A stretch of DNA of 63,991 bases, the filler included. It is 8 parts of 8 records of this genome, joined end to end, with 100 filler letters (N's around TTAATTAATTAA, not from the genome) between each part and the next. Parts side by side here need not be neighbours in the genome. Positions count along the whole stretch, not along the records: positions 1 to 15,082 come from SRR31156797_10714; 7 more parts are not named here. One strand, 5' to 3'. Shown here one piece after another: positions 1 to 63,991 of this stretch. The notes below the pieces were generated by a model. That model made no database searches. It worked only from the letters and a program-made list of their open reading frames with translations, and was not told the DNA's origin. Both the position numbers and the translations under genes were made by a program. Numbering within the stretch: the first letter of the stretch is position 1; every line of letters begins with the position of its first letter.

Positions 1-26
1 TGGGCGAACTGCCGTTAGCCCCTACA
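1..26 (-). repeat. GTAG-type REP hairpin inside the RAYT coding sequence
   Basis: Minus strand TGTAGGGGCTAACGGCAGTTCGCCCA: GTAG followed by a GGGC..GCCC imperfect hairpin; inverted relative to the 316-341 copy. Confidence 0.8.
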
Positions 27-289
27 ATTTCAATTAACAAATGTATGTGATTTGGCATAATAACATAATTATGAATTTTTAATTCCTTCCGAATTTTTTC
101 AGAAATCAAAATTTCATCGTCAACAATTTTCCCGAATTGATTCAAAGACATTATTTTGTTATTAATATTACCAAAGATTTGTTCTTTTTGATACGTACAA
201 AATGTTATAAAATAAATTCCTTCTTTCGAGTAATCATAATTTTTCAATCTAATGGATTTTCTTCTGTGTATATCCGGATTATATTTCAT
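2..289 (-). mobile_element. REP-associated tyrosine (HUH/Y1) transposase, RAYT/TnpA-REP type, 5' part; runs off the window edge
   Basis: Not in the ORF track. Manual translation from ATG 289 (GGGGG SD upstream): MKYNPDIHRRKSIRLKNYDYSKEGIYFITFCTYQKEQIFG...YVIMPNHIHLLIEIVGANGSSP. Has the RxSIRLxxYDY, YFITxCT and MPNHIH (HUH) motifs. Confidence 0.9.
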
Positions 290-315
290 CAATCCCCCTA
301 TATAAAAATAAACCC

Positions 316-341
316 TGTAGGGGCTAGCGGTCGCTCGCCCA
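316..341 (+). repeat. GTAG-type REP hairpin upstream of RAYT
   Basis: TGTAGGGGCTAGCGGTCGCTCGCCCA: GTAG tetranucleotide plus GGGC-T-AGCG/CGCT-C-GCCC hairpin. Confidence 0.8.
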
Positions 342-409
342 AATGAAGTTAACTATTAACTTACACCACCTTCATATCCGCCAAAGTTTACTTGTTTTTT
401 AATAAAAAC

Positions 410-431
410 AGGAAAACCGCATGGTTTTCCT
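410..431 (-). terminator. Probable intrinsic terminator after the MNT-HEPN gene
   Basis: Perfect inverted repeat AGGAAAACC-GCAT-GGTTTTCCT followed by a T-rich tract on the minus strand. Confidence 0.65.
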
Positions 432-461
432 TATGTTGTTGGAGTACTAATAAATTTTAAC

Positions 462-1571
462 TTATTCTAATGTTTCTATCTCCCCTATTTCAAGTCCTGT
501 CATTTCTGAGATAACTTTAATATCCAGACCTTTTTTCAGCATTTTTAGTGCAGTTTCAATATTAGCTTCTTTTTTAATTCCAGCAACTTTCTTCTGCTCT
601 TCAAGTTTTGCACGTTCTCTATCTTCGTAGAAACCATCGATAGATGCATCTGTATTCTTGATTTTTTCTTTCAGTTCATCAGATAGATTATCAATCTGCA
701 TTGAGAAATCAACTATAAATTCTCTACATAAAGTTTCAGCAAGCTTTTGCAGTGTCTTCACTCGCTCAAGCATGTAGTCTAATTCCGCAGATGAGATCAC
801 GTAGTCTTTCTTATATCGCGAATCAATATATGCGTCATTCAGTTTCTTGAATAACTTAGTTTCCTCTTTCGTTCTACAAGGGAACGCTTCTTCGAATTTA
901 GCATTAAGCTCCATTACTCTCTTATGCAGATCAACCAAGTCATGTGATTTAGGTTTGTAATCTGTATAAACCAAATGGATTCCCATAAAAAGGTGCTCAG
1001 TTGTTTGGTGAAGGTGGAAAGCAGCTAAATTATATTCTTTATTTTCATAATAAAAGGCAAATCCTCTAAGAAAACCGTCCGCACTATTAAGCCACTTTTC
1101 ATAGTAGTATCTGGCTTTCATTAACCTTGTATCTTTTGGCAGTTCTGCTGGTGGCGTTTCCACAGCGTATATTCCCGAGTCGTATAGCAAAACCCCTTCA
1201 TTGTATATATCCAGAAAGAAGTAGTTTCGTTCCTTAAGCTCACCATTGAAATAATCGATACCGTGAAAGATAGGACTAAGTCTAGTTTCGATCTCAACAT
1301 TTTGTCTGATTCGTCTAGTAAGTCCTTTAGTCAAAGCTGAAGTTCTGGATAGTTTTTCGTTTTTCATGACAAACAAAAGGTCATAATCACTCTGATACTC
1401 ATACATAGTACCACCTTCATTATATTTGTCCTCTACCCAAGTATCACGAGCATAACTACCGAATAGGATCACCATCTCCACTTCGGTACCCTTTGCAGTT
1501 TTTAGAAACTCGATCATATTATTTAGTTCATTTTGTTTTTCTATTGGTAAATATGTTATTGAAGTCTTCAT
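462..1571 (-). CDS. Minimal nucleotidyltransferase-HEPN fusion protein with Rpn/YhgA-like C-terminal tail
   Basis: ILFGSYAR...SDYDLL (MNT GS..DxD); AFHLHQTTE, KSHDL and AYIDSRY (HEPN); tail ETALKMLKKGLDIKVISEMTGLEIGEIETL. Confidence 0.85.
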   Translation of the reverse strand: MKTSITYLPIEKQNELNNMIEFLKTAKGTEVEMVILFGSYARDTWVEDKYNEGGTMYEYQSDYDLLFVMKNEKLSRTSALTKGLTRRIRQNVEIETRLSPIFHGIDYFNGELKERNYFFLDIYNEGVLLYDSGIYAVETPPAELPKDTRLMKARYYYEKWLNSADGFLRGFAFYYENKEYNLAAFHLHQTTEHLFMGIHLVYTDYKPKSHDLVDLHKRVMELNAKFEEAFPCRTKEETKLFKKLNDAYIDSRYKKDYVISSAELDYMLERVKTLQKLAETLCREFIVDFSMQIDNLSDELKEKIKNTDASIDGFYEDRERAKLEEQKKVAGIKKEANIETALKMLKKGLDIKVISEMTGLEIGEIETLE

Positions 1572-1713
1572 TTATAATACACCCCTAAAATAGTTTATAT
1601 TACTTTATTATTGCATAATTTTATTTTAAATTGATATAGTTATTATAGCTTAGTTGAGTGGATTTTGTATAGGAAATTTATCGTTCTTCCTATGATAGCA
1701 TTTTTCATTTTTC

Positions 1714-4700
1714 TTACTCTTTAATATCTTCTAAAGTAAAATAATAGAGTAAAAAGTTTACGAATTCATTCACTGTTAGTTGAATACTCTTTAGTTGTCT
1801 TATCCACTCTTTAGTTTCATCCAATTTTAATGAAATTTCATCGTTTTCAGAAGAGTTTTTAAGAAATAAATTTGAAGAAATTTGATTAATTAAATCTACC
1901 AAATATTCATAATCTTCATCATTTAAATTTTCTAAAATGTCATCGCAAATATCTACACAAGCAATATAACTTTTCGGAGCTTCTTCAAGTTTATTATTAT
2001 CTATAAAGTCATCTAAAAAGCTTTGATAAATTATCTGACTATCATCATTTGCCTCCAATTTTTCTAAGTTTAAAAATTGTAAAATAAGGTTTAAAGCTAA
2101 AATAAGCTTATTGAAGCTTACATAAAATATATTTATTTCCTTAATTTCTTTACTATAGTCTTCCCATTTTTTAATCTTATAGTTTTTCATAATGTTCTCA
2201 TCTACTTCATCTACGTTTAAATCAAATATGTTAGGTTCATCAAATTTTTCACTTAATAATCTGTGTATCCGAATTTTAAATATTACATTACTTAGAATTT
2301 TCCCTTGAACCAATATTAAAATTTTGAAAAAATTATATTTAGATTCTAAATATAAACATTCAAATTTTTTATCTATATAATTGTATAAAGTATCTTTTAA
2401 CTCTTTAAAGATAAATTCAGGATAGTTTGAGGCTATTAGAAAGTCTTTTGAATTAATTACAATTAATTTTCCCAATTTCTCTTTATCATTTATATCAAAC
2501 ATTCTAATTTTAGTTTCGTCTGTTTCTAAATTCTCTACCTTAGAAAGTATGTTTTTCTCGATTTCTCTTTTTTTCTTTTCTATACTAATACTTGCTTTTT
2601 TTATAATACTGGGAGTTCTAAAGTAATTAGGATTTGTGAATTCAATCCAAAGTTGAAATAAAAGTTCTATTTTTTCCCTTTCTTCTTTTTCAAGAATAAT
2701 TAATTCACCCTTATCAATAAAATTTTTAAATATACTCTTAAATTCTTTTTGAAAATCAGGAATTTCTTTATATAAATCTGCTATATTAATAAAACTCAAA
2801 TGAATTAGTCTTTTAATTTCATCCTCCTCATATATAAGTTTAAAATTTTTATTATCTATAAAATTATAGGTTTGTTGAAAAACATCTTTCGATAAGTTTA
2901 AAAAATTAAATAAGTATGAAGAAATATCATTCAATGCTTTTCTGTAGTTTTCATATTTTTTTATACTCATTTGAGATGAGAGAAGTTCTGTATTCTGCCC
3001 TTCTTTATTGAATCCCCACTTATCAACTATAACAGCAGGAAATAGAAGTTTATCTTGATTTTCTTTCATTACTTTTTTCCATTCTTCTGTAGTAACTATA
3101 TCTCCTAAAATTTTAACTTTTTTCTTATTACTGAAGTGCCGAGAAATCCCTCGTATTAATTTATTAATAACAAACAAATTGTTTTTTCTAATTTCAATAG
3201 CTCTATCTATATATTGTTTCCAAGAATTCAATCGATACTTATACATAATCTTTCCTGAAAAAATAGAGTTTATCTTAACTAACCAAAATATTGGAAGATT
3301 TTTTTTAGGAATATCCTTATCCACTTTATTTGCATGTCTGTAATCTTCAGGTATAATTTCCAATTCATCCCCGTATGTCCGCGAAGAAAAAATTTCTCTG
3401 TCCGGATATATTCTTCTCAAAACTTCTAACTGCTCTATTATTCTACTATATGTATCAGCAGAATTCTCAAATAAATTAATAAGATAATGTGCTTTTATTT
3501 TATTCCCATCATCTTCTAAAATTGGAATATTCCATGATTTTTTTAATTTTGGTAAAAATATTTTTCTGATATCTTTTATAATTTCTAAACCTTTAGGTAA
3601 ATTGCTATAATATAATCCTAAAGATAAATCACCAATATGCTCTATTTCAAAATTTTGAAGCAGATTCTTATTTATAAAATTATCAGGGTCAATTTTTTTA
3701 TTAATCTCTAATTTTCCACTCCAAAACAAGTACTCCCCTAGTTTTGAAATTTCTAAAGAATTATTTATTCTTTCCTTTGGAAGCTTAGTTTCTTTTAAAA
3801 ATTTTATTGCTCCTTTAAAAACTTCTTTTCTACTTGAAGCCAACGTCTTATGCCATGTATCTATCTTTTCTTTTCCCTCTTTATAGTCTTTACCTAATTT
3901 TTCTAAAATATTTATTGATTCAAACTGACCAGTTAAATCAAATCCCAATCCAGAAAATGCAGAAGCACCTACCATTTCTATAACTTCATCAATTGTCTTA
4001 ATATTTATTTCCACAAAATTATTTATTCCAAGCCAAAACAAACTATTTAATACCCCCGTTACACCATTCCAAGAAGTGAATTCAAAAGTATTTAAATTAT
4101 CTAATAACTCTTCGATATCCAAATTATAGAAAAAATAATTCAAAAGATATATTTCCATACTAGACTCATTTAACAACTTAAAACACTTAAAAGCATAATC
4201 TTTTTTTGGTGAATATAGTTCATCAAATAATATTTCTGATAATATTTTTGACCTGATAGGATGTAATCCTTTCAAATAATACTCATCCTCTGTTTTTTGA
4301 ATTAAATATTCCTTTTCTAAAGACTCTATTAAGAATTTAGGTGTTATAAGATTTAGATGTTTTAGCATTTTTCTTATCTCAATTAATCCTCCATATGCAT
4401 CAGAAAGAGCAACTAACTTTAATATTTCTAATTTCTGCTCGTCTTTTTCATCAACAATGCTTTTTTCAATATTATATATTTGTTGTTTTAATCTTTCATA
4501 TAAAGTGTTTCCTTGAGTAATTAGGTATACAAATTCTAATAAAGGTCCTTGTTCGTTAAATTTAATCCATGCTTCTTCAAAGTTTAAAAACATTTCATTT
4601 TGGGTTTTATTATTTAAATTATCATAAATTTTTTCTGCCTCTAATTTTTCCAAGTTTAACTCAATATCAGAAAAAAGTAATTCATAACTACTAATCTCAG

Positions 4701-5850
4701 CTTTCTTCCAATCTTCTTCTCTAATAGTTACCAAAATCTTAATATTAGAAAAATCAACTGAAAGCTCTTTAACAATATTAATCCAATTAGAATTACTTGG
4801 CTCAACATCAATATATAACATTATTGGTAAATTTACCGAATTTGAAATTCCATTTAGAGCATTTATAATTCTCCTTGCTTGCTCTTTATCTTGGATGTTT
4901 AGAACTTTATATGCATAACAACTAGGAATGTTTTCATATAGATATCTATAAGCTAGAGTGCTTTTTCCTTGACCAGAAGCTCCGTGAACAATAACAACAT
5001 TATTTTTTACAAATTGCTTTTTAATTAAATTAGTTTTTTCTTCTCTAACCACATCCAAGTTATTTTTAATATGTTCATACCTAGCAGAAATACCAATATA
5101 AAATTCATCCCTCAATCTCATAATATTTTCTTCTGAATTTTCCATATTAATATAATCTAATGCGTGAAATGATTTTCCGAATTCTTTATGAAAATCTTCA
5201 CGTTCGGTAAGGAATTTACCAATATTAGTTAGCTTTTCTAGTAAATATTTTCTAGTTATAACTTCCTCTTTTTCTGAGACATCATATATCCAATACATTA
5301 GCAATTCAAAAGCAATATCTACATCATAACTAACTAAAGGGTTTTCCTGTAAAATCGTTCTAATCTTTTCTTTTAAATCTTTTTCATTAACCTTTTCTAT
5401 CTCCAAATTGTTGAATATTAATTCCAGAGAGTTTTTTTTATATCCAACATTATACTTAATCATCTTATCAATGATTTTATTACGTTTGATTTTGCATTCA
5501 TTTATCGCATCTTTTAGCTCGACTCCAATCTCACCAAAGCTAACAATTTTAAATAAAGTGTTTGGCGCTTTCTCTATATGAATTTGAGATCTTTGAAAAA
5601 AGGAATCTTTCTTTTTGGGGGAAAATGTTGATAAAGATAAATCGCGTGAATAGTTCTTTACTTGTATTATTTCCTTTAAGTTGTTATCATCATCTAAAAT
5701 TGATAAATCTTCTTCACCTTCTGGCTGAAATTTATAATCTTCTTGCTCGTAAGTTAATATGCGATTTACAATATATAATGTTTGGGTTCTAAAACCTCTG
5801 AAAGCTGCCTCTGCTCCTATATCTGAACTCCTTCTATTATTCTTTGACAT
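1714..5850 (-). CDS. Large PD-(D/E)xK (Cap4/Mrr-like) nuclease-STAND-type P-loop ATPase; candidate Avs/NLR-like anti-phage protein
   Basis: N-terminal GAEAAFRGFRTQ...PEGEED...QVK; Walker A GASGQGKST; Walker B-like MLYIDVE; GPLLEF and LHPIRS motifs; long C-terminal region. Start moved to ATG 5850 (GGAGG SD); the ORF track starts at 5877. Confidence 0.7.
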   Translation of the reverse strand: MSKNNRRSSDIGAEAAFRGFRTQTLYIVNRILTYEQEDYKFQPEGEEDLSILDDDNNLKEIIQVKNYSRDLSLSTFSPKKKDSFFQRSQIHIEKAPNTLFKIVSFGEIGVELKDAINECKIKRNKIIDKMIKYNVGYKKNSLELIFNNLEIEKVNEKDLKEKIRTILQENPLVSYDVDIAFELLMYWIYDVSEKEEVITRKYLLEKLTNIGKFLTEREDFHKEFGKSFHALDYINMENSEENIMRLRDEFYIGISARYEHIKNNLDVVREEKTNLIKKQFVKNNVVIVHGASGQGKSTLAYRYLYENIPSCYAYKVLNIQDKEQARRIINALNGISNSVNLPIMLYIDVEPSNSNWINIVKELSVDFSNIKILVTIREEDWKKAEISSYELLFSDIELNLEKLEAEKIYDNLNNKTQNEMFLNFEEAWIKFNEQGPLLEFVYLITQGNTLYERLKQQIYNIEKSIVDEKDEQKLEILKLVALSDAYGGLIEIRKMLKHLNLITPKFLIESLEKEYLIQKTEDEYYLKGLHPIRSKILSEILFDELYSPKKDYAFKCFKLLNESSMEIYLLNYFFYNLDIEELLDNLNTFEFTSWNGVTGVLNSLFWLGINNFVEINIKTIDEVIEMVGASAFSGLGFDLTGQFESINILEKLGKDYKEGKEKIDTWHKTLASSRKEVFKGAIKFLKETKLPKERINNSLEISKLGEYLFWSGKLEINKKIDPDNFINKNLLQNFEIEHIGDLSLGLYYSNLPKGLEIIKDIRKIFLPKLKKSWNIPILEDDGNKIKAHYLINLFENSADTYSRIIEQLEVLRRIYPDREIFSSRTYGDELEIIPEDYRHANKVDKDIPKKNLPIFWLVKINSIFSGKIMYKYRLNSWKQYIDRAIEIRKNNLFVINKLIRGISRHFSNKKKVKILGDIVTTEEWKKVMKENQDKLLFPAVIVDKWGFNKEGQNTELLSSQMSIKKYENYRKALNDISSYLFNFLNLSKDVFQQTYNFIDNKNFKLIYEEDEIKRLIHLSFINIADLYKEIPDFQKEFKSIFKNFIDKGELIILEKEEREKIELLFQLWIEFTNPNYFRTPSIIKKASISIEKKKREIEKNILSKVENLETDETKIRMFDINDKEKLGKLIVINSKDFLIASNYPEFIFKELKDTLYNYIDKKFECLYLESKYNFFKILILVQGKILSNVIFKIRIHRLLSEKFDEPNIFDLNVDEVDENIMKNYKIKKWEDYSKEIKEINIFYVSFNKLILALNLILQFLNLEKLEANDDSQIIYQSFLDDFIDNNKLEEAPKSYIACVDICDDILENLNDEDYEYLVDLINQISSNLFLKNSSENDEISLKLDETKEWIRQLKSIQLTVNEFVNFLLYYFTLEDIKE

Positions 5851-6011
5851 AATTCCTCCAATATTAAAAAATTTCAATTTAGATACTGATTAACATTAAA
5901 TTGATAGTATTTAGAAAAGTTATAATTTTTTTATTTAAAATGAACTCGTTTTAATTCATCCTGCTGATTAAAATTAGAAAAATAAAATATTTTTTTATAA
6001 TAATAGCTATT

Positions 6012-6788
6012 TTAGTTAGATATTTTACTTTTCAAATAGTCACTAATTAAGGGGTATGTTAGTATAAAACCCAAAAATAAAATAAGTGTACGCAAAATTT
6101 TAAATGTTTTTTCTGAGATTCCCCAAACAGTTACAACATCTATTTTGAATTTAACAACGTTACTAGCATCAACATTAGTTTTTTCGTCATTTAGAAAGAA
6201 AGCGTTATTCTTTAGTGAATAATGTGGTGAGTTAACTATAAACTTTCTTAAATCTAAATCTATTATCTGCTCTAATCCAGTTTTTTTAGGCGAAATATTC
6301 CAAGAAAATAAAATTGGAAATGACGTATTTTTCTTAATTTTTTGTTTTCCATTATTAGGTGTAATATTAAAAACACTCGAATAAAGTAAAATATCGCTTT
6401 CATGTGATACAGTTGAAATATCTCCAGTTTTATCTGTTGATTCTTTAATAATTTCTAATTCAACATGTTGGCTTTTATTATTCTGCATTTTTTTCAAGTA
6501 CTTAATTCTGAAATTATATTTGATTTCAACTTCATTCAAAATATCAACGTTCTCACTTACAGTTTCATTACTTTGATAAAACTGTTGGTAATATAACTGT
6601 GAATAATCATACACTTTTCTTTTATATAGCCTAGAAATTGAAATTGAAGTACTATTGCTGTCAATTGCTTCACCTTTAAATAATATGGCAGAAGTAAAGA
6701 AAAAGAAATTAATTGATACTAAAAAAAATGTTAAACCTATTGAAAAAAATATTTTTTTAATAAATGAATTATTATATGAAATTTTCAC
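6012..6788 (-). CDS. Hypothetical membrane protein with N- and C-terminal TM segments
   Basis: Hydrophobic runs near both ends; likely GTG start at 6788 after a GGAGG SD (ORF track start 6821). Confidence 0.6.
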   Translation of the reverse strand: MKISYNNSFIKKIFFSIGLTFFLVSINFFFFTSAILFKGEAIDSNSTSISISRLYKRKVYDYSQLYYQQFYQSNETVSENVDILNEVEIKYNFRIKYLKKMQNNKSQHVELEIIKESTDKTGDISTVSHESDILLYSSVFNITPNNGKQKIKKNTSFPILFSWNISPKKTGLEQIIDLDLRKFIVNSPHYSLKNNAFFLNDEKTNVDASNVVKFKIDVVTVWGISEKTFKILRTLILFLGFILTYPLISDYLKSKISN

Positions 6789-6881
6789 GATAATCCCTCC
6801 TAAATATTGATTTAATAACAATTTAAAGCTTATTATTTTGGGTACATGAAACTTGTTTGATTAATTAATCCTTGTTAATTT

Positions 6882-7406
6882 TTAATTTTCTATATGATAA
6901 ATTAAGTTATTTGAAATTTTTTTTATTATTTTGGGTAAATACAGAATATAATCATCAAAAGTTGAAGTTTCATCTAAGAATGCTCCATGATAATTATTTA
7001 TAAAGTTATTGATTTTATCCCTTTCTTTTATGTTTATATTCCCTAAAATATCACTCGTGTTATACTCCCATGAGTTAGATAAATGTATAAAAGCACATCC
7101 AAAGTCATATACATTCTTACACCAAGGGTCATATATTTCTTTCGAAATCATTTCAAAATCTGTATATCGTCTTCGATTTGTGTTTTTCCAGACACCATTA
7201 TCAAAAAAATTAATTAATAAATCCTTTTTGACATCAGGATTATCAATATTTTTATAAAATATTACTCTAATATATGAATCCAATTCTTGCCTAATTAGTG
7301 ACAAACAATTACCATAATATTTATTTTTATAAAGTAAGTCAAACGATTTTAAGTTTTCAATACTTCTATCTTTAACAATTCTAAAAAACCTTTCTTCATT
7401 ATTCAT
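6882..7406 (-). CDS. Hypothetical protein, possibly HEPN-like (DUF5677-like)
   Basis: 174-aa ORF with GAGGAG SD; LIRQELDS and VYDFGCAFIH motifs resemble divergent HEPN families. Confidence 0.5.
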   Translation of the reverse strand: MNNEERFFRIVKDRSIENLKSFDLLYKNKYYGNCLSLIRQELDSYIRVIFYKNIDNPDVKKDLLINFFDNGVWKNTNRRRYTDFEMISKEIYDPWCKNVYDFGCAFIHLSNSWEYNTSDILGNINIKERDKINNFINNYHGAFLDETSTFDDYILYLPKIIKKISNNLIYHIEN

Positions 7407-7445
7407 AATTCCACTCTCCTCGTTAAGTATTTATTTCTAACCTAA

Positions 7446-7474
7446 ATTATACACCTTCTCACTATTCTTCACAA
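7446..7474 (-). promoter_or_regulatory. Sigma70-type promoter for the minus-strand island genes
   Basis: TTGTGA-17 bp-TATAAT about 40 bp upstream of ATG 7406. Confidence 0.6.
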
Positions 7475-7683
7475 ATTACAAAAACCTCATATGTAGCAAA
7501 AATCGATGCTATAAACATGTAATAATTAAAAAAATAATAATATTAACATATTTTTCATTATAAACCCACTTATCAATCCAATAATAACACCAAAAAATAA
7601 TTTATACTTTCCCATAAACACGTTGTTCCAATCTATCCTATCTTAATATTCAGTAATAATAATATTCTCCCCATATTCATAAC

Positions 7684-7835
7684 ATATTACTCTTGTTGAA
7701 AGCCTCGAAAAGCAATAAAATTATAGTGCTAGAACTGTTTCAAGACAAAAAAGTCTAATTAAAAACAAAATATTAATATATTGCACAAATTGATAATATA
7801 TTACTCTTGTGGCATTTCTTCAAAAACGCTAAAAT
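7684..7835 (+). promoter_or_regulatory. Two tandem sigma70-like promoters sharing an upstream ATATTACTC element
   Basis: TTGTTG-17-TAAAAT (7693-7721) and TTGTGG-17-TAAAAT (7807-7835), both starting ATATTACTCTTGT; period 114 bp. Confidence 0.5.
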
Positions 7836-8086
7836 TATTTGTAGATATCAGATATCTAACAACATCATCTTATCCTGCTAGGAACTATATATTTTTATTA
7901 GTCTTTTTATATATATTTCTTAGTAGGATTACTCGGATATTTGTATTATGAATTTTTTATTGTGGAGACAGCTACATTGAGCTTTGAATAATTTATTATT
8001 TAGGAAATATTGTTGGTTTCAAGGTTCTTTTGGTTTTATTTTACTTTTATATCTAATCTTAATATATTATTTTTTACAGGAGGAGT

Positions 8087-8301
8087 TAGAACATGAAAAA
8101 AATGATCTTTCTATGCCTTCACCCAAATATGCACAATAGGTTTCTCCTAGACAGGAGAAACCGACAACAAGGGAGGAGGTAGGTTCTTATTACGACTTAC
8201 TACAGATTCTTGCGGCAGATATCCTCTTACAAAAAGAAAACTAGAACATGAAAAAAATGATCTTTTTATACCTTCGCCCAAATATACGCAATAGGTTTCT
8301 C
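8087..8301 (+). repeat. 60-bp direct repeat pair (8087-8146, 8242-8301)
   Basis: 55/60 identical, all five differences transitions; perfect hairpin GGTTTCTCCT-AGAC-AGGAGAAACC at 8139-8162. Confidence 0.9.
8093..8182 (+). CDS. Putative 29-aa peptide MKKMIFLCLHPNMHNRFLLDRRNRQQGRR
   Basis: Strong AGGAGG SD upstream of the ATG; not in the ORF track; translation unproven. Confidence 0.3.
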   Translation: MKKMIFLCLHPNMHNRFLLDRRNRQQGRR

Positions 8302-8414
8302 TCTATACTAGTCTAATCATTATCACAAGGAAATATTCATTCAAAGTAGTATAATATTAACAGGGTGATTGGAAATACTTTGTTAATATAATTTGGTAAA
8401 GAGGAGTTGATAAA

Positions 8415-9158
8415 ATGAAAAGAAAAATAATGTTAATTATTTTTATATTTATCTCAACAATAGTTTTTGCTGAAAAATTAGTTTTTGTAGGAGCAAATTC
8501 ATTAAATGCTCCTATATTTAAATGGTTCGGAAGAATTGAAGAGGAAGCATTAAGTCGCTTAGGTTATGAGTTTGAGTTTAAGGAAGTTCCTGCGAAGAGA
8601 GCATCTGTAATATTAAATTCAGGAGAAGTGGATGCTGATCTCGCCAGAGTTTATTCTTACGGTGCATCATTTAAAAATATTGTAAGGGTAGAAGAAAAAA
8701 TGAATACTACTACATTTGCCATTTATGCAACTGATGAGAATATAAAAATTGATGGATGGAAAGGACTTCAGGGAACAAACTATAAAGTTGAGTTTAAACG
8801 TGGTGTATTAATTGCTGAAAAAACTCTTCCTAAGTTTGTAGCTAAAAAAAATATAGATTCATCTCCAAATTTTGAAGTAGGGATTAAAAAATTATCAACA
8901 GGTAGAGTTGATATTTATATTGGTAATTCATTTAGAGTTGACCTTACAGTTAAAAACTTAAGAAAATCTGGTCAGCTTAAGAAGGAAGTTTATAAAGTAG
9001 GAGTAGCACAAGAAATACCAATTCACCCATACTTACATAAGAGACATGCTGCTCTAGCACCAAAATTTGCTGAAGTATTAAGAGATATGAAAGCTGAAGG
9101 TAGATTTGAAGAATTAAGAATAGAAGTAGGATTGCCGGAAGGTGCAGTTGAATGGTAA
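8415..9158 (+). CDS. Substrate-binding protein, family 3 (amino-acid type)
   Basis: Signal peptide; VPAKRA..LNSGEVD and KLSTGRVDIYI motifs; GAGGAG SD. Confidence 0.8.
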   Translation: MKRKIMLIIFIFISTIVFAEKLVFVGANSLNAPIFKWFGRIEEEALSRLGYEFEFKEVPAKRASVILNSGEVDADLARVYSYGASFKNIVRVEEKMNTTTFAIYATDENIKIDGWKGLQGTNYKVEFKRGVLIAEKTLPKFVAKKNIDSSPNFEVGIKKLSTGRVDIYIGNSFRVDLTVKNLRKSGQLKKEVYKVGVAQEIPIHPYLHKRHAALAPKFAEVLRDMKAEGRFEELRIEVGLPEGAVEW

Positions 9159-9225
9159 AATGACACCATAAAACAATAAAACAAAAGAGGGTGCCCAAAA
9201 GGACATCTGAACAATAAATTTGTCT

Positions 9226-9257
9226 AACGACTCCTTATTTTTAAGCGAGTCGTTTTA
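9226..9257 (+). terminator. Probable intrinsic terminator
   Basis: AACGACTC...GAGTCGTT hairpin followed by a T-run. Confidence 0.55.
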
Positions 9258-9277
9258 ATTTTTTTGAAAATTTACTC

Positions 9278-9328
9278 TTGCATAATTTCTATTCATGAGG
9301 TAATATTCTTCTTAATGGGAACGTTCCC
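9278..9328 (+). promoter_or_regulatory. Sigma70 promoter with LacI-family-type operator
   Basis: TTGCAT-17-TAATAT (9278-9306), then the perfect palindrome GGGAACGTTCCC (9317-9328) with central CG. Confidence 0.65.
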
Positions 9329-9349
9329 TGAAAATAAAGGAGGGGTAAT

Positions 9350-10528
9350 ATGAAACATAACAGCGAAAAGCAAGTCTATTTTTTTGCACTAACATGTGCT
9401 ATCTGGGGTATGTTTTGGGGTAGTTGGGGAGTACTGCTACCTGAGATCAAAAACAGATTAGCAGTAAGTGAAGGGATGTTTTCTCTATCACTTACAGGAA
9501 TAGCACTAGGAGCAATACCTGCGATGCTTTTTACAGGTATGCTGATCAAAAAATTTACCAGAATTACACTATTTTTAACTCTGGCTTTTTTTGCAATGTC
9601 AATTTTTCTACTTATTTTTGTAGATTCATTACCAATGTTAGGTTTATCACTTTTTCTGGTAGGTATGTCATCAGGAGTAGTTGATATCATCATCAATTAT
9701 GGAGTTTCGATATTAGAGTCTGTAACAGGCAAAAAATATTTCAACTTTGTTCACTCAGTTTTTCCGATAGTAGCAATAGTTGTCAGTCCAATTACCGGAT
9801 TTGCCAGACAGCTACAGATTGATTTTAGACTGATTATATTGACTCTCAGCTTAATAGTTTTAATCTCTGGTCTATTGTGCTTAAGGTTAGATAACAAGGT
9901 ATTTGATGTTAATGATATGAATCAAAAAAGTGAAAAAAATAAGTTCTCTATTTCAAAATTGATTATTTATTTTGGAATAATAGGTTTACTTATCCATGTG
10001 CTGGAAAATGCTGTGGAGCAATGGAGTACGTTATACCTTGAGACACAGTTTACTGCACAGCCGAATATTTCGAGTCTTGGCATAACAGCATATATGCTAA
10101 TGTTATTTATAGGACGAATACTTGCACAAAAGCTCAGTAATACAGTATCTGAAAAGTTTTTAATAAGAGGGGCCTCACTGATATTCATTACAGGTTATTT
10201 ACTTGTATTTAGTTCAAGCAGTGTTTTCCTTACTATTCTTGCATATGGAATAACAGGATTAGGAATTGCACCGGTAATTCCTCTAATATTCAGCAGAGTT
10301 AGTAAAAGTTGTACAGAGAAAGACAGGGCAAAAAATATAAGTTTGATTACCACAATTGCTTACTCCGGTTACTTAATCAGTCCGCCATTTGTTGGTCTAA
10401 TGATATCTGTTTTTAATCTAAAATTTGCATGGTTAATATTATCAATTGTTGCTATATTCACATTAGTATTAATTGTATTCGCAATGAGATATCTGGATAA
10501 TGAGAGAGTAGGTAATGTAACTGGCTAA
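9350..10528 (+). CDS. MFS transporter (probable sugar permease)
   Basis: 392 aa with about 12 hydrophobic segments; ENAVEQWS and MFS loop motifs. Confidence 0.85.
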   Translation: MKHNSEKQVYFFALTCAIWGMFWGSWGVLLPEIKNRLAVSEGMFSLSLTGIALGAIPAMLFTGMLIKKFTRITLFLTLAFFAMSIFLLIFVDSLPMLGLSLFLVGMSSGVVDIIINYGVSILESVTGKKYFNFVHSVFPIVAIVVSPITGFARQLQIDFRLIILTLSLIVLISGLLCLRLDNKVFDVNDMNQKSEKNKFSISKLIIYFGIIGLLIHVLENAVEQWSTLYLETQFTAQPNISSLGITAYMLMLFIGRILAQKLSNTVSEKFLIRGASLIFITGYLLVFSSSSVFLTILAYGITGLGIAPVIPLIFSRVSKSCTEKDRAKNISLITTIAYSGYLISPPFVGLMISVFNLKFAWLILSIVAIFTLVLIVFAMRYLDNERVGNVTG

Positions 10529-10539
10529 GTAATAAAAAA

Positions 10540-10569
10540 CGACGTAATAAATTTAAATTTATTACGTCG
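10540..10569. terminator. Bidirectional terminator between convergent genes
   Basis: Perfect 30-bp palindrome CGACGTAATAAATTT/AAATTTATTACGTCG. Confidence 0.65.
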
Positions 10570-10596
10570 ACTGCTTCTATTTTATTTAATTTAGTT

Positions 10597-11280
10597 TTAC
10601 TCAATTCCACCAAATCTATAACCAATTTGTGCTGACACAACAGATAATTCCACATCTCTATCTACACTACCTAGTTTAACAGTTGCAGTTTGTTGAATAA
10701 TCCCGCTAATTTCAAATAAAAAATTACTAATAGCAAAACCTAACGACATACCGATAAAACTGCCGTTACCAACTTCAACATCTACAGAGTTCAATTCTCC
10801 ATATTCTTCAAATGCCGGACTCTCGTTAGTAGCATAACCAATATCCAATGAAAAGTATTGTTCTATAAATAGAGGGTTAGCTGATAATTTTAATGATGCA
10901 TAAACTAAAGTTGACTCCATATAGTTCTCATCAATCTCACTATCTTTTTCCTTTCCATAAATCCTTTGAGCAACTCCAGCTCCAACATTTACCCAACAAT
11001 CAGCAAGAAAAGGTGAGCCAAGTAACATTTGCCCTTCATTGAACAGATAAAAATCCTCAAATGGATAGAACTCTATATCATATACATAGCCACTTTCTAA
11101 ATCTATAGCATCAACATCATCACTTGCTTCGGCTGAATCCATAGCCTGCAGATCACCACCAACTTTTAGCTCTACTTTTGCTGCCATTGTTAATCCTGAT
11201 ACAAATAACAAACACAGTATAATCAAATATTTCCTCATAGTCATATCACCTTTCCCTTTTGCTATATAATAAAATTTCAT
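10597..11280 (-). CDS. Putative outer-membrane beta-barrel protein
   Basis: Signal peptide from MRKYLII (true start probably downstream of 11280); alternating beta-strand pattern; C-terminal IGYRF. Confidence 0.55.
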   Translation of the reverse strand: MKFYYIAKGKGDMTMRKYLIILCLLFVSGLTMAAKVELKVGGDLQAMDSAEASDDVDAIDLESGYVYDIEFYPFEDFYLFNEGQMLLGSPFLADCWVNVGAGVAQRIYGKEKDSEIDENYMESTLVYASLKLSANPLFIEQYFSLDIGYATNESPAFEEYGELNSVDVEVGNGSFIGMSLGFAISNFLFEISGIIQQTATVKLGSVDRDVELSVVSAQIGYRFGGIE

Positions 11281-11443
11281 CTTAGTGTTTCAAGAGAACT
11301 CTTAATCAACAAAACAATCAATTGTTTAGTGATTTAGTATACAATATATTTAATTAAAGAATCATTTAACGTTACTATATTACCATATATTTTTACTAAT
11401 AGCTAAGGGATTTAGCAAATATACTTATAAAAACTTAATCAAC

Positions 11444-12418
11444 TTACAAATATTTTTCAACTATCTCTTTTATAATCTTTTTATCCTCATTGCAACCACT
11501 CATTTGAAGCACAACTTTTTTACCCTGTAGTTTATCCTTAATCTTAAGAGCAGCTCTAATAGTTGAGGCCCCTGATCCTTCAGCTAAATTTTTAGTATGA
11601 CTAAGAGCCATCGCCATTCCTTCTTTGATCTCCTCTTCACTAAGTAAAACAAAGTCACTTAACTGATCCTTATAGATACTGAAAGGAATCTCATAACCTG
11701 TTCCTGTTGCAAATCCTCCTGCAAATGTTTTATTCTCAGAGCTTTGTATTTCTTGGTTTTTCCATGACAGATAAGCAGCTTTTGAACTTTCTGCTTGTAC
11801 AGCTATGATTTCAATATTAGGATTATGCTCTTTTAGCACAATAGTTGCTGCTGCTAATTCACTACCGGCACCTATTGGCAGTATAACTACACCTACATCT
11901 GGTAAATCTCTTATAATCTCCAGAAATTCCGTACCCACACCATTAATCAAATGTGGTTCATTTGCAGCATGTACAAAGTATAAATTTTCCTTTTCACTAA
12001 TTTCAGCTACTACTTGAGACGCTTCTTCGAAATCTTTACCTGCTTCTATTAGTCTTGCACCTGCATTTTTTATCATCTCATTTTTAGCCTTATTATTTCC
12101 TTCAGGTACTACAACTGTTGCATTAACACCGTAGAATTTAGCAGATGTAGCAACAGATATACCGTGATTACCTGTAGTAAAAGTAATTACTCCATCTATG
12201 TTATTCTCTTTAACATGATGCATTAGGTTTAACCCGCCTCGTATTTTGAAGCTTCCTCCTATATTATGATTTTCATGTTTTACATATACTTCCGCACCTA
12301 TTAGATCAGATAGGCTTTTATAATGAGCAAGTGTTGTTTCTTTTAGATGTTTCCTTACAATTTTTTCAGCTAATTTAACTTCTTCCAGATTAATTGGATG
12401 ACTTTTTAGATTTTGCAT
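11444..12418 (-). CDS. PLP-dependent threonine/serine dehydratase family protein
   Basis: KHEN..GGSFKIRG PLP-lysine motif; TGNHG; PIGAGS. Confidence 0.88.
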   Translation of the reverse strand: MQNLKSHPINLEEVKLAEKIVRKHLKETTLAHYKSLSDLIGAEVYVKHENHNIGGSFKIRGGLNLMHHVKENNIDGVITFTTGNHGISVATSAKFYGVNATVVVPEGNNKAKNEMIKNAGARLIEAGKDFEEASQVVAEISEKENLYFVHAANEPHLINGVGTEFLEIIRDLPDVGVVILPIGAGSELAAATIVLKEHNPNIEIIAVQAESSKAAYLSWKNQEIQSSENKTFAGGFATGTGYEIPFSIYKDQLSDFVLLSEEEIKEGMAMALSHTKNLAEGSGASTIRAALKIKDKLQGKKVVLQMSGCNEDKKIIKEIVEKYL

Positions 12419-12445
12419 TTTTTCTCCTTTTGTATAAAAATTTTG

Positions 12446-12853
12446 CTATTTAATATAGTCATTTTCGAATATATAATTTACTACTCTTCCTTTTATAATG
12501 ATACGCTTCTCATTAGCTGTAAATCTTATATATCTTCTACCAGACTTCTCAACATGTATATCCTCCCATGGAATAAGTATTGCTTTGTGCATAAAAGAAA
12601 AAACAATATTTGGTTTAAGTTTTATACCGTTCTTATACACACTTATATTCATTATTCCGTCATAGTTAGTAAAGATTCCTAAACGTATACTTTGAAAACG
12701 AAAAATTTTGATTTCATTTAAACGATAATCATCAAAAGCATATTTCCCAGCCAGTTTATGCCAACCACCTATAAATGAAACTAATCCAATTATAGCTACC
12801 CATAAAAAAGGGAAAACTATAAGAAACAGCAGGTCACTATTCATACTCTCCAT
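12446..12853 (-). CDS. Hypothetical membrane-anchored protein
   Basis: N-terminal TM helix followed by GGWxxLA; IPWEDI motif. Confidence 0.6.
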   Translation of the reverse strand: MESMNSDLLFLIVFPFLWVAIIGLVSFIGGWHKLAGKYAFDDYRLNEIKIFRFQSIRLGIFTNYDGIMNISVYKNGIKLKPNIVFSFMHKAILIPWEDIHVEKSGRRYIRFTANEKRIIIKGRVVNYIFENDYIK

Positions 12854-12863
12854 ATTTTTTCAC

Positions 12864-13631
12864 TTACTCCTTTTCGTTTAATAAATCACGTACATGCATT
12901 ACACTCCCCTGAGGAAATTCTTCCTTTTCCAACAGATAAATTATTTCATCAGCTACTATTTCCGGTTCCAATAACATTCCGTTCTCTTTATAATGTATGA
13001 AATCATTTACATCTTTGAAGTTATCTTCATCTGTCTCTCTAATTTCTTTTTGCATTTGTGTATTTAATATTCCGGGAGAAATGGCTAAAATTTCTACTGG
13101 AAATATTTTACTCTCTTGCTCTAAAGCGACTGTTCTCGTAAACATATCTAAACCTGCTTTGGAGCTACAATATGAACTCCAACCATGATATGGATTTTTC
13201 CCTGCCCCGGATGAAACGTTTATTACTCTTTTTCTTATTGGCAGATCAGTAACTTTTTTTACAAATTCAGATGTCAAAATCATAGGTGCTGTTAGATTCA
13301 CGTTTATATTCTTTATAATTTCATGACTTTTGCAGTTCTCTATTGTCTTAATAGGATTAACTATTCCGGCATTGTTTATAAGGTAAATACCATCAGCCAG
13401 ACTCAAATCAATATCATAAAAGATTTTTTCCATCAGCATCTCAATATCATTTACATGATTCAAATCAAATTGATTATAGTGTAGATGACTGTTTCTATGT
13501 AATGATATTTCCAATAATTCTTTATTTGGATTTCTTGAGATACAAAACAGCGTATTTCCTTCACCTATTAATTTTTCAGCTAATGAGTGCCCCAACCCTC
13601 TAGAGGTTCCTGTTATGATATAATAGTTCAT
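12864..13631 (-). CDS. Short-chain dehydrogenase, benzil/sepiapterin reductase-like
   Basis: TGTSRGLG, NNAG and YCSSK catalytic motifs. Confidence 0.88.
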   Translation of the reverse strand: MNYYIITGTSRGLGHSLAEKLIGEGNTLFCISRNPNKELLEISLHRNSHLHYNQFDLNHVNDIEMLMEKIFYDIDLSLADGIYLINNAGIVNPIKTIENCKSHEIIKNINVNLTAPMILTSEFVKKVTDLPIRKRVINVSSGAGKNPYHGWSSYCSSKAGLDMFTRTVALEQESKIFPVEILAISPGILNTQMQKEIRETDEDNFKDVNDFIHYKENGMLLEPEIVADEIIYLLEKEEFPQGSVMHVRDLLNEKE

Positions 13632-13807
13632 ATTTCCTCTCCTTTATACTCACATTAATTTTATTTATTCTCTATAATAGAATACAGCAAATTCATAATT
13701 TTTCCTTTAATAGAATATATATTTAAGATAATTTAGTTCTTCAGAGTAATTCTCACTAAATAATATAAAAAGAGCAGTTAAGTAACTACTCTCAATATTT
13801 AAATTAT

Positions 13808-14896
13808 CTATTTTATTAATTCAAATTCTATTCTTTCTTTTTCATCACCATTAACTATTATGGATATAGCTTGAGTTCCTTCATAAAGTTTTCGTGTAGT
13901 ACGCTCTATAAATTCATAACCTTTTCTTTTTATCCTATACGAGCCTGGCAAATGATTTTTTTCAGATATTTTATACACTTTCCTTGCTAAAGTTCCGTTA
14001 GCCTTCAAAAAATGCACAGCATATTCCATTCGAACCAGTCTCTCTTTATTATCATTAACTTCCAAAGTAAAGCTAAGGCCCATTCTTTCACCGATTATAA
14101 TAGAATCACTTGTTAACTCAAAAGCTCTAATATCTAATTTTTCAGAATTACCTAGTCCAAATAGTTTCATAGCACGACGATCACCTTTTTTTAATAAAGT
14201 TCTACACGCATGTTTAATCAGTGAGTCTGTATTATCAGTTTTTCCATACCACTGTTCTGCTATATCTAGAATTACATCCGGATTATCTCTGGAAATTGCA
14301 TTAAGATTATTAGCCACACTTCTTCTTACATATTCTGATTCATCATTTTTTAATTTCTCCAGTATAGGCAATATATAAGCTGGCTCCTTTTTGAATAAAG
14401 GTAAACCTATTCCCCACGGATGACTGGGCCTACATCCTTCACTTGCATATCGACGTACGTTTTCATTTTCATACTCTGTTAATTTCAGTAAGTATTCAGC
14501 TGTCTCTTTAGGTTTATTTATTAGAAACGGACGTATAGCAAATTCAGATGAGCTATGCTTGGTAAACTCTGTCAAAGCATACATAGATATATCCCAATGA
14601 TCTTGACCATAGACAGCTACGTAATCAGGAAATGTTACTGATTCCCACCACTCTATTTCCGGAATAGCTTTTATGAAAATATTAATAGTTTCTTCAAATG
14701 ACTCAGGCATAACGTCATGTAAGCATAGTGCTACATGGCGTACTTTCTTCATTATAAATAATTTATTCCAATTTGAATCAAAAACTAAATTCAGAAATTT
14801 TTCCCTATCAAATTCTGAATAGTATTTACTTAATACTGTAGTCATATTCTCCATTGATTCCTTTGTAAAGTAACTATCATATATATTATCTTCCAT
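13808..14896 (-). CDS. DNA alkylation repair protein (AlkC/AlkD HEAT-repeat glycosylase family)
   Basis: SSEFAIRPFL, VRRYASEGCRP..PW and YVRRSVANNLN motifs, plus a C-terminal beta-rich domain. Confidence 0.85.
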   Translation of the reverse strand: MEDNIYDSYFTKESMENMTTVLSKYYSEFDREKFLNLVFDSNWNKLFIMKKVRHVALCLHDVMPESFEETINIFIKAIPEIEWWESVTFPDYVAVYGQDHWDISMYALTEFTKHSSSEFAIRPFLINKPKETAEYLLKLTEYENENVRRYASEGCRPSHPWGIGLPLFKKEPAYILPILEKLKNDESEYVRRSVANNLNAISRDNPDVILDIAEQWYGKTDNTDSLIKHACRTLLKKGDRRAMKLFGLGNSEKLDIRAFELTSDSIIIGERMGLSFTLEVNDNKERLVRMEYAVHFLKANGTLARKVYKISEKNHLPGSYRIKRKGYEFIERTTRKLYEGTQAISIIVNGDEKERIEFELIK

Positions 14897-14950
14897 TATT
14901 TTTACTGTTCCTCCTTAGTTTTCGCATAATTCATAAGTAATCTTTCTTAT

Positions 14951-14981
14951 ATGATACTACTTTACCTAAGGTTAAGGTCAA
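14951..14981 (-). promoter_or_regulatory. MerR-type promoter (19-bp spacer with dyad)
   Basis: TTGACC-TTAACCTTAGGTAAAGTAG(19)-TATCAT; dyad CTTAACCT-T-AGGTAAAG with one mismatch. Confidence 0.65.
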
Positions 14982-15082
14982 TAAAAATCTTTTATACTTT
15001 GTTTCAACTAAAAACCTCTATTAAATTAAAAACAAGAGGCTGACTAAAAAGTCTTTAAAAGGTTTTTACCCGAGATTTAGCG

Positions 15083-15182
15083 NNNNNNNNNNNNNNNNNN
15101 NNNNNNNNNNNNNNNNNNNNNNNNNNTTAATTAATTAANNNNNNNNNNNNNNNNNNNNNNNNNNNNNNNNNNNNNNNNNNNN
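15083..15182. other. Artificial contig linker
   Basis: N-run/TTAATTAATTAA/N-run, 100 nt, repeated seven times in the window. Confidence 0.98.
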
Positions 15183-15452
15183 CAGGAATTAGAATACTGT
15201 AATGATATGTATACTAAATTAAAAAATCTTTCTAGTTCATCTTATACTGGATTTGAAAATGAGTATGATAGAGTTTTTGCTGTGTTAGAGGATTATGAAG
15301 AAAAGAGAAATGCTTACTATGGTGATGATAACGCTGGAAGTGAGGACCATCAGGATACAACTGGTAACTTCTTAAAATGTGTATCAACAACTGTTAATAT
15401 TATTTCAACTTATCAATACCTTAAGCAAAATCACTATTCGTTTATGAATTAA
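15183..15452 (+). CDS. Hypothetical protein, 3' fragment
   Basis: Frame is open from the contig edge (QELEYCNDMYTK...) to the stop, followed by a terminator. Confidence 0.55.
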   Translation, partial: QELEYCNDMYTKLKNLSSSSYTGFENEYDRVFAVLEDYEEKRNAYYGDDNAGSEDHQDTTGNFLKCVSTTVNIISTYQYLKQNHYSFMN

Positions 15453-15487
15453 TCAAATAATTATTTAACTTAGAACTTCAAACAATT

Positions 15488-15530
15488 AAAAACCTCTAAA
15501 CTTATGATTTATTGTAAGTTTAGAGGTTTT
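15488..15530. terminator. Bidirectional terminator
   Basis: AAAACCTCTAAACTTA...TAAGTTTAGAGGTTTT inverted repeat between convergent genes. Confidence 0.7.
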
Positions 15531-15545
15531 CTTTTATTATACTAT

Positions 15546-17216
15546 TTAATTTCTATCTTCTATCAATTTCATCACAATGTTCATATAACTCTCATCATCA
15601 TCTGATTTTACTTCATAATCTGGTTTAATTATCTCATATTTCTCGGGGTCTTCTTTATATGACTTTGTCGCAACTGATAATACAAAATAAGTTTCAATTA
15701 AAGATGCTGACCTGGGACTTCCAAATATACTAGTTGTTCCTCCAGGCTTTTCCCCAACGATTACGGCATTATTATCACCAATTCTAACCTGTTCTAAGAA
15801 TTCAATAGAAGCAGAAAAACTCTTAGCTCCACTAAGTACATACACATCTCCTTGAAAAGAGTAATTAGGGTCAGTTTTATCAATATAACTGTATAACTCT
15901 TCCCAGTTACTTAGATAACCACCAGTATTAGCTCTCAAATCAATTACTAGATTTTTAGTTTCTTTTTCTTTCAAGTCATTAAAATTTCTCTCTAAATTTG
16001 CTGCGAAGGGACGTAAATCCAAATGAAAAGTCGGAATATCCATTAATGCCGTTTCTTCATTTAAACTATAAACCCTTGGTAAGGTTATCCACCTTCTTCT
16101 TCCAAATACCATCTCTTTCGAAGCAGGTACCTGAATCAATTTTTCCTCTTCTCCATCCCTGTAAACAATTCTATTATTTAAAACATGGGTTCCTATTACA
16201 TACTGTAAATAATATGAAAAAGCTTCCTCCATTATTTTATATGAAGAGTTCTCAGAGTCAATTTCTGTCGGAATCATCTCTAACATTTGTTGAATTATTT
16301 CTTCTGATGGAATATCTGTTATACTAACTATCTCTTTTCCAACTATTTCTTTTTTACTTGGAGCTCCTTTTACATAAACAAAATCATCAAAATATATTTT
16401 CCTATCTTTTATCACTATTGGAAAAGGAAAATAATTCTCAAAATAATGATCGAAAGCTAAAGGATCTCCCATACTAGTATGTGATTCCTTTATTCCCGCA
16501 ACAAATTTTGCGAAATAAACAAAGAGTTTATGCCTTTTCCAGTAAGCCTTAGTTTTTATAGTTTCTAGCATCTCTTCAAACTCTGCTTCAGTTTGCTCTT
16601 TATCCCTATAAAGATAAAGTCCTTTGTGAATACTTAATTTTTTCATTAAATCTTTTGCTGATCTTACAGCTTCTCTTTTAGTAAACCACTCTTTTACCTC
16701 AATCTTCTCTAAAGCAAATTCTGACTTACTAAATTTAATTGAATCTACTATTTTTTTTAGTTCAATTTTTCTTTCATTATCTCTATCAAAACTAATATCT
16801 ATAGTTGCAGCGTATTTTCCATTAAAAATATAGTAGGCTAAATATTGTCCTGATTCATCTTCAATGTCAAGCAAATGATACTTGTTTTTAGCTTTTGTTA
16901 TTCCTTCACTAATCTTTATATCATTTGGATCAAAATATGCTTTTACCCCATTTTGATGTTGCTTTATAACTCTCATCAAATCATCTTCGTCGTTTAGCCC
17001 GGCAAGCAACCTTATTGTAAAATTCAAATTTTCATCTCTTTTGGTATTAAAATACCATTCTCCGGAACTAAATTGTATAACATCAAAATCTTCCACATTT
17101 TTTATCGAAAAATATTTATTAGAATAACTTCCTCTTTTAGAAAATCCCATAAAACTAAGTAAAACTAAAATCAGTATTAGTAATTGCAAACTTTGTTTTT
17201 TCATTATACCCTCCAC
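15546..17216 (-). CDS. Secreted S41 family peptidase with extra N-terminal domain
   Basis: Signal peptide (MKKQSL..., probable start 17204); LVIDLRANTGG, SFSASIEF, IVGEKPGG and IKPD motifs. Confidence 0.8.
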   Translation of the reverse strand: MEGIMKKQSLQLLILILVLLSFMGFSKRGSYSNKYFSIKNVEDFDVIQFSSGEWYFNTKRDENLNFTIRLLAGLNDEDDLMRVIKQHQNGVKAYFDPNDIKISEGITKAKNKYHLLDIEDESGQYLAYYIFNGKYAATIDISFDRDNERKIELKKIVDSIKFSKSEFALEKIEVKEWFTKREAVRSAKDLMKKLSIHKGLYLYRDKEQTEAEFEEMLETIKTKAYWKRHKLFVYFAKFVAGIKESHTSMGDPLAFDHYFENYFPFPIVIKDRKIYFDDFVYVKGAPSKKEIVGKEIVSITDIPSEEIIQQMLEMIPTEIDSENSSYKIMEEAFSYYLQYVIGTHVLNNRIVYRDGEEEKLIQVPASKEMVFGRRRWITLPRVYSLNEETALMDIPTFHLDLRPFAANLERNFNDLKEKETKNLVIDLRANTGGYLSNWEELYSYIDKTDPNYSFQGDVYVLSGAKSFSASIEFLEQVRIGDNNAVIVGEKPGGTTSIFGSPRSASLIETYFVLSVATKSYKEDPEKYEIIKPDYEVKSDDDESYMNIVMKLIEDRN

Positions 17217-18238
17217 AACACTTTCAGAATCTCCTCAAGTGATATATTTTTGATCGAAATATCTTTCAAATTATAGTTATCTAAAAAATGCTTTGTATGT
17301 TCTATTAATTCGTCTCTGTTTTTTATCTTAACTGATACTCTGTTTAATTCCGGTTCAAACTCTATATGTTCTTCCTCTTCAAATTTCCCGGCTTCTAGTT
17401 TTTCCCCTTCATCAAACTCTATTTTTAGCTCTTTATAATATGGTATCTTCTTCTTCAGAAGCTCAATATTACCATCATAATATATTTTTCCCTCGTCTAA
17501 TATAATTATTCTGTTACACAAGCTTTCCAGTTCATCCATATTATGAGTTGTTAAAATTATAGTAGTTTGATAATTTTCATTTATATATGTGATAAAGTTT
17601 CTTATCTTCTCTTTGACCAATATATCCAGTCCGATAAGAGGTTCATCAAGAAACATAAGCTCAGGGCTATGAAGGAATGCAGCGGCCAGATCAGCTCTCA
17701 TTCTTTGTCCAAGCGACATCTTCATTACCGGAATATCCATGAATTGATTCAAGTCTAATATCCCTGCAAGTTCATTGAATTTGATCTCAAAATCAGCATC
17801 ACTTATATCATATATCTCTTTTAAAACTTTGAAAGTTTCTCTAAGTGGCAGATCCCACCATAGTTGAGTTTTCTGACCAAATACAACCCCTATTTTTTTA
17901 TTAAAACTCATTTTATTTTTAAATATTGATTCACCTTTGAAATGTATCTCTCCAAAGCTGGGATGTAGTATCCCCGACATCATCTTAACAGTTGTAGACT
18001 TCCCCGCTCCGTTTTTACCTACATAACCTATGATCTCACCTTTTTTAATAGAGAAATCAATATTATCAATCACTCTCTTATCTATCCTCTTAGGTTTTAT
18101 CAAACTGATCATCTTTTTGATAAATGTTTCTTCCTGTTTGTAAGTCACAAAATCTTTTGATACTCCATTTATCTCTAATAAATTAACTTCCTGTGCTCTC
18201 ATAAACTCTTTCACCTGCTTTCCAAATTTTATAAGCAA
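17204..18238 (-). CDS. ABC exporter ATP-binding protein
   Basis: GKNGAGKST, SLGQRMR and FLDEP motifs; true start uncertain, likely near 18202. Confidence 0.92.
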   Translation of the reverse strand: MLIKFGKQVKEFMRAQEVNLLEINGVSKDFVTYKQEETFIKKMISLIKPKRIDKRVIDNIDFSIKKGEIIGYVGKNGAGKSTTVKMMSGILHPSFGEIHFKGESIFKNKMSFNKKIGVVFGQKTQLWWDLPLRETFKVLKEIYDISDADFEIKFNELAGILDLNQFMDIPVMKMSLGQRMRADLAAAFLHSPELMFLDEPLIGLDILVKEKIRNFITYINENYQTTIILTTHNMDELESLCNRIIILDEGKIYYDGNIELLKKKIPYYKELKIEFDEGEKLEAGKFEEEEHIEFEPELNRVSVKIKNRDELIEHTKHFLDNYNLKDISIKNISLEEILKVLWRV

Positions 18239-18968
18239 AAAACATAATTATATAACCAATAAATAAACTCATTAAAGTTTTAACTGTACCTACTTCATAA
18301 TTATTCAATATCAAATACGGAATATATGAAGTAAATGCAAATGGCAGTAGATACAATAAAAGGCCCTGAATTCCCATACTAAATACATCTAAAGGATATC
18401 TGGAATATTCACTGGTACTATAACAAAGTTCCAACACGAAGAAGCTGTTTTTTATCCAAAACGCAAGTGATGCAAATATTATTTTTATTCCCATATAGAT
18501 GAATATCCCGTTAAATATCGTAAAGATAAATAGTAGTATAGAAGATGCCGTTAGATTCTGAATATCAACGTTGTAAATCATTAATACAAAACCTAAAATC
18601 AGCTCAGAAAAACCATTAAAATCAAACCTTTCTATTATTACATGAAATAGTGGCTCAATCGGTCTTACGAGAGCCCTATCAAATATTCCCCGTCTGACTC
18701 CGTTTCCTGAAAATACCCATAAATAATCAGAAACTATATGATCTATACCTCTTGGAATAAGGAAAATTCCGTAAAGCAAAAGTAAATTTCTCTTTGTAAA
18801 ACCATGTATATCAGGTACTTTGTCATAAATCATTTCAATTAGAGCTATATTTATCCCTTGTAGTAAAATAAAGGTAAAAACGCCAATTAACAGATTCACA
18901 CGAGACTGCTTAAGTATTTTGAAATTTTGTATAACAAATGCTCTGTATATTCTAAGTAATCTTTTCAT
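18183..18968 (-). CDS. ABC-2 type permease (DUF990-like)
   Basis: About six TM segments; GIFDRALVRP and RYPLDVF motifs. Confidence 0.85.
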   Translation of the reverse strand: MKRLLRIYRAFVIQNFKILKQSRVNLLIGVFTFILLQGINIALIEMIYDKVPDIHGFTKRNLLLLYGIFLIPRGIDHIVSDYLWVFSGNGVRRGIFDRALVRPIEPLFHVIIERFDFNGFSELILGFVLMIYNVDIQNLTASSILLFIFTIFNGIFIYMGIKIIFASLAFWIKNSFFVLELCYSTSEYSRYPLDVFSMGIQGLLLYLLPFAFTSYIPYLILNNYEVGTVKTLMSLFIGYIIMFFAYKIWKAGERVYESTGS

Positions 18969-19757
18969 TTAACCTCCTAATATCTGAAGTTTCTTAATCG
19001 CATTATTGTATAAAATTTTCATTGAGATATAGAAAAATAGTGCCCATATTCCCTGTATAGCTAGCGTCTTATACACCTCAACCTGTTCAAGCTTATTCAT
19101 AATTATCAAAGTAGGATAATAATTCATATATGCAAATGGTGAGTAAGTGAATAAGGCTCTTATTTTCTCCGGAAAAAATGATAATGGAATCAAAGCACCT
19201 GATAAAAATGATATAAGAGCATTTTTTATCATCCTAACTCCCCATACATAAGTAATATAAAAAGCGATTAATGCAATGATCATATTGAATGAAAATACAA
19301 TAAAATAACTGGTAACCAAACTTATCGAAAAATATATTACGTTTACTGAATTTAGAAATGCATAATCTCGGCTAATTCCCAAGTAAGCTAAGAATATGAT
19401 TATTCCTACAACGAAATTTGTAAAGATATTCCCCAAATCATAAAAGAAATGCCTTTTGATATATGAGTATGGTTTGATAAGCTCAGAACTAATAAAGCCC
19501 TCCAATATCTCATATGGCACTGTAAAATCTACTGCTGAACTCAAAAAAAATGTAACTACACTTGTGAGAATGATGTATTTGTACATCTCAGCAGCAGCAA
19601 AACCGCCTAGTGTAGCTGATGGTGCAGATGAAAATATCGCTTTCCACAGATACACAGAAGCTATCATTCTGATAAAAGTTCCCATAATCCCAAAAAAACT
19701 ATTAATCTTATACGCCCATCTGAATTTAATAGCCTGTTTAAAAAATATAAAGTACAT
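18969..19757 (-). CDS. ABC-2 type permease (DUF990-like)
   Basis: ELIKP and FLSGALIPLSFFP motifs; start placed at ATG 19757 after a GGAGG SD (ORF track start 19856). Confidence 0.85.
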   Translation of the reverse strand: MYFIFFKQAIKFRWAYKINSFFGIMGTFIRMIASVYLWKAIFSSAPSATLGGFAAAEMYKYIILTSVVTFFLSSAVDFTVPYEILEGFISSELIKPYSYIKRHFFYDLGNIFTNFVVGIIIFLAYLGISRDYAFLNSVNVIYFSISLVTSYFIVFSFNMIIALIAFYITYVWGVRMIKNALISFLSGALIPLSFFPEKIRALFTYSPFAYMNYYPTLIIMNKLEQVEVYKTLAIQGIWALFFYISMKILYNNAIKKLQILGG

Positions 19758-19841
19758 GTCCCCTCCCTTAGATGTTTTTCTATTTGTTTCTTTGAATCGT
19801 CCTAAAAATACTCTAATCGAATTATTTTCGAAAGCATTCAT

Positions 19842-19891
19842 TGGAAACGAATCCACGAATTAAGTATACTCTACTTAGCTATATTTTTCAA
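19842..19891 (-). promoter_or_regulatory. Sigma70 promoter of the ABC-S41 operon with a LacI-like operator at the start site
   Basis: TTGAAA-17-TATACT (19891-19863); imperfect palindrome TGGAAACGAATCCA (19842-19855). Confidence 0.55.
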
Positions 19892-20046
19892 TATAATAGT
19901 TACTTTTGAAATTTAATTTAGTAAAAAATACAAATATCCACTAAATTACAAAGCAACAAAAATGAATCGGTTCCGATAAAAGATATAATATTTTTGAACA
20001 AATAAAAAGAGCAGCTTCTATTAATAAAAAGCTACTCTTCTTAAAA

Positions 20047-21126
20047 TTAATATTCCATATTTTCTATAAGACTGTCCAAAGTAAAATCATATTTTTTTAA
20101 CTTAGGATTTAATACTTTAGAGAATTTTTTGAAATTAACCTTATTCCAATCATTATCTCCGAATTTATCCAAAAATACTTCTATATTATCTTTAGATAAT
20201 ACTTCTACATTTGTTTCTATTCTAACTCCTAATTCATCAGCAAAATCAACACCATTTAAATAATCATATAGTAAAACACTTGCAAATCCGGCATGGTAAA
20301 ATAATGCTCCCACACTACAAACCATTTCACCTGATTTTACTTTTTCCAGTGCGTCCGGTATCCAATCTATCCCTCCGGTATATAGGTCTTTCCCCGGTGT
20401 TCTTCCGTGTTTTTTAACCCCCTCTAAGACACCAAGTGCAATATCATCATTTGCACACCAAACTACATTAGTCTCTGGATATCTATGCAAAACATTTTCA
20501 ATTTTTTGCTTTCCTTCTTTGAATGACCAGTTTTGTGTGTTCAGTACTTGTAGTAATTTAACATTATGTTCTCTTGCAGCTCTTTTCATCCCAGCTTCTC
20601 TTATATTCGCTAAAATATCCGCTTGATGCCCGGATATTCCTATTAACTTAATTTCTTTGATTCCATTTTTTTTAGCTTCTATAAAAAGTCTTTTGGCTAA
20701 TTCATACCCTACTTTTTCTTCATCAATATAAATTTCACCTATCCAATATTTATGCTTTTCTCTAGGTAAACCGGATATTTTCTGATCACCACCATTTACA
20801 TGAGTGATAATAGGAACCCTGTTAGCATCTGCATAATTAAAGAATATTTCACCTTGTTTCTTAAAATTAACAACCAATGCTGCATTTACTTTTTTATTTT
20901 TCATTAAATCTTCTAAATCATCTCTTGCTTTGAAATGGTTATTCTCTGCATACTCCCATATCGTTTCAATTTCTAAATCATTTTGAACCGCCTCCTGAAA
21001 ATTTCTAACAGATTTCCAGAAACCATGCTCTTCTCCTAAACTTGCAATTGATCCTAGTTTCAAAGTGTTTGCGTAAATCAAACTACCAATTAATAAAAAC
21101 ATCATCCCCAAATTAATTTTTTTCAT
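20047..21126 (-). CDS. Periplasmic binding protein type I (sugar-binding-like)
   Basis: Signal peptide; VVWCANDDIALG and GGIDW motifs. Confidence 0.85.
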   Translation of the reverse strand: MKKINLGMMFLLIGSLIYANTLKLGSIASLGEEHGFWKSVRNFQEAVQNDLEIETIWEYAENNHFKARDDLEDLMKNKKVNAALVVNFKKQGEIFFNYADANRVPIITHVNGGDQKISGLPREKHKYWIGEIYIDEEKVGYELAKRLFIEAKKNGIKEIKLIGISGHQADILANIREAGMKRAAREHNVKLLQVLNTQNWSFKEGKQKIENVLHRYPETNVVWCANDDIALGVLEGVKKHGRTPGKDLYTGGIDWIPDALEKVKSGEMVCSVGALFYHAGFASVLLYDYLNGVDFADELGVRIETNVEVLSKDNIEVFLDKFGDNDWNKVNFKKFSKVLNPKLKKYDFTLDSLIENMEY

Positions 21127-21315
21127 AATATCATCTCCTTATCTTATTCCAAAACTCACTCCAACATTCTTCCAATACTTTTGGTACAGAAAGTATAAAA
21201 CCAGATGCATACGTTAATATTTTAGTCCTTAAAAAAATCAAATTCTTGTATATAATTGATTTCAAATGTATAATATTGATATAAAATACAACTGTCATCG
21301 AAAGGAGATGCGTCT

Positions 21316-22218
21316 ATGAAAACTAATTTAGTTTTTTTGAATGCCAATGATAAAAGCAGATCAAGTTGCGCTGATCACTTTGATATTGAAATTTCTAACG
21401 AAGCTCTAAACTGGAAGGGAATATTGCTGGAAAAAGGACGTTCTGAATATTTTCGTACTGAAAATGTTATGACGAGAGATTTTTTCTTTGCAATGGAATT
21501 AGAGGAAAGTTTTTCTTGGAATGCTTCGAAAGAAAATAATTCTCAAAGTGTTTTTACTGCTCCGGGTAATATCTGGATCACCTCTCCTATGAATCCTTTC
21601 TCTCACAACAACGAGCATAAAGCCGGATTTTTAGTCCTTACAATTGAAGAAAAAATTTTATTTGATAATTATGAAGGCTTTCTTCCAAAAGAACAATTAA
21701 CATTTTTAGAAAATTACAATATTCAAGATGAAGTCATTTCTAATCTTATGAAACTACTTTTATTAGAAGTTCAAGTAAATGGAAATAATGGAGAACAATA
21801 TCTAAATCATTTAATGAAAGTTTTTTCTAATTATTTTATAAATAATTACTCTAATTTGGACAGTATTAAGCAAAATAAAAGTTCCGTCTCTTCGTTTTCA
21901 GAGAAAAAATTAGAAATAGTAAATGGATATATTAAAAAAAATCTTGATACAACTATTTTTATAGAAGAGCTTGCCTCTCTTTTTGAGATGAATAAATTTT
22001 CATTCTTAAATGAATTTAAAAGATTTACAGGTATAACTCCATATCAGCATATTTTAACTATTAAAATGGAAAGTGCAAAAAAACTATTAACATCTACTAA
22101 GCTTAATCTACTTGAAATCGCAATAAAACTAGGTTTTTCTGATAATAGTCATTTTACCAAAACATTTAAAAAATACTATCATCAGACACCATATCAATTT
22201 AGAATCTCGCATGAATAA
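21316..22218 (+). CDS. AraC family transcriptional regulator
   Basis: C-terminal double HTH: FKRFTGITPYQ...IAIKLGFSDNSHFTKTFKK. Confidence 0.92.
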   Translation: MKTNLVFLNANDKSRSSCADHFDIEISNEALNWKGILLEKGRSEYFRTENVMTRDFFFAMELEESFSWNASKENNSQSVFTAPGNIWITSPMNPFSHNNEHKAGFLVLTIEEKILFDNYEGFLPKEQLTFLENYNIQDEVISNLMKLLLLEVQVNGNNGEQYLNHLMKVFSNYFINNYSNLDSIKQNKSSVSSFSEKKLEIVNGYIKKNLDTTIFIEELASLFEMNKFSFLNEFKRFTGITPYQHILTIKMESAKKLLTSTKLNLLEIAIKLGFSDNSHFTKTFKKYYHQTPYQFRISHE

Positions 22219-22220
22219 TA

Positions 22221-22256
22221 AAATGCTAACTTAAAGTAAATTTTAAGTTAGCATTT
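22221..22256. terminator. Bidirectional terminator
   Basis: AAATGCTAACTTAAA...TTTAAGTTAGCATTT inverted repeat between convergent genes. Confidence 0.65.
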
Positions 22257-22300
22257 AGTCTCAATATTTCCCCTACTCTATTTCACTTATTTATTCACAA

Positions 22301-24001
22301 TTACTTCTTCTCTTCTAACCACAAATACTCGTATGGTTTTAACTCAATTTCAACTTTAGTATTTTCAACTAAGTACTCTTTACCACTTAATAAACATATT
22401 AAGCTATTATCTGAATCTACAGAGATTTTCTTAGCTTCACTACTGATATTATTAATAATTAATACTTTTTCATCTTTATAACTTCTCTCTACTGCAAATA
22501 TATTTTTATCAACATCAAGAGTTTTCTGATCACCTAATGGATTAAATGCTTTTTTCTCTTTTCTGACTTTCAGCAGTTCCACTATACTATAAAATACTTT
22601 TGCTCTTCTGCTGTTTTTATCCTCTAACTCATCTATAATTTTACTATAATCAAGTTTTTCTCTGTTAATTGATCTGTTTCTACCTGTTGCTTTTAGGCCC
22701 TCAAAATCATTAAGCGAACCAAGAAGAGAGTGGATATAGATAGCCGGAACTCCTCTCATTGCTAATAATATCACCTGTGCCGAGATAAATTTCTTAACTC
22801 TTATTTCTGTTTCTTCATCAGGATGTGATAATGATTCCAAATAGTTGATATTCATCTCATATGGCGATTGACTTCCATCACTATTAGTTTTATATGATAC
22901 TTTACCGCCGTAACTTTTTACTCTATCGATCATTCCGTCGATCTCCTCTTTCGTCAGAAGACCTGTAGCAGGTACAACTCCAATACCGTCATGAGATGAC
23001 AGGAAATTAAAAAAAGTTGTTTCATCAGAAATTTTTTCAAGCGATGCAGCCCATTTAGTCAATGCAATTGCATCACCTGTTTGGAGTGTATGAACAGTTA
23101 ATGGAGGCAGTGAAAATTGATAAACCATTCTAACTTCATCATGACCATTACCAAAGTAAGATATATTATCTTTATGCGGTACGTTCGTTTCAGATATTAG
23201 AATAGTATCAGGAGCGGCTATGTCAAACATATCTCTCCAAAGTTTAATAATTTCATGTGCCTTTGGATGATGAATGCAGGATGTCCCAAGCTCTTTCCAC
23301 ATATAACCAATAGCGTCTAACCTAATAGAAACTGAGCCTTGCTCTACATAAAACAGTAGAAGTTCTATAATTTTCATAAATACATCTTCGTTTTCCATGT
23401 TAATATCTATCTGATCTGTACTAAAAGTAGTCCAGATATTTTTTTTACCGTTTACAGTATCAAATTCTGTCAATACAGGGTGAGTTCTGGGTCTGGTAAT
23501 ATTCTTAATATCATCACACCATTCTTTCTCAATAAAGAAGCCTTGATATTTCTCATCACCTGCTAAGTATCCTTTGAACCAATCAGAACTTGCAGAGATA
23601 TGATTAACTACAGCATCATACATCATTTTGAAGTTCTTTGATAACTCCTTTACATCGTTCCAATCGCCTAAATTTTCATCTATTTCCCAGTAATCAACAA
23701 CTGAAAATCCATCATCACTTGTCCAAGGATAAAAAGGCAGAATATGAATATTATTAATATTCTCACCCAAATACTTTTTAGCAAATTTATTAAGTGTCTG
23801 TAGAGGTGCTACCCCCTCCTCTTTAAGCGAATCACCATAAGTGATCAAGTAAGCGTCTTTTTCGCTTATCCACTGTTCTGATTTCTCGAAGCTGTTTCTT
23901 TCTTTAAACTCTGCTATTACTTTTTCTATTCTTTCAGCTAATCTTTTAATTTTAGCTTCGTCTTCGAATATGAATCTTAATCTATCTATTATTTTTTTCA
24001 T
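22301..24001 (-). CDS. GH13_18 sugar phosphorylase, probably glucosylglycerate phosphorylase (YcjM-like)
   Basis: LITYGD, RLDAIG (nucleophile), ETNV (acid/base), SHDGIG and YEMN motifs. Confidence 0.85.
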   Translation of the reverse strand: MKKIIDRLRFIFEDEAKIKRLAERIEKVIAEFKERNSFEKSEQWISEKDAYLITYGDSLKEEGVAPLQTLNKFAKKYLGENINNIHILPFYPWTSDDGFSVVDYWEIDENLGDWNDVKELSKNFKMMYDAVVNHISASSDWFKGYLAGDEKYQGFFIEKEWCDDIKNITRPRTHPVLTEFDTVNGKKNIWTTFSTDQIDINMENEDVFMKIIELLLFYVEQGSVSIRLDAIGYMWKELGTSCIHHPKAHEIIKLWRDMFDIAAPDTILISETNVPHKDNISYFGNGHDEVRMVYQFSLPPLTVHTLQTGDAIALTKWAASLEKISDETTFFNFLSSHDGIGVVPATGLLTKEEIDGMIDRVKSYGGKVSYKTNSDGSQSPYEMNINYLESLSHPDEETEIRVKKFISAQVILLAMRGVPAIYIHSLLGSLNDFEGLKATGRNRSINREKLDYSKIIDELEDKNSRRAKVFYSIVELLKVRKEKKAFNPLGDQKTLDVDKNIFAVERSYKDEKVLIINNISSEAKKISVDSDNSLICLLSGKEYLVENTKVEIELKPYEYLWLEEKK

Positions 24002-24066
24002 TGTTTCTCCTTATATATTTTTTAATTTAAAAATGATTCAATTTGACTTTGTTCTAAAAAATATTC

Positions 24067-24166
24067 NNNNNNNNNNNNNNNNNNNNNNNNNNNNNNNNNN
24101 NNNNNNNNNNTTAATTAATTAANNNNNNNNNNNNNNNNNNNNNNNNNNNNNNNNNNNNNNNNNNNN
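24067..24166. other. Artificial contig linker
   Basis: N/TTAATTAATTAA/N spacer; base composition shifts across it. Confidence 0.98.
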
Positions 24167-24517
24167 CCGTTTGATGCACCGTAGCTTGCTGCGGGGGCTT
24201 CATTAAATATATTTGGATTATTAAGAATGATTTCATAAAAAACAATGTGTCCAAGATTTTAAAACTTCTAAAATATCTATCGGTTTTCCTTTCTGGTAGA
24301 ACCATACTGTCTTGGCACGCACTTCAAGTAGAATTTTTTCCTGTCGTTTTAACGTTAGGCTTTCATTATTACAAATTGACTTCCCGAAGCCCCCGTCATT
24401 TGTTCTGTCGTAAGGAGCGCGTCGTCCGGATCGGCGGCGCGGCCGAAGATTTATTACAAATCTAAAACATTGAAGAGTTAAAAAAATAAGATGCGGGATA
24501 AATTCTATTGGCGAGGA

Positions 24518-24817
24518 TTACTTGGGCAAGCCGGGAAAACCGAAGCGTCCCCCATGGAGATGTAAAAGTCCAATAACAACAACTATTATAATAAGGCCCA
24601 GGGCGATTAATCCTATAAAATTTTTGCTTTTTGTGCGATCTTCATGCTTGCTGTGCAGGCATTCTGGCCCATAATCGCAACAGCTTCGCCGGTCACAGGC
24701 TTGCCGCCGATCGATAAATTCCTCGTACTTGGGATTCCGAAATCGAGGGTCCAGCCTTTTCCGTCGATCCCGTTTCCTTCGATCGAATATTAATAATCTC
24801 TTTGCTTTTTTTTCCAT
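24518..24817 (-). CDS. Small membrane protein with repeated DRR motifs
   Basis: DRRKRDRR...DRRQACDRR, then a single C-terminal TM helix. Confidence 0.6.
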   Translation of the reverse strand: MEKKAKRLLIFDRRKRDRRKRLDPRFRNPKYEEFIDRRQACDRRSCCDYGPECLHSKHEDRTKSKNFIGLIALGLIIIVVVIGLLHLHGGRFGFPGLPK

Positions 24818-24901
24818 AACGACTAACTACATAACCGCGTAGGATTATATGACAAAAATAATTAGCCTGTCTATGGAAAAATGTACGCAATAATGGCGCC
24901 G

Positions 24902-25999
24902 TCAGTAATCAATCTCGCTTTTTTCTTTATCGGCTTTGCCCTTGGCTTCGGGTCCTACAACGGCATGCCTGTATATATATACTGAAACCGGGACGCCCAA
25001 AAGCACGCCCCACATACCCAAAAGACGGTGTCCGATATACAGGATTATCAGTGTAAGGACTGGATTTATCTTGAAAACAGCAGAAAAAATCCTCGGATTC
25101 AAAATATATGCCTCAACAGCATGAACGATAATAATCATGGCCACGGCGCCAAGGGCCAACTTGAAACCGCCGCTGTTAAAGGCCAGTAATAATATCGGGA
25201 CAGATGAAATAAAAACGCCCAAAACCGGAATCAAACCGGCCAGAAAAACTATGGTGCACAATAATGCTATCGGATGAATGCCCAGCCCCCAAAGACCTAG
25301 TGCTGTAAGAACCGTATTCACGCAAGCAATCATTATCTGGGCCTGAAAAGCTTCTCCAACCACAACCGCGAACTTTACGACGCTGTCAGCGGTCTCCTCG
25401 TATACTTCCCTTAAACGGGTTTCCCTGAGTGCTTGAGCGCGGGCTTTTAAATTCGGAAAATCCAGCAGAATAAAAAAACTGAACAATGTACCCAATAAAA
25501 AATAGGAAAAATAGTGAGTGACCTTGTTAAAGGACGTAACAACTATGGTCACCAGCGTCTGCCGGTCCATGCCCACCAGGCTTTGTAACGACAGGTTTTC
25601 CTTCAACCTTTCCACAACCGGGGCCAGGTGAGGCTGCCTGGTTGAGAGATGATCGAGGTACGTATGTATTTTTTCCAGGGTTTCAGGTATTTGCCACAAG
25701 AAAGTTGTTGATTCCGTCCCCAGTTTCGGTCCGATGACGGAAAGGATTACGGTAACTACTGTTATGAACACCAAGTACAAGACAACAGTCCATACCCGTC
25801 TCGGCAGCCTGGTGCGGGAAGACAATCTTTCTATTATATTATTGAAGATGAAGCAGAGAATGAAGGTCAGGAACACCAGGCCGAAAAGCCCCCTGAGCAG
25901 GTACAACAAGCCGAAAAAAACCGTCCAGATTATTACGGTTTTATTAGTGCGAATAAAGTTTTGTACATCAAATGACATATAGCGCCAGACCCGATTCAC
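24902..25999 (-). CDS. AI-2E family transporter
   Basis: Multiple TM segments; GLIPVLG, EAYILNPRI and GMWGVLLGVP motifs. Confidence 0.88.
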   Translation of the reverse strand: MNRVWRYMSFDVQNFIRTNKTVIIWTVFFGLLYLLRGLFGLVFLTFILCFIFNNIIERLSSRTRLPRRVWTVVLYLVFITVVTVILSVIGPKLGTESTTFLWQIPETLEKIHTYLDHLSTRQPHLAPVVERLKENLSLQSLVGMDRQTLVTIVVTSFNKVTHYFSYFLLGTLFSFFILLDFPNLKARAQALRETRLREVYEETADSVVKFAVVVGEAFQAQIMIACVNTVLTALGLWGLGIHPIALLCTIVFLAGLIPVLGVFISSVPILLLAFNSGGFKLALGAVAMIIIVHAVEAYILNPRIFSAVFKINPVLTLIILYIGHRLLGMWGVLLGVPVSVYIYRHAVVGPEAKGKADKEKSEIDY

Positions 26000-26157
26000 A
26001 GATAGGCCCGGTTGTCATTCCGGGCTGTTTTCCATTTTAATTTGTATATGGGAACCCTCCGCGGCCGTCCGCGGAGAGCATTTAAATTTTCGGAATATAA
26101 AGAAACCAAACCGTCGACCCGCCCCCTGCCCTGGGGGATGCATGACCTCAATATTTA

Positions 26158-27234
26158 TCAGTTTTTTGTCGCCAAGGCCGGGTCTATCTTCCCTTCGGGA
26201 TCGACCACGTTTGTTTTGGGAAAATCCTCTTTACCCAGTTTGTGAATCAGCTTGGCCGCCCGGTTCTTGGAATCGTATTGGGGCGCCTGGCCAAAGGGCT
26301 GGATGAAGCTTACTACCTGGCCGCCGATCAGTTTGCCCTCGGAATCAACTTCCGCCAATAACAGCGGGGCGTACCCGGATATTCCCTTAACGCTGATTCC
26401 CTTGCCCGTGCAGAAGTTGCCTATAGAATAGGCTATCAGTCTTCCCTTGTATAATTCCATGGCCCTGGGGACGTGAGGTCCGTGCCCGATGACCATATCC
26501 GCGCCGGAATCCACGACCGCCCTTGAAAATTTGTAGACGTCGCCGCGTTTTTCCCCTAAAAAAGTCTCCATTTTTTTGGGCACTTTAGTAGCCTTGCGCC
26601 CTTCCGCGCCGCCATGAAACGAGACAATGACAATATCATATTTTTTACTTAAACGGCTTACGATTTTTTTAGCCGTCGGAATGTCGTTAAGCTTGTGGCT
26701 TCCGCTGCCTGAATAAAAAGCAACCATGGCCGCCTTTGTTCCTCGAATGTCCAATGCCGCCACTGTGCCTGGAGGTCCGGAATAGGCCATGCCGTTTTCC
26801 TTCAAGGTGGCGATGGTCATGGCCCGACCTTCCGCGCCATAATCGTTTATATGGTTGTTGGCGATTGAAACCATGTTAAAGCCTGCTTCCTTCATCCAGC
26901 GGGCGTAAGAAGGAGGCGTCTTGAAGCTGTAGCTTCGTCCGGATTTGGATACTTTCCTGTTTTTTCCCTTTGTGGTCAGGGTTCCCTCATGGTTCCCGAA
27001 TATGATGTCGGCGTCTTTCAAATACTTCTTGCAGGCGACAAAAGAACTCTTTCCTCCATCAGCCGGCAACAGGTTTTCCGTGCCCATCATAATATCGCCC
27101 ATGGCTGCAATTTTGATGACCTCGCCGGTTTTGGATTCATCATCGGCATTAGCTGAACCGGAAGGTAAAAAGCATATGACTGAAAGAATTCCCAATGTTA
27201 CATATAAATGTTTTAATAAATTGAAATATTTCAT
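26158..27234 (-). CDS. CapA family (PGA_cap) metallophosphoesterase
   Basis: GDIM, GNHEG, ANNHINDYG, SFHGG, GHGPHV and YSIGNF motifs; signal peptide. Confidence 0.9.
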   Translation of the reverse strand: MKYFNLLKHLYVTLGILSVICFLPSGSANADDESKTGEVIKIAAMGDIMMGTENLLPADGGKSSFVACKKYLKDADIIFGNHEGTLTTKGKNRKVSKSGRSYSFKTPPSYARWMKEAGFNMVSIANNHINDYGAEGRAMTIATLKENGMAYSGPPGTVAALDIRGTKAAMVAFYSGSGSHKLNDIPTAKKIVSRLSKKYDIVIVSFHGGAEGRKATKVPKKMETFLGEKRGDVYKFSRAVVDSGADMVIGHGPHVPRAMELYKGRLIAYSIGNFCTGKGISVKGISGYAPLLLAEVDSEGKLIGGQVVSFIQPFGQAPQYDSKNRAAKLIHKLGKEDFPKTNVVDPEGKIDPALATKN

Positions 27235-27337
27235 GATGTTCCTTTTTGGAGTCCGACGGATGCGTTAAAAAATGTAGTATTATTTTGCCGGAAAAGTAAT
27301 TTCTTTTTCAAGTGTAAAACAAAAAACTCCTGTTTAA

Positions 27338-27556
27338 TCAACTTGCCTCGCCCCGTATTTCCTTTTCGCGCTCGTAACGTTTGGGGTGTTTTCGGCATAA
27401 TTCCCAGATCACGCATTGCGGCCTGAATTTGCAATAAGAACAGGGATCGGTGCAGGCCTCGCAATCGTCAAGGCAATCCCGGCAATAGGAAATATCCATT
27501 TTCATGCATTTAATAACAGCCGGAACTTCCGGATGCTTCACGCAATAGTCGCCCAC
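27338..27556 (-). CDS. Small cysteine-rich metal-binding protein
   Basis: GTG start after an AAGGAG SD; 72 aa with 10 Cys (CxxH, CxxC, CxxC, CxxC). Confidence 0.65.
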   Translation of the reverse strand: MGDYCVKHPEVPAVIKCMKMDISYCRDCLDDCEACTDPCSYCKFRPQCVIWELCRKHPKRYEREKEIRGEAS

Positions 27557-27786
27557 GTTGTCATGCTCCTTTCGAAAAAACGCATATTTACCAGGGCTCC
27601 GCTTATAACTATCATCACTCCCCCGGCGGGTCAAACTCTATTATATCAGCTTACGCCGCACGGCGCCGTCCATTACGCCGCTCATCAGATTCACGGCGCC
27701 GGTATCTTTTCTATCTGATATTGCATCGTCGCGGCTTGATTTTCATGTCGCATTCTTTGCCCTGAAAGTGTTATCCTTATTTCATT

Positions 27787-28275
27787 ATGGAAAATAAAAC
27801 ATCTAAAACGGTTTTAGCGGCTCTGCTGCTGTTTGGCTGCTTCCTGCTTTATTCATGGCCGGCTTATGCCGGTTGTGAGTGGACTTCGCCCGAAGACGGG
27901 GCTTTGGATCGCGCCAACTACCTTGAATCCGTCAAAAAGATGGAAAAATCCCGGATAATCGACAGTATAAAAAAGGGACGCGATCGATTGGCTGCATGTT
28001 TGGGTGATGAAAGTTTTATCCATTACTACTGCTCGGCTTCAATCGTCATTGGCCGTTACGGCAGAAAAAGCTGTAAATGGCCGCCTGCCGGGCCTGGCTC
28101 CGCCGACCGTGAAGAACATTATCGCAGGGCGATAAAATTGGATCGACAAGGAATGGTCAAGGACATCGATGAAAAACTGGCCGCCCTGGACAAATGCCTG
28201 GATCGCCCGATGCTGGATTCGTTTTTTGTTGAAATGTCCCTGTTGCAGGCTGAATACGGTCTGGGCATGAGATAG
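27787..28275 (+). CDS. Exported hypothetical protein with two 66-aa repeats
   Basis: Signal peptide ending AYA; the two repeats align without gaps (CxW..G..DR..CL..YG). Confidence 0.7.
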   Translation: MENKTSKTVLAALLLFGCFLLYSWPAYAGCEWTSPEDGALDRANYLESVKKMEKSRIIDSIKKGRDRLAACLGDESFIHYYCSASIVIGRYGRKSCKWPPAGPGSADREEHYRRAIKLDRQGMVKDIDEKLAALDKCLDRPMLDSFFVEMSLLQAEYGLGMR

Positions 28276-28276
28276 G

Positions 28277-29242
28277 CTATACGGTCCGCTGGAATACCTC
28301 CGGGGTTTCAAAATCGGGCGTATAAGTATCCGGTGAACTCAGATCCTGGATAAATACGTTCTCAAAACCCATAACCATGGCTCTTTGCAGTATCAGGTCG
28401 TACTCTTCCGGCGTCAGGCGGCGGGTCAATTCCGGGAATAAATCCGGTTCAGCAATTATTCTATGAAAGGGCAGGTACTGAGCCATGATGCTCAGCCAGG
28501 ACTCCGGCCCAAATTCCGACGCAATCCATTCCATTACATATTGGGAGCCGGCCATGCGTTCCGGCAACACCAGGTGACGAATAAGCAGCCCCTTTTCCGC
28601 AACTCCGTCCTCATCCAAGATTAAATGACCGGCCTGGTAAAACATTTTCCTGATAGCCGCCCTGTTAACCTCAACATAGTTTCGGGCGCCGAATAACCGG
28701 CCGCACAATTCCCGCGAAGGCGATCTTCTTCCTTTGAATTCGGCCGGACCGGCAAACTTGGCGTCGGGCAGGTATACATCAATAGTTCCATCAAGCAGGT
28801 CCAGGGCAGCGGCGCTGTCAAATCCGCCCGTGTTATAAACCACGGGCAGACTCAATCCCCTGGATTTCGCCAGCGAAAGGGCTTCCAACACATGCACGAC
28901 CCAGGGCGTCGGAGAAACAAGGTTTATATTGTGCGCGCCCTTGTCTTCAAGCTCCAACATCCAGTCGGCCAGGGTTTCCACGCTTATTTCCTCGCCCATG
29001 TCTTGCTGGGAAATCTGGTAATTTTGGCAAAAAACGCATGAAAGCGGGCAATGTGAAAAAAAGATTGTTCCCGAGCCCCTGGTCCCGGATATGGGCGGCT
29101 CTTCGCCGAAATGAAGCAAATGGGCCGAGGCGCGAATTTCACCGCCCGCGCCGCATTTCCCGATTTCACCTGCCAGGCGGTTTGCGCCGCAACCGTGACC
29201 GCAGAGCAAACACCGGGAAAGTATATCGTCATTATAATTCAT
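28277..29242 (-). CDS. Radical SAM protein, PflX-like
   Basis: HFGEEPPISG, CPLSCVFCQN (CxxxCxxC), NINLVSPT and IRHLVLP motifs. Confidence 0.9.
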   Translation of the reverse strand: MNYNDDILSRCLLCGHGCGANRLAGEIGKCGAGGEIRASAHLLHFGEEPPISGTRGSGTIFFSHCPLSCVFCQNYQISQQDMGEEISVETLADWMLELEDKGAHNINLVSPTPWVVHVLEALSLAKSRGLSLPVVYNTGGFDSAAALDLLDGTIDVYLPDAKFAGPAEFKGRRSPSRELCGRLFGARNYVEVNRAAIRKMFYQAGHLILDEDGVAEKGLLIRHLVLPERMAGSQYVMEWIASEFGPESWLSIMAQYLPFHRIIAEPDLFPELTRRLTPEEYDLILQRAMVMGFENVFIQDLSSPDTYTPDFETPEVFQRTV

Positions 29243-29277
29243 TTTGCCGCCGAAGAAAAAACCGCGAATCGAAAATG

Positions 29278-30447
29278 TCAGTTCTTTTCGTCGCCCAGCC
29301 TTTTTACAGCGTCGTATATTTCCCGGAGCGGAAGGTTTGTTTGTTCGGCAACGGCCCGGCAGGCTTCGAATTCAGGTATAATTTCAAACTTGCCGTTTCG
29401 CAGCACTTTTTTTACCGTTATTTCGCCCCAGGGCGTTTCCAGGCGAGACTCTTCCCGGGGCAACCGGATGCGATCCACTCGATAAGTCCGAACTCCCAGA
29501 GTGGTGGATTCCCTGAGAACCAGTTCCGTGAGGTTGTTTGTATCTTCAAGCCCGGAAAGAACGGATAGAGTGACCGCCGGCCGCCCCTTTTTCATCTGAA
29601 TGGGGGTCAGCCAGACATCCAGGGCTCCGGCCGCCATCAGCTTTTCCATCAAAAACGGTAGAAGCTCGGGATTCATGTCGTCTATATTCGTTTCCGCGAC
29701 ATAAAGGGATTCCTTGACCGTTCCCCCCTCGGGCTCGCCTATGGATAAACGCAATATATTCGGCCTGTCCGGCAAATCCCTTGTTCCCGCGCCCCGCCCA
29801 TTGACTTTTATGGTCATGTACGGACGCGGGCCGAATGATGCGGCCAGCGTGGATAACAGCACGGCCCCGGTAGGCGTGACCAACTCGGTTTTCAGTTCCG
29901 TGCCGTACGTTGGAACGTCTTTTAACAATTCCAAAGTTGCCGGCGCCGGTAAGGGGATCCTGCCGTGAGCGCATTCGACAAAGCCGGAGCCCAAAGGCAG
30001 CGGCGACGCGGTAATCTCGGATATTTCAAACCATTCCAGGGCAATAGCCGCTCCGATCATGTCCACTATCGAGTCCACTGCCCCCACTTCGTGGAAATGG
30101 ACCTCATCCATTTTCCGTCCGTGCATTTTGCCTTCAACCACGGCCAGGTTCCTGAATACGGTTTTGGCCGTCTCTTTTACCTGTCCCGACAGCTTGCTGC
30201 CGTCTATCATATCCCGTATGTCCGCATAAGTGCGGTGATGATGCTGGTGTTCGTAATTAACGTGAAACTTGACCGCTGCCAATCCTTGCTTTGAAATCAG
30301 TTCGGATTCGACTTCATAGCCGTGAAAATCCAGCAGGGACAATTGTTCCCGAAGATGTTCCATGGGCAGTCCCGCATCGAGAAAAGCGCCTATAATCATG
30401 TCGCCGCTGGCGCCGGCCGGGCAGTCAAAATATGCTATTCGTGTCAT
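29278..30447 (-). CDS. larC: Nickel pincer cofactor biosynthesis protein LarC
   Basis: GASGDM, His-rich HQHHHR, VHFHEVGAVDSIVD, ETNIDDMNPE and MKKGRP motifs. Confidence 0.92.
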   Translation of the reverse strand: MTRIAYFDCPAGASGDMIIGAFLDAGLPMEHLREQLSLLDFHGYEVESELISKQGLAAVKFHVNYEHQHHHRTYADIRDMIDGSKLSGQVKETAKTVFRNLAVVEGKMHGRKMDEVHFHEVGAVDSIVDMIGAAIALEWFEISEITASPLPLGSGFVECAHGRIPLPAPATLELLKDVPTYGTELKTELVTPTGAVLLSTLAASFGPRPYMTIKVNGRGAGTRDLPDRPNILRLSIGEPEGGTVKESLYVAETNIDDMNPELLPFLMEKLMAAGALDVWLTPIQMKKGRPAVTLSVLSGLEDTNNLTELVLRESTTLGVRTYRVDRIRLPREESRLETPWGEITVKKVLRNGKFEIIPEFEACRAVAEQTNLPLREIYDAVKRLGDEKN

Positions 30448-30501
30448 GGACGCTCCTGTTGTCGTCTCTGTATAAATCTTTGATAAGATTCTGTTAATCG
30501 C

Positions 30502-31959
30502 CTATGCTGATTTAAGCGTCGTCTGTTTCCCTATCTTCTTTTTCACGGGCTCCGCTTTTTTCCCGGCCGTCGTCTTGCGCTTCTTTTTTTCTTGCGGAAA
30601 GATTAAAGTCAGGAATTCATCCATGTCGCTCACTGTAATGAACTGGATTTTCTTCCGGACCGCCGGAGGAATCTCGGTCACATCCTTTTTATTCTGCTCG
30701 GGAATAATGACCTTGTTTATGCCTGCGCGCAAGGCGGCCAGGGCTTTTTCCCTCAAACCTCCGATGGCCATTATCTTACCCCGAAGCGTTATCTCTCCGG
30801 TCATGGCCATGTCCCGGGGAACAGGCCGGTCGGTAATGGCCGACAACAAGGCCGCGGTCATGGTCACCCCGGCCGAAGGCCCTTCCTTGGGCACCGCGCC
30901 GGCAGGAACATGTATATGGATGTCGACTTCGTCGAAAAACTCATCCTTCAGCTTCAGCTTGTCAACCCTCGACCTGGCGAATGATAAGGCGGCCTGGGCG
31001 CTTTCCTTCATGACTTCGCCAAGCTGTCCGGTCAGGGAAAGATTGCCTTTTCCCGGCATCACCCGAGCCTCAATGTATAATAATTCTCCGCCGAATTCCG
31101 TCCAGGCCAGGCCCGTGGCCACGCCCACTTCTCCTTCTTCCTGTTGCGGTTCCGGTATAAAGTCCGGAACCCCCAGAAACTTATGGATATTTGAAGTGGA
31201 TACGGTAAACAGGCCGCTCTCGCCCTCGGCAATACGCCGGGCGATTTTGCGGCAGACCGCCCCCAGTTTCCTTTCCAGGCTCCTCAAGCCTGCTTCAAGA
31301 GTATATTCGGTGATGATCTTTGAAATAGTCTTGTCTGACAATTTAAACGTTCCGGGTTCCAGTCCGTTTTCCTTTAACTGTCTAGGCAACAGATACTTTT
31401 TGGCGATCATCAGCTTGTCATGTTCCGTATAACCGGGCAGCCGGATGATTTCCATGCGGTCTTCCAGGGCCTGGGGGATCGGATCGATCAGGTTGGCCGT
31501 GGTTATGAACATCACCTTGGAAAGGTCAAAAGGCAGATTCAGATAATGATCGGAAAAAGAATGATTCTGTTCCGGGTCCAGAACCTCAAGCAGGGCCGCG
31601 GAGGGGTCTCCCCGAAAATCCGCCCCGATTTTATCGATTTCATCCATCATGAACACCGGGTTATTCGTACCCGCCGTCTTTAAGCCCTGGATTATCCTGC
31701 CCGGCAAGGAACCAATATAGGTTCTTCTGTGTCCCCTTATTTCCGCTTCATCCCTGACTCCGCCCAGGGATATGCGAACGAACTTTCTGCCCAGGGCGCG
31801 GGCGATGGACTGGCCAAGAGAAGTTTTCCCAACCCCTGGAGGCCCCACAAAGCAAAGTATCGGCCCCTTCATTTTCTTGTTCAGTTTGCGGACGGCCAGG
31901 TATTCAAGAATCCTTTCCTTGACTTTGTCCAGATTGTAATGATCGTCGTCCAATACCCG
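30502..31959 (-). CDS. lon: Lon protease, 5'-truncated at the contig edge
   Basis: [21 protein letters not shown] (catalytic Ser) and IGGLREK motifs. Confidence 0.96.
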
Positions 31960-32059
31960 NNNNNNNNNNNNNNNNNNNNNNNNNNNNNNNNNNNNNNNNN
32001 NNNTTAATTAATTAANNNNNNNNNNNNNNNNNNNNNNNNNNNNNNNNNNNNNNNNNNNN
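31960..32059. other. Artificial contig linker
   Basis: N/TTAATTAATTAA/N spacer. Confidence 0.98.
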
Positions 32060-32983
32060 CAATTCCTGATGGAAGTGTGAATATGTATGCTTTGCCGGAG
32101 CAGGAAGTTCCTCGTTGATCACAATATTGTTCTGACGGCAGAAATTATCCAAATAATCGGACTTCGGTTCTTTCAGTGTAAAACCCGGATATTCCCAAAG
32201 CCCGCCTAAAAATCCATTTGCCGGTCGTTGCACCATCAGAACCTTATCATTTTCTTCAATAATAAATGCGGCACCATATCGTGTGGGGATCTTCTTCTTT
32301 TCCGGCTTGATAGGATAATCCGGAACCTTATTTGTCTTAAATGCACCACAATGATCTTTTAAAGGACAAAGACCGCAATCCGGCTTTAGCGTACACTGTA
32401 AAGATCCCATTTCCATCCAGGCCTGATTCACCCAGCCGGGGTGGTGTCCGTGAAATCCTTTATTCATTATCTCAAATAACATCTTATGATATTTTTGAGT
32501 CGATATATTCGAGTCAACACAGAACAATCTGGCCATAACACGTTTCACATTACCATCCACGACCGCCGCAGGATATCCGAACGCAATACTGGAAACGGCA
32601 GCAGCCGTATAAGGTCCAACACCCGGCACTTTCAACCAATCGTCATAATTATCCGGAAAGGGATGAACGTTTGCTTCAGCATGTTCAACGATATATTTAG
32701 CACCTTTATGAAAATTGCGTGCTCGCGTGTAATAACCCAGTCCTTCCCAGATCCTAAGCACATCTTCAAGTGAGGCTTTTGCCAAAACGAATACATCTGG
32801 AAATCGTTCGATCCATTTATGGAAATATTTTTCAACTGTTGCAACCTGGGTTTGCTGTAGCATCATCTCGCTGACCCAGATATGATAGGGATCATTTGAA
32901 CCGCGCCAGGGCATTTCACGGCGATGTTCATCAAACCAGAGCATTAAAGCATCTGTCATGTCTTTTGTGATGATTTTATTCAT
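32060..32983 (-). CDS. mutY: A/G-specific adenine glycosylase MutY, 3'-truncated
   Basis: WVSEMMLQQTQV, WEGLGYY, HhH-GPD motif (PGVGPYT..VDGNV), 4Fe-4S cysteines and a NUDIX-like C-terminus. Confidence 0.95.
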
Positions 32984-33702
32984 TATCTACTGATGGGGAA
33001 ATTCAGGGGAATGGAAATTGAAACAGGTGGAATGATCAGGCCTTGATCGATCTTTGCCCGTTCTTCGCCTTTGTAGAACATGTATGGCACTGCTATGCCG
33101 ATCGCGGCACCCATGATCACATCGCTGAACCAGTGCTGGTCATCATCAAGTCGCTGAAAAGCGGTAATAGCGGCGAATGCATAGGCCGGTAAACCGCCTT
33201 TCCATCCGTACCACATCTGATACATAGTAGCCGTTGCAAAGGCAACAGACGTATGCCCGGAAGGGTAAGATTTATGATCTTTCTCATTTGGGCGGAGCCT
33301 GCCTACTCCATATTTCAAAGCATAGGTTAAAGCAACCGTTCCGATGTTGGCTGCCGCCCAATATCGAAAGGATTCGCCGTAATTTCCGGTTTGGGCGCCA
33401 TAACCCAAAGCACCCAGGGCGGATACCCCGAATGCCCAATAATGGTGCACATAAGAATCAGATATCGCATCCAACCAAGGTGGTAAATAGGCTTTTTTTG
33501 TCATGAATTCCCGTACGGGTTTATCTGCCATCAGTGCCAATCCGGATAATGCGGCACCACTGCCCAAAATAACATAGCCTTCCCAGGTCTTTCCGATCTC
33601 CGGCATGGCGTATTTGAAATAATCTTTCCCATTGAATTGCTGGGCACTGACAAAAGTCAGGCAAACCAATAATATGATGAATATCTTTTTCATAAGTGTC
33701 AA
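32983..33702 (-). CDS. PAP2 family phosphatase
   Basis: KYGVGRLRP, SYPSGH and R..DDQHWFSDV motifs. Confidence 0.9.
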   Translation of the reverse strand: MTLMKKIFIILLVCLTFVSAQQFNGKDYFKYAMPEIGKTWEGYVILGSGAALSGLALMADKPVREFMTKKAYLPPWLDAISDSYVHHYWAFGVSALGALGYGAQTGNYGESFRYWAAANIGTVALTYALKYGVGRLRPNEKDHKSYPSGHTSVAFATATMYQMWYGWKGGLPAYAFAAITAFQRLDDDQHWFSDVIMGAAIGIAVPYMFYKGEERAKIDQGLIIPPVSISIPLNFPISR

Positions 33703-34298
33703 CTTAAGCTATAGCGTTCAAATACTTCAAACAGTTTATTTTCACTATCGACCATTTCAGCATGCCACCCGGCTTTTCGGGCTCCGGCAACATTTTCTTC
33801 GCGATCGTCAACAAATAATGTTTCTGAAGGATCAATATTGAACAGTTTTTCGAACGTAGCATATGACTTGGGATCAGGCTTGATAAAACCATTTATATGT
33901 GAAACATAATGAAATCTCAGAACCCTTTTGATCTCCATGTCTTTATCAAGTCCATTAAAATCCAGAGAATTTGTATTTGAGAATAAAAATACTTTATAGT
34001 TCTTTTTCAAGTAATGCATTCTCGCCCAAGTTCTGACGCGGACTGAAAAGGTCTTTTGTATATTATTACGATACCGTTGTTCATCTCCGTCTTTCAGTGG
34101 AATATATTTATTCAGTTCAAGAAAAAACTCTTCTTCACTGTGTTTTCCCACTTCAAATTCACGAAAGAAATCAGAAGCAAAGAATTCCATGAATTTATCA
34201 TGGTTCCAGCCCATGGCATCTGTAAAACGATTATAATCGACATCAACAAGAACATCACCGAGGTCGAAAACTATATTTTTGATCGTGAAATCACTCAT
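33699..34298 (-). CDS. HAD family phosphatase
   Basis: FDLGDV, SNTN, KP and FVDD motifs. Confidence 0.9.
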   Translation of the reverse strand: MSDFTIKNIVFDLGDVLVDVDYNRFTDAMGWNHDKFMEFFASDFFREFEVGKHSEEEFFLELNKYIPLKDGDEQRYRNNIQKTFSVRVRTWARMHYLKKNYKVFLFSNTNSLDFNGLDKDMEIKRVLRFHYVSHINGFIKPDPKSYATFEKLFNIDPSETLFVDDREENVAGARKAGWHAEMVDSENKLFEVFERYSLS

Positions 34299-35371
34299 TA
34301 TAATTCCAGAAGTTCTTTTGTTGCCGTTGTGTAATTCTCAATACCACTTTTTGTGACGATCACGTCATCTTCGATGCGTACACCACTCCATTCCGGAATA
34401 TAAATACCGGGTTCAACCGTTACGACTTCGTTCACCAGCAGGGATTTTTCATATGTTGGCGACAAACGAGGTTCCGCATGGATCTCCAGACTTAAACCAT
34501 GGCCTAATCCATGACCAAAATAGTCACCATAGCCTTTTGAAGCAATATGGTCACGGGCAATGGCATCAACTTCTTTGCCCGTAACACCGGCTTTAATACC
34601 CTTTAATGATAATTCTTGTGCTTCACGAACAATATTATAGATCTCTCTCTGTTTTGTATCGGCTTTACCCAGGCATACCGTCCGGGTTACATCACCATGA
34701 TATCCTTTGTACATAGCACCAAAATCTATTGTGACAAGATCACCCTTTTCAAGCAATTTATCGGTTGGACTATGATGCGGACGTGAACCGTTTACACCGG
34801 AGGCAATAATGGTCTCAAAACTATCTTTCTCCGAACCCAGATTTTTCATGATATAAGAAAGTTTTGCACTCAACATCCTTTCTGAAATACCGGGCTTGAT
34901 CTCTTTGATCAATTCATCAAAGGCCGCACATGTCAAACGCGTGGCTTCTCGCAAATGATCAAGCTCTATCTCTTCCTTAACGGAAGCCAGTTCTTCCATT
35001 AATCTAGCCTTGTTCACGAATTCGCAATCGGGGAAAAGTAACTTCAGTTTCTCTATTTCCGAATAACTCAAGCGATCGCCTTCAAATCCTATCGAAGAAC
35101 CTTTTTTAACACATTCCGTTTCCTTCATGGCTGTGATCAGATCCTTGCCCACCGGTACGACAATATTCATATTGTTTACTTCTGCCGCACTTTGGGTCTT
35201 GTATCTGAAATCAGTAAAAAACCATGCGTCATCTGATGTAATATAGGTCATACCATTAGAGCCCGAATAGCCGGAAATATATTGTAGATTTGTAGAAAAC
35301 CTAACGAACATAGCGTCAAGTTTATCCATTTTCATTTTTTCTCTTAATCGTTTTAAGCGCATCGTATTCAT
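34298..35371 (-). CDS. Xaa-Pro aminopeptidase (M24B)
   Basis: TDFRY, DFG..D, HGLGHG, EPGIY and RIEDD motifs. Confidence 0.92.
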   Translation of the reverse strand: MNTMRLKRLREKMKMDKLDAMFVRFSTNLQYISGYSGSNGMTYITSDDAWFFTDFRYKTQSAAEVNNMNIVVPVGKDLITAMKETECVKKGSSIGFEGDRLSYSEIEKLKLLFPDCEFVNKARLMEELASVKEEIELDHLREATRLTCAAFDELIKEIKPGISERMLSAKLSYIMKNLGSEKDSFETIIASGVNGSRPHHSPTDKLLEKGDLVTIDFGAMYKGYHGDVTRTVCLGKADTKQREIYNIVREAQELSLKGIKAGVTGKEVDAIARDHIASKGYGDYFGHGLGHGLSLEIHAEPRLSPTYEKSLLVNEVVTVEPGIYIPEWSGVRIEDDVIVTKSGIENYTTATKELLEL

Positions 35372-36144
35372 TATAACTCCTTTGAGCTGTTCATCAGTTG
35401 TTGAAGTCTCAAGATCTCTGTTTTTACAAGCTCCGATCCCGGATCACGTTCTTGAAGCTTTGTCAGTATTCCCATTGCCTGTTCATACAAGCCTTGGCGA
35501 ATATATAATTTTGCCATGGTCATGGTCTCTATCCCGTAGCGGGCCGATTGATCGTGTTTGTTATTCTGAACAGGTGCCTTTTTCTTGGGTGGTGGTGTGA
35601 ATTTTTCTTCGGGAACTATGGATAATTCTTTTCTTGGGGGAATCGCGGGTTTCAGTTGTTCCATTGGTGTGTCCATTTCATTTATCAGATGCTGGATGTA
35701 AGTATTATCATCAACACCCGGCAGGTTTGGCGTTTGCATAGCATCCTGTCCGATATTGCTGATCTGAAGATTGGGATTCAAGGGTACATCAGTAAATTTC
35801 TGTATAAAACCGTACATCTCATCAGTGCCGTCTTTATAAGCGATGATAAGGCTATAGATATATTTCAGTTCACCTACCGAATAGTTGTCCTTATTCAGTT
35901 TTAGTAGCATTTCCGCTGCGGAAATAAAACCGGGATCAAACCTTAAGGCTTTTGTAAAGCATTCAATAGCACGGAAAATATCATTTTTTTGCTGATAACA
36001 TAAGCCCATGGAAAATAATGGCAACGCTTCATCCGGATGCTTTTCGATCAATAGTTTTGCCTTTTCCAAAGCAACATTCACTTCCCGTTTTTCCAGATAC
36101 TCCAAAACGGATTGATTCTCTTCGTAAAAATTAACGTGTTCCAT
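35371..36144 (-). CDS. TPR-containing protein
   Basis: N-terminal TPR helices; C-terminal TMTMAKLYIRQG motif. Confidence 0.75.
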   Translation of the reverse strand: MEHVNFYEENQSVLEYLEKREVNVALEKAKLLIEKHPDEALPLFSMGLCYQQKNDIFRAIECFTKALRFDPGFISAAEMLLKLNKDNYSVGELKYIYSLIIAYKDGTDEMYGFIQKFTDVPLNPNLQISNIGQDAMQTPNLPGVDDNTYIQHLINEMDTPMEQLKPAIPPRKELSIVPEEKFTPPPKKKAPVQNNKHDQSARYGIETMTMAKLYIRQGLYEQAMGILTKLQERDPGSELVKTEILRLQQLMNSSKEL

Positions 36145-36146
36145 AT

Positions 36147-36842
36147 TTACTCCAAATGTCCTTGTTCCCTTAAACTGAGATACCCCGAATGACCGATGAT
36201 GATGTGATCAAGCAAGGGGATATCCAGGATCTCACCTGCCTGATGAATGGTCTTTGTTATCTCAATGTCCTGTCGGCTTGCTTTCAATTCCCCACTGGGA
36301 TGATTATGCATTAAAATAATAGCCGAAGCTAGATGATCAATGGCGGGTTTAAACACTTCCCGCGGATGCACAATGGACGCGCTAATGCTTCCAATAGATA
36401 CATTGATATCCCGAAAAGCCCGATGTGCCCGGTTAAGTAAAATAACCTTACATACTTCTTTCCGTAAAAGTCGCATTCGTTCGCCATAGGCATTGGCAAC
36501 ACTTTCAGGACCGGTGATCACCGGTGTTTCGTTTGAAAGCATCGCCTCATGAAAGCGCGCACCCAGCTGGAAAGCCGCCGCCAACGTCGTTGCTTTGGCA
36601 GGGCCAAGCCCATGATGTTTTGAAAGAGCTCCTGTTGTCATCATTCCAATCTGCAGCAAACCATCATTATCAGCTAACAATTGTTTTGCAATATCAAGCG
36701 CGGAATACTTTTGCGTTCCCGTCCTCAATAAGATCGCGATCAGTTCAGCGTGAGTCAATGTTTCAGCGCCCTGCTGAATACATTTTTCACGGGGCCGGTC
36801 ATCCACCGGCCACTGTTTCATGGTCGTTTTCGTCACCCTCAA
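36147..36842 (-). CDS. radC: RadC/JAB-domain protein
   Basis: RPREK, ELIAILLRTG, VHPREVF and HNHPSG..D motifs. Confidence 0.93.
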   Translation of the reverse strand: MRVTKTTMKQWPVDDRPREKCIQQGAETLTHAELIAILLRTGTQKYSALDIAKQLLADNDGLLQIGMMTTGALSKHHGLGPAKATTLAAAFQLGARFHEAMLSNETPVITGPESVANAYGERMRLLRKEVCKVILLNRAHRAFRDINVSIGSISASIVHPREVFKPAIDHLASAIILMHNHPSGELKASRQDIEITKTIHQAGEILDIPLLDHIIIGHSGYLSLREQGHLE

Positions 36843-36860
36843 TTTCGTCCCCTTTATTGT

Positions 36861-37271
36861 CTATGAATTACGCGGACTGTCCTTAAACCAATTTTCAATA
36901 AAGTCTATGGTCGTCGTGGTCGGAGTTCCCGGCCCGAACAGTTCAGCAACACCCATTTTTTTCAATTCGTCCATATCTTCTTCGGGGATCACTCCGCCGC
37001 CTACAAATAGGACATCATCCATCTCGTTCTCTTTCAGCAATTCCAAAACCTTCGGAAAAATGGTCATGTGAGCACCCGATAGAATTGATAAGGAGATCAC
37101 ATCCGCATCCTCTTGAATGGCGGCCTGAACGATCATTTCAGGCGTTTGGCGCAAACCAAGATAGATCACTTCCATGCCGGCATCGCGCAATGCATTTGCA
37201 ATAACTTTAGCTCCTCTGTCATGTCCGTCAAGACCTGGTTTTGCTAAAACAACACGAATTTTCTTTTTCAT
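36861..37271 (-). CDS. Cobalamin-binding subunit of methylmalonyl-CoA mutase family
   Basis: [10 protein letters not shown] (DxHxxG), SILSGAH, GGGVIP and FGPGT motifs. Confidence 0.92.
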
Positions 37272-37272
37272 T

Positions 37273-37372
37273 NNNNNNNNNNNNNNNNNNNNNNNNNNNN
37301 NNNNNNNNNNNNNNNNTTAATTAATTAANNNNNNNNNNNNNNNNNNNNNNNNNNNNNNNNNNNNNNNNNNNN
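37273..37372. other. Artificial contig linker
   Basis: N/TTAATTAATTAA/N spacer. Confidence 0.98.
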
Positions 37373-38329
37373 TTTCCAAAAATTAGTTTTCTTTTTGCTG
37401 AAAATGAAAAATACACCGGCAAATGGGAAGTCCTTCCAATTGGTTTGCATCAGGAAGGAATTGATAAAACCGACTCAGATTATTATTTTTTAGAAAAGGA
37501 AGAAATAGCTATAAATAAACATTCTCGTTCAACATTTTCACATAAAGGAACTTTTGGACATGCCCTGTTAATTGCCGGAAGTTTTGGGAAAATGGGGGCA
37601 TCAATTTTGGCGTCGAAAGCATGTTTGCGATCGGGGATTGGTTTATTAACTTCACATGTTCCGCGAATGGGTTATACTATAATTCAGACGGCGGTTCCGG
37701 AAGCAATGGCAAGTGTAGACCAGCACGATTCAATGTTTACCGAATTTCCCGATTTAAGGCCTTTTTCAGCCATTGGAATTGGCCCCGGACTTAATAAAAA
37801 ACAAAACTCGAAAAAAGCACTTTGTGAATTGCTTGAACAAGCAAAAGTGCCGCTCGTAATCGATGCCGATGGTTTAAATATTCTTTCAGAAAATAAACTA
37901 TGGCTGGAAAAATTGCCTGAAAATTCAATTCTTACCCCACACCCGGGCGAATTTCAGCGATTGGCAGGCAATACAGAGAATTCTTTCGATAGGATTCAAA
38001 AACAAATTCAGTTTTCAAAAAAGTATAACGTTGTGGTTGCTTTAAAAGGTGCATACACCAGCATTTCTACGCCGCAGGGTAATGTTTATTTTAATTCTAC
38101 CGGTAATCCGGGAATGGCAACGGCTGGCAGTGGCGATGTTTTAACAGGAATTATTTTGGGTTTGCTCGCTCAGGGAATTGAACCAACTGAAGCAGCTAAA
38201 ACAGCTGTTTTTTTGCATGGCCTGGCAGGCGATTTGGCAAGAAACAAAAAAACGGAACCCGCACTGATTGCAGGTGATATAATCGATTACCTGGGAAAAG
38301 CATTTAAAATACTAATCAATAAAAAATAA
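37373..38329 (+). CDS. nnrD: NAD(P)H-hydrate repair enzyme, dehydratase domain of an NnrE-NnrD fusion, 5'-truncated
   Basis: Frame open from the contig edge; HKGTFG, GIGPG, DADG, TPHPGEF and GSGDVLTG motifs. Confidence 0.92.
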   Translation, partial: FPKISFLFAENEKYTGKWEVLPIGLHQEGIDKTDSDYYFLEKEEIAINKHSRSTFSHKGTFGHALLIAGSFGKMGASILASKACLRSGIGLLTSHVPRMGYTIIQTAVPEAMASVDQHDSMFTEFPDLRPFSAIGIGPGLNKKQNSKKALCELLEQAKVPLVIDADGLNILSENKLWLEKLPENSILTPHPGEFQRLAGNTENSFDRIQKQIQFSKKYNVVVALKGAYTSISTPQGNVYFNSTGNPGMATAGSGDVLTGIILGLLAQGIEPTEAAKTAVFLHGLAGDLARNKKTEPALIAGDIIDYLGKAFKILINKK

Positions 38330-38429
38330 TTCAAAAATTGAATCGTTTAAAATATGTGAATGCATGAATTGAAAATTTCCGGGCATTCAAAATTAAAAAC
38401 TTCAATTATTAAAAATAAACCTACGAACT

Positions 38430-39083
38430 ATGCAAGAATCAGGTGTAATATTCGATTTTAACGGAACACTTTTTTGGGATACCGAAATTCAAAACGATTC
38501 ATGGGATCATTTTCTTGAAAATTATGGTTTTAGCTTGAACGAAGAAGAAAAAAACAAATACATACATGGTATAAATGCGAAAGATACATTTGAATATCTT
38601 TTTAAAAGAACCGTGGATGAAGATGAGGTGTTCCGTTTAACAGAAGAAAAAGAAGTGGTTTACCGTAAAATGTGTATCGATAAGGGGATGGAATTTGCCC
38701 CAGGAGCAAAATCACTAATAGAATTTTTATTGGAGAAAAATATAAAGATTGCCATTGCAACGGCTGCGGGTAAAGAGAATGTCGATTTTTTTATAGAACA
38801 TTTTGAATTGCTGCGGTATTTTCAAAAAGAACATATTATTTACAACGACGGTACAATGCGTGGTAAACCTCATCCCGATTTATTTAGTAAAGCCATAAAT
38901 CTTTTAGAGGTTAAACCTGAAAATGCAACTATTTTTGAAGACTCAAGAGCCGGAATTGAGGCTGCAAAAAGATCGGGTGCTGGAAATGTAGTAATTGTTA
39001 ATTCGGCAAACGGGAACTATAATGGATTTTCTTTTCAGCAGATAAAACATTTTGATGAATTTGAACGAAAACAGTTTTTGTAA
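38430..39083 (+). CDS. HAD family phosphatase (beta-PGM/CbbY-like)
   Basis: FDFNGTL, GKPHPD and FEDS motifs. Confidence 0.88.
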   Translation: MQESGVIFDFNGTLFWDTEIQNDSWDHFLENYGFSLNEEEKNKYIHGINAKDTFEYLFKRTVDEDEVFRLTEEKEVVYRKMCIDKGMEFAPGAKSLIEFLLEKNIKIAIATAAGKENVDFFIEHFELLRYFQKEHIIYNDGTMRGKPHPDLFSKAINLLEVKPENATIFEDSRAGIEAAKRSGAGNVVIVNSANGNYNGFSFQQIKHFDEFERKQFL

Positions 39084-39184
39084 TAATAAATGTGAGAATA
39101 AAAGAATTTTTATCTTTTCGCTGTTCGAATTTCTCTTGCCGTGCATAATAAATTCTCTATTTTTAGGTCTTAATTAAAAATGAA

Positions 39185-40291
39185 ATGAAGAAAATAATAT
39201 TATTGATCCTGGCCGTTGCTATTATGGTGCCGGTTTTCGGGCAGAGAAAAAAAGATGAGGAAGTTGTTATTCCTACTTTTGTGGAAGGAATTACATATTC
39301 GTTACCCTTAACCGGAATTAGAATTTATGTAAAAGCCGTTAAGGAAGAATTTGAACCAGGACCGTATGCTTCTTATGCCGAGCAACTGCTTGGTATTACC
39401 GATGCCAATACCAGAGCATCGGTAAAATGGGATATAAAAGATGTTCAGATAAAAACATTTGCAGAACCCGATCCGGCTCAAGTCTATAAAGCAATGGGTG
39501 ATGCGGCGTATCTTTTAAATTTAACACCCGATGGTTGTCTTGCCGGTGTAAATACAAATTCGATTACTGAAGGGAAAAATAAAGTTGTTACACATCAGTT
39601 TCTCGAAACACCTGTTTTTGATGATAAGTTTTCTTTTTCGAATTTTAATGATTCTCCAATGTATATTTCGGGAGATTCTACAAATAATTTCAGACCAATA
39701 CGGGTTAGTGTCGATCAAAGGGCAACCGAAGCAGCAGCACGAATTCTGGAAAGCAGAATGAACCAATATGATATTGCGGCAGGAATGCTCGACGAATTTC
39801 ACCCTGACGGAGAAGCATATAAAGCAAGTTTAAAAGAATTGAAAAAAACAGAAGCTAATTATTTGACACTTTTTACCGGAAGAACAAAATATGCTGAAGA
39901 GACATTCAGTTTCGATTTCATACCAACTGCTGTTTCAGAAAGAGGGGATATTGTTTTTCGTTTCTCCGATGAAAAGGGTGTCGTTCCCGCATCCGATCTT
40001 TCCGGAAAACCGGTAATGGTAATATTTGAGCCGGTTAAAAATCTGGCAAATAAATACACTACGCTGGCCCAGTCAGACAATCCTTCAGCCGGAAACAGCG
40101 GTGTTTATTATCGTATGCCCGGGGTGGCAACAATAAATATTAATTTTGAACTAAATACAATTGCTTCAGCGCGTGCAACTATTGCACAGTTTGGCAAGGT
40201 TGCTCCGGTTCCCGAAGAATTATTGCTGGGTGACCATTCCTTGGAATTTCATCAGGAGACAGGCGCTATTAAATCTGTTTCAAAAAAATAA
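39185..40291 (+). CDS. Exported protein, DUF4831-like
   Basis: Signal peptide; YSLP, GPYASYAEQLLG, YYRMPG and IAQFG motifs recalled for this Bacteroidota family. Confidence 0.7.
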   Translation: MKKIILLILAVAIMVPVFGQRKKDEEVVIPTFVEGITYSLPLTGIRIYVKAVKEEFEPGPYASYAEQLLGITDANTRASVKWDIKDVQIKTFAEPDPAQVYKAMGDAAYLLNLTPDGCLAGVNTNSITEGKNKVVTHQFLETPVFDDKFSFSNFNDSPMYISGDSTNNFRPIRVSVDQRATEAAARILESRMNQYDIAAGMLDEFHPDGEAYKASLKELKKTEANYLTLFTGRTKYAEETFSFDFIPTAVSERGDIVFRFSDEKGVVPASDLSGKPVMVIFEPVKNLANKYTTLAQSDNPSAGNSGVYYRMPGVATININFELNTIASARATIAQFGKVAPVPEELLLGDHSLEFHQETGAIKSVSKK

Positions 40292-40401
40292 ACATCTGCA
40301 TTTCAAAAAAATCCGAAAAGCGAAAATAATTGTATTGAAATAGAAAAGGGAAATCTGGTAAAAGCACCGGATTTCCCTTTTTATTTTTTGTAGTAATGGA
40401 C

Positions 40402-41931
40402 TTATTTTATACCGTGCATCATCCTTTTTAACCAGGGAGAAAGAATGATAAGAATTATAGCGATAACAGCCGATTGTATTGCGATAAGCCAGAAAACCTG
40501 AATTTCTGTTCCTAATGCACTTTCCAGTTTTAATGAAATGGCTTTCATTTGAGAAGCAACAAAGTTCCCTGCTGCAAAAGAACCCATCCAAACACCCATC
40601 ATGGTTGATACAAGTTTGGTGGGCGATAGTTTTGTAACCATAGAAAGCCCAATAGGAGAGAGACATAATTCCCCAAAAGTATGTAGCATATAAACAAACG
40701 CTAACCACAATGGACTTATCAGTTTTATTTGTTCACCCGAAGTAGATCTTGAGTATGCAATTGCCATAATAACAAATCCAAGCGCCAGCAGCGTCATTCC
40801 CCAGGCGAACTTCATTGGCGTATTTGGGTTTAGTCCTTTTTTATCAAGTTTCACCCATAAAATACTAAATAGTGGAGCAAAAGCTACAATGTAGAATGCA
40901 TTAATACTTTGGAACCACGACGCGGGAATTTCCCAATTTCCAATTAGTCGTTGGGTATTGTCACGGGCAAATACATTGAATGTTGTACCTGCTTGTTCAA
41001 ATCCACTCCAAAAGAAAATGTTAAAAACAGCAAGTACTAAAATAACTCCAACTCTCGACCATTCTGTTTTCCCTGAAGTTCCCTTGAAAATACTTGTTGC
41101 CAGATATAATGTTCCACCAATTGCAAGTACATAAATGATGGTAGTACTAACGCCGGAAGGCATTGCTCCCCAACCTAATATAATACCAAAAATAAGTGCA
41201 ACAATACCTAATACATAGGCTACTATCGTGAACCAGTCTTCTATTGCCAGCCGAACTCTTTTTAATTTAACACGTGGAGGCATTCCAATAGAGCCAAGAG
41301 TATGACTACGCAAAAGAAACCAGGTTGTTCCAATCAACATTCCAATACCGGCTGCCAGGAAACCATATTGCCATGCAACTTGTTCTCCCAGTTTACCTGC
41401 AACTAATGGTGAAAAGAATGCACCAAGGTTTATTCCCATGTAGAAAATAGTAAATCCACCGTCTTTTCTTGGATCATTATTATCATACAATGCCCCAACC
41501 ATGGTTGAAATATTTGGTTTGAAAAACCCATTTCCGGAAATTAGGATTCCCAGTCCGGCAAAAAATAGCGTTTGACGGAGCTCCATGTCTGCTCCGGTAC
41601 TATGAAGCCAGGCACTCGCCGACAATAAAAACTGACCAGCTGCCATGGTTAAGCCACCAATATAAATTGATTTTCTTTGCCCAAAGAATTTGTCGGCTAA
41701 CATTCCCCCAATAATAGGAGTTACATATACTAACCCGGTGAATATACCGTAGATGGTAAATGCATCCAATTCTGCCATTTCAAATCCGCCTGATGCAAAA
41801 GTTGCGGTTAAAAAGAGCACTAATAGCGCCCTCATTCCATAGTAACTAAATCGTTCCCACATTTCGCTGGCAAACAAAGTTGATAGTCCTATCGGATGTC
41901 CAAAAAAGGCCTTGTTATTGTCATTACTCAT
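40402..41931 (-). CDS. POT family proton-dependent oligopeptide transporter
   Basis: EMWERFSYYGMR, GFFKPN, FYMGINLG and ELCLSPIGLS motifs. Confidence 0.95.
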   Translation of the reverse strand: MSNDNNKAFFGHPIGLSTLFASEMWERFSYYGMRALLVLFLTATFASGGFEMAELDAFTIYGIFTGLVYVTPIIGGMLADKFFGQRKSIYIGGLTMAAGQFLLSASAWLHSTGADMELRQTLFFAGLGILISGNGFFKPNISTMVGALYDNNDPRKDGGFTIFYMGINLGAFFSPLVAGKLGEQVAWQYGFLAAGIGMLIGTTWFLLRSHTLGSIGMPPRVKLKRVRLAIEDWFTIVAYVLGIVALIFGIILGWGAMPSGVSTTIIYVLAIGGTLYLATSIFKGTSGKTEWSRVGVILVLAVFNIFFWSGFEQAGTTFNVFARDNTQRLIGNWEIPASWFQSINAFYIVAFAPLFSILWVKLDKKGLNPNTPMKFAWGMTLLALGFVIMAIAYSRSTSGEQIKLISPLWLAFVYMLHTFGELCLSPIGLSMVTKLSPTKLVSTMMGVWMGSFAAGNFVASQMKAISLKLESALGTEIQVFWLIAIQSAVIAIILIILSPWLKRMMHGIK

Positions 41932-42169
41932 AATTACAAATTTTGATTCTAAGCCAACAAAAATATTAATAATATTGTAAGAAATACTTGAAAGATGTCA
42001 GCAAATCAACTCTTTTCCAGTAATTTTATGTTTTAGTGAAATATTGACAGGTAAAAAATTAGGTCATATTCATTTATTTTTAAACACTGGGAATAAAACC
42101 ATGTTATTAATATGAATTCTATTTTTAAAATAATATCGAATAAATTAGGCATTAAATTTTGTACGTAAT

Positions 42170-43633
42170 ATGAATAAAGAAATTTATAATATTCAACCCA
42201 AAGAAGTTTGGAGCATTTTTGATGAAATGTTGAATATTCCGCGCCCTTCAAATCATGAAGATAAAATTCAGGATTGGGCTGTAGACTTTGGAAAGAAGCT
42301 GGATTTGGAAACCAGTAAAGATGAAATTGGGAATGTTATTATTCGTAAGCCAGCAACTCCGGGCATGGACAACCGAAAAGGAGTAGTTTTACAGGGGCAT
42401 CTCGATATGGTTCCTCAAAAAAACAGCGATAAAGAACACGATTTTGAAAAAGACCCGATTGAAGCTTTTGTTGATGGCGATTGGGTTACCGCAAATGGAA
42501 CTACATTGGGAGCCGATAACGGAATTGGAGTATCTTCTGCTTTGGCTGTATTGGCTTCAAAAACTATTAAACATGGACCGGTAGAAGTACTTTTAACAGC
42601 AACAGAAGAGACTGGAATGGATGGTGCAATCGGATTAAAAGAGGGGCTTTTAAATAGCGACATTCTTATAAATACCGACACCGAAGATGAAGGTACTTTT
42701 AGTATTGGTTGTGCAGGCGGGATTGATGTTATTGCAACTTTTAAAAATAAAAAGAAAAAAATAGAATCGAAGAAAATTACTGCTTTTAACCTGAAAGTTA
42801 CCGGTTTAAAAGGCGGGCATTCGGGTATTGATATCAATTTAGGCAGAGGAAATGCAAATAAAGTTTTCTTTCGTATTTTGAAAGAAGCAAATAATAAATT
42901 TGGTGTCCGTTTAGCCGATATTCAGGGAGGAAGTTTACGTAATGCAATTCCACGGGAAGCTTTTGGAATTGTTGTTTTAAAACCTAAAAAAGCAGATGAT
43001 TTTATTGCATTTGTTAACGAATTTGCTGAAACTGTAAAAGTTGAGTTAGAGAACGTTGAACCCGGTTTAACAATAGTTTTGGAGCCGGCGGAAATGCCAA
43101 AAAGAGTGTTTTCAAAATCGTTGCAGAAAAAATTGACGAATGCGGTTTGGGCTGCTCCAAACGATGTGGTCAGAATGAGTGACACGATGCCTGGAACCGT
43201 TGAAACTTCATCGAATTTGGCCATAGTAAAATCGAATAATAAAACAATTGAAGTGAATTGTTTGGTGCGTAGCTTTTCTGAAACAGCAAAAATGGCTTTG
43301 GCATCCCGGCTGGAATCGAATTTTTCATTGGCAGGTGCATCAGTCGTTTTGGAAGGAAGTTATCCGGGCTGGAAACCAAATGTCCAATCAGAAATATTGG
43401 AGGTTATGGAAAATCTTTATGAAAAACAGTTTAAACAAAAACCTGAACTGTTGGCAATGCATGCCGGATTGGAATGTGGAATTTTGGGAGCAACCTACAC
43501 AAATTGGGATATGATTTCAATTGGGCCTACTATTAAATTCCCTCATTCTCCCGATGAAAAAGTAAGCATTTCAACCGTTCAAAAATATTGGGATTTTCTT
43601 GTAAATGTACTCGAAAATATTCCTGAAAAATAA
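42170..43633 (+). CDS. pepD: Aminoacyl-histidine dipeptidase (M20)
   Basis: IPRPS, QGHLDMV, GADNGIG, EETGM, GGHSG, HAGLECG and HSPDE motifs. Confidence 0.93.
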   Translation: MNKEIYNIQPKEVWSIFDEMLNIPRPSNHEDKIQDWAVDFGKKLDLETSKDEIGNVIIRKPATPGMDNRKGVVLQGHLDMVPQKNSDKEHDFEKDPIEAFVDGDWVTANGTTLGADNGIGVSSALAVLASKTIKHGPVEVLLTATEETGMDGAIGLKEGLLNSDILINTDTEDEGTFSIGCAGGIDVIATFKNKKKKIESKKITAFNLKVTGLKGGHSGIDINLGRGNANKVFFRILKEANNKFGVRLADIQGGSLRNAIPREAFGIVVLKPKKADDFIAFVNEFAETVKVELENVEPGLTIVLEPAEMPKRVFSKSLQKKLTNAVWAAPNDVVRMSDTMPGTVETSSNLAIVKSNNKTIEVNCLVRSFSETAKMALASRLESNFSLAGASVVLEGSYPGWKPNVQSEILEVMENLYEKQFKQKPELLAMHAGLECGILGATYTNWDMISIGPTIKFPHSPDEKVSISTVQKYWDFLVNVLENIPEK

Positions 43634-43699
43634 CGGGTGATACGATTTTCGAATCGCATTTAGTAAACAATAAATCGGAATCCACTATAAGCGAGAAGA

Positions 43700-43735
43700 A
43701 TGCCATCGGTCAATTGACCGATGGCATCCTTTTTT
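43700..43735. terminator. Bidirectional terminator
   Basis: Perfect 28-bp palindrome ATGCCATCGGTCAA/TTGACCGATGGCAT followed by a T-run, between convergent genes. Confidence 0.75.
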
Positions 43736-43746
43736 GATATGTTGAT

Positions 43747-44112
43747 TTATTTCGTCAACACCATCGTTTTTGTAATTTGATAATTCTCAACTGTTAACTT
43801 ATAGTAATATATTCCAGGCATAATATTTCTTGAATCATACACTATCTTGTGTTTTCCTGCGGGTAAATTTGTGTCTATGATTACCTCAATTGGTTGGCCC
43901 AAGATATTAAACAGAGATAATTTAACTTCTGTATTTCGGGCAAGTTCAAATGGAATAGTTGTTTTATCCTTAAATGGGTTTGGATAATTTTGCCCAAGTT
44001 GGATAATTGCTGATTTGTCAATTTCAATATCAGTTGAAGTTAGAATTGATTTATCGTCATATAAACTGTCAGTAACGCAATACGGAGCCTGAAATTCAGC
44101 AGTTTGATAACA
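43747..44112 (-). CDS. C-terminal fragment of a T9SS type A sorting domain protein
   Basis: Not in the ORF track. Manual translation ...LGQNYPNPFKDKTTIPF...GIYYYKL...TKTMVLTK*. Confidence 0.88.
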   Translation of the reverse strand, partial: CYQTAEFQAPYCVTDSLYDDKSILTSTDIEIDKSAIIQLGQNYPNPFKDKTTIPFELARNTEVKLSLFNILGQPIEVIIDTNLPAGKHKIVYDSRNIMPGIYYYKLTVENYQITKTMVLTK

Positions 44113-44113
44113 A

Positions 44114-44213
44114 NNNNNNNNNNNNNNNNNNNNNNNNNNNNNNNNNNNNNNNNNNNNTTAATTAATTAANNNNNNNNNNNNNNNNNNNNNNNNNNNNNNN
44201 NNNNNNNNNNNNN
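44114..44213. other. Artificial contig linker
   Basis: N/TTAATTAATTAA/N spacer. Confidence 0.98.
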
Positions 44214-44284
44214 ACCACCCCGGTGCATGCACCGGGGTGGTGTGAAGTTTATAGTAGCAGTATACTGCCGGAGCATGCTCCGGC
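44214..44284. repeat. Cluster of three perfect palindromes at the contig edge (IS200/IS605-end or REP-like)
   Basis: ACCACCCCGGTGCA|TGCACCGGGGTGGT (28 bp), GCAGTA|TACTGC and GCCGGAGCA|TGCTCCGGC. Confidence 0.6.
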
Positions 44285-44494
44285 TTGCTCCCCAAAACTA
44301 ATTTGTTAACGAAATTTCCTGAGTTCGATTTAAGAAACTACCCCAAATCCAAAACTCGACTATTCTATTTGAGCCAAGGAAAAAACCCATGTCTACAAAA
44401 ACAAAGGCTGGAAAGTACCTATCCAAACAACAAAATCTTCATCCACCATGAACGGCATTTTGTATATTTGTCCTTTCATACCTACATATCAAAA

Positions 44495-45184
44495 ATGAAG
44501 ATCAGCATAAACGTACTTCCGACCACATTTTTTCTGATGTTTATATGCCTTCCGTTTTTTGCAATTGCCCAATACACCGTTGGATTGAAAGGCGGCGTAA
44601 ACTTCTGCAATTATGGCGGCCGCTACATCACCAGCAACTACGAATCGAAGATCAGGGTGAATATTGGCGCAGTGGCACAATTTCAGACCAACACCTGGTT
44701 TTCCGTACAGGCAGAATTAACTTATGATCCAAAGGGAGCCAACTACAACCGGATCAAATCCAGTGAATCGTTTTACACCGAGGAATACAACGACTTTGAG
44801 GAAAACCTGCAATACCTCAGCCTTCCTGTTTTAGCAAAATTCGACATTGGTGAAAAGAACCGGGTTTATGGGTATGCAGGGCTATACCTGAGTTACCTGA
44901 TGTCGGCAAGCATAAAGGGTGAATATGTGATTTACAATAATTTTGATCCCGACCAGCGGGAAGTAACCAATATTGACCGGGATTATAAACCGGAAATCGA
45001 CAATTTTGATTTTGGTGCGGTGATGGGATTGGGCATGGATTTCACTTTGTCAGCAAAATACATCCTGTTTATTGATGGCCGGTTCAACTGGGGCTGGGCA
45101 AACGTGGCAGCACAGGGACAGGGTAAAATATTTAATGATACCTGGTCAGTGAATCTTGGATTGTTGTATCGATTACCGGCGTAA
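44495..45184 (+). CDS. Outer-membrane beta-barrel (porin/PorT-like) protein
   Basis: Start moved to ATG 44495 after the TATATTTG -7 element (44463-44470); signal peptide; GLKGGVN and YLSLPVLAK motifs. Confidence 0.82.
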   Translation: MKISINVLPTTFFLMFICLPFFAIAQYTVGLKGGVNFCNYGGRYITSNYESKIRVNIGAVAQFQTNTWFSVQAELTYDPKGANYNRIKSSESFYTEEYNDFEENLQYLSLPVLAKFDIGEKNRVYGYAGLYLSYLMSASIKGEYVIYNNFDPDQREVTNIDRDYKPEIDNFDFGAVMGLGMDFTLSAKYILFIDGRFNWGWANVAAQGQGKIFNDTWSVNLGLLYRLPA

Positions 45185-45421
45185 TTCTGGGGTGCGTCTT
45201 AGATAGTAAGAAGCATTGCTAATGCCCGAACAAAAATAGAGTTTAAGGTTAATTTTGATGTTTCATCGACAAATTTCGGTATCGCACGATCTAAAGTCAG
45301 GAGCTTGTCCTGGAATCGTCCGAAGGTCATTCCAGCGTCAAAACAGGGATATCATAGCTTACAACCCGCCAATAGCGAGGTAAGCTCATTACTCACTATT
45401 TAAACCTCACAAACCAAAAAA

Positions 45422-47815
45422 ATGAATAAAAAAAACATACTATCACTCTCCGTTTTTCTACTCTTCTTTTTGTGTGTAAGTTCACAAAACAAAACCGTAT
45501 CCTACCTCTACGATCCACATTATAAACTGCCAGACCGGGAAATTGAGATCTTCCACATGAATGCCAATCTGAACATCCAGCCATTTGACACGCTGGTTGA
45601 GGGAGAGGTGGAATTTCGTTTTAAAACACTGCGCGAAAGCATCGATTCGATTGTTTTTGAAGTGCCGGAATTAAAGATCACAGAAATCAGGATTAACAAT
45701 TTGCCAACCACATATAAAACAATAAATAACAAAGTAATCATTGATGCCCCGGATAGTTTGGGCTGGCAAACCGAACACAAAATATTATTTGTTTATTCAG
45801 CCAAACCCACTGAGGGGTTGTATTTCGTGGGTTGGAACGACCCTGCGCAGATCAAACGCAAACAAATCTGGGCACACCGTCCCAGTCACTGGTTGCCATA
45901 TGCGCATGCCATTCAAACTGTGCAAATGTCGGTGACTGTTCCCGGAGACCTGAAGGTGTTTTCCAATGGCGTTCGTGAGGATGTGGTGACCAACAAAGAC
46001 GACACCAAAACCTGGATTTACCGCATGAACCACCCTCACCCGTTTTTCTCCACATGCCTGGTAATTGGCGATTATGAATTCAAGTCGCTGGAAACTGAAA
46101 GGGGATTACCCGTAGAACTTTGGTATTACCCAGACTGGGAAGATCATTTTGAGCCCACCTACAGATACCAGTTGGAGATGTTCGATTTTTTTGAATCGGA
46201 ATTTGGATTTGATTACCCCTGGGAATTGTATCGCCAGGCACCGGTGATCGATTATATGTATGGCGCCATGGAAACCACCACTGCAACCACCTTTGGTGAT
46301 TTCCTTATGGTAGATGAGCGGGCATGGTTTGGGCGGAATTATGTAAATGTAAACGCCCATGAACTGGCCCACCAGTGGTTTGGGAATTATATATCGCACC
46401 TTAAACACAAGGATGTGTGGCTCACCGAAAGCTTTGCCACCTATTGGGCCAAGATGTTTGAAAAACATGTGTTCGGGGAGGATTATTACCAGCAGGTCCG
46501 CAACAAGGAATTGCTGGATGCCTTTGCCGGTAGCCACAAAAACAATTACAGTGTGGGCCACAGCCGTGGAGGCAGAGAGCGGATTTACCAAAAAGGATCG
46601 CTGGTAATGGACATGCTTCGGGATGTTTTGGGTGACCGGGAATTTAAAGCTGTGATGCAGTTTTACCTGGAATCGCATCCCTACGAAACTGCCGAAACAA
46701 ATTATTTTTTACAGGCCATCCGTAAAGTCACGGGCCGGTCCATGGAATGGTTTTTTGAGCAGTGGATCTACAGAGGCGGAGAACCTGAATATGAGGTTGC
46801 CTATGAGCAATTGCCGGGTGAAGTAAGGGTAAAGGTAGAGCAGGTTCACGAAACCAATGAGATCACCGGGCTATTCGATATGCCCATCACTTTTGAGGTT
46901 TACTTCATGGATGGATCAACAAAAACCACCACCCGGCGTATCGCGGCACAGACCGAAATCGTGTCGATTCCAAATCCGGAAAATAAACCTGTTGATTTTC
47001 TGCTTTTCGATCCCGACCGGAAAATCATTAAGCAGGTAAGGTTTGAAAGAAGTTTTGAGGAGCTGATCGCACAAGCACAAAATGCCGAAAACATGGTCGA
47101 CAGGTACGACGCTTTGCTTGCTTTGCGCGAATTTCCCTCATCAGAGAAATGGCAAATGCTCATCGATATGTATGCCCGGGAGACATTCCACCTTACCAAA
47201 GCCGAAATTATTGTTCAACTCTCTGAAGAGTGGTTGCAGCCGGAAGTAGAGCAACTGATCCTTTCTGCAACGAAAGATCCGGATGACAGGGTGAGGCTGG
47301 CAGTGCTGAAAGCTTTTCCGTTTATCCCGATGAACTGGCAAAATGAATTTGAGAAACTTCTGGACGACAAATCCTATTTCAATGTGGAACTGGCTTTGGA
47401 AAACCTGTGTAATTCCTTCCCCGACAAATATGACACTTACCTCGACAGAACTGCAGATGAAATGGGTTGGAGAGGCAGGAATATAAGGATGAAATGGCTC
47501 GAAATTGCCATTAGCCGGGGCGGTGAGGCTTTTGTTCCGGAACTGAAAAATTACACATCGAGCAGCTACGAATTTGAAACACGCATCAATGCCATGCTAA
47601 CCCTGAAAAAGCTCAACATCTGCAACGAACAAACAGCCGCCAATATGCTGGAAGGACTTTTCCACTGGAATCGTAAGATCAGGAGTGCAGCCCGGGAAGC
47701 CATCAGCTACTTTTATCAGCAAAACCAACACCAACATGCCATACTCATGGCCATTGCCCTGGGTAATTTTTCAGACAGACAACTTCAGGACATGGAAAGA
47801 TGGTTTGCCAACTAA
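45422..47815 (+). CDS. M1 family aminopeptidase with C-terminal HEAT-like repeats
   Basis: GAMET, HELAHQWFG..E zinc motif and YQKG; signal peptide. Confidence 0.93.
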   Translation: MNKKNILSLSVFLLFFLCVSSQNKTVSYLYDPHYKLPDREIEIFHMNANLNIQPFDTLVEGEVEFRFKTLRESIDSIVFEVPELKITEIRINNLPTTYKTINNKVIIDAPDSLGWQTEHKILFVYSAKPTEGLYFVGWNDPAQIKRKQIWAHRPSHWLPYAHAIQTVQMSVTVPGDLKVFSNGVREDVVTNKDDTKTWIYRMNHPHPFFSTCLVIGDYEFKSLETERGLPVELWYYPDWEDHFEPTYRYQLEMFDFFESEFGFDYPWELYRQAPVIDYMYGAMETTTATTFGDFLMVDERAWFGRNYVNVNAHELAHQWFGNYISHLKHKDVWLTESFATYWAKMFEKHVFGEDYYQQVRNKELLDAFAGSHKNNYSVGHSRGGRERIYQKGSLVMDMLRDVLGDREFKAVMQFYLESHPYETAETNYFLQAIRKVTGRSMEWFFEQWIYRGGEPEYEVAYEQLPGEVRVKVEQVHETNEITGLFDMPITFEVYFMDGSTKTTTRRIAAQTEIVSIPNPENKPVDFLLFDPDRKIIKQVRFERSFEELIAQAQNAENMVDRYDALLALREFPSSEKWQMLIDMYARETFHLTKAEIIVQLSEEWLQPEVEQLILSATKDPDDRVRLAVLKAFPFIPMNWQNEFEKLLDDKSYFNVELALENLCNSFPDKYDTYLDRTADEMGWRGRNIRMKWLEIAISRGGEAFVPELKNYTSSSYEFETRINAMLTLKKLNICNEQTAANMLEGLFHWNRKIRSAAREAISYFYQQNQHQHAILMAIALGNFSDRQLQDMERWFAN

Positions 47816-47863
47816 TTTTTACCACAAATAATGGATTGCAATAACGAAAAATTTATAGCGGGT

Positions 47864-47900
47864 GATTCTACAGACGCCCAATTTGGGCGTCTCTGCAATC
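47864..47900. repeat. Degenerate GTAG-type REP-like palindrome
   Basis: AGACGCCCAA-T-TTGGGCGTCT core with near GTAG/CTAC flanks, in an intergenic position. Confidence 0.55.
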
Positions 47901-48039
47901 AGAATGATAACAATCGCAATTAAAGTATTGAGGAATGGTTATATCATATTCGAAGTAAATGAGCAAAAACCAACCAAACACAATATTCGTTTCGTCAGAA
48001 CTTTATATACTTGCAAAACATTTAAAACTAACTAATATC

Positions 48040-49767
48040 ATGAAGAAAACATTTTTACTCATTTTACTCGCATTTACTGCATCACTTGCATTTTCACAAA
48101 TCAATTGGGGCGACAAATATTTTGTGAAGTTTACAGACAAAGACAACTCCCCCTACTCCATCGAAAACCCGGAAGAATATCTTTCAGAACGTGCCCTGGA
48201 ACGTCGTGAACGTTACAACATCCCCATCGACATGTACGACCTGCCGGTTAACCCACAGTATATTGAAACCGTGAAAAATGTCGGCGTGGAAGTGACCAAT
48301 CCCACAAAGTGGCTTAACGGCGTTGTTGTGCAAACATCCGACCCATCTAAGATCGAGGAAATAGAGGCCATGCCATTTGTTGAATCCACCGTTAAAAACG
48401 TAAAATTCGGCGAAAGAAAGGTCAATCTGACCATTCAAAATCCCGAAATTGAAAATAACGCACTCGGTCTGAACAAACCTTTTGGGATGAATGAAAAATA
48501 TGAAGGCCCTGCCATGGAATTAAAATCAACCAAAAAAGTTACGACGCTGGATTATGGTGACGGGTACAATCAGATCGACCAGATTGGCGGGATCGCCCTG
48601 CACGACGATGGCTACCAGGGTCAGGGCATGGTAATTGCGGTGCTTGACGGTGGCTTTAGTTTTACTGATAACCTTGAGGCTTTCGACAGCCTGTATATGA
48701 ACAACCAGATACTCAGCGTGTGGGACTTCGTTTCCAACTCCGAAAATGTTTACCAGGGCAGTACACACGGTACAGCTGTACTTTCAACCATGGGCGCTAA
48801 CCTTCCGGGGGAACTCATCGGTACTGCACCCAAAGCCGGCTACCACCTGGTACGTACCGAAGACACCGGCTCAGAATATCTCATTGAGGAATATAACTGG
48901 GTATGCGGTGCTGAGTATGCTGACAGCGTTGGTGCCGATGTGATCAACTCATCGCTGAGTTACAAAGAATACGACGACCCACAGCAAAGCCACACTTACC
49001 AGGATATGGATGGCAACACTGCCCCGGCAACGATTGGTGCCGACAGGGCCATGAGCCGCGGTATGATCGTGGTGAACAGCGCCGGAAACAGCGGAAACTC
49101 ATCCACATGGCCATGGATTGGTGCACCGGCAGACGGCGACAGCGTATTTTCCATCGGCGCAGTGAATGCGTGGGGCGAATATGTCGGCTTCAGTTCCATT
49201 GGCCCCACTGCCGACGGCAGACTTAAGCCCAACATTGTTGCTCAGGGTTCAGGGACAACAGTGGCTTCCATCAATGGTGGTACTTCCACTTCCAGCGGAA
49301 CTTCTTTTTCGTCACCAATTATAGCCGGGATGACGGCATGCCTGTGGCAGTTTGACCCCACCATGCGCAACACCGACGTACTCAACTCCATTATGATGAG
49401 CAGCAGCATGGCAGCAAACCCGGATTATGAAATGGGTCACGGTATCCCTGACTATGCCATGGCAACGATAATCCTTTCAGGATTCGATCCCGACATTGTG
49501 GCCAACCCGGACGATATCGAAGTATTTCCAAATCCTTTTGATGATAAAATCGACATCCTTTACAACTCACCCGACACCCAAAGTGTGGTGATAGAGGTAA
49601 CCGACATAACCGGAAAGGTTGTTTATAAAAGAGATAACGTAAACCGCCACTCAGGTCTGAATCATTTCAGGATTGAAGGATTGGGTAACCTGAAGCAGGG
49701 CGCCTACGTCCTGAAGATTCAGGCAGACGGAATTATCTCCACGAAGAAGGTTTTGAAGTTTGATTAG
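48040..49767 (+). CDS. S8 subtilisin-like serine protease with T9SS C-terminal domain
   Basis: VLDGG, HGT and GTSFSSP catalytic triad; VFPNPF..KKVLK CTD; start at MKKTFLL (ORF track start 47959). Confidence 0.93.
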   Translation: MKKTFLLILLAFTASLAFSQINWGDKYFVKFTDKDNSPYSIENPEEYLSERALERRERYNIPIDMYDLPVNPQYIETVKNVGVEVTNPTKWLNGVVVQTSDPSKIEEIEAMPFVESTVKNVKFGERKVNLTIQNPEIENNALGLNKPFGMNEKYEGPAMELKSTKKVTTLDYGDGYNQIDQIGGIALHDDGYQGQGMVIAVLDGGFSFTDNLEAFDSLYMNNQILSVWDFVSNSENVYQGSTHGTAVLSTMGANLPGELIGTAPKAGYHLVRTEDTGSEYLIEEYNWVCGAEYADSVGADVINSSLSYKEYDDPQQSHTYQDMDGNTAPATIGADRAMSRGMIVVNSAGNSGNSSTWPWIGAPADGDSVFSIGAVNAWGEYVGFSSIGPTADGRLKPNIVAQGSGTTVASINGGTSTSSGTSFSSPIIAGMTACLWQFDPTMRNTDVLNSIMMSSSMAANPDYEMGHGIPDYAMATIILSGFDPDIVANPDDIEVFPNPFDDKIDILYNSPDTQSVVIEVTDITGKVVYKRDNVNRHSGLNHFRIEGLGNLKQGAYVLKIQADGIISTKKVLKFD

Positions 49768-49798
49768 AACGATTACAGGCTAAAGCTTAAATATCACA

Positions 49799-49871
49799 AG
49801 CCGGGACAACGTTTCCGGCTTTTTTTGTGCATACGCCTATTCATAAGATGACTCCAAGTCATCGTATGAAT
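49799..49871 (+). repeat. 73-bp terminator + palindrome unit, copy A
   Basis: AGCCGG..CCGGCT-T-run, then TATTCATAAGATGACT-CCA-AGTCATCGTATGAAT; 59/73 identical to copy B, ungapped. Confidence 0.85.
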
Positions 49872-50097
49872 TAACCCGTACTAACCCATACAAAAAACCA
49901 GTTAAATCATAAAACCCAACTGCTGATAATGCGTGATTGGCCCAGTCAGACGTGTGTTTTCAGAACAGTTAAAAGAGTCCCTCATTATCAGGCACAGCAT
50001 TCGCAGGCAGGGCACCAGGAGATTTTACAAGCCTGAAACACAAACATTAAAAAAAATTAAATAAAGAACCAATCCACTTCAATGCGGTTACTGCCTC

Positions 50098-50772
50098 ATG
50101 GGAGTATTAGTCGCCATTATAATTATCGTTTTATGGGCGGGCCATTTGATTTGGGCCTTAACAAATGTGGAGGTCAGCCTTTCAAATCCATGGCTCTATT
50201 TACATATCCTGATTCAGGCGCATCTAACCACAGGATTATTTATTACCTCCCATGATTCAATCCATGGTACCATTTCAAAAAACAGGAAAGTCAATCATAT
50301 TTTGGGATGGGTTACCTCCATGTTGTATGCGTTTTTCCCCTATACGATTTTAAGGAAAAACCATTACGAACATCACAATCATCCGGGTTCAGATAAAGAC
50401 CCCGACTTCAATGTAAAAACCCAGAACTTTTTCCTGTGGTGGATGGGTTTTATGTGGCACTATACAAACATTTGGCAGCTGCTTGGTTTTACCATCAGTT
50501 TTAATGTGTTGCGATTTTGGATACCGGGCATTAACATTATCCTGATTTGGTTTATCCCGGCTTTTTTAAGCTCATTTCAATTGTTCTATTTTGGCACATA
50601 CCTCCCTCACAAGGTACCACACCACGATCTTGATCCGAAACATAAATCACGTTCACAGAAAAGAAATCACCTTTGGGCCCTGATATCCTGCTATTTCTTT
50701 GGTTATCACTGGGAACATCACCAATACCCAAACGTTCCGTGGTGGAAACTTTACCAGAAAAAGAACGGATAA
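50098..50772 (+). CDS. Membrane fatty-acid desaturase superfamily protein, CrtW (beta-carotene ketolase)-like
   Basis: His boxes HDSIH, HYEHH and HWEHH; GLFIT, LFYFGTYLPH, CYFFGY and VPWWKL motifs. Confidence 0.8.
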   Translation: MGVLVAIIIIVLWAGHLIWALTNVEVSLSNPWLYLHILIQAHLTTGLFITSHDSIHGTISKNRKVNHILGWVTSMLYAFFPYTILRKNHYEHHNHPGSDKDPDFNVKTQNFFLWWMGFMWHYTNIWQLLGFTISFNVLRFWIPGINIILIWFIPAFLSSFQLFYFGTYLPHKVPHHDLDPKHKSRSQKRNHLWALISCYFFGYHWEHHQYPNVPWWKLYQKKNG

Positions 50773-50784
50773 AATGAACAAATC

Positions 50785-50859
50785 AGCCGGGATGAATGCT
50801 CCGGCTTTTTTAGTGCAAGCACATATTCATACGATGACTTCGAGTCATCGTATGAATAT
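50785..50859 (+). repeat. 73-bp terminator + palindrome unit, copy B
   Basis: AGCCGG..CCGGCT-T-run, then a perfect 17-bp inverted repeat ATATTCATACGATGACT-TCG-AGTCATCGTATGAATAT. Confidence 0.85.
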
Positions 50860-50983
50860 ATCTCGCATGAATTAGCACTCCCGACAGCAAAACCGAAACA
50901 GTGGCCATAACCGGCATGTTACTATTCAATGGATCATCTCCGGAAATTTAAACCCATTCTAAATTTCATTATTCCTACATTTG

Positions 50984-51083
50984 NNNNNNNNNNNNNNNNN
51001 NNNNNNNNNNNNNNNNNNNNNNNNNNNTTAATTAATTAANNNNNNNNNNNNNNNNNNNNNNNNNNNNNNNNNNNNNNNNNNNN
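50984..51083. other. Artificial contig linker
   Basis: N/TTAATTAATTAA/N spacer. Confidence 0.98.
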
Positions 51084-51176
51084 AATTTTATACACTGAAC
51101 AAATTTAGCATTGTTTTGTTTTTGTACAACTTTGAATTTGGGATTTTACACAGTACTTAACTTAACAAGACAGCAA

Positions 51177-52160
51177 CTAGTGTTTGCGAGTAAGCATCTT
51201 TGCAGCTAGTTGTCGAAGAGTTTGTTTTACAACATCCTGTAGTTCAATTTCATCCAGCACAGCTGAAGCTCTGTGGTAAAAATCATTCATCTTTTCTTCT
51301 GCCATCTTTTTTACATTTATTTCAGAATAAATGTTTTTTACTACGGCTATCTTTTCCTCCGAATCAAATTCTGTTTTCGCAATCCAGTTTAATAAATCAG
51401 CTTGTTGTTCTTTTGTAGCATGCTCCAGGGCATTTATCAGAAGAAGTGTTTTTTTATTGGCCAGAATATCGCCTCCAATTTTTTTACCAAAGGTTTCCTG
51501 GTCGCCAAATGTGTCCAACAAATCATCCTGCAACTGAAACGAGAGCCCCAGATTTATTCCAAACTCATACAACTGATTGGCAATCTTTTCTGAAGCACCA
51601 GCTAATATGGCACCAGTTTTTAAGCTGCAGGCTAAAAGAACCGCTGTTTTCAACCTGATCATTTCAAGGTATTCCTCTTCCTGAACATCAAGCCGGGTCT
51701 CAAAATCCATATCGTATTGTTGCCCTTCACATACTTCAATGGCTGTTTTCGTAAACAATTCCAAAGCAGCTTTTATTCCTGGCGAATCACTTTCCAGAAA
51801 ATACTTGTACGATTGAAATGCCATTGCATCTCCTGAAAGGATCGCCGCATTCTCGTTGAATTTTTTATGAACCGTTGGCCTGTTTCTTCGCACATCGGCC
51901 TTATCCATTATATCATCGTGCAATAAGGTGAAATTGTGAAAAACTTCGATGCCCAAAGCTGCCGGCAAGGCCATTTCCACCTCTTCAGAGAACAGATTAT
52001 ATGCCATCAAAACCAATACAGGACGTAATCTTTTACCTCCCATATCAAGCGAATATTTAATGGGCTCGTATAGTTCAACAGGACTTTGTTTTAGCAATTC
52101 GTCTGAACGTTTTTCAATCTCCTTGCTAATCAGTTGCTGAAGTTCTTCAATCGTATACAT
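51177..52160 (-). CDS. Polyprenyl diphosphate synthase
   Basis: GGKRLRP, HDDIMD, GQ..D, KT and FQLQDDLLD motifs. Confidence 0.93.
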   Translation of the reverse strand: MYTIEELQQLISKEIEKRSDELLKQSPVELYEPIKYSLDMGGKRLRPVLVLMAYNLFSEEVEMALPAALGIEVFHNFTLLHDDIMDKADVRRNRPTVHKKFNENAAILSGDAMAFQSYKYFLESDSPGIKAALELFTKTAIEVCEGQQYDMDFETRLDVQEEEYLEMIRLKTAVLLACSLKTGAILAGASEKIANQLYEFGINLGLSFQLQDDLLDTFGDQETFGKKIGGDILANKKTLLLINALEHATKEQQADLLNWIAKTEFDSEEKIAVVKNIYSEINVKKMAEEKMNDFYHRASAVLDEIELQDVVKQTLRQLAAKMLTRKH

Positions 52161-54562
52161 TATTTTTCCAAATTAAGCTGTTCGTCAGGAACAATCTCCA
52201 AATCGTCCAATTCAATGTCTTCTTCCTCATCGTAAATGTGCAACAATGGTTCTTTAAAAGCTTCAGTGGTTACCGAGCGTTCTAATCCGGATAACAATGA
52301 TGGTAATAAAACCAGATTTGAAGTTACTGCGACCAATAGTGTTAACGATACCAGAATGCCCATGGCCTGGGTGCCTCCAAAATTCGAAATGGTAAATATT
52401 CCGAAACCAAAGAACAACACCACCGAAGTATATAGCATACTTACACCTGTTTCCTTTAGAGCCAGCACAACCGATTTTCGAATATCCCAGTTGGTCATAT
52501 TTAGTTCCTGCCGGTATTTAGCCAGAAAATGAATGGTATTATCAACCGAAATACCAAAAGCAATACTAAATACCAATATTGTTGAGGCTTTTATGGGAAT
52601 ATTTGTAAATCCCATAATTGCAGCAGTAAAAATCAGCGGAATAATATTTGGGGTTAACGACATGATAACCATTCGCCAGGATGAAAACATAACGGCCATA
52701 AAAGTTGAGATCAGTAAAATAGCCAGTCCTAAACTGGTAATCAGGTTCTTTAATAAATACTGATTTCCTTTAAAAGCGACAATGCTCGATCCTGTAACGG
52801 TAACATCGTATTTGTCTGATGTAAAAATTGAATCGATTTCCGCATTAAAATCAGAATAGAGCTCCTCCATCCGTTTGGTTCCTACATCTTTTACACGAAT
52901 ACTAATACGGGTAGTTTGTCGGGTACTGTCTAAAAACGAATATAACAGGCTAGCGTTTTCCTCTCCCGAAGACGCGTATTGTAAAATAAAGTTCTTTTCG
53001 CGGTTATTTGGCAGGCTATAATACCTTTCGTGCCCATTGTAAAAAGCTTGTTTCGAAAACTTTAGCAGGTTAAGCAATGAAGTTGAAGTTGATAATTCGG
53101 GATAATTCGCCAATCGTTTTTCCAACTGCTCAATTTTCCGGAACGTGGTTAATTGCATTACACCCTGTGGTTTTTGGGTGTTAACCATTATTTCCAAAGG
53201 CATCAGGCCATTAAAGTTTTTCTCAAAAAATTTGAGATCGATATAAACGGGATCGGTTTCGGGAATATCATCCACCATATACCCCGAACTTTTCATTAAA
53301 CTAATACCATAAATCCCAAGGGCAAGAACACCAATGGTAATAAAATAAACTACCTGACGATAGTTTTGGGTAATGTGCATTAGTTTACGAATGACTCCTG
53401 AAATCAATTTGCTATCGAGATGTCCGACATGTTTTGAAGAAGGAGGCCCGATAAAACTAAATATGATGGGAATGAGCAATAAAGACAATAAAAACAACCC
53501 CAGAATATTCAAAGAAGCAATTATTCCAAACTGACGTAAAATATCGCTACGAACAATAATAAAAGTGGCAAATCCCGAAGCAGTTGTCAGGTTGGTTAAA
53601 AACGTTGCATTTCCGATTTTAATGATAACCCGCTGTAATGCTTTTACTTTATTCCCATGACTTACGTATTCATGATGAAACTTATTCAGCATATAAATGC
53701 TGTTCGGAATTCCAATAACGATCAACAATGGTGGAATCATTCCCGAAAGCAAAGTAATTTTATAACCAAACAGAGACAACATTCCCATGGCCCAGACAAC
53801 CCCTGTTAATACAATTAGTACCGGAACAAAAACAGCCTTAAACGAGCGGAAAAACAAGAATAATACAACAATACATATTAATAGTGCCAATACACTAAAC
53901 ATGTATAACTCACGCTTAATCTTTACCGAATTTACTACGCGAATGTAAGGCAAACCTGAATAATGCAGTTTAACATTTTGAGTTTTTTCAAAATCAAAAC
54001 ATACTTTTTGAATACCTGCAACCATGGCTTCGCGTTCTTTGCTGGCCATTTTATCTTTATTTACTGTAATGGCCAGCAAATAAGCATCCGTTTCATCGTT
54101 GTATACCAGTTTTCGGTAAAAAGGCAGCCTCCTGAATTTTGCCACATATTTATCAAGTTCCTCCTGGGTTGAAATGGTATCAGGAAAGGCATCTTCTATT
54201 TCAAACTTTTTATCAACCTTGTTTTTACTAAGATTATAAGTGTTTGAAACCGAAAGAAGGTTTTCAACTCCTTCAACTTTCTTAAGATTATCACATAGCC
54301 CTCGCCAGGCATTAAAATGATCAATTTGAAAGAAATTAGAATCCTGGATTCCAACAATTATCAGGTTACCTTCTTCCCCAAAAACCTCAACAAACTTCTG
54401 ATAATCCTTATAGGCTTGATCCTTCTTAGGTAGCAATGAAGCATACTCGTACGACATTTCTACCTTTTGGGCATGGTAAGCAAAAAACACAGTGATTACC
54501 GCCAAAACAGAAAGAAGGAGGATTCTATTTCTAAGGATTATGCGGGATAATTTAATCCACAT
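52160..54562 (-). CDS. MMPL/RND family transporter
   Basis: Two repeats of 1+5 TM segments with large loops; GISVDNTIH motif. Confidence 0.88.
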   Translation of the reverse strand: MWIKLSRIILRNRILLLSVLAVITVFFAYHAQKVEMSYEYASLLPKKDQAYKDYQKFVEVFGEEGNLIIVGIQDSNFFQIDHFNAWRGLCDNLKKVEGVENLLSVSNTYNLSKNKVDKKFEIEDAFPDTISTQEELDKYVAKFRRLPFYRKLVYNDETDAYLLAITVNKDKMASKEREAMVAGIQKVCFDFEKTQNVKLHYSGLPYIRVVNSVKIKRELYMFSVLALLICIVVLFLFFRSFKAVFVPVLIVLTGVVWAMGMLSLFGYKITLLSGMIPPLLIVIGIPNSIYMLNKFHHEYVSHGNKVKALQRVIIKIGNATFLTNLTTASGFATFIIVRSDILRQFGIIASLNILGLFLLSLLLIPIIFSFIGPPSSKHVGHLDSKLISGVIRKLMHITQNYRQVVYFITIGVLALGIYGISLMKSSGYMVDDIPETDPVYIDLKFFEKNFNGLMPLEIMVNTQKPQGVMQLTTFRKIEQLEKRLANYPELSTSTSLLNLLKFSKQAFYNGHERYYSLPNNREKNFILQYASSGEENASLLYSFLDSTRQTTRISIRVKDVGTKRMEELYSDFNAEIDSIFTSDKYDVTVTGSSIVAFKGNQYLLKNLITSLGLAILLISTFMAVMFSSWRMVIMSLTPNIIPLIFTAAIMGFTNIPIKASTILVFSIAFGISVDNTIHFLAKYRQELNMTNWDIRKSVVLALKETGVSMLYTSVVLFFGFGIFTISNFGGTQAMGILVSLTLLVAVTSNLVLLPSLLSGLERSVTTEAFKEPLLHIYDEEEDIELDDLEIVPDEQLNLEK

Positions 54563-54666
54563 ACTTACATTTCTAAATAACCCGACGAAAGTACTATAAA
54601 TTCTTGAGTTTATAAAAGTAAGTCCCCAATGTACCCGGCTTTTTTAAAAGATTTTAATGAATGTTG

Positions 54667-56094
54667 TTATTTGCTTTTTGAAACAGCAACTACATGACCA
54701 GCAGTTCTGAAAAACAAATAGTTTTCTGATATCGCAGGAGTTGACATACAAACCTCATTTAACGCATTAGTTCTCAACAATTCGTATTCAGGCCCGGCTT
54801 TTACTAAATAAACATTTCCATCGTTATCAGTAATAAACACAATCCCATCTGCTGCAACCGGCGACGAGGTATAACTATTACCGTCCCCCACCTTTTCTGA
54901 GTACATTTCTTCTCCTGTTATGGCATTAAAACACGTTAATCGGCCATTCCACCGGGCATTATACAAGTAATCGCCATAAACCAACATGGTTCCCATATAC
55001 GCGCCACCACGTAGTTTTGCCCATTTTACAAATTCGTTTGTTGTTTCTTTCTCGCTCAAAGAAATATCACCAACTGCATTTTTCTGAATGGCATAAATTG
55101 GCGAAATCTTTCCGTGGGCACTGTTGAAGTATATCAACTCATTTCCAATAATCGGTGTTGGTACCGGAATATCGCCACCTCCGCTCATTTGCCAAATTTC
55201 TTCACCGGAATTAAAATCATACCCCCCCCGGTGTTTAAATCCATTAACGGCAACAATATCTTTTTCACCATCCGAATATACATTGGGTGTACACCATCCG
55301 GGATATTCATCGCGTTTCTGTTTCCATAACTCTTCTCCCGTTTTAATATCGTACGCAGCCACAAAAGAGTTCTCCATAACATCGCACTGAATAATCACCA
55401 CATTCTTATGAATTAGCGGTGAACTTGAAAATTCCCATTCCGCCTGAGGTACCAAAAAGAAGGAAGATTTTAAAAGACCAAAGTCTTTTTTCCACTGAAG
55501 TTCTCCTTTCATGTCATAACAAAACAAACCTTCCGATCCAAAAAAGGCAACAATGAACTCGCCATTGGTAGCCGGAGTACAATTGGCATGCGACGACATA
55601 GGATGCCTTTTTTGCTCCGGAATTCCGGTATGCGCTGTTTGCTCCCACTTTATCTCACCTGTAGTTTTATCTAAACAGATTACTTTCCAATCGTGAACTG
55701 AAGAATCCTGAACCGAACCAATTGACCCATAGATTCCGGTTTTTACATCCCCTTTATCTAATTCGCTTACTGCAGTGGCAATAAAAACGTCTTCTCCCCA
55801 AATAATCGGGCATGAATGCCCCAAGCCAGGAATTGCGGTTTTCCAGGCAATGTTCTTACCGGTTTCTACATCCCACTCTTCAGGCAAATTGGCATTATCT
55901 ATCACTCCCGAAGCATTGTTTCCCCGAAACATTGTCCACTGACGTGAAGAATCTACATTTTGCGAGCAAGCATTAAATACGAATAAGCAAAGAAGAATAA
56001 AAAAAGAAGAATACTTTGTTGACATGGTCATTTCTTTTGATTGGTGGAAATTAAAGAAATTTGCGGAAATACAGTTTATAAAATCCTTTAGCAT
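54667..56094 (-). CDS. PQQ-like beta-propeller repeat lipoprotein
   Basis: WTMFRG, SSP and TGEELW repeats; lipobox-like FNAC; true start probably 56025 or 56031. Confidence 0.82.
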   Translation of the reverse strand: MLKDFINCISANFFNFHQSKEMTMSTKYSSFFILLCLFVFNACSQNVDSSRQWTMFRGNNASGVIDNANLPEEWDVETGKNIAWKTAIPGLGHSCPIIWGEDVFIATAVSELDKGDVKTGIYGSIGSVQDSSVHDWKVICLDKTTGEIKWEQTAHTGIPEQKRHPMSSHANCTPATNGEFIVAFFGSEGLFCYDMKGELQWKKDFGLLKSSFFLVPQAEWEFSSSPLIHKNVVIIQCDVMENSFVAAYDIKTGEELWKQKRDEYPGWCTPNVYSDGEKDIVAVNGFKHRGGYDFNSGEEIWQMSGGGDIPVPTPIIGNELIYFNSAHGKISPIYAIQKNAVGDISLSEKETTNEFVKWAKLRGGAYMGTMLVYGDYLYNARWNGRLTCFNAITGEEMYSEKVGDGNSYTSSPVAADGIVFITDNDGNVYLVKAGPEYELLRTNALNEVCMSTPAISENYLFFRTAGHVVAVSKSK

Positions 56095-56219
56095 TTTAAT
56101 TTAAATTCAATTTTATCAAATACATAAAGCGGCTTTTACAACACCCGAAGTCGTAACCAACATTCATCCTTTAGGCAATAAGCTGAAACCAAACCTACAA
56201 ATTTTGGTATAAGTTTCAT

Positions 56220-56924
56220 ATGAACCAGAATATTCTAATCTTAACTGCAGCCTCGCTTGGATTTGTACATACTTTACTTGGTCCAGACCACTATGTTCCT
56301 TTTATTGCCATTGCCAAAGCAAAAAACTGGTCGCTTTTAAAAACGCTGGGTATTACATCTCTTTGCGGATTAGGTCATGTTTTAGGTAGTATTATAATTG
56401 GATTGATTGGTGTTTTTTCGGGCGTTGCTTTGGAAAAACTGGAGATGATCGAGTCTTACCGCGGCACAATTGCGGCCTGGCTTCTAATTGTTTTCGGATT
56501 AATTTATACCATTTACGGCATTAGGAAAGCATATACAAACCAGCCACATCAGCACCTTCATATTCATGCTAATGGTACAATCCACAACCATAAACACCAG
56601 CACAAAAATGAACATTTACATATTCATTTGGAGAAAAAGAAAAGTATAACTCCCTGGATTTTGTTTATCATTTTTGTTTTTGGTCCGTGTGAGGTTTTGA
56701 TACCAGTTCTAATGTATCCGGCTGCTGAAAATAATTTTCCATTACTAATTACAGCAACGATTGTCTTTGCGGTAGTAACAGTTGCCACTATGTTATTTAT
56801 GGTTTCGTTTGCCCTGCTCGGAATCAAATTTTTTAACTTTAACCAACTAGGGAAATATGCACATGCTTTGGCAGGAATTCTCATTCTGATCTGTGGGGTT
56901 GCTGTTCAATTTTTTGCGGTTTAA
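56220..56924 (+). CDS. Nickel/cobalt transporter-like membrane protein (NicO/RcnA/DsbD_2 type)
   Basis: HTLLGPDH, GLGH, a His-rich loop and GPCE motifs; adjacent to hyp genes. Confidence 0.8.
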   Translation: MNQNILILTAASLGFVHTLLGPDHYVPFIAIAKAKNWSLLKTLGITSLCGLGHVLGSIIIGLIGVFSGVALEKLEMIESYRGTIAAWLLIVFGLIYTIYGIRKAYTNQPHQHLHIHANGTIHNHKHQHKNEHLHIHLEKKKSITPWILFIIFVFGPCEVLIPVLMYPAAENNFPLLITATIVFAVVTVATMLFMVSFALLGIKFFNFNQLGKYAHALAGILILICGVAVQFFAV

Positions 56925-57688
56925 GGATTGCTCAACCATTCATACCATTCTGCCATTCCTTCTCCAGTTACGGCCGACATTTCAAAAAACACCATTTCAG
57001 GATTCAGCTGCCGGGCTACTTTTTTTGCTTTGTCAACATCAAAATCAACATAAGGCAGCAAATCGATTTTATTAATAATACACACATCTGAAGTATGAAA
57101 GATGGTTGGGTATTTTTCCGGTTTATCGTCACCCTCGGTTACACTAAAAATAAGTATCCGTTTATGCTCACCCAAATCAAACATTGAAGGACAAACCAGG
57201 TTACCCACATTTTCGATAATTAATATCGAATTCTTGCCCACATCCAGTTGCTTAATCGCTTCATTCACCATATGTGCATCCAAATGGCAACCATTTCCGG
57301 TATTCACCTGAATTGCTTTTCCTCCTGCTTTTAAGATTCTATCTGCATCATTGGATGTTTGCTGATCGCCCTCGATAACAAAATAATCCAATTCCTTGCC
57401 AATATCTTTAAGGGTGCGCTCAATTATTGAGGTTTTTCCTGAACCGGGGGAACTAACCATGTTTAAAGCGAACACTCCTAATGCTTCGAAATACCCCCGG
57501 TTACGTTCGGCCAGTAAATCGTTTTTAGTAAGAATATCTTTTTCAACCGAAACTTCCCGATGCTGATGTTCGCCATGATGGTGATGATCCGAAACATTAA
57601 CGTGTTGTTCAGATGGATGTCCATCCTCGCTGCCCGGTTTATATATTTTCACTTTTTCATTATCTTCACATCCACAGGTATTACACAT
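56921..57688 (-). CDS. hypB: Hydrogenase nickel incorporation GTPase HypB
   Basis: MCNTCGC, His-rich stretch, SSPGSGKT, GCHLD, ENVGNLVCP and NKID motifs. Confidence 0.96.
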   Translation of the reverse strand: MCNTCGCEDNEKVKIYKPGSEDGHPSEQHVNVSDHHHHGEHQHREVSVEKDILTKNDLLAERNRGYFEALGVFALNMVSSPGSGKTSIIERTLKDIGKELDYFVIEGDQQTSNDADRILKAGGKAIQVNTGNGCHLDAHMVNEAIKQLDVGKNSILIIENVGNLVCPSMFDLGEHKRILIFSVTEGDDKPEKYPTIFHTSDVCIINKIDLLPYVDFDVDKAKKVARQLNPEMVFFEMSAVTGEGMAEWYEWLSNP

Positions 57689-57698
57689 ATTTTTCTTT

Positions 57699-58037
57699 TT
57701 AGATCGTTAATGATTTTACTCTGAGTTGTTGCCCGTTAATTATCCGGTAATTGGCCTGCCCACATTTGGGACATAAGGCCAATAGTTCGTTTGTTTGAAA
57801 TTGTAAGTTGCAGTCGTTACAATTGGCCTTTCCCGAAACTTTTAAGTAATTAATTTTTGCATTTTGAAGCTTTGTACTTTTAACGGTAACTTCCATTGCA
57901 AATTCAAGTGCTTCCATAACTACCCCCGATAAAGCTCCAATTTCAATATCGATGCTTTGAATCGAATCAGCCTGCTCTTTTATTGCCACTTCCTCGGCTA
58001 ATTCAACAATTGATTTTGCTATGGATAGTTCGTGCAT
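57699..58037 (-). CDS. hypA: Hydrogenase maturation metallochaperone HypA
   Basis: N-terminal MHELSIA and two CxxC motifs; start corrected from 58100. Confidence 0.95.
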   Translation of the reverse strand: MHELSIAKSIVELAEEVAIKEQADSIQSIDIEIGALSGVVMEALEFAMEVTVKSTKLQNAKINYLKVSGKANCNDCNLQFQTNELLALCPKCGQANYRIINGQQLRVKSLTI

Positions 58038-58093
58038 AATTATAAACCTCTGGTTCCTAGCCTTTACCTCGGCTTTCCGGCTCCCAGGTTTCT

Positions 58094-58825
58094 TCAACAT
58101 ATTCTTGGTAACTGATCACCGGTCAGCATATCAATTATACGTTTCCCCCCAATTTGTGTTTGCATTACCACTTTACCCGGATGTTCATCAACTACTTCTC
58201 CTATTATTTGAGCCTCCTTCCCAAGTTCATTTTTCCGCAAAGTCTCCAGCACTTTCGTGGTCAATATTTCGGGTACAATCATTACTACTTTTCCTTCGTT
58301 TGCCACATACAAGGGATCAAATCCAAAAAACTCACACATTCCGCGCACGCTTTCCCGAACCGGAATTTTATCTTCTTCCAGATGGATTCCAAATTTCTTT
58401 TTATGTATAATCTCAGTTAAAACTGTTGCCAATCCACCACGGGTGGCATCGCGCATAAATCTTACATCGCTCGCAACCGATAAAACCTCCTGGATCAATT
58501 GATTTAACGATGCACAATCTGACAACACATCTGCCCGAACTTTCAACTCATTACGTGCACTCATTACAGCAATTCCATGATCGGCAATCAATCCATTTAC
58601 CAAAATTTTATCTCCTGGCTGGATATTTATTCCTGAGATTATATTCCTGTATTTCGAATCCAGCTGACCAATTCCGGTTGTATTAATAAAAAGTTTATCG
58701 CATTTACCCCGGTTTACAACTTTGGTATCGCCGGTAACAATCTTAACATCTGCCAATTGAGCGGCCTCTGCCATACTTCCCACAATTCGTTCTAAAACCG
58801 ACAATTCCAGTCCTTCTTCAATAAT
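58094..58825 (-). CDS. hypE: Hydrogenase maturation protein HypE, 5'-truncated
   Basis: TGDTKVV, MRDATRGG, ANEGK and C-terminal PRIC motifs. Confidence 0.96.
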   Translation of the reverse strand: MIEEGLELSVLERIVGSMAEAAQLADVKIVTGDTKVVNRGKCDKLFINTTGIGQLDSKYRNIISGINIQPGDKILVNGLIADHGIAVMSARNELKVRADVLSDCASLNQLIQEVLSVASDVRFMRDATRGGLATVLTEIIHKKKFGIHLEEDKIPVRESVRGMCEFFGFDPLYVANEGKVVMIVPEILTTKVLETLRKNELGKEAQIIGEVVDEHPGKVVMQTQIGGKRIIDMLTGDQLPRIC

Positions 58826-58925
58826 NNNNNNNNNNNNNNNNNNNNNNNNNNNNNNNNNNNNNNNNNNNNTTAATTAATTAANNNNNNNNNNNNNNNNNNN
58901 NNNNNNNNNNNNNNNNNNNNNNNNN
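58826..58925. other. Artificial contig linker
   Basis: N/TTAATTAATTAA/N spacer. Confidence 0.98.
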
Positions 58926-59921
58926 GCGTTTTCCTCTCGAATCGAAAGTAACTTTAATTGGTGCTGTTTCGCCAGCGCCAATAACTTTTGTCGATGGTGC
59001 AACTGCTGTGCATCCGCATGATGAACGTACGTTACGAATAATTAATTCTGATTTGCCATCATTACTCAACATAAAAGTGTGTTCTTTTTTATCGCCCTGT
59101 TTCATCTCACCAAAATCGAATGTTTTTTCGGTGAAATTGGCAACTGGTGCATTTGCCATTTGCTCTGCAGTTAACTGAGAAAAATCTTCAGAAATTGTTG
59201 CACTACAACCAATTGAGCTTTTATAATCGTTACTACCGTTTAACGACAAATAAATTCTGTTTGAAGAAAATCCATATGTATTTATTTCATTTGCATTAAA
59301 GGTTACAATTAGTTTACCAGTGCTGTGAGCAGGAATTGTTTCAGGTTCTACTTTTGCATCTAAATGTTTTGGAACGGTACGGAAACCAACTTTTATTGGC
59401 TCGTCAGTATCATTTACTAAATCCAATTCATTGGTCTTTGTTTCGTTCTCTGTCATTTTCGAGAAAGAAATATGGTTTGTTTTAACCCTTAAATCACCAA
59501 CTTTCCTTGGGTATTTTTCGGCCAACGTTTTTTCACGTTGAGCAACTTGCCCTTTAATTCTTAAAACCACAGTTGAATTTTGGGCATTCGATTGTATAGT
59601 TACCGACTTATTAAAAGAACCGGGCCGGTTTTTAGGATTATAACTTACCTGAATTTCTCCTTCACCACCAGGCGCAACAGGATCGCGAGTCCATTTTGGT
59701 GTTGTGCAACCACACGACGCACGTACATTATTTAAAACCAGCGGTACCGAACCTTCATTTTTAAATTTAAAGGCGGTTGTTTGTGTTCCATCAGCTTCTT
59801 TAAAGGAGCCAAAGTCGTGTTCCAGGTTCTCAAAAACAATTTTTGATTTTTCCTGTGCGTAGCCTGCAGAGAAAACTGCCACCAACGCAAAAACTGAAAT
59901 AATTTGTAAAATTCGTTTCAT
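58926..59921 (-). CDS. DUF1573 Ig-like repeat protein, 3'-truncated
   Basis: Signal peptide; two DFG...SCGCT domains. Confidence 0.88.
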
Positions 59922-60020
59922 TATTTTTATATTTTAATCTGTTTGATGTATACTTTTATCAAATGTATGAACAAATGTATTAATGCATTTTTAAAAATGT
60001 GTAAACTGTTCCTAATATTT

Positions 60021-60045
60021 TGTTAACGAAGTGTTAACAATTAAC
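60021..60045. promoter_or_regulatory. Candidate OmpR-family binding direct repeat
   Basis: TGTTAAC at 60021 and 60032 (11-bp period) plus TTAAC at 60041, between divergent genes. Confidence 0.45.
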
Positions 60046-60081
60046 AGGAATTAAAAATTTGATTAGTTTAGCACTAAATCA

Positions 60082-61353
60082 ATGGGTTATATGAAAGGGA
60101 AAGCATTAAAATATATCATTTTTCTGGCAACAATTTCTATTGCCGGGGTACTTCTTATTCAGTTTGTTTTCCTCCGTAATTCATACAATTTTTCAGAAAA
60201 CCAGTTTAGAGAAAGCACAACAGTTGCATTAAAGGAAGTAGCCTGGCAACTTTTACAGGAATCGGGGAACACCGCCAATTTCGATAGCATTACACCGGTA
60301 GAAATAGTATCGAACAATTCGTATCGTGTTTACGTGCAAGCTTTCGACAAAGAGCAGCTTAAACAACTTTTAATTGAAGAATTAAAATCTCATGAGATTT
60401 ATGCTCAGTTTGAATATGCTATTTTTAATCCTGAAACGGAACAAATGGGCGAAAGTATTTTAATTACTACCGATTTAGAAGAAAAACCATCTTTTTTCAA
60501 TTTCCCGTTGAGTGAAAAATGTTCGAACTATTTCAGTGTTCATTTCCCCGACCGATCTTCTTATTTTAATGAACAACTTTCGATCTGGTACTTTTTCACC
60601 GCTCTTTTAATCATTGTATTGTTCTTTTTTGGATATACACTTTCGGTTATCATTAAACAACGTCAGCTTTCAGAAATACAAAAGAATTTTATAAACAACC
60701 TTACACACGAACTTAAAACTCCCATTTCTTCAATTGCACTGGCATCGAAAGTAATAAACGAAGAAAAAATATTGGATTCGCCAAAACGATTATTTAATTA
60801 CACCCGAATTATTCAGGAACAAAACAACCGGTTATCAAAAAATGTGGAGAAGGTTTTGAACCTGGCATCACTCGAAAAAAACAGGATAAAATTGAACCTC
60901 GAAGAGATTAATTTAATTGATTTTCTAAAAGAGACAACCGAGCATTTCAAACAATCGGATTTTGGGCAAAAAGCAAAAATTGAAGAGTTATTTAATGGTT
61001 TCGATGCGGTTATTTTGGCCGATAAATTTCACTTCTCAAATCTAATTGTAAATATTCTGGAAAATGGTGTGAAGTATTGCGAAACAAAACCATTTATACG
61101 AATTGAACTCGATAAGAAGAAAAAAGGATTTGAATTAAAATTTATTGATAACGGAATTGGAATTCCTAAAGAACACCGAAAAAAAATATTTAAAAAATTC
61201 TACCGAATCCCCACCGGGAACGTTCATAATGTGAAAGGATTTGGTCTTGGGCTCGACTATGTTTATAAAATTGTTAAGGCTCAGGGCTGGAAGATTGAAG
61301 TTGATGAGAATCCTGGAGGTGGTAGTATATTCACACTTACAATACACAATTAA
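60082..61353 (+). CDS. Sensor histidine kinase
   Basis: Two TM segments; THELKTP H-box; N-box; DNGIGI and GFGLGL motifs. Confidence 0.95.
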   Translation: MGYMKGKALKYIIFLATISIAGVLLIQFVFLRNSYNFSENQFRESTTVALKEVAWQLLQESGNTANFDSITPVEIVSNNSYRVYVQAFDKEQLKQLLIEELKSHEIYAQFEYAIFNPETEQMGESILITTDLEEKPSFFNFPLSEKCSNYFSVHFPDRSSYFNEQLSIWYFFTALLIIVLFFFGYTLSVIIKQRQLSEIQKNFINNLTHELKTPISSIALASKVINEEKILDSPKRLFNYTRIIQEQNNRLSKNVEKVLNLASLEKNRIKLNLEEINLIDFLKETTEHFKQSDFGQKAKIEELFNGFDAVILADKFHFSNLIVNILENGVKYCETKPFIRIELDKKKKGFELKFIDNGIGIPKEHRKKIFKKFYRIPTGNVHNVKGFGLGLDYVYKIVKAQGWKIEVDENPGGGSIFTLTIHN

Positions 61354-61356
61354 AAA

Positions 61357-62067
61357 ATGAACGAAACGGGCTATAAAATCCTTTTGGTTGAAGATGATGA
61401 CTCATTGCGGTTTATTGTGCAAGACAACCTGGAACAAAAAGATTTTCATGTTTTGGTTGCCGAAGATGGTGAAAAAGCACTTGATATTTTCAACAACAAT
61501 AAATTCGATTTAATTATTTTAGACGTAATGCTACCAAAAATAGATGGTTTTCAGGTAGCACAAATCATTCGAAAAAAAGACGAAGATATTCCTATTATTT
61601 TTCTTACAGCCCGCTCCATGACTGAAGACAAAATAAAGGGTTTAACCATTGGTGGCGACGATTATATCCCCAAACCGTTCAGTATGGAAGAACTTCTTCT
61701 TAAAATCAGAATATTTCTAAGAAGAAGCCAGGCACAGCCTTTGGCAAATGAAAAATCGCCGGAAAACATTACCATCGGGACTTTTAATTTTAAACCCGAG
61801 GAATTAACACTTTCAACCAATAACGAGATTCGGAATTTAACGCTAAAAGAAGCTGAATTAATTAAATACTTTGCTGAAAATTCGAATAAGGTGTTAAGCC
61901 GAAACGATATTCTAGAAAAAGTATGGGGCTCGAACGATTATTTCCTGGGCCGAAGCCTAGACGTATTTATTTCCCGTCTTCGAAAATATTTTAAACCCGA
62001 TCCTAATATAAAAATTACTAATTTGCACGGCATAGGATTTCGTTTTTCAGTAAAAAAAGAAAGCTAA
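61357..62067 (+). CDS. OmpR family response regulator
   Basis: LLVEDD, LDVMLP and KPF motifs; winged helix RSLDVFISRLRK. Confidence 0.95.
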   Translation: MNETGYKILLVEDDDSLRFIVQDNLEQKDFHVLVAEDGEKALDIFNNNKFDLIILDVMLPKIDGFQVAQIIRKKDEDIPIIFLTARSMTEDKIKGLTIGGDDYIPKPFSMEELLLKIRIFLRRSQAQPLANEKSPENITIGTFNFKPEELTLSTNNEIRNLTLKEAELIKYFAENSNKVLSRNDILEKVWGSNDYFLGRSLDVFISRLRKYFKPDPNIKITNLHGIGFRFSVKKES

Positions 62068-62078
62068 ATAAAATTATT

Positions 62079-62447
62079 ATGAGTGCGTATCAAATAATAA
62101 TATTAATAATAATCGGATTACTTTCGGGGCTGCTTGCCGGTGTTTTTGGTGTAGGTGGTGCTATTATTGTAATTCCGGCATTAGTTTTTATACTTGGATT
62201 AACACAACATCAGGCACAGGGAACCAGCCTTGCTTTTATGTTGCCTCCGGTAGGAATACTGGCTACCTGGAATTACTGGAAAGCAGGGCATGTTAACTGG
62301 AAATTTGCTCTCATTTTATCGCTCACCTTTGTGGTGGGGGCCTATTTAGGATCGCAATTTTCAATAAATATTTCCGATAAAATGTTGCGTAAGGTATTTG
62401 GGATTTTATTGCTTGCTATGGCAATAAAAATGATATTTTCGAAATAA
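62079..62447 (+). CDS. TauE/SafE (TSUP) family membrane protein, half-size
   Basis: GVFGVGGA..IPAL and AQGTSL motifs; about four TM segments. Confidence 0.85.
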   Translation: MSAYQIIILIIIGLLSGLLAGVFGVGGAIIVIPALVFILGLTQHQAQGTSLAFMLPPVGILATWNYWKAGHVNWKFALILSLTFVVGAYLGSQFSINISDKMLRKVFGILLLAMAIKMIFSK

Positions 62448-62578
62448 TATTACTGCCTACAAAAAGTTCATTCCGTTAAAAGACATAAAAAAGAGCAATA
62501 GTTTTTGGAAGAAATAAAAAAACAACTATTTTTGCAGTCCGAAAAATAATTGGGTAAACGCGTAAAAATTAAATAGAA

Positions 62579-62737
62579 ATGAAAAGAACATTTCAACCAT
62601 CTAACAGAAAAAGAAAGAATAAGCACGGTTTCCGGGAAAGAATGTCTACCGTAAACGGAAGAAAAGTTTTAAAATCTCGTCGTGCAAAAGGAAGAAAAAG
62701 ATTGACCGTTTCAGACGAGCCAAGACACAAAAGATAG
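62579..62737 (+). CDS. rpmH: 50S ribosomal protein L34
   Basis: Not in the ORF track. Manual translation [60 protein letters not shown] -7 element at 62527. Confidence 0.98.
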
Positions 62738-62757
62738 TTTTAGCTCAACAAGTTATA

Positions 62758-62798
62758 ACGAGAAGGTAAGGAATTCAGTTCTTTACCTTTTCGTGTTT
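62758..62798 (+). terminator. Probable terminator after rpmH
   Basis: ACGAGAAGGTAAGGAA...TTCTTTACCTTTTCGT hairpin with G-U pairs. Confidence 0.6.
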
Positions 62799-63014
62799 AT
62801 AGGTATCTTTCATTTCGATGATTCGAATACACCAATGATTGAATTAAACTGACGCACCTTTTACTTCCGGTAAAAGCTGTAAAAATCTCATCGTTAGCAA
62901 ATACCGAAAATTAAATCCTATAATCAAAAAAATAATCGTTTTTCTGAATAAACGCTTCCGGCATACTATTTTTGAATTATTTTTGTTCTTTTATAGATTG
63001 AACGAATTTGAATT

Positions 63015-63821
63015 ATGAGTTTTAAAAAATTCCTTTTAAGCCGTGTTTTTTTGAAGCAACTGCTATTTGCAATAATACTTGCCACTGTCTTAATTATTGT
63101 AATTATGCAGAGCTTAAAATTATACACCCATCATGGCAAGTCGATTCCGGTTCCTGATTTTACAGGCCAGTCAACAAATGAAGCTATGCAAACGGCACTA
63201 ACGAATTCTGTTCGTGTCGAGATTATAGATTCAGTATACATGAACGATGCTCTTCCGGGAGTAGTGGTTGATCAAATTCCGGAAGCTGGTTTTAAAGTAA
63301 AAGAAAACCGAATGGTTTTTTTAACAACAAATGCAAACTCACCGGAACAAGTTGTTTTACCAAAACTCACCGACATTTCCTTCCGGCAAGCACAGGTTTT
63401 AATAGAAAACGGAGGACTTCAAATGGGTAATATTTCTTACCTCCCATCAGAATATAACGACTTGGTTCTTCATGTTCAGATTGATTCTGTTGATGTTTTC
63501 CCAGGAGAAAGAGTAGCGAGAAACACACCTGTCGATCTTATTATTGGTCGCACTCACGGTAACTCTTCAACAACATTACCTAACCTTATTGGATTAAAAA
63601 TTGCCGATGCAAGTAACTTATTAAAAGATGCTATGCTAAACCAAGGAGTTTTAATCTACGATGAAACGATTATTACTTCGGAAGATTCTCTAAATGCCAA
63701 AGTTTGGCGACAACGTCCTTCAACAAAAATATCGTCGACAATAAACTTAGGCTCATCTGTTGATATTTGGGCAACCGTTGACACATTAAAAATCAGCGAT
63801 TCAGCCGATTTGAATTTTTAA
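63015..63821 (+). CDS. PASTA domain-containing membrane protein
   Basis: N-terminal TM; three PASTA repeats (VPDFTG, LPKLTD, LPNLIG). Confidence 0.9.
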   Translation: MSFKKFLLSRVFLKQLLFAIILATVLIIVIMQSLKLYTHHGKSIPVPDFTGQSTNEAMQTALTNSVRVEIIDSVYMNDALPGVVVDQIPEAGFKVKENRMVFLTTNANSPEQVVLPKLTDISFRQAQVLIENGGLQMGNISYLPSEYNDLVLHVQIDSVDVFPGERVARNTPVDLIIGRTHGNSSTTLPNLIGLKIADASNLLKDAMLNQGVLIYDETIITSEDSLNAKVWRQRPSTKISSTINLGSSVDIWATVDTLKISDSADLNF

Positions 63822-63829
63822 AATCCAAT

Positions 63830-63991
63830 ATGGAAGAAATTATAAAGGAAAATGAAGAATTGGAAGAAAGTGGTTTATTTGAACATTACCGCTTAACTGT
63901 TGATGCCGGGCAGAAGGCGTTACGTATCGACAAATTCTTATCAAATCGAATTGAAAATGCCTCAAGAAGCCGTATTCAGGCAGCTGCCGAT
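63830..63991 (+). CDS. RluA/RluD family pseudouridine synthase, 5' fragment
   Basis: Manual translation MEEIIKE...LFEHYRLTVDAGQKALRIDKFLSNRIENASRSRIQAAAD (start of S4 domain); usual position after the PASTA gene. Confidence 0.85.
   Translation, partial: MEEIIKENEELEESGLFEHYRLTVDAGQKALRIDKFLSNRIENASRSRIQAAAD

Follow-up and report, generated by a model that had tools for sequence, protein, structure and literature searches.

Avs proteins are the bacterial counterparts of the NLR receptors of animals and plants, and each characterised Avs family has revealed which viral component a cell recognises. A gene at positions 1714-5850 of the window, meaning the whole stretch of DNA analysed (63,991 nucleotides, filler included), raises the question of whether its product is such a receptor and what its large C-terminal region would sense. 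A preliminary description had proposed a Cap4/Mrr-like nuclease joined to a STAND ATPase and followed by ~800 residues without assignment. The analyses below used an alignment of the window protein with 61 homologues (62 sequences), scans of 34 family members and the flanks of 81 loci.

The gene and its product

The gene encodes three modules: a Cap4/DUF4297 nuclease (residues 1-220), a STAND NTPase (residues 221-592) and a C-terminal region (residues 593-1378). This Avs-type design of a DNA-cutting head, an ATP-driven switch and a large sensor is known, and the gene is one intact example of it. Three broad features of Avs proteins are present, namely a STAND NTPase with Walker A and B motifs, an N-terminal effector of a defence type and a large C-terminal sensor.

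The ORF list and translation place the coding sequence on the minus strand at 1714..5850, with 1378 codons and a stop codon at 1714-1716. The open frame on this strand, 1714..5877, comprises 1387 codons from a TTG. As read from the sequence, translation likely starts at the ATG at 5850 to give 1378 aa; a Shine-Dalgarno-like GGAGG (5855..5859, minus strand) lies 4 nt before this ATG, and the in-frame TTG upstream at 5877 has no Shine-Dalgarno-like site. The single intact frame agrees with the ~1380 aa proposed at these positions in the preliminary description, which was silent on the strand. The alignment has 141 positions conserved in at least 90% of the 61 homologues, and the window protein retains 132 of them: 39/39 in the nuclease, 63/66 in the NTPase module and 30/36 in the sensor. 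No rRNA, tRNA or other RNA families were found in the window.

The nuclease head

The structure model identifies residues 1-220 (5191..5850, minus strand) as a PD-(D/E)xK nuclease domain of the Cap4/DUF4297 type, the putative effector. The Cap4 part of the original assignment is thus upheld by the model and the Mrr part is not. The translation carries G12-A-E-A-A-F-R-G-F-R-T-Q23 (GAxAAxxGFxxQ), E44-G-E-E-D48 (ExxED) and Q63-V-K65, the three motifs named earlier. By analogy with PD-(D/E)xK nucleases, E44, E47, D48, Q63 and K65 are the predicted active site (residues 44-65; 5656..5721, minus strand); they are invariant in 62/62 aligned sequences and map to model strands 40-43, 49-52 and 58-65, after a long N-terminal helix. 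Pfam Cap4_nuclease matches 8/34 family members and the PADLOC model of LmuA, a Cap4-type nuclease, matches 15/34; the window protein itself has no Pfam Cap4_nuclease match. A modelled complex of two copies of residues 1-225 (score 0.45, one control 0.28) bears on self-association of the domain in neither direction.

The STAND NTPase module

Residues 221-592 (4075..5190, minus strand) are modelled as an NBD, a helical domain and a winged helix, which together with the Walker motifs supports the proposed STAND ATPase. The closest solved structure is human SAMD9, followed by Avs5, Avs3, NLRC4 and Apaf-1. The matched stretch of SAMD9 is 647-1080, and the NTPase module is the only part of the protein that matches SAMD9. 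The module belongs to the nSTAND3/5 group, which includes SAMD9 and Avs5. Pfam nSTAND5 matches 34/34 family members and nSTAND3 (PF20720) 32/34 at E <= 0.01, and an nSTAND5 annotation is precomputed on many homologues. Against PF25199 (nSTAND_NTPase5) the window protein reaches 32.1 bits (E 1.2e-7), just under the 34-bit gathering threshold. Two other searches were set aside: the sole NCBIfam match is a KaiC-like P-loop (E 0.0097), and PDB sequence searches with the single protein or the 62-sequence profile returned P-loop segments only.

The motifs Walker A, LYIDVE, GPLLEF and LHPIRS, as listed from the sequence beforehand, are all in the translation and conserved among the 61 homologues. Walker A, GASGQGKST (residues 290-298; 4957..4983, minus strand), follows model strand 285-290, with S292-K296 invariant. 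The Walker B-like LYIDVE (residues 345-350; 4801..4818, minus strand) lies on model strand 343-348; D348 is invariant in 34/34 sequences and at least 90% conserved in the 61-homologue alignment. The residue directly after it is a nearly invariant valine, V349, rather than a conserved second acidic residue; with D348 as the single conserved acidic residue, NTP hydrolysis may be weak or differently catalysed. In T-I-R-E-E-D (residues 375-380; 4711..4728, minus strand), R377, E378 and E379 do not vary, and D380 is conserved at 90% or more. R377, at the end of strand 370-377, is the probable sensor-1 arginine, assigned by what we take to be its counterpart in the hhhTxR motif of STAND NTPases. GPLLEF (residues 435-440; 4531..4548, minus strand) stands at the start of model helix 437-446, with L437, E439 and F440 invariant and G435 and P436 at least 90% conserved, and is presumably a GxP-type motif of the helical domain equivalent to the NB-ARC GxP motif. 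LHPIRS (residues 529-534; 4249..4266, minus strand) comes after the beta-hairpin 517-519/525-528 in a helix-helix-strand-strand-helix unit of the model, and both its H530 and its R533 are invariant. H530 is probably, by analogy, the winged-helix counterpart of the 'MHD' histidine; the account of SeAvs7 in Lee et al. (PMC13581612) includes a conserved His545 in the nucleotide pocket. The invariance of E44, E47, D48, Q63, K65, S292-K296, R377-E379, E439, F440, H530 and R533 among the 61 homologues indicates that these motifs did not arise by chance.

The C-terminal region

Residues 593-1378 (1717..4074, minus strand) form a conserved 'sensor' whose fold is unassigned. The 786 aa after the winged helix compare with the at least 400 aa that Lee et al. 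(PMC13581612) take as their sensor criterion. The absence of an assignment stands, since Pfam, PADLOC and NCBIfam give nothing beyond residue 384. The model is confident (pLDDT 87.4), mixed alpha/beta and built of two alpha/beta units. Modelling had been expected to return a nuclease fold, an NBD-helical domain-winged helix array and a helical sensor; the first two were found and the purely helical sensor was not.

There is no convincing match to the sensor in Pfam, PADLOC, PDB or BFVD. Foldseek with the 778-aa sensor model returned nothing at E <= 1e-3 from the PDB, and the chains of Avs3, SAMD9 and Avs5 were absent from its results; BFVD viral structures likewise gave nothing at E <= 1e-3. 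Two VIA structure searches with the C-terminal model contained no Avs3 rows. The query was the whole 778-aa model, so that single-domain matches can be missed. Weak Foldseek rows to DHH or family II pyrophosphatases (E 0.3-1) were unsupported by the VIA searches and were discarded, and the ESM Atlas held no usable match for residues 600-1378 or 760-1100.

The sensor evolves faster than the rest of the protein: its median identity to the window protein is 21%, while the nuclease reaches 39% and the NTPase module 41%. Nine polar sensor residues are invariant or nearly so: D638, H788, R812, K845, N861, R873, R888, D943 and E1057.

Family size and distribution

Full-length homologues measure 1360-1441 aa and share 28-41% identity. 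A word-indexed homologue search with the sensor alone gave 2 proteins, probably owing to low-complexity words that filled its list of candidates, and was replaced by an exhaustive HMMER search, which with a profile of the sensor only yielded 1076 representatives at 50% identity. Each of the best 150 profile matches is either a protein of ~1400 aa in which the sensor begins near residue 585-610 or a collinear fragment truncated at the N-terminus (44 of the 135 among them that were not already in the family set; all 44 shorter matches are collinear), and none joins another N-terminal domain to the same sensor. The gene is therefore not an orphan and belongs to a large family of ~1400 aa with a fixed architecture. 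Relatives on plasmids and in a phage collection at first seemed to share only the N-terminal half (tblastn); hhalign finds the same sensor in them, diverged or shortened (probabilities 100 in Deinococcus, 98.6 in Hymenobacter and 99.5 in scaffold MT836892), so this is not sensor swapping.

Among 185,579 species genomes, 184 loci were confirmed in at least 12 phyla, including methanogens. The distribution is patchy, the family is missing from the vast majority of species genomes, and it seems to be absent from the enterobacterial hosts used in most tests. On a FastTree tree the phylum labels change 14 times (minimum 11, shuffled mean 40); this strong clustering points to spread mostly within phyla and not to rampant transfer. 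Searches of 2.9 million viral contigs and 72,556 plasmid records yielded only one locus and five records, respectively.

Proposed function and the nature of the trigger

The protein is probably a single-protein antiviral STAND receptor of the Avs type, NLR-like, which by analogy would work alone as an abortive-infection sensor. In the resting state, as in Avs3, Avs4 and Avs7, the sensor and NTPase would keep the nuclease switched off. The C-terminal region would bind an infection cue, which is most likely a conserved phage protein; the NTPase module would then open, bind NTP and oligomerise, bringing the Cap4 domains together into an active DNase. Indiscriminate DNA degradation would halt the infection and sacrifice the cell. 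That the protein acts in defence and abortive infection, that it oligomerises and that a protein triggers it are all inferred here from this likeness.

The best of the alternatives, which we consider unlikely, retains the three-module receptor and has the C-terminal region sense something other than a protein fold of the phage, for example a structure in a nucleic acid, a nucleotide, a small molecule or a perturbed host factor. The sensor lacks a TPR-like repeat scaffold, has two alpha/beta units and keeps polar residues from bacteria to methanogens, and K845, N861, R888 and E1057 would also fit a small-molecule or nucleic-acid ligand. Viruses of bacteria and of archaea share the core proteins of tailed viruses, so this conservation is also explicable by a protein trigger. 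A search with the whole 778-aa model, which can overlook single domains, recognised no fold in the sensor that binds nucleotides or nucleic acids. Some STAND proteins sense host chaperone perturbation, whereas the Avs families with known triggers that are described in the sections of Lee et al. consulted sense phage proteins (PMC13581612).

Genomic setting

The gene sits on a low-GC insert, with a GC content of 22-26% across 1500-8000 and 30-36% in the flanks. Its neighbours, all on the minus strand, are a fused MNT-HEPN toxin-antitoxin-like gene downstream (462-1571) and two small genes of unassigned function upstream (6012-6821 and 6882-7406). Homologues are often found beside restriction-modification, DRT, Lamassu, Septu or PifA genes. 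Some adjoin integrases, a T4SS coupling protein or transposases, and some are on plasmids.

Of 130 nearest-neighbour proteins at 74 loci, 27 match PADLOC at E <= 1e-8, a number that falls to 21 once generic TPR, sigma-54, HTH and ankyrin matches are set aside. A named system gene adjoins the homologue in 10/74 loci, counted as single HMM matches and not as complete systems: Drt3b, GmrSD-like HEC-05, a type I S subunit, PtuB with a type III MTase, type IIG R-M, pPIWI_RE, PifA, LmuB, MBL-type LmuA/Avs1a and Ppl. The published null for defence neighbours is 0.0153 per gene (Methods, PMC13581612), against which 10/74 gives a binomial P of 2e-7; the comparison is rough, since the tool and the size of the neighbour window differ from that study, and has no matched control from the same genomes.

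These surroundings bear on a second and quite improbable alternative, in which the gene has no antiviral role and serves competition between mobile elements or plasmids, an island addiction module or regulated DNA processing. The mobile-element genes and plasmids that accompany homologues, the low-GC insert beside an MNT-HEPN gene and the clustered phylum labels would agree with it, but named defence genes are frequent as immediate neighbours, most species genomes do without the family, and Cap4, STAND and a large sensor make up the architecture of characterised Avs proteins (Avs3, 8dgc; Avs7, PMC13581612).

It is very improbable that the gene is part of a multi-gene system with the MNT-HEPN fusion or the two upstream genes: all four genes share a strand and a low-GC stretch whose only minus-strand terminator-like hairpin lies after the HEPN gene (431-410), yet the genes are separated by gaps of 142 nt and about 160 nt, a promoter/terminator scan was no better than shuffles (53 promoter-like sites, 56.3 expected), and the flanks of 81 loci (897 ORFs) gave 24 largest clusters, none of which contains a window neighbour and the biggest of which covers 7 loci. 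The gene, whose family has no conserved neighbour, most likely stands alone and is not part of an operon-level system with its window neighbours. Within the window it amounts to an ordinary annotation: the gene is intact, of a defence type and carried on a low-GC insert.

Comparison with known systems

The family is widespread and seems to have been neither named nor tested before. The window protein has no PADLOC-DB v2.0.0 match at E <= 0.1, and 0/34 family members match the PADLOC Avs (Avs1-5) or Dsr1/Avs7 models at E <= 0.01. No paper naming or testing the family was found; a 2026 census of 589 STAND clades (PMC13581612) may include it, and six family-member accessions had no match in the six supplementary files of that paper that were searched.

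It is possible, if doubtful, that this is a distinct, unnumbered Avs family whose 786-aa sensor is a new non-repeat fold on a SAMD9/Avs5-type NOD, conserved from Bacteroidota and Cyanobacteria to methanogenic archaea, with the polar residues forming the site that recognises either a trigger shared by viruses of bacteria and archaea or an infection signal other than a protein. Such a fold would represent a new recognition principle in a class so far dominated by TPR-like sensors. As modelled, the sensor is unlike the TPR scaffolds described so far and is carried on a NOD type common with human SAMD9; knowing the trigger of the family would carry the list of molecules that are sensed beyond the E. 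coli model, to other lineages and other viruses, those of archaea included.

SeAvs7 has a similar design, being likewise a single-gene receptor in which a Cap4 nuclease head and a STAND NTPase are joined. As presented by Lee et al. (Nature 2026, PMC13581612), SeAvs7 is a Cap4-STAND-TPR protein that senses the major capsid protein with EF-Tu, serves as a model for autoinhibition and tetramer-driven DNase activation, and has a two-lobed TPR sensor homologous to that of Dsr1. In contrast, no Pfam TPR or PADLOC Dsr1 match is found at the sequence level in the 34 family members, and the sensor model is mixed alpha/beta; no Avs7 chain came up in the PDB searches, whose set of structures may lack one. 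SeAvs3 (AVAST type 3; PDB 8dgc, bound to phage terminase) has no detectable sequence relationship to the window protein and is longer (~2000 aa, compared with ~1380), and the family NOD is closer to SAMD9 and Avs5.

Avs5, Avs6, Avs9 and human SAMD9 form the SAMD9-like NOD group (nSTAND3, PF20720), with which the family shares its NOD type. The effector differs: it is Cap4 here rather than the SIR2 of Avs5, with no SIR2 in Pfam for the window protein or the 34 members, and rather than the PNP that the account in PMC12680541 gives for Avs6. The same account lists AlbA_2 nuclease, SIR2, NTPase, TPR and OB domains for the Avs9/SAMD9-like architecture, of which only the NTPase module is shared, since Pfam finds no AlbA_2, SIR2, TPR or OB here.

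The Cap4-type nuclease is common to LmuA of Lamassu, DUF4297 of HerA-DUF4297 (Hailibu), CBASS Cap4 and HamA, which are under the control of separate partners or ligands: respectively SMC-like LmuB/LmuC, the HerA ATPase, a SAVED domain with a cyclic nucleotide, and the HamB helicase. Across the 81 loci no LmuB, LmuC or HerA is conserved; LmuB adjoins only at one locus, L073, and at two further copies identical to it; a complete Lamassu, including an LmuA and an LmuC of its own, lies directly upstream there. In this family, unlike those systems, nuclease and STAND switch are parts of one protein.

Gene structure and genomic surroundings

The STAND gene lies in one long uninterrupted reading frame on the minus strand (1714..5877), as seen in both the ORF list and the translation. 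Its first in-frame ATG is at 5850 on that strand, with GGAGG upstream of it at 5855-5859, which gives a product of 1378 aa. The preliminary description had reported a ∼1380-aa protein at 1714..5850 with a set of motifs. Each motif is found in the translation, and the product length agrees with the one it gave, so that the observation is confirmed.

The GC content is 22-26% over ∼1500-8000 of the window, compared with 30-36% on both flanks, and the left boundary of this low-GC insert lies at or beyond the start of the window. The rest of the window harbors ordinary chromosomal genes such as transporters, dehydrogenases, and an amylase, and no tRNA, Rfam match, or integrase was found in the window. 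Downstream of the STAND gene, after a gap of 142 nt, lies a gene for a 369-aa protein (462-1571, minus strand). This protein contains a Pol-beta-type minimal nucleotidyltransferase at residues ∼15-130 (matching Polbeta and NTP_transf_2, and weakly SMODS/CBASS-cyclase), a HEPN domain at residues 157-277 (E 4e-13), and a C-terminal tail similar to the terminal part of Rpn-family proteins (TIGR01784, E 3e-6). The gene is in effect a putative fused MNT-HEPN toxin-antitoxin-like gene, and it is followed by a terminator-like hairpin at 431-410, the only one on the minus strand in the low-GC stretch. The same stretch encodes, also on the minus strand, a 269-aa protein with hydrophobic segments at both termini (6012-6821) and a 174-aa protein with a weak DUF5677 match (6882-7406; E 0.018). 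Neither product has a notable PADLOC or NCBIfam match, and neither gene recurs beside homologues of the STAND gene. At the left edge, a partial ORF (2-292, minus strand) weakly matches the IS200-like Y1 transposases (PF01797, E 0.0024, below cut-off); it possibly encodes a REP-associated or IS200-type transposase that marks the insert edge.

Nuclease and NTPase domains

Pfam recognizes only the NTPase in the window protein, with nSTAND_NTPase5 at E 1.2e-7 (32.1 bits, slightly below the 34-bit cut-off) and nSTAND3 at E 1.2e-4; PADLOC and NCBIfam return nothing useful for it. The 34 family members analyzed in the same manner are more informative. All 34 match nSTAND5, 32 match nSTAND3, and 14 match nSTAND6, while Cap4_nuclease is matched by eight, NB-ARC by six, and NACHT by four. 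The PADLOC model for LmuA, the Cap4-type component of Lamassu, is matched by 15 of the 34, and the PADLOC Avs and Dsr1 models by none. An AlphaFold2 model of residues 1-640, with 61 homologues in the input, has a mean pLDDT of 87.9, and its matches in Foldseek and VIA-align comparisons fall in two groups. Avs3 bound to terminase tops the Foldseek list (E 1e-13). In the model, residues 492-541 form a helix-helix-hairpin-helix unit and H530 lies directly past the hairpin, and we infer that H530 occupies the place expected of the STAND winged-helix histidine.

Residue conservation was assessed in an alignment of the window protein with 61 full-length homologues and in a second set of 34 sequences. 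The alignment with 61 homologues revealed invariant residues in the nuclease (E44, E47, D48, Q63, and K65), in the Walker A motif (S292-G-Q-G-K296), after strand 4 (R377-E378-E379), and in the helical and winged-helix domains (E439, F440, H530, and R533). In the Walker B-like strand, D348 is invariant in the 34-sequence set and is followed by V349; this lone conserved acidic residue suggests that nucleotide binding is perhaps weightier than hydrolysis. Of the 141 positions conserved in ≥90% of homologues, 132 are retained in the window copy, which hence resembles a working member of the family and no relic; judged by its sequence, the gene looks intact and functional.

The C-terminal sensor

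The sensor is the fastest diverging module, with a median identity to the window protein of 21%, compared with 39% for the nuclease and 41% for the NOD. A separate model of residues 601-1378 (pLDDT 87.4, pTM 0.83) consists of irregular helices and two alpha/beta units with no repeat solenoid. Searched as one piece with Foldseek, this model matches nothing at E ≤ 1e-3 in PDB or in the viral structure set BFVD, and a search of the ESM Atlas found no match for the sensor. What can be said from the predicted structure is that the whole-model search recognizes no known fold, which does not amount to a new fold.

A search of 1.84 billion representatives with a profile built from the sensor alone (46 sequences, 809 positions) gave 1076 matches at E ≤ 1e-3, of which 865 reach E ≤ 1e-10 and 590 reach E ≤ 1e-30. 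Each of the best 150 of these 1076 matches is either a ∼1400-aa protein in which the sensor starts at approximately residue 585-610 or a shorter piece. The shorter pieces account for 44 of the 135 ids tallied among the best 150, and their first residues align inside the NTPase or the sensor of the query. From this two-way pattern it follows that no other effector or NTPase is seen on the same sensor among the best 150 of 1076 matches.

Three relatives that appeared by tblastn to share only the N-terminal half were rejected as exceptions, as profile comparison finds the same sensor in them, diverged or shortened. The sensor probability is 100 for a Deinococcus plasmid relative, 98.6 for a 1325-aa relative on a Hymenobacter tibetensis plasmid (L084:3881-7858), and 99.5 for a 1110-aa relative on MT836892.1, an unverified 'Bacteriophage sp.' scaffold (L085:5080-8412). 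The Hymenobacter protein keeps the first ∼500 sensor residues and is missing the conserved QGYGH and AVDEWGF-type motifs; the 1110-aa protein is without the last ∼300 sensor residues. These two proteins represent shorter or diverged branches of the family. On the Acaryochloris marina plasmid pREB4 (L083:4896-9725), the tblastn match to the STAND protein stops within a 618-aa CDS, which is followed by an IS1-like ISAcma4 transposase gene and a 640-aa hypothetical CDS, possibly representing a family member that the IS has interrupted.

Family size, distribution, and neighbors

A word-indexed search scored 7996 candidates and found 837 proteins at E ≤ 1e-3. The best matches are full-length (1360-1441 aa, 28-41% identity), originate from Halanaerobiales, Cyanobacteria, Methanobacterium, Methanobrevibacter, Natronincola, Aneurinibacillus, and many metagenomes, and are named 'hypothetical protein', 'DUF4297 domain-containing protein', or 'nSTAND3/5 domain-containing' in databases. 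Other members include WP_090554798.1, WP_012596245.1, WP_068718601.1, and WP_278522526.1, and there are copies in Brevibacillus, Paenibacillus, and Flavobacterium. The exact protein sequence of the window gene is absent from a collection of 15 billion proteins, and since the closest relatives are only 40-41% identical, its branch of the family is sparsely sampled.

A scan of one genome per species (185,579 species) revealed 184 stretches with a confirmed relative; this count is a minimum, since the scan relies on two peptide patterns. The 80 loci kept are distributed across Bacillota, Bacteroidota, Cyanobacteriota, Chloroflexota, Thermodesulfobacteriota, Planctomycetota, Acidobacteriota, Myxococcota, Campylobacterota, Pseudomonadota, and Nitrospirota, as well as methanogens. 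Phylum labels cluster strongly in a FastTree phylogeny of 58 full-length proteins: they require 14 changes, where the minimum is 11 and shuffled labels average 40. Even so, Bacillota need four origins. A methanogen falls in a Bacillota/Bacteroidota clade next to the window protein, whose own placement is unsure owing to composition bias. The labels on this tree thus indicate that the family spread mainly within phyla, with occasional long-range transfer. Relatives were found in five of 72,556 plasmid records and at a single locus among 2.9 million viral contigs. That locus, on a putative virus or prophage contig (L081, IMGVR_UViG_2599185225_000002, 4980-12170), adjoins two type II DNA methyltransferase genes.

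Clustering of all 897 flanking ORFs from 81 loci revealed no conserved partner gene, the largest flank cluster spanning seven loci. The nearest neighbors are mixed but rich in conflict genes. Among 130 of them, from 74 loci, 27 match PADLOC at E ≤ 1e-8. A named system gene lies directly beside the homologue in 10 of the 74 loci, the named neighbors being Drt3b, HEC-05/GmrSD, a type I S subunit, PtuB plus a type III MTase, type IIG R-M, pPIWI_RE, PifA, LmuB, an MBL-type LmuA/Avs1a, and Ppl. With the 0.0153 null rate of Lee et al. (PMC13581612), 10 of 74 would give P = 2e-7, a rough indication only because the tool, window size, and counting unit differ from theirs. In Maribacter polysiphoniae (L073:731-6869), the homologue has a complete Lamassu system immediately upstream, 134 nt from its start, and L074 and L076 are identical here. 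The system comprises two LmuA-type genes (one MBL-type), LmuC, and an LmuB of 1051 aa.

Proposed mode of action

The protein has three modules with conserved catalytic and nucleotide-binding residues, encoded by a stand-alone gene of fixed architecture. By analogy with Avs3 and Avs7 (PMC13581612), the resting state would be an autoinhibited monomer. Binding of a trigger to the sensor would be followed by NTP-dependent oligomerization of the NOD, the Cap4 domains would assemble into an active non-specific DNase, and infection would then abort. The conservation of the sensor from bacteria to methanogens fits either a protein fold found across tailed viruses or a non-protein cue as the trigger; recognition of a non-protein cue is considered unlikely.

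Comparison with known systems

Lee et al. (Nature 2026, PMC13581612) sorted 359,879 STAND representatives into 589 clades, 198 of them defence-associated, with 684 sensor structural clusters, and named Avs7, Avs8, and Avs10-24; most sensors are described as TPR-like. They cloned 30 of the clusters and ran co-expression toxicity screens with a barcoded phage-gene library. Because their seeds took in BLAST hits of Cap4 effectors, the window family is probably inside that data set. Six family accessions and six domain terms have no match in the six supplementary files searched. Legrand et al. (PMC12680541) named the SAMD9-like Avs6 (PNP effector) and Avs9 (AlbA_2-SIR2-NTPase-TPR-OB), which, as described in the available part of that paper, share the NOD type alone with the window protein. 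The NTPase of Avs5 is Pfam nSTAND3 (10.1101/2025.07.08.663546), and the available part of Kaur et al. (PMC8195603) defines nSTAND1 and nSTAND2 but not nSTAND5. According to the abstract of a 2026 preprint (10.64898/2026.08.25.746987), only Avs3, Avs4, Avs5, and Avs7 are well characterized. In the literature search, no paper was found in which a Cap4-nSTAND5 family carrying this sensor is named or tested.

The effector-STAND-sensor interpretation of the preliminary description is supported at the level of architecture. From sequence and predicted structure, the window gene is a member of a large Avs-like family with a putative Cap4 nuclease, a SAMD9/Avs5-type NOD, and an apparently non-TPR sensor. 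The variant lies in this combination, including a sensor of unrecognized fold, within an Avs-type design that is already well known.
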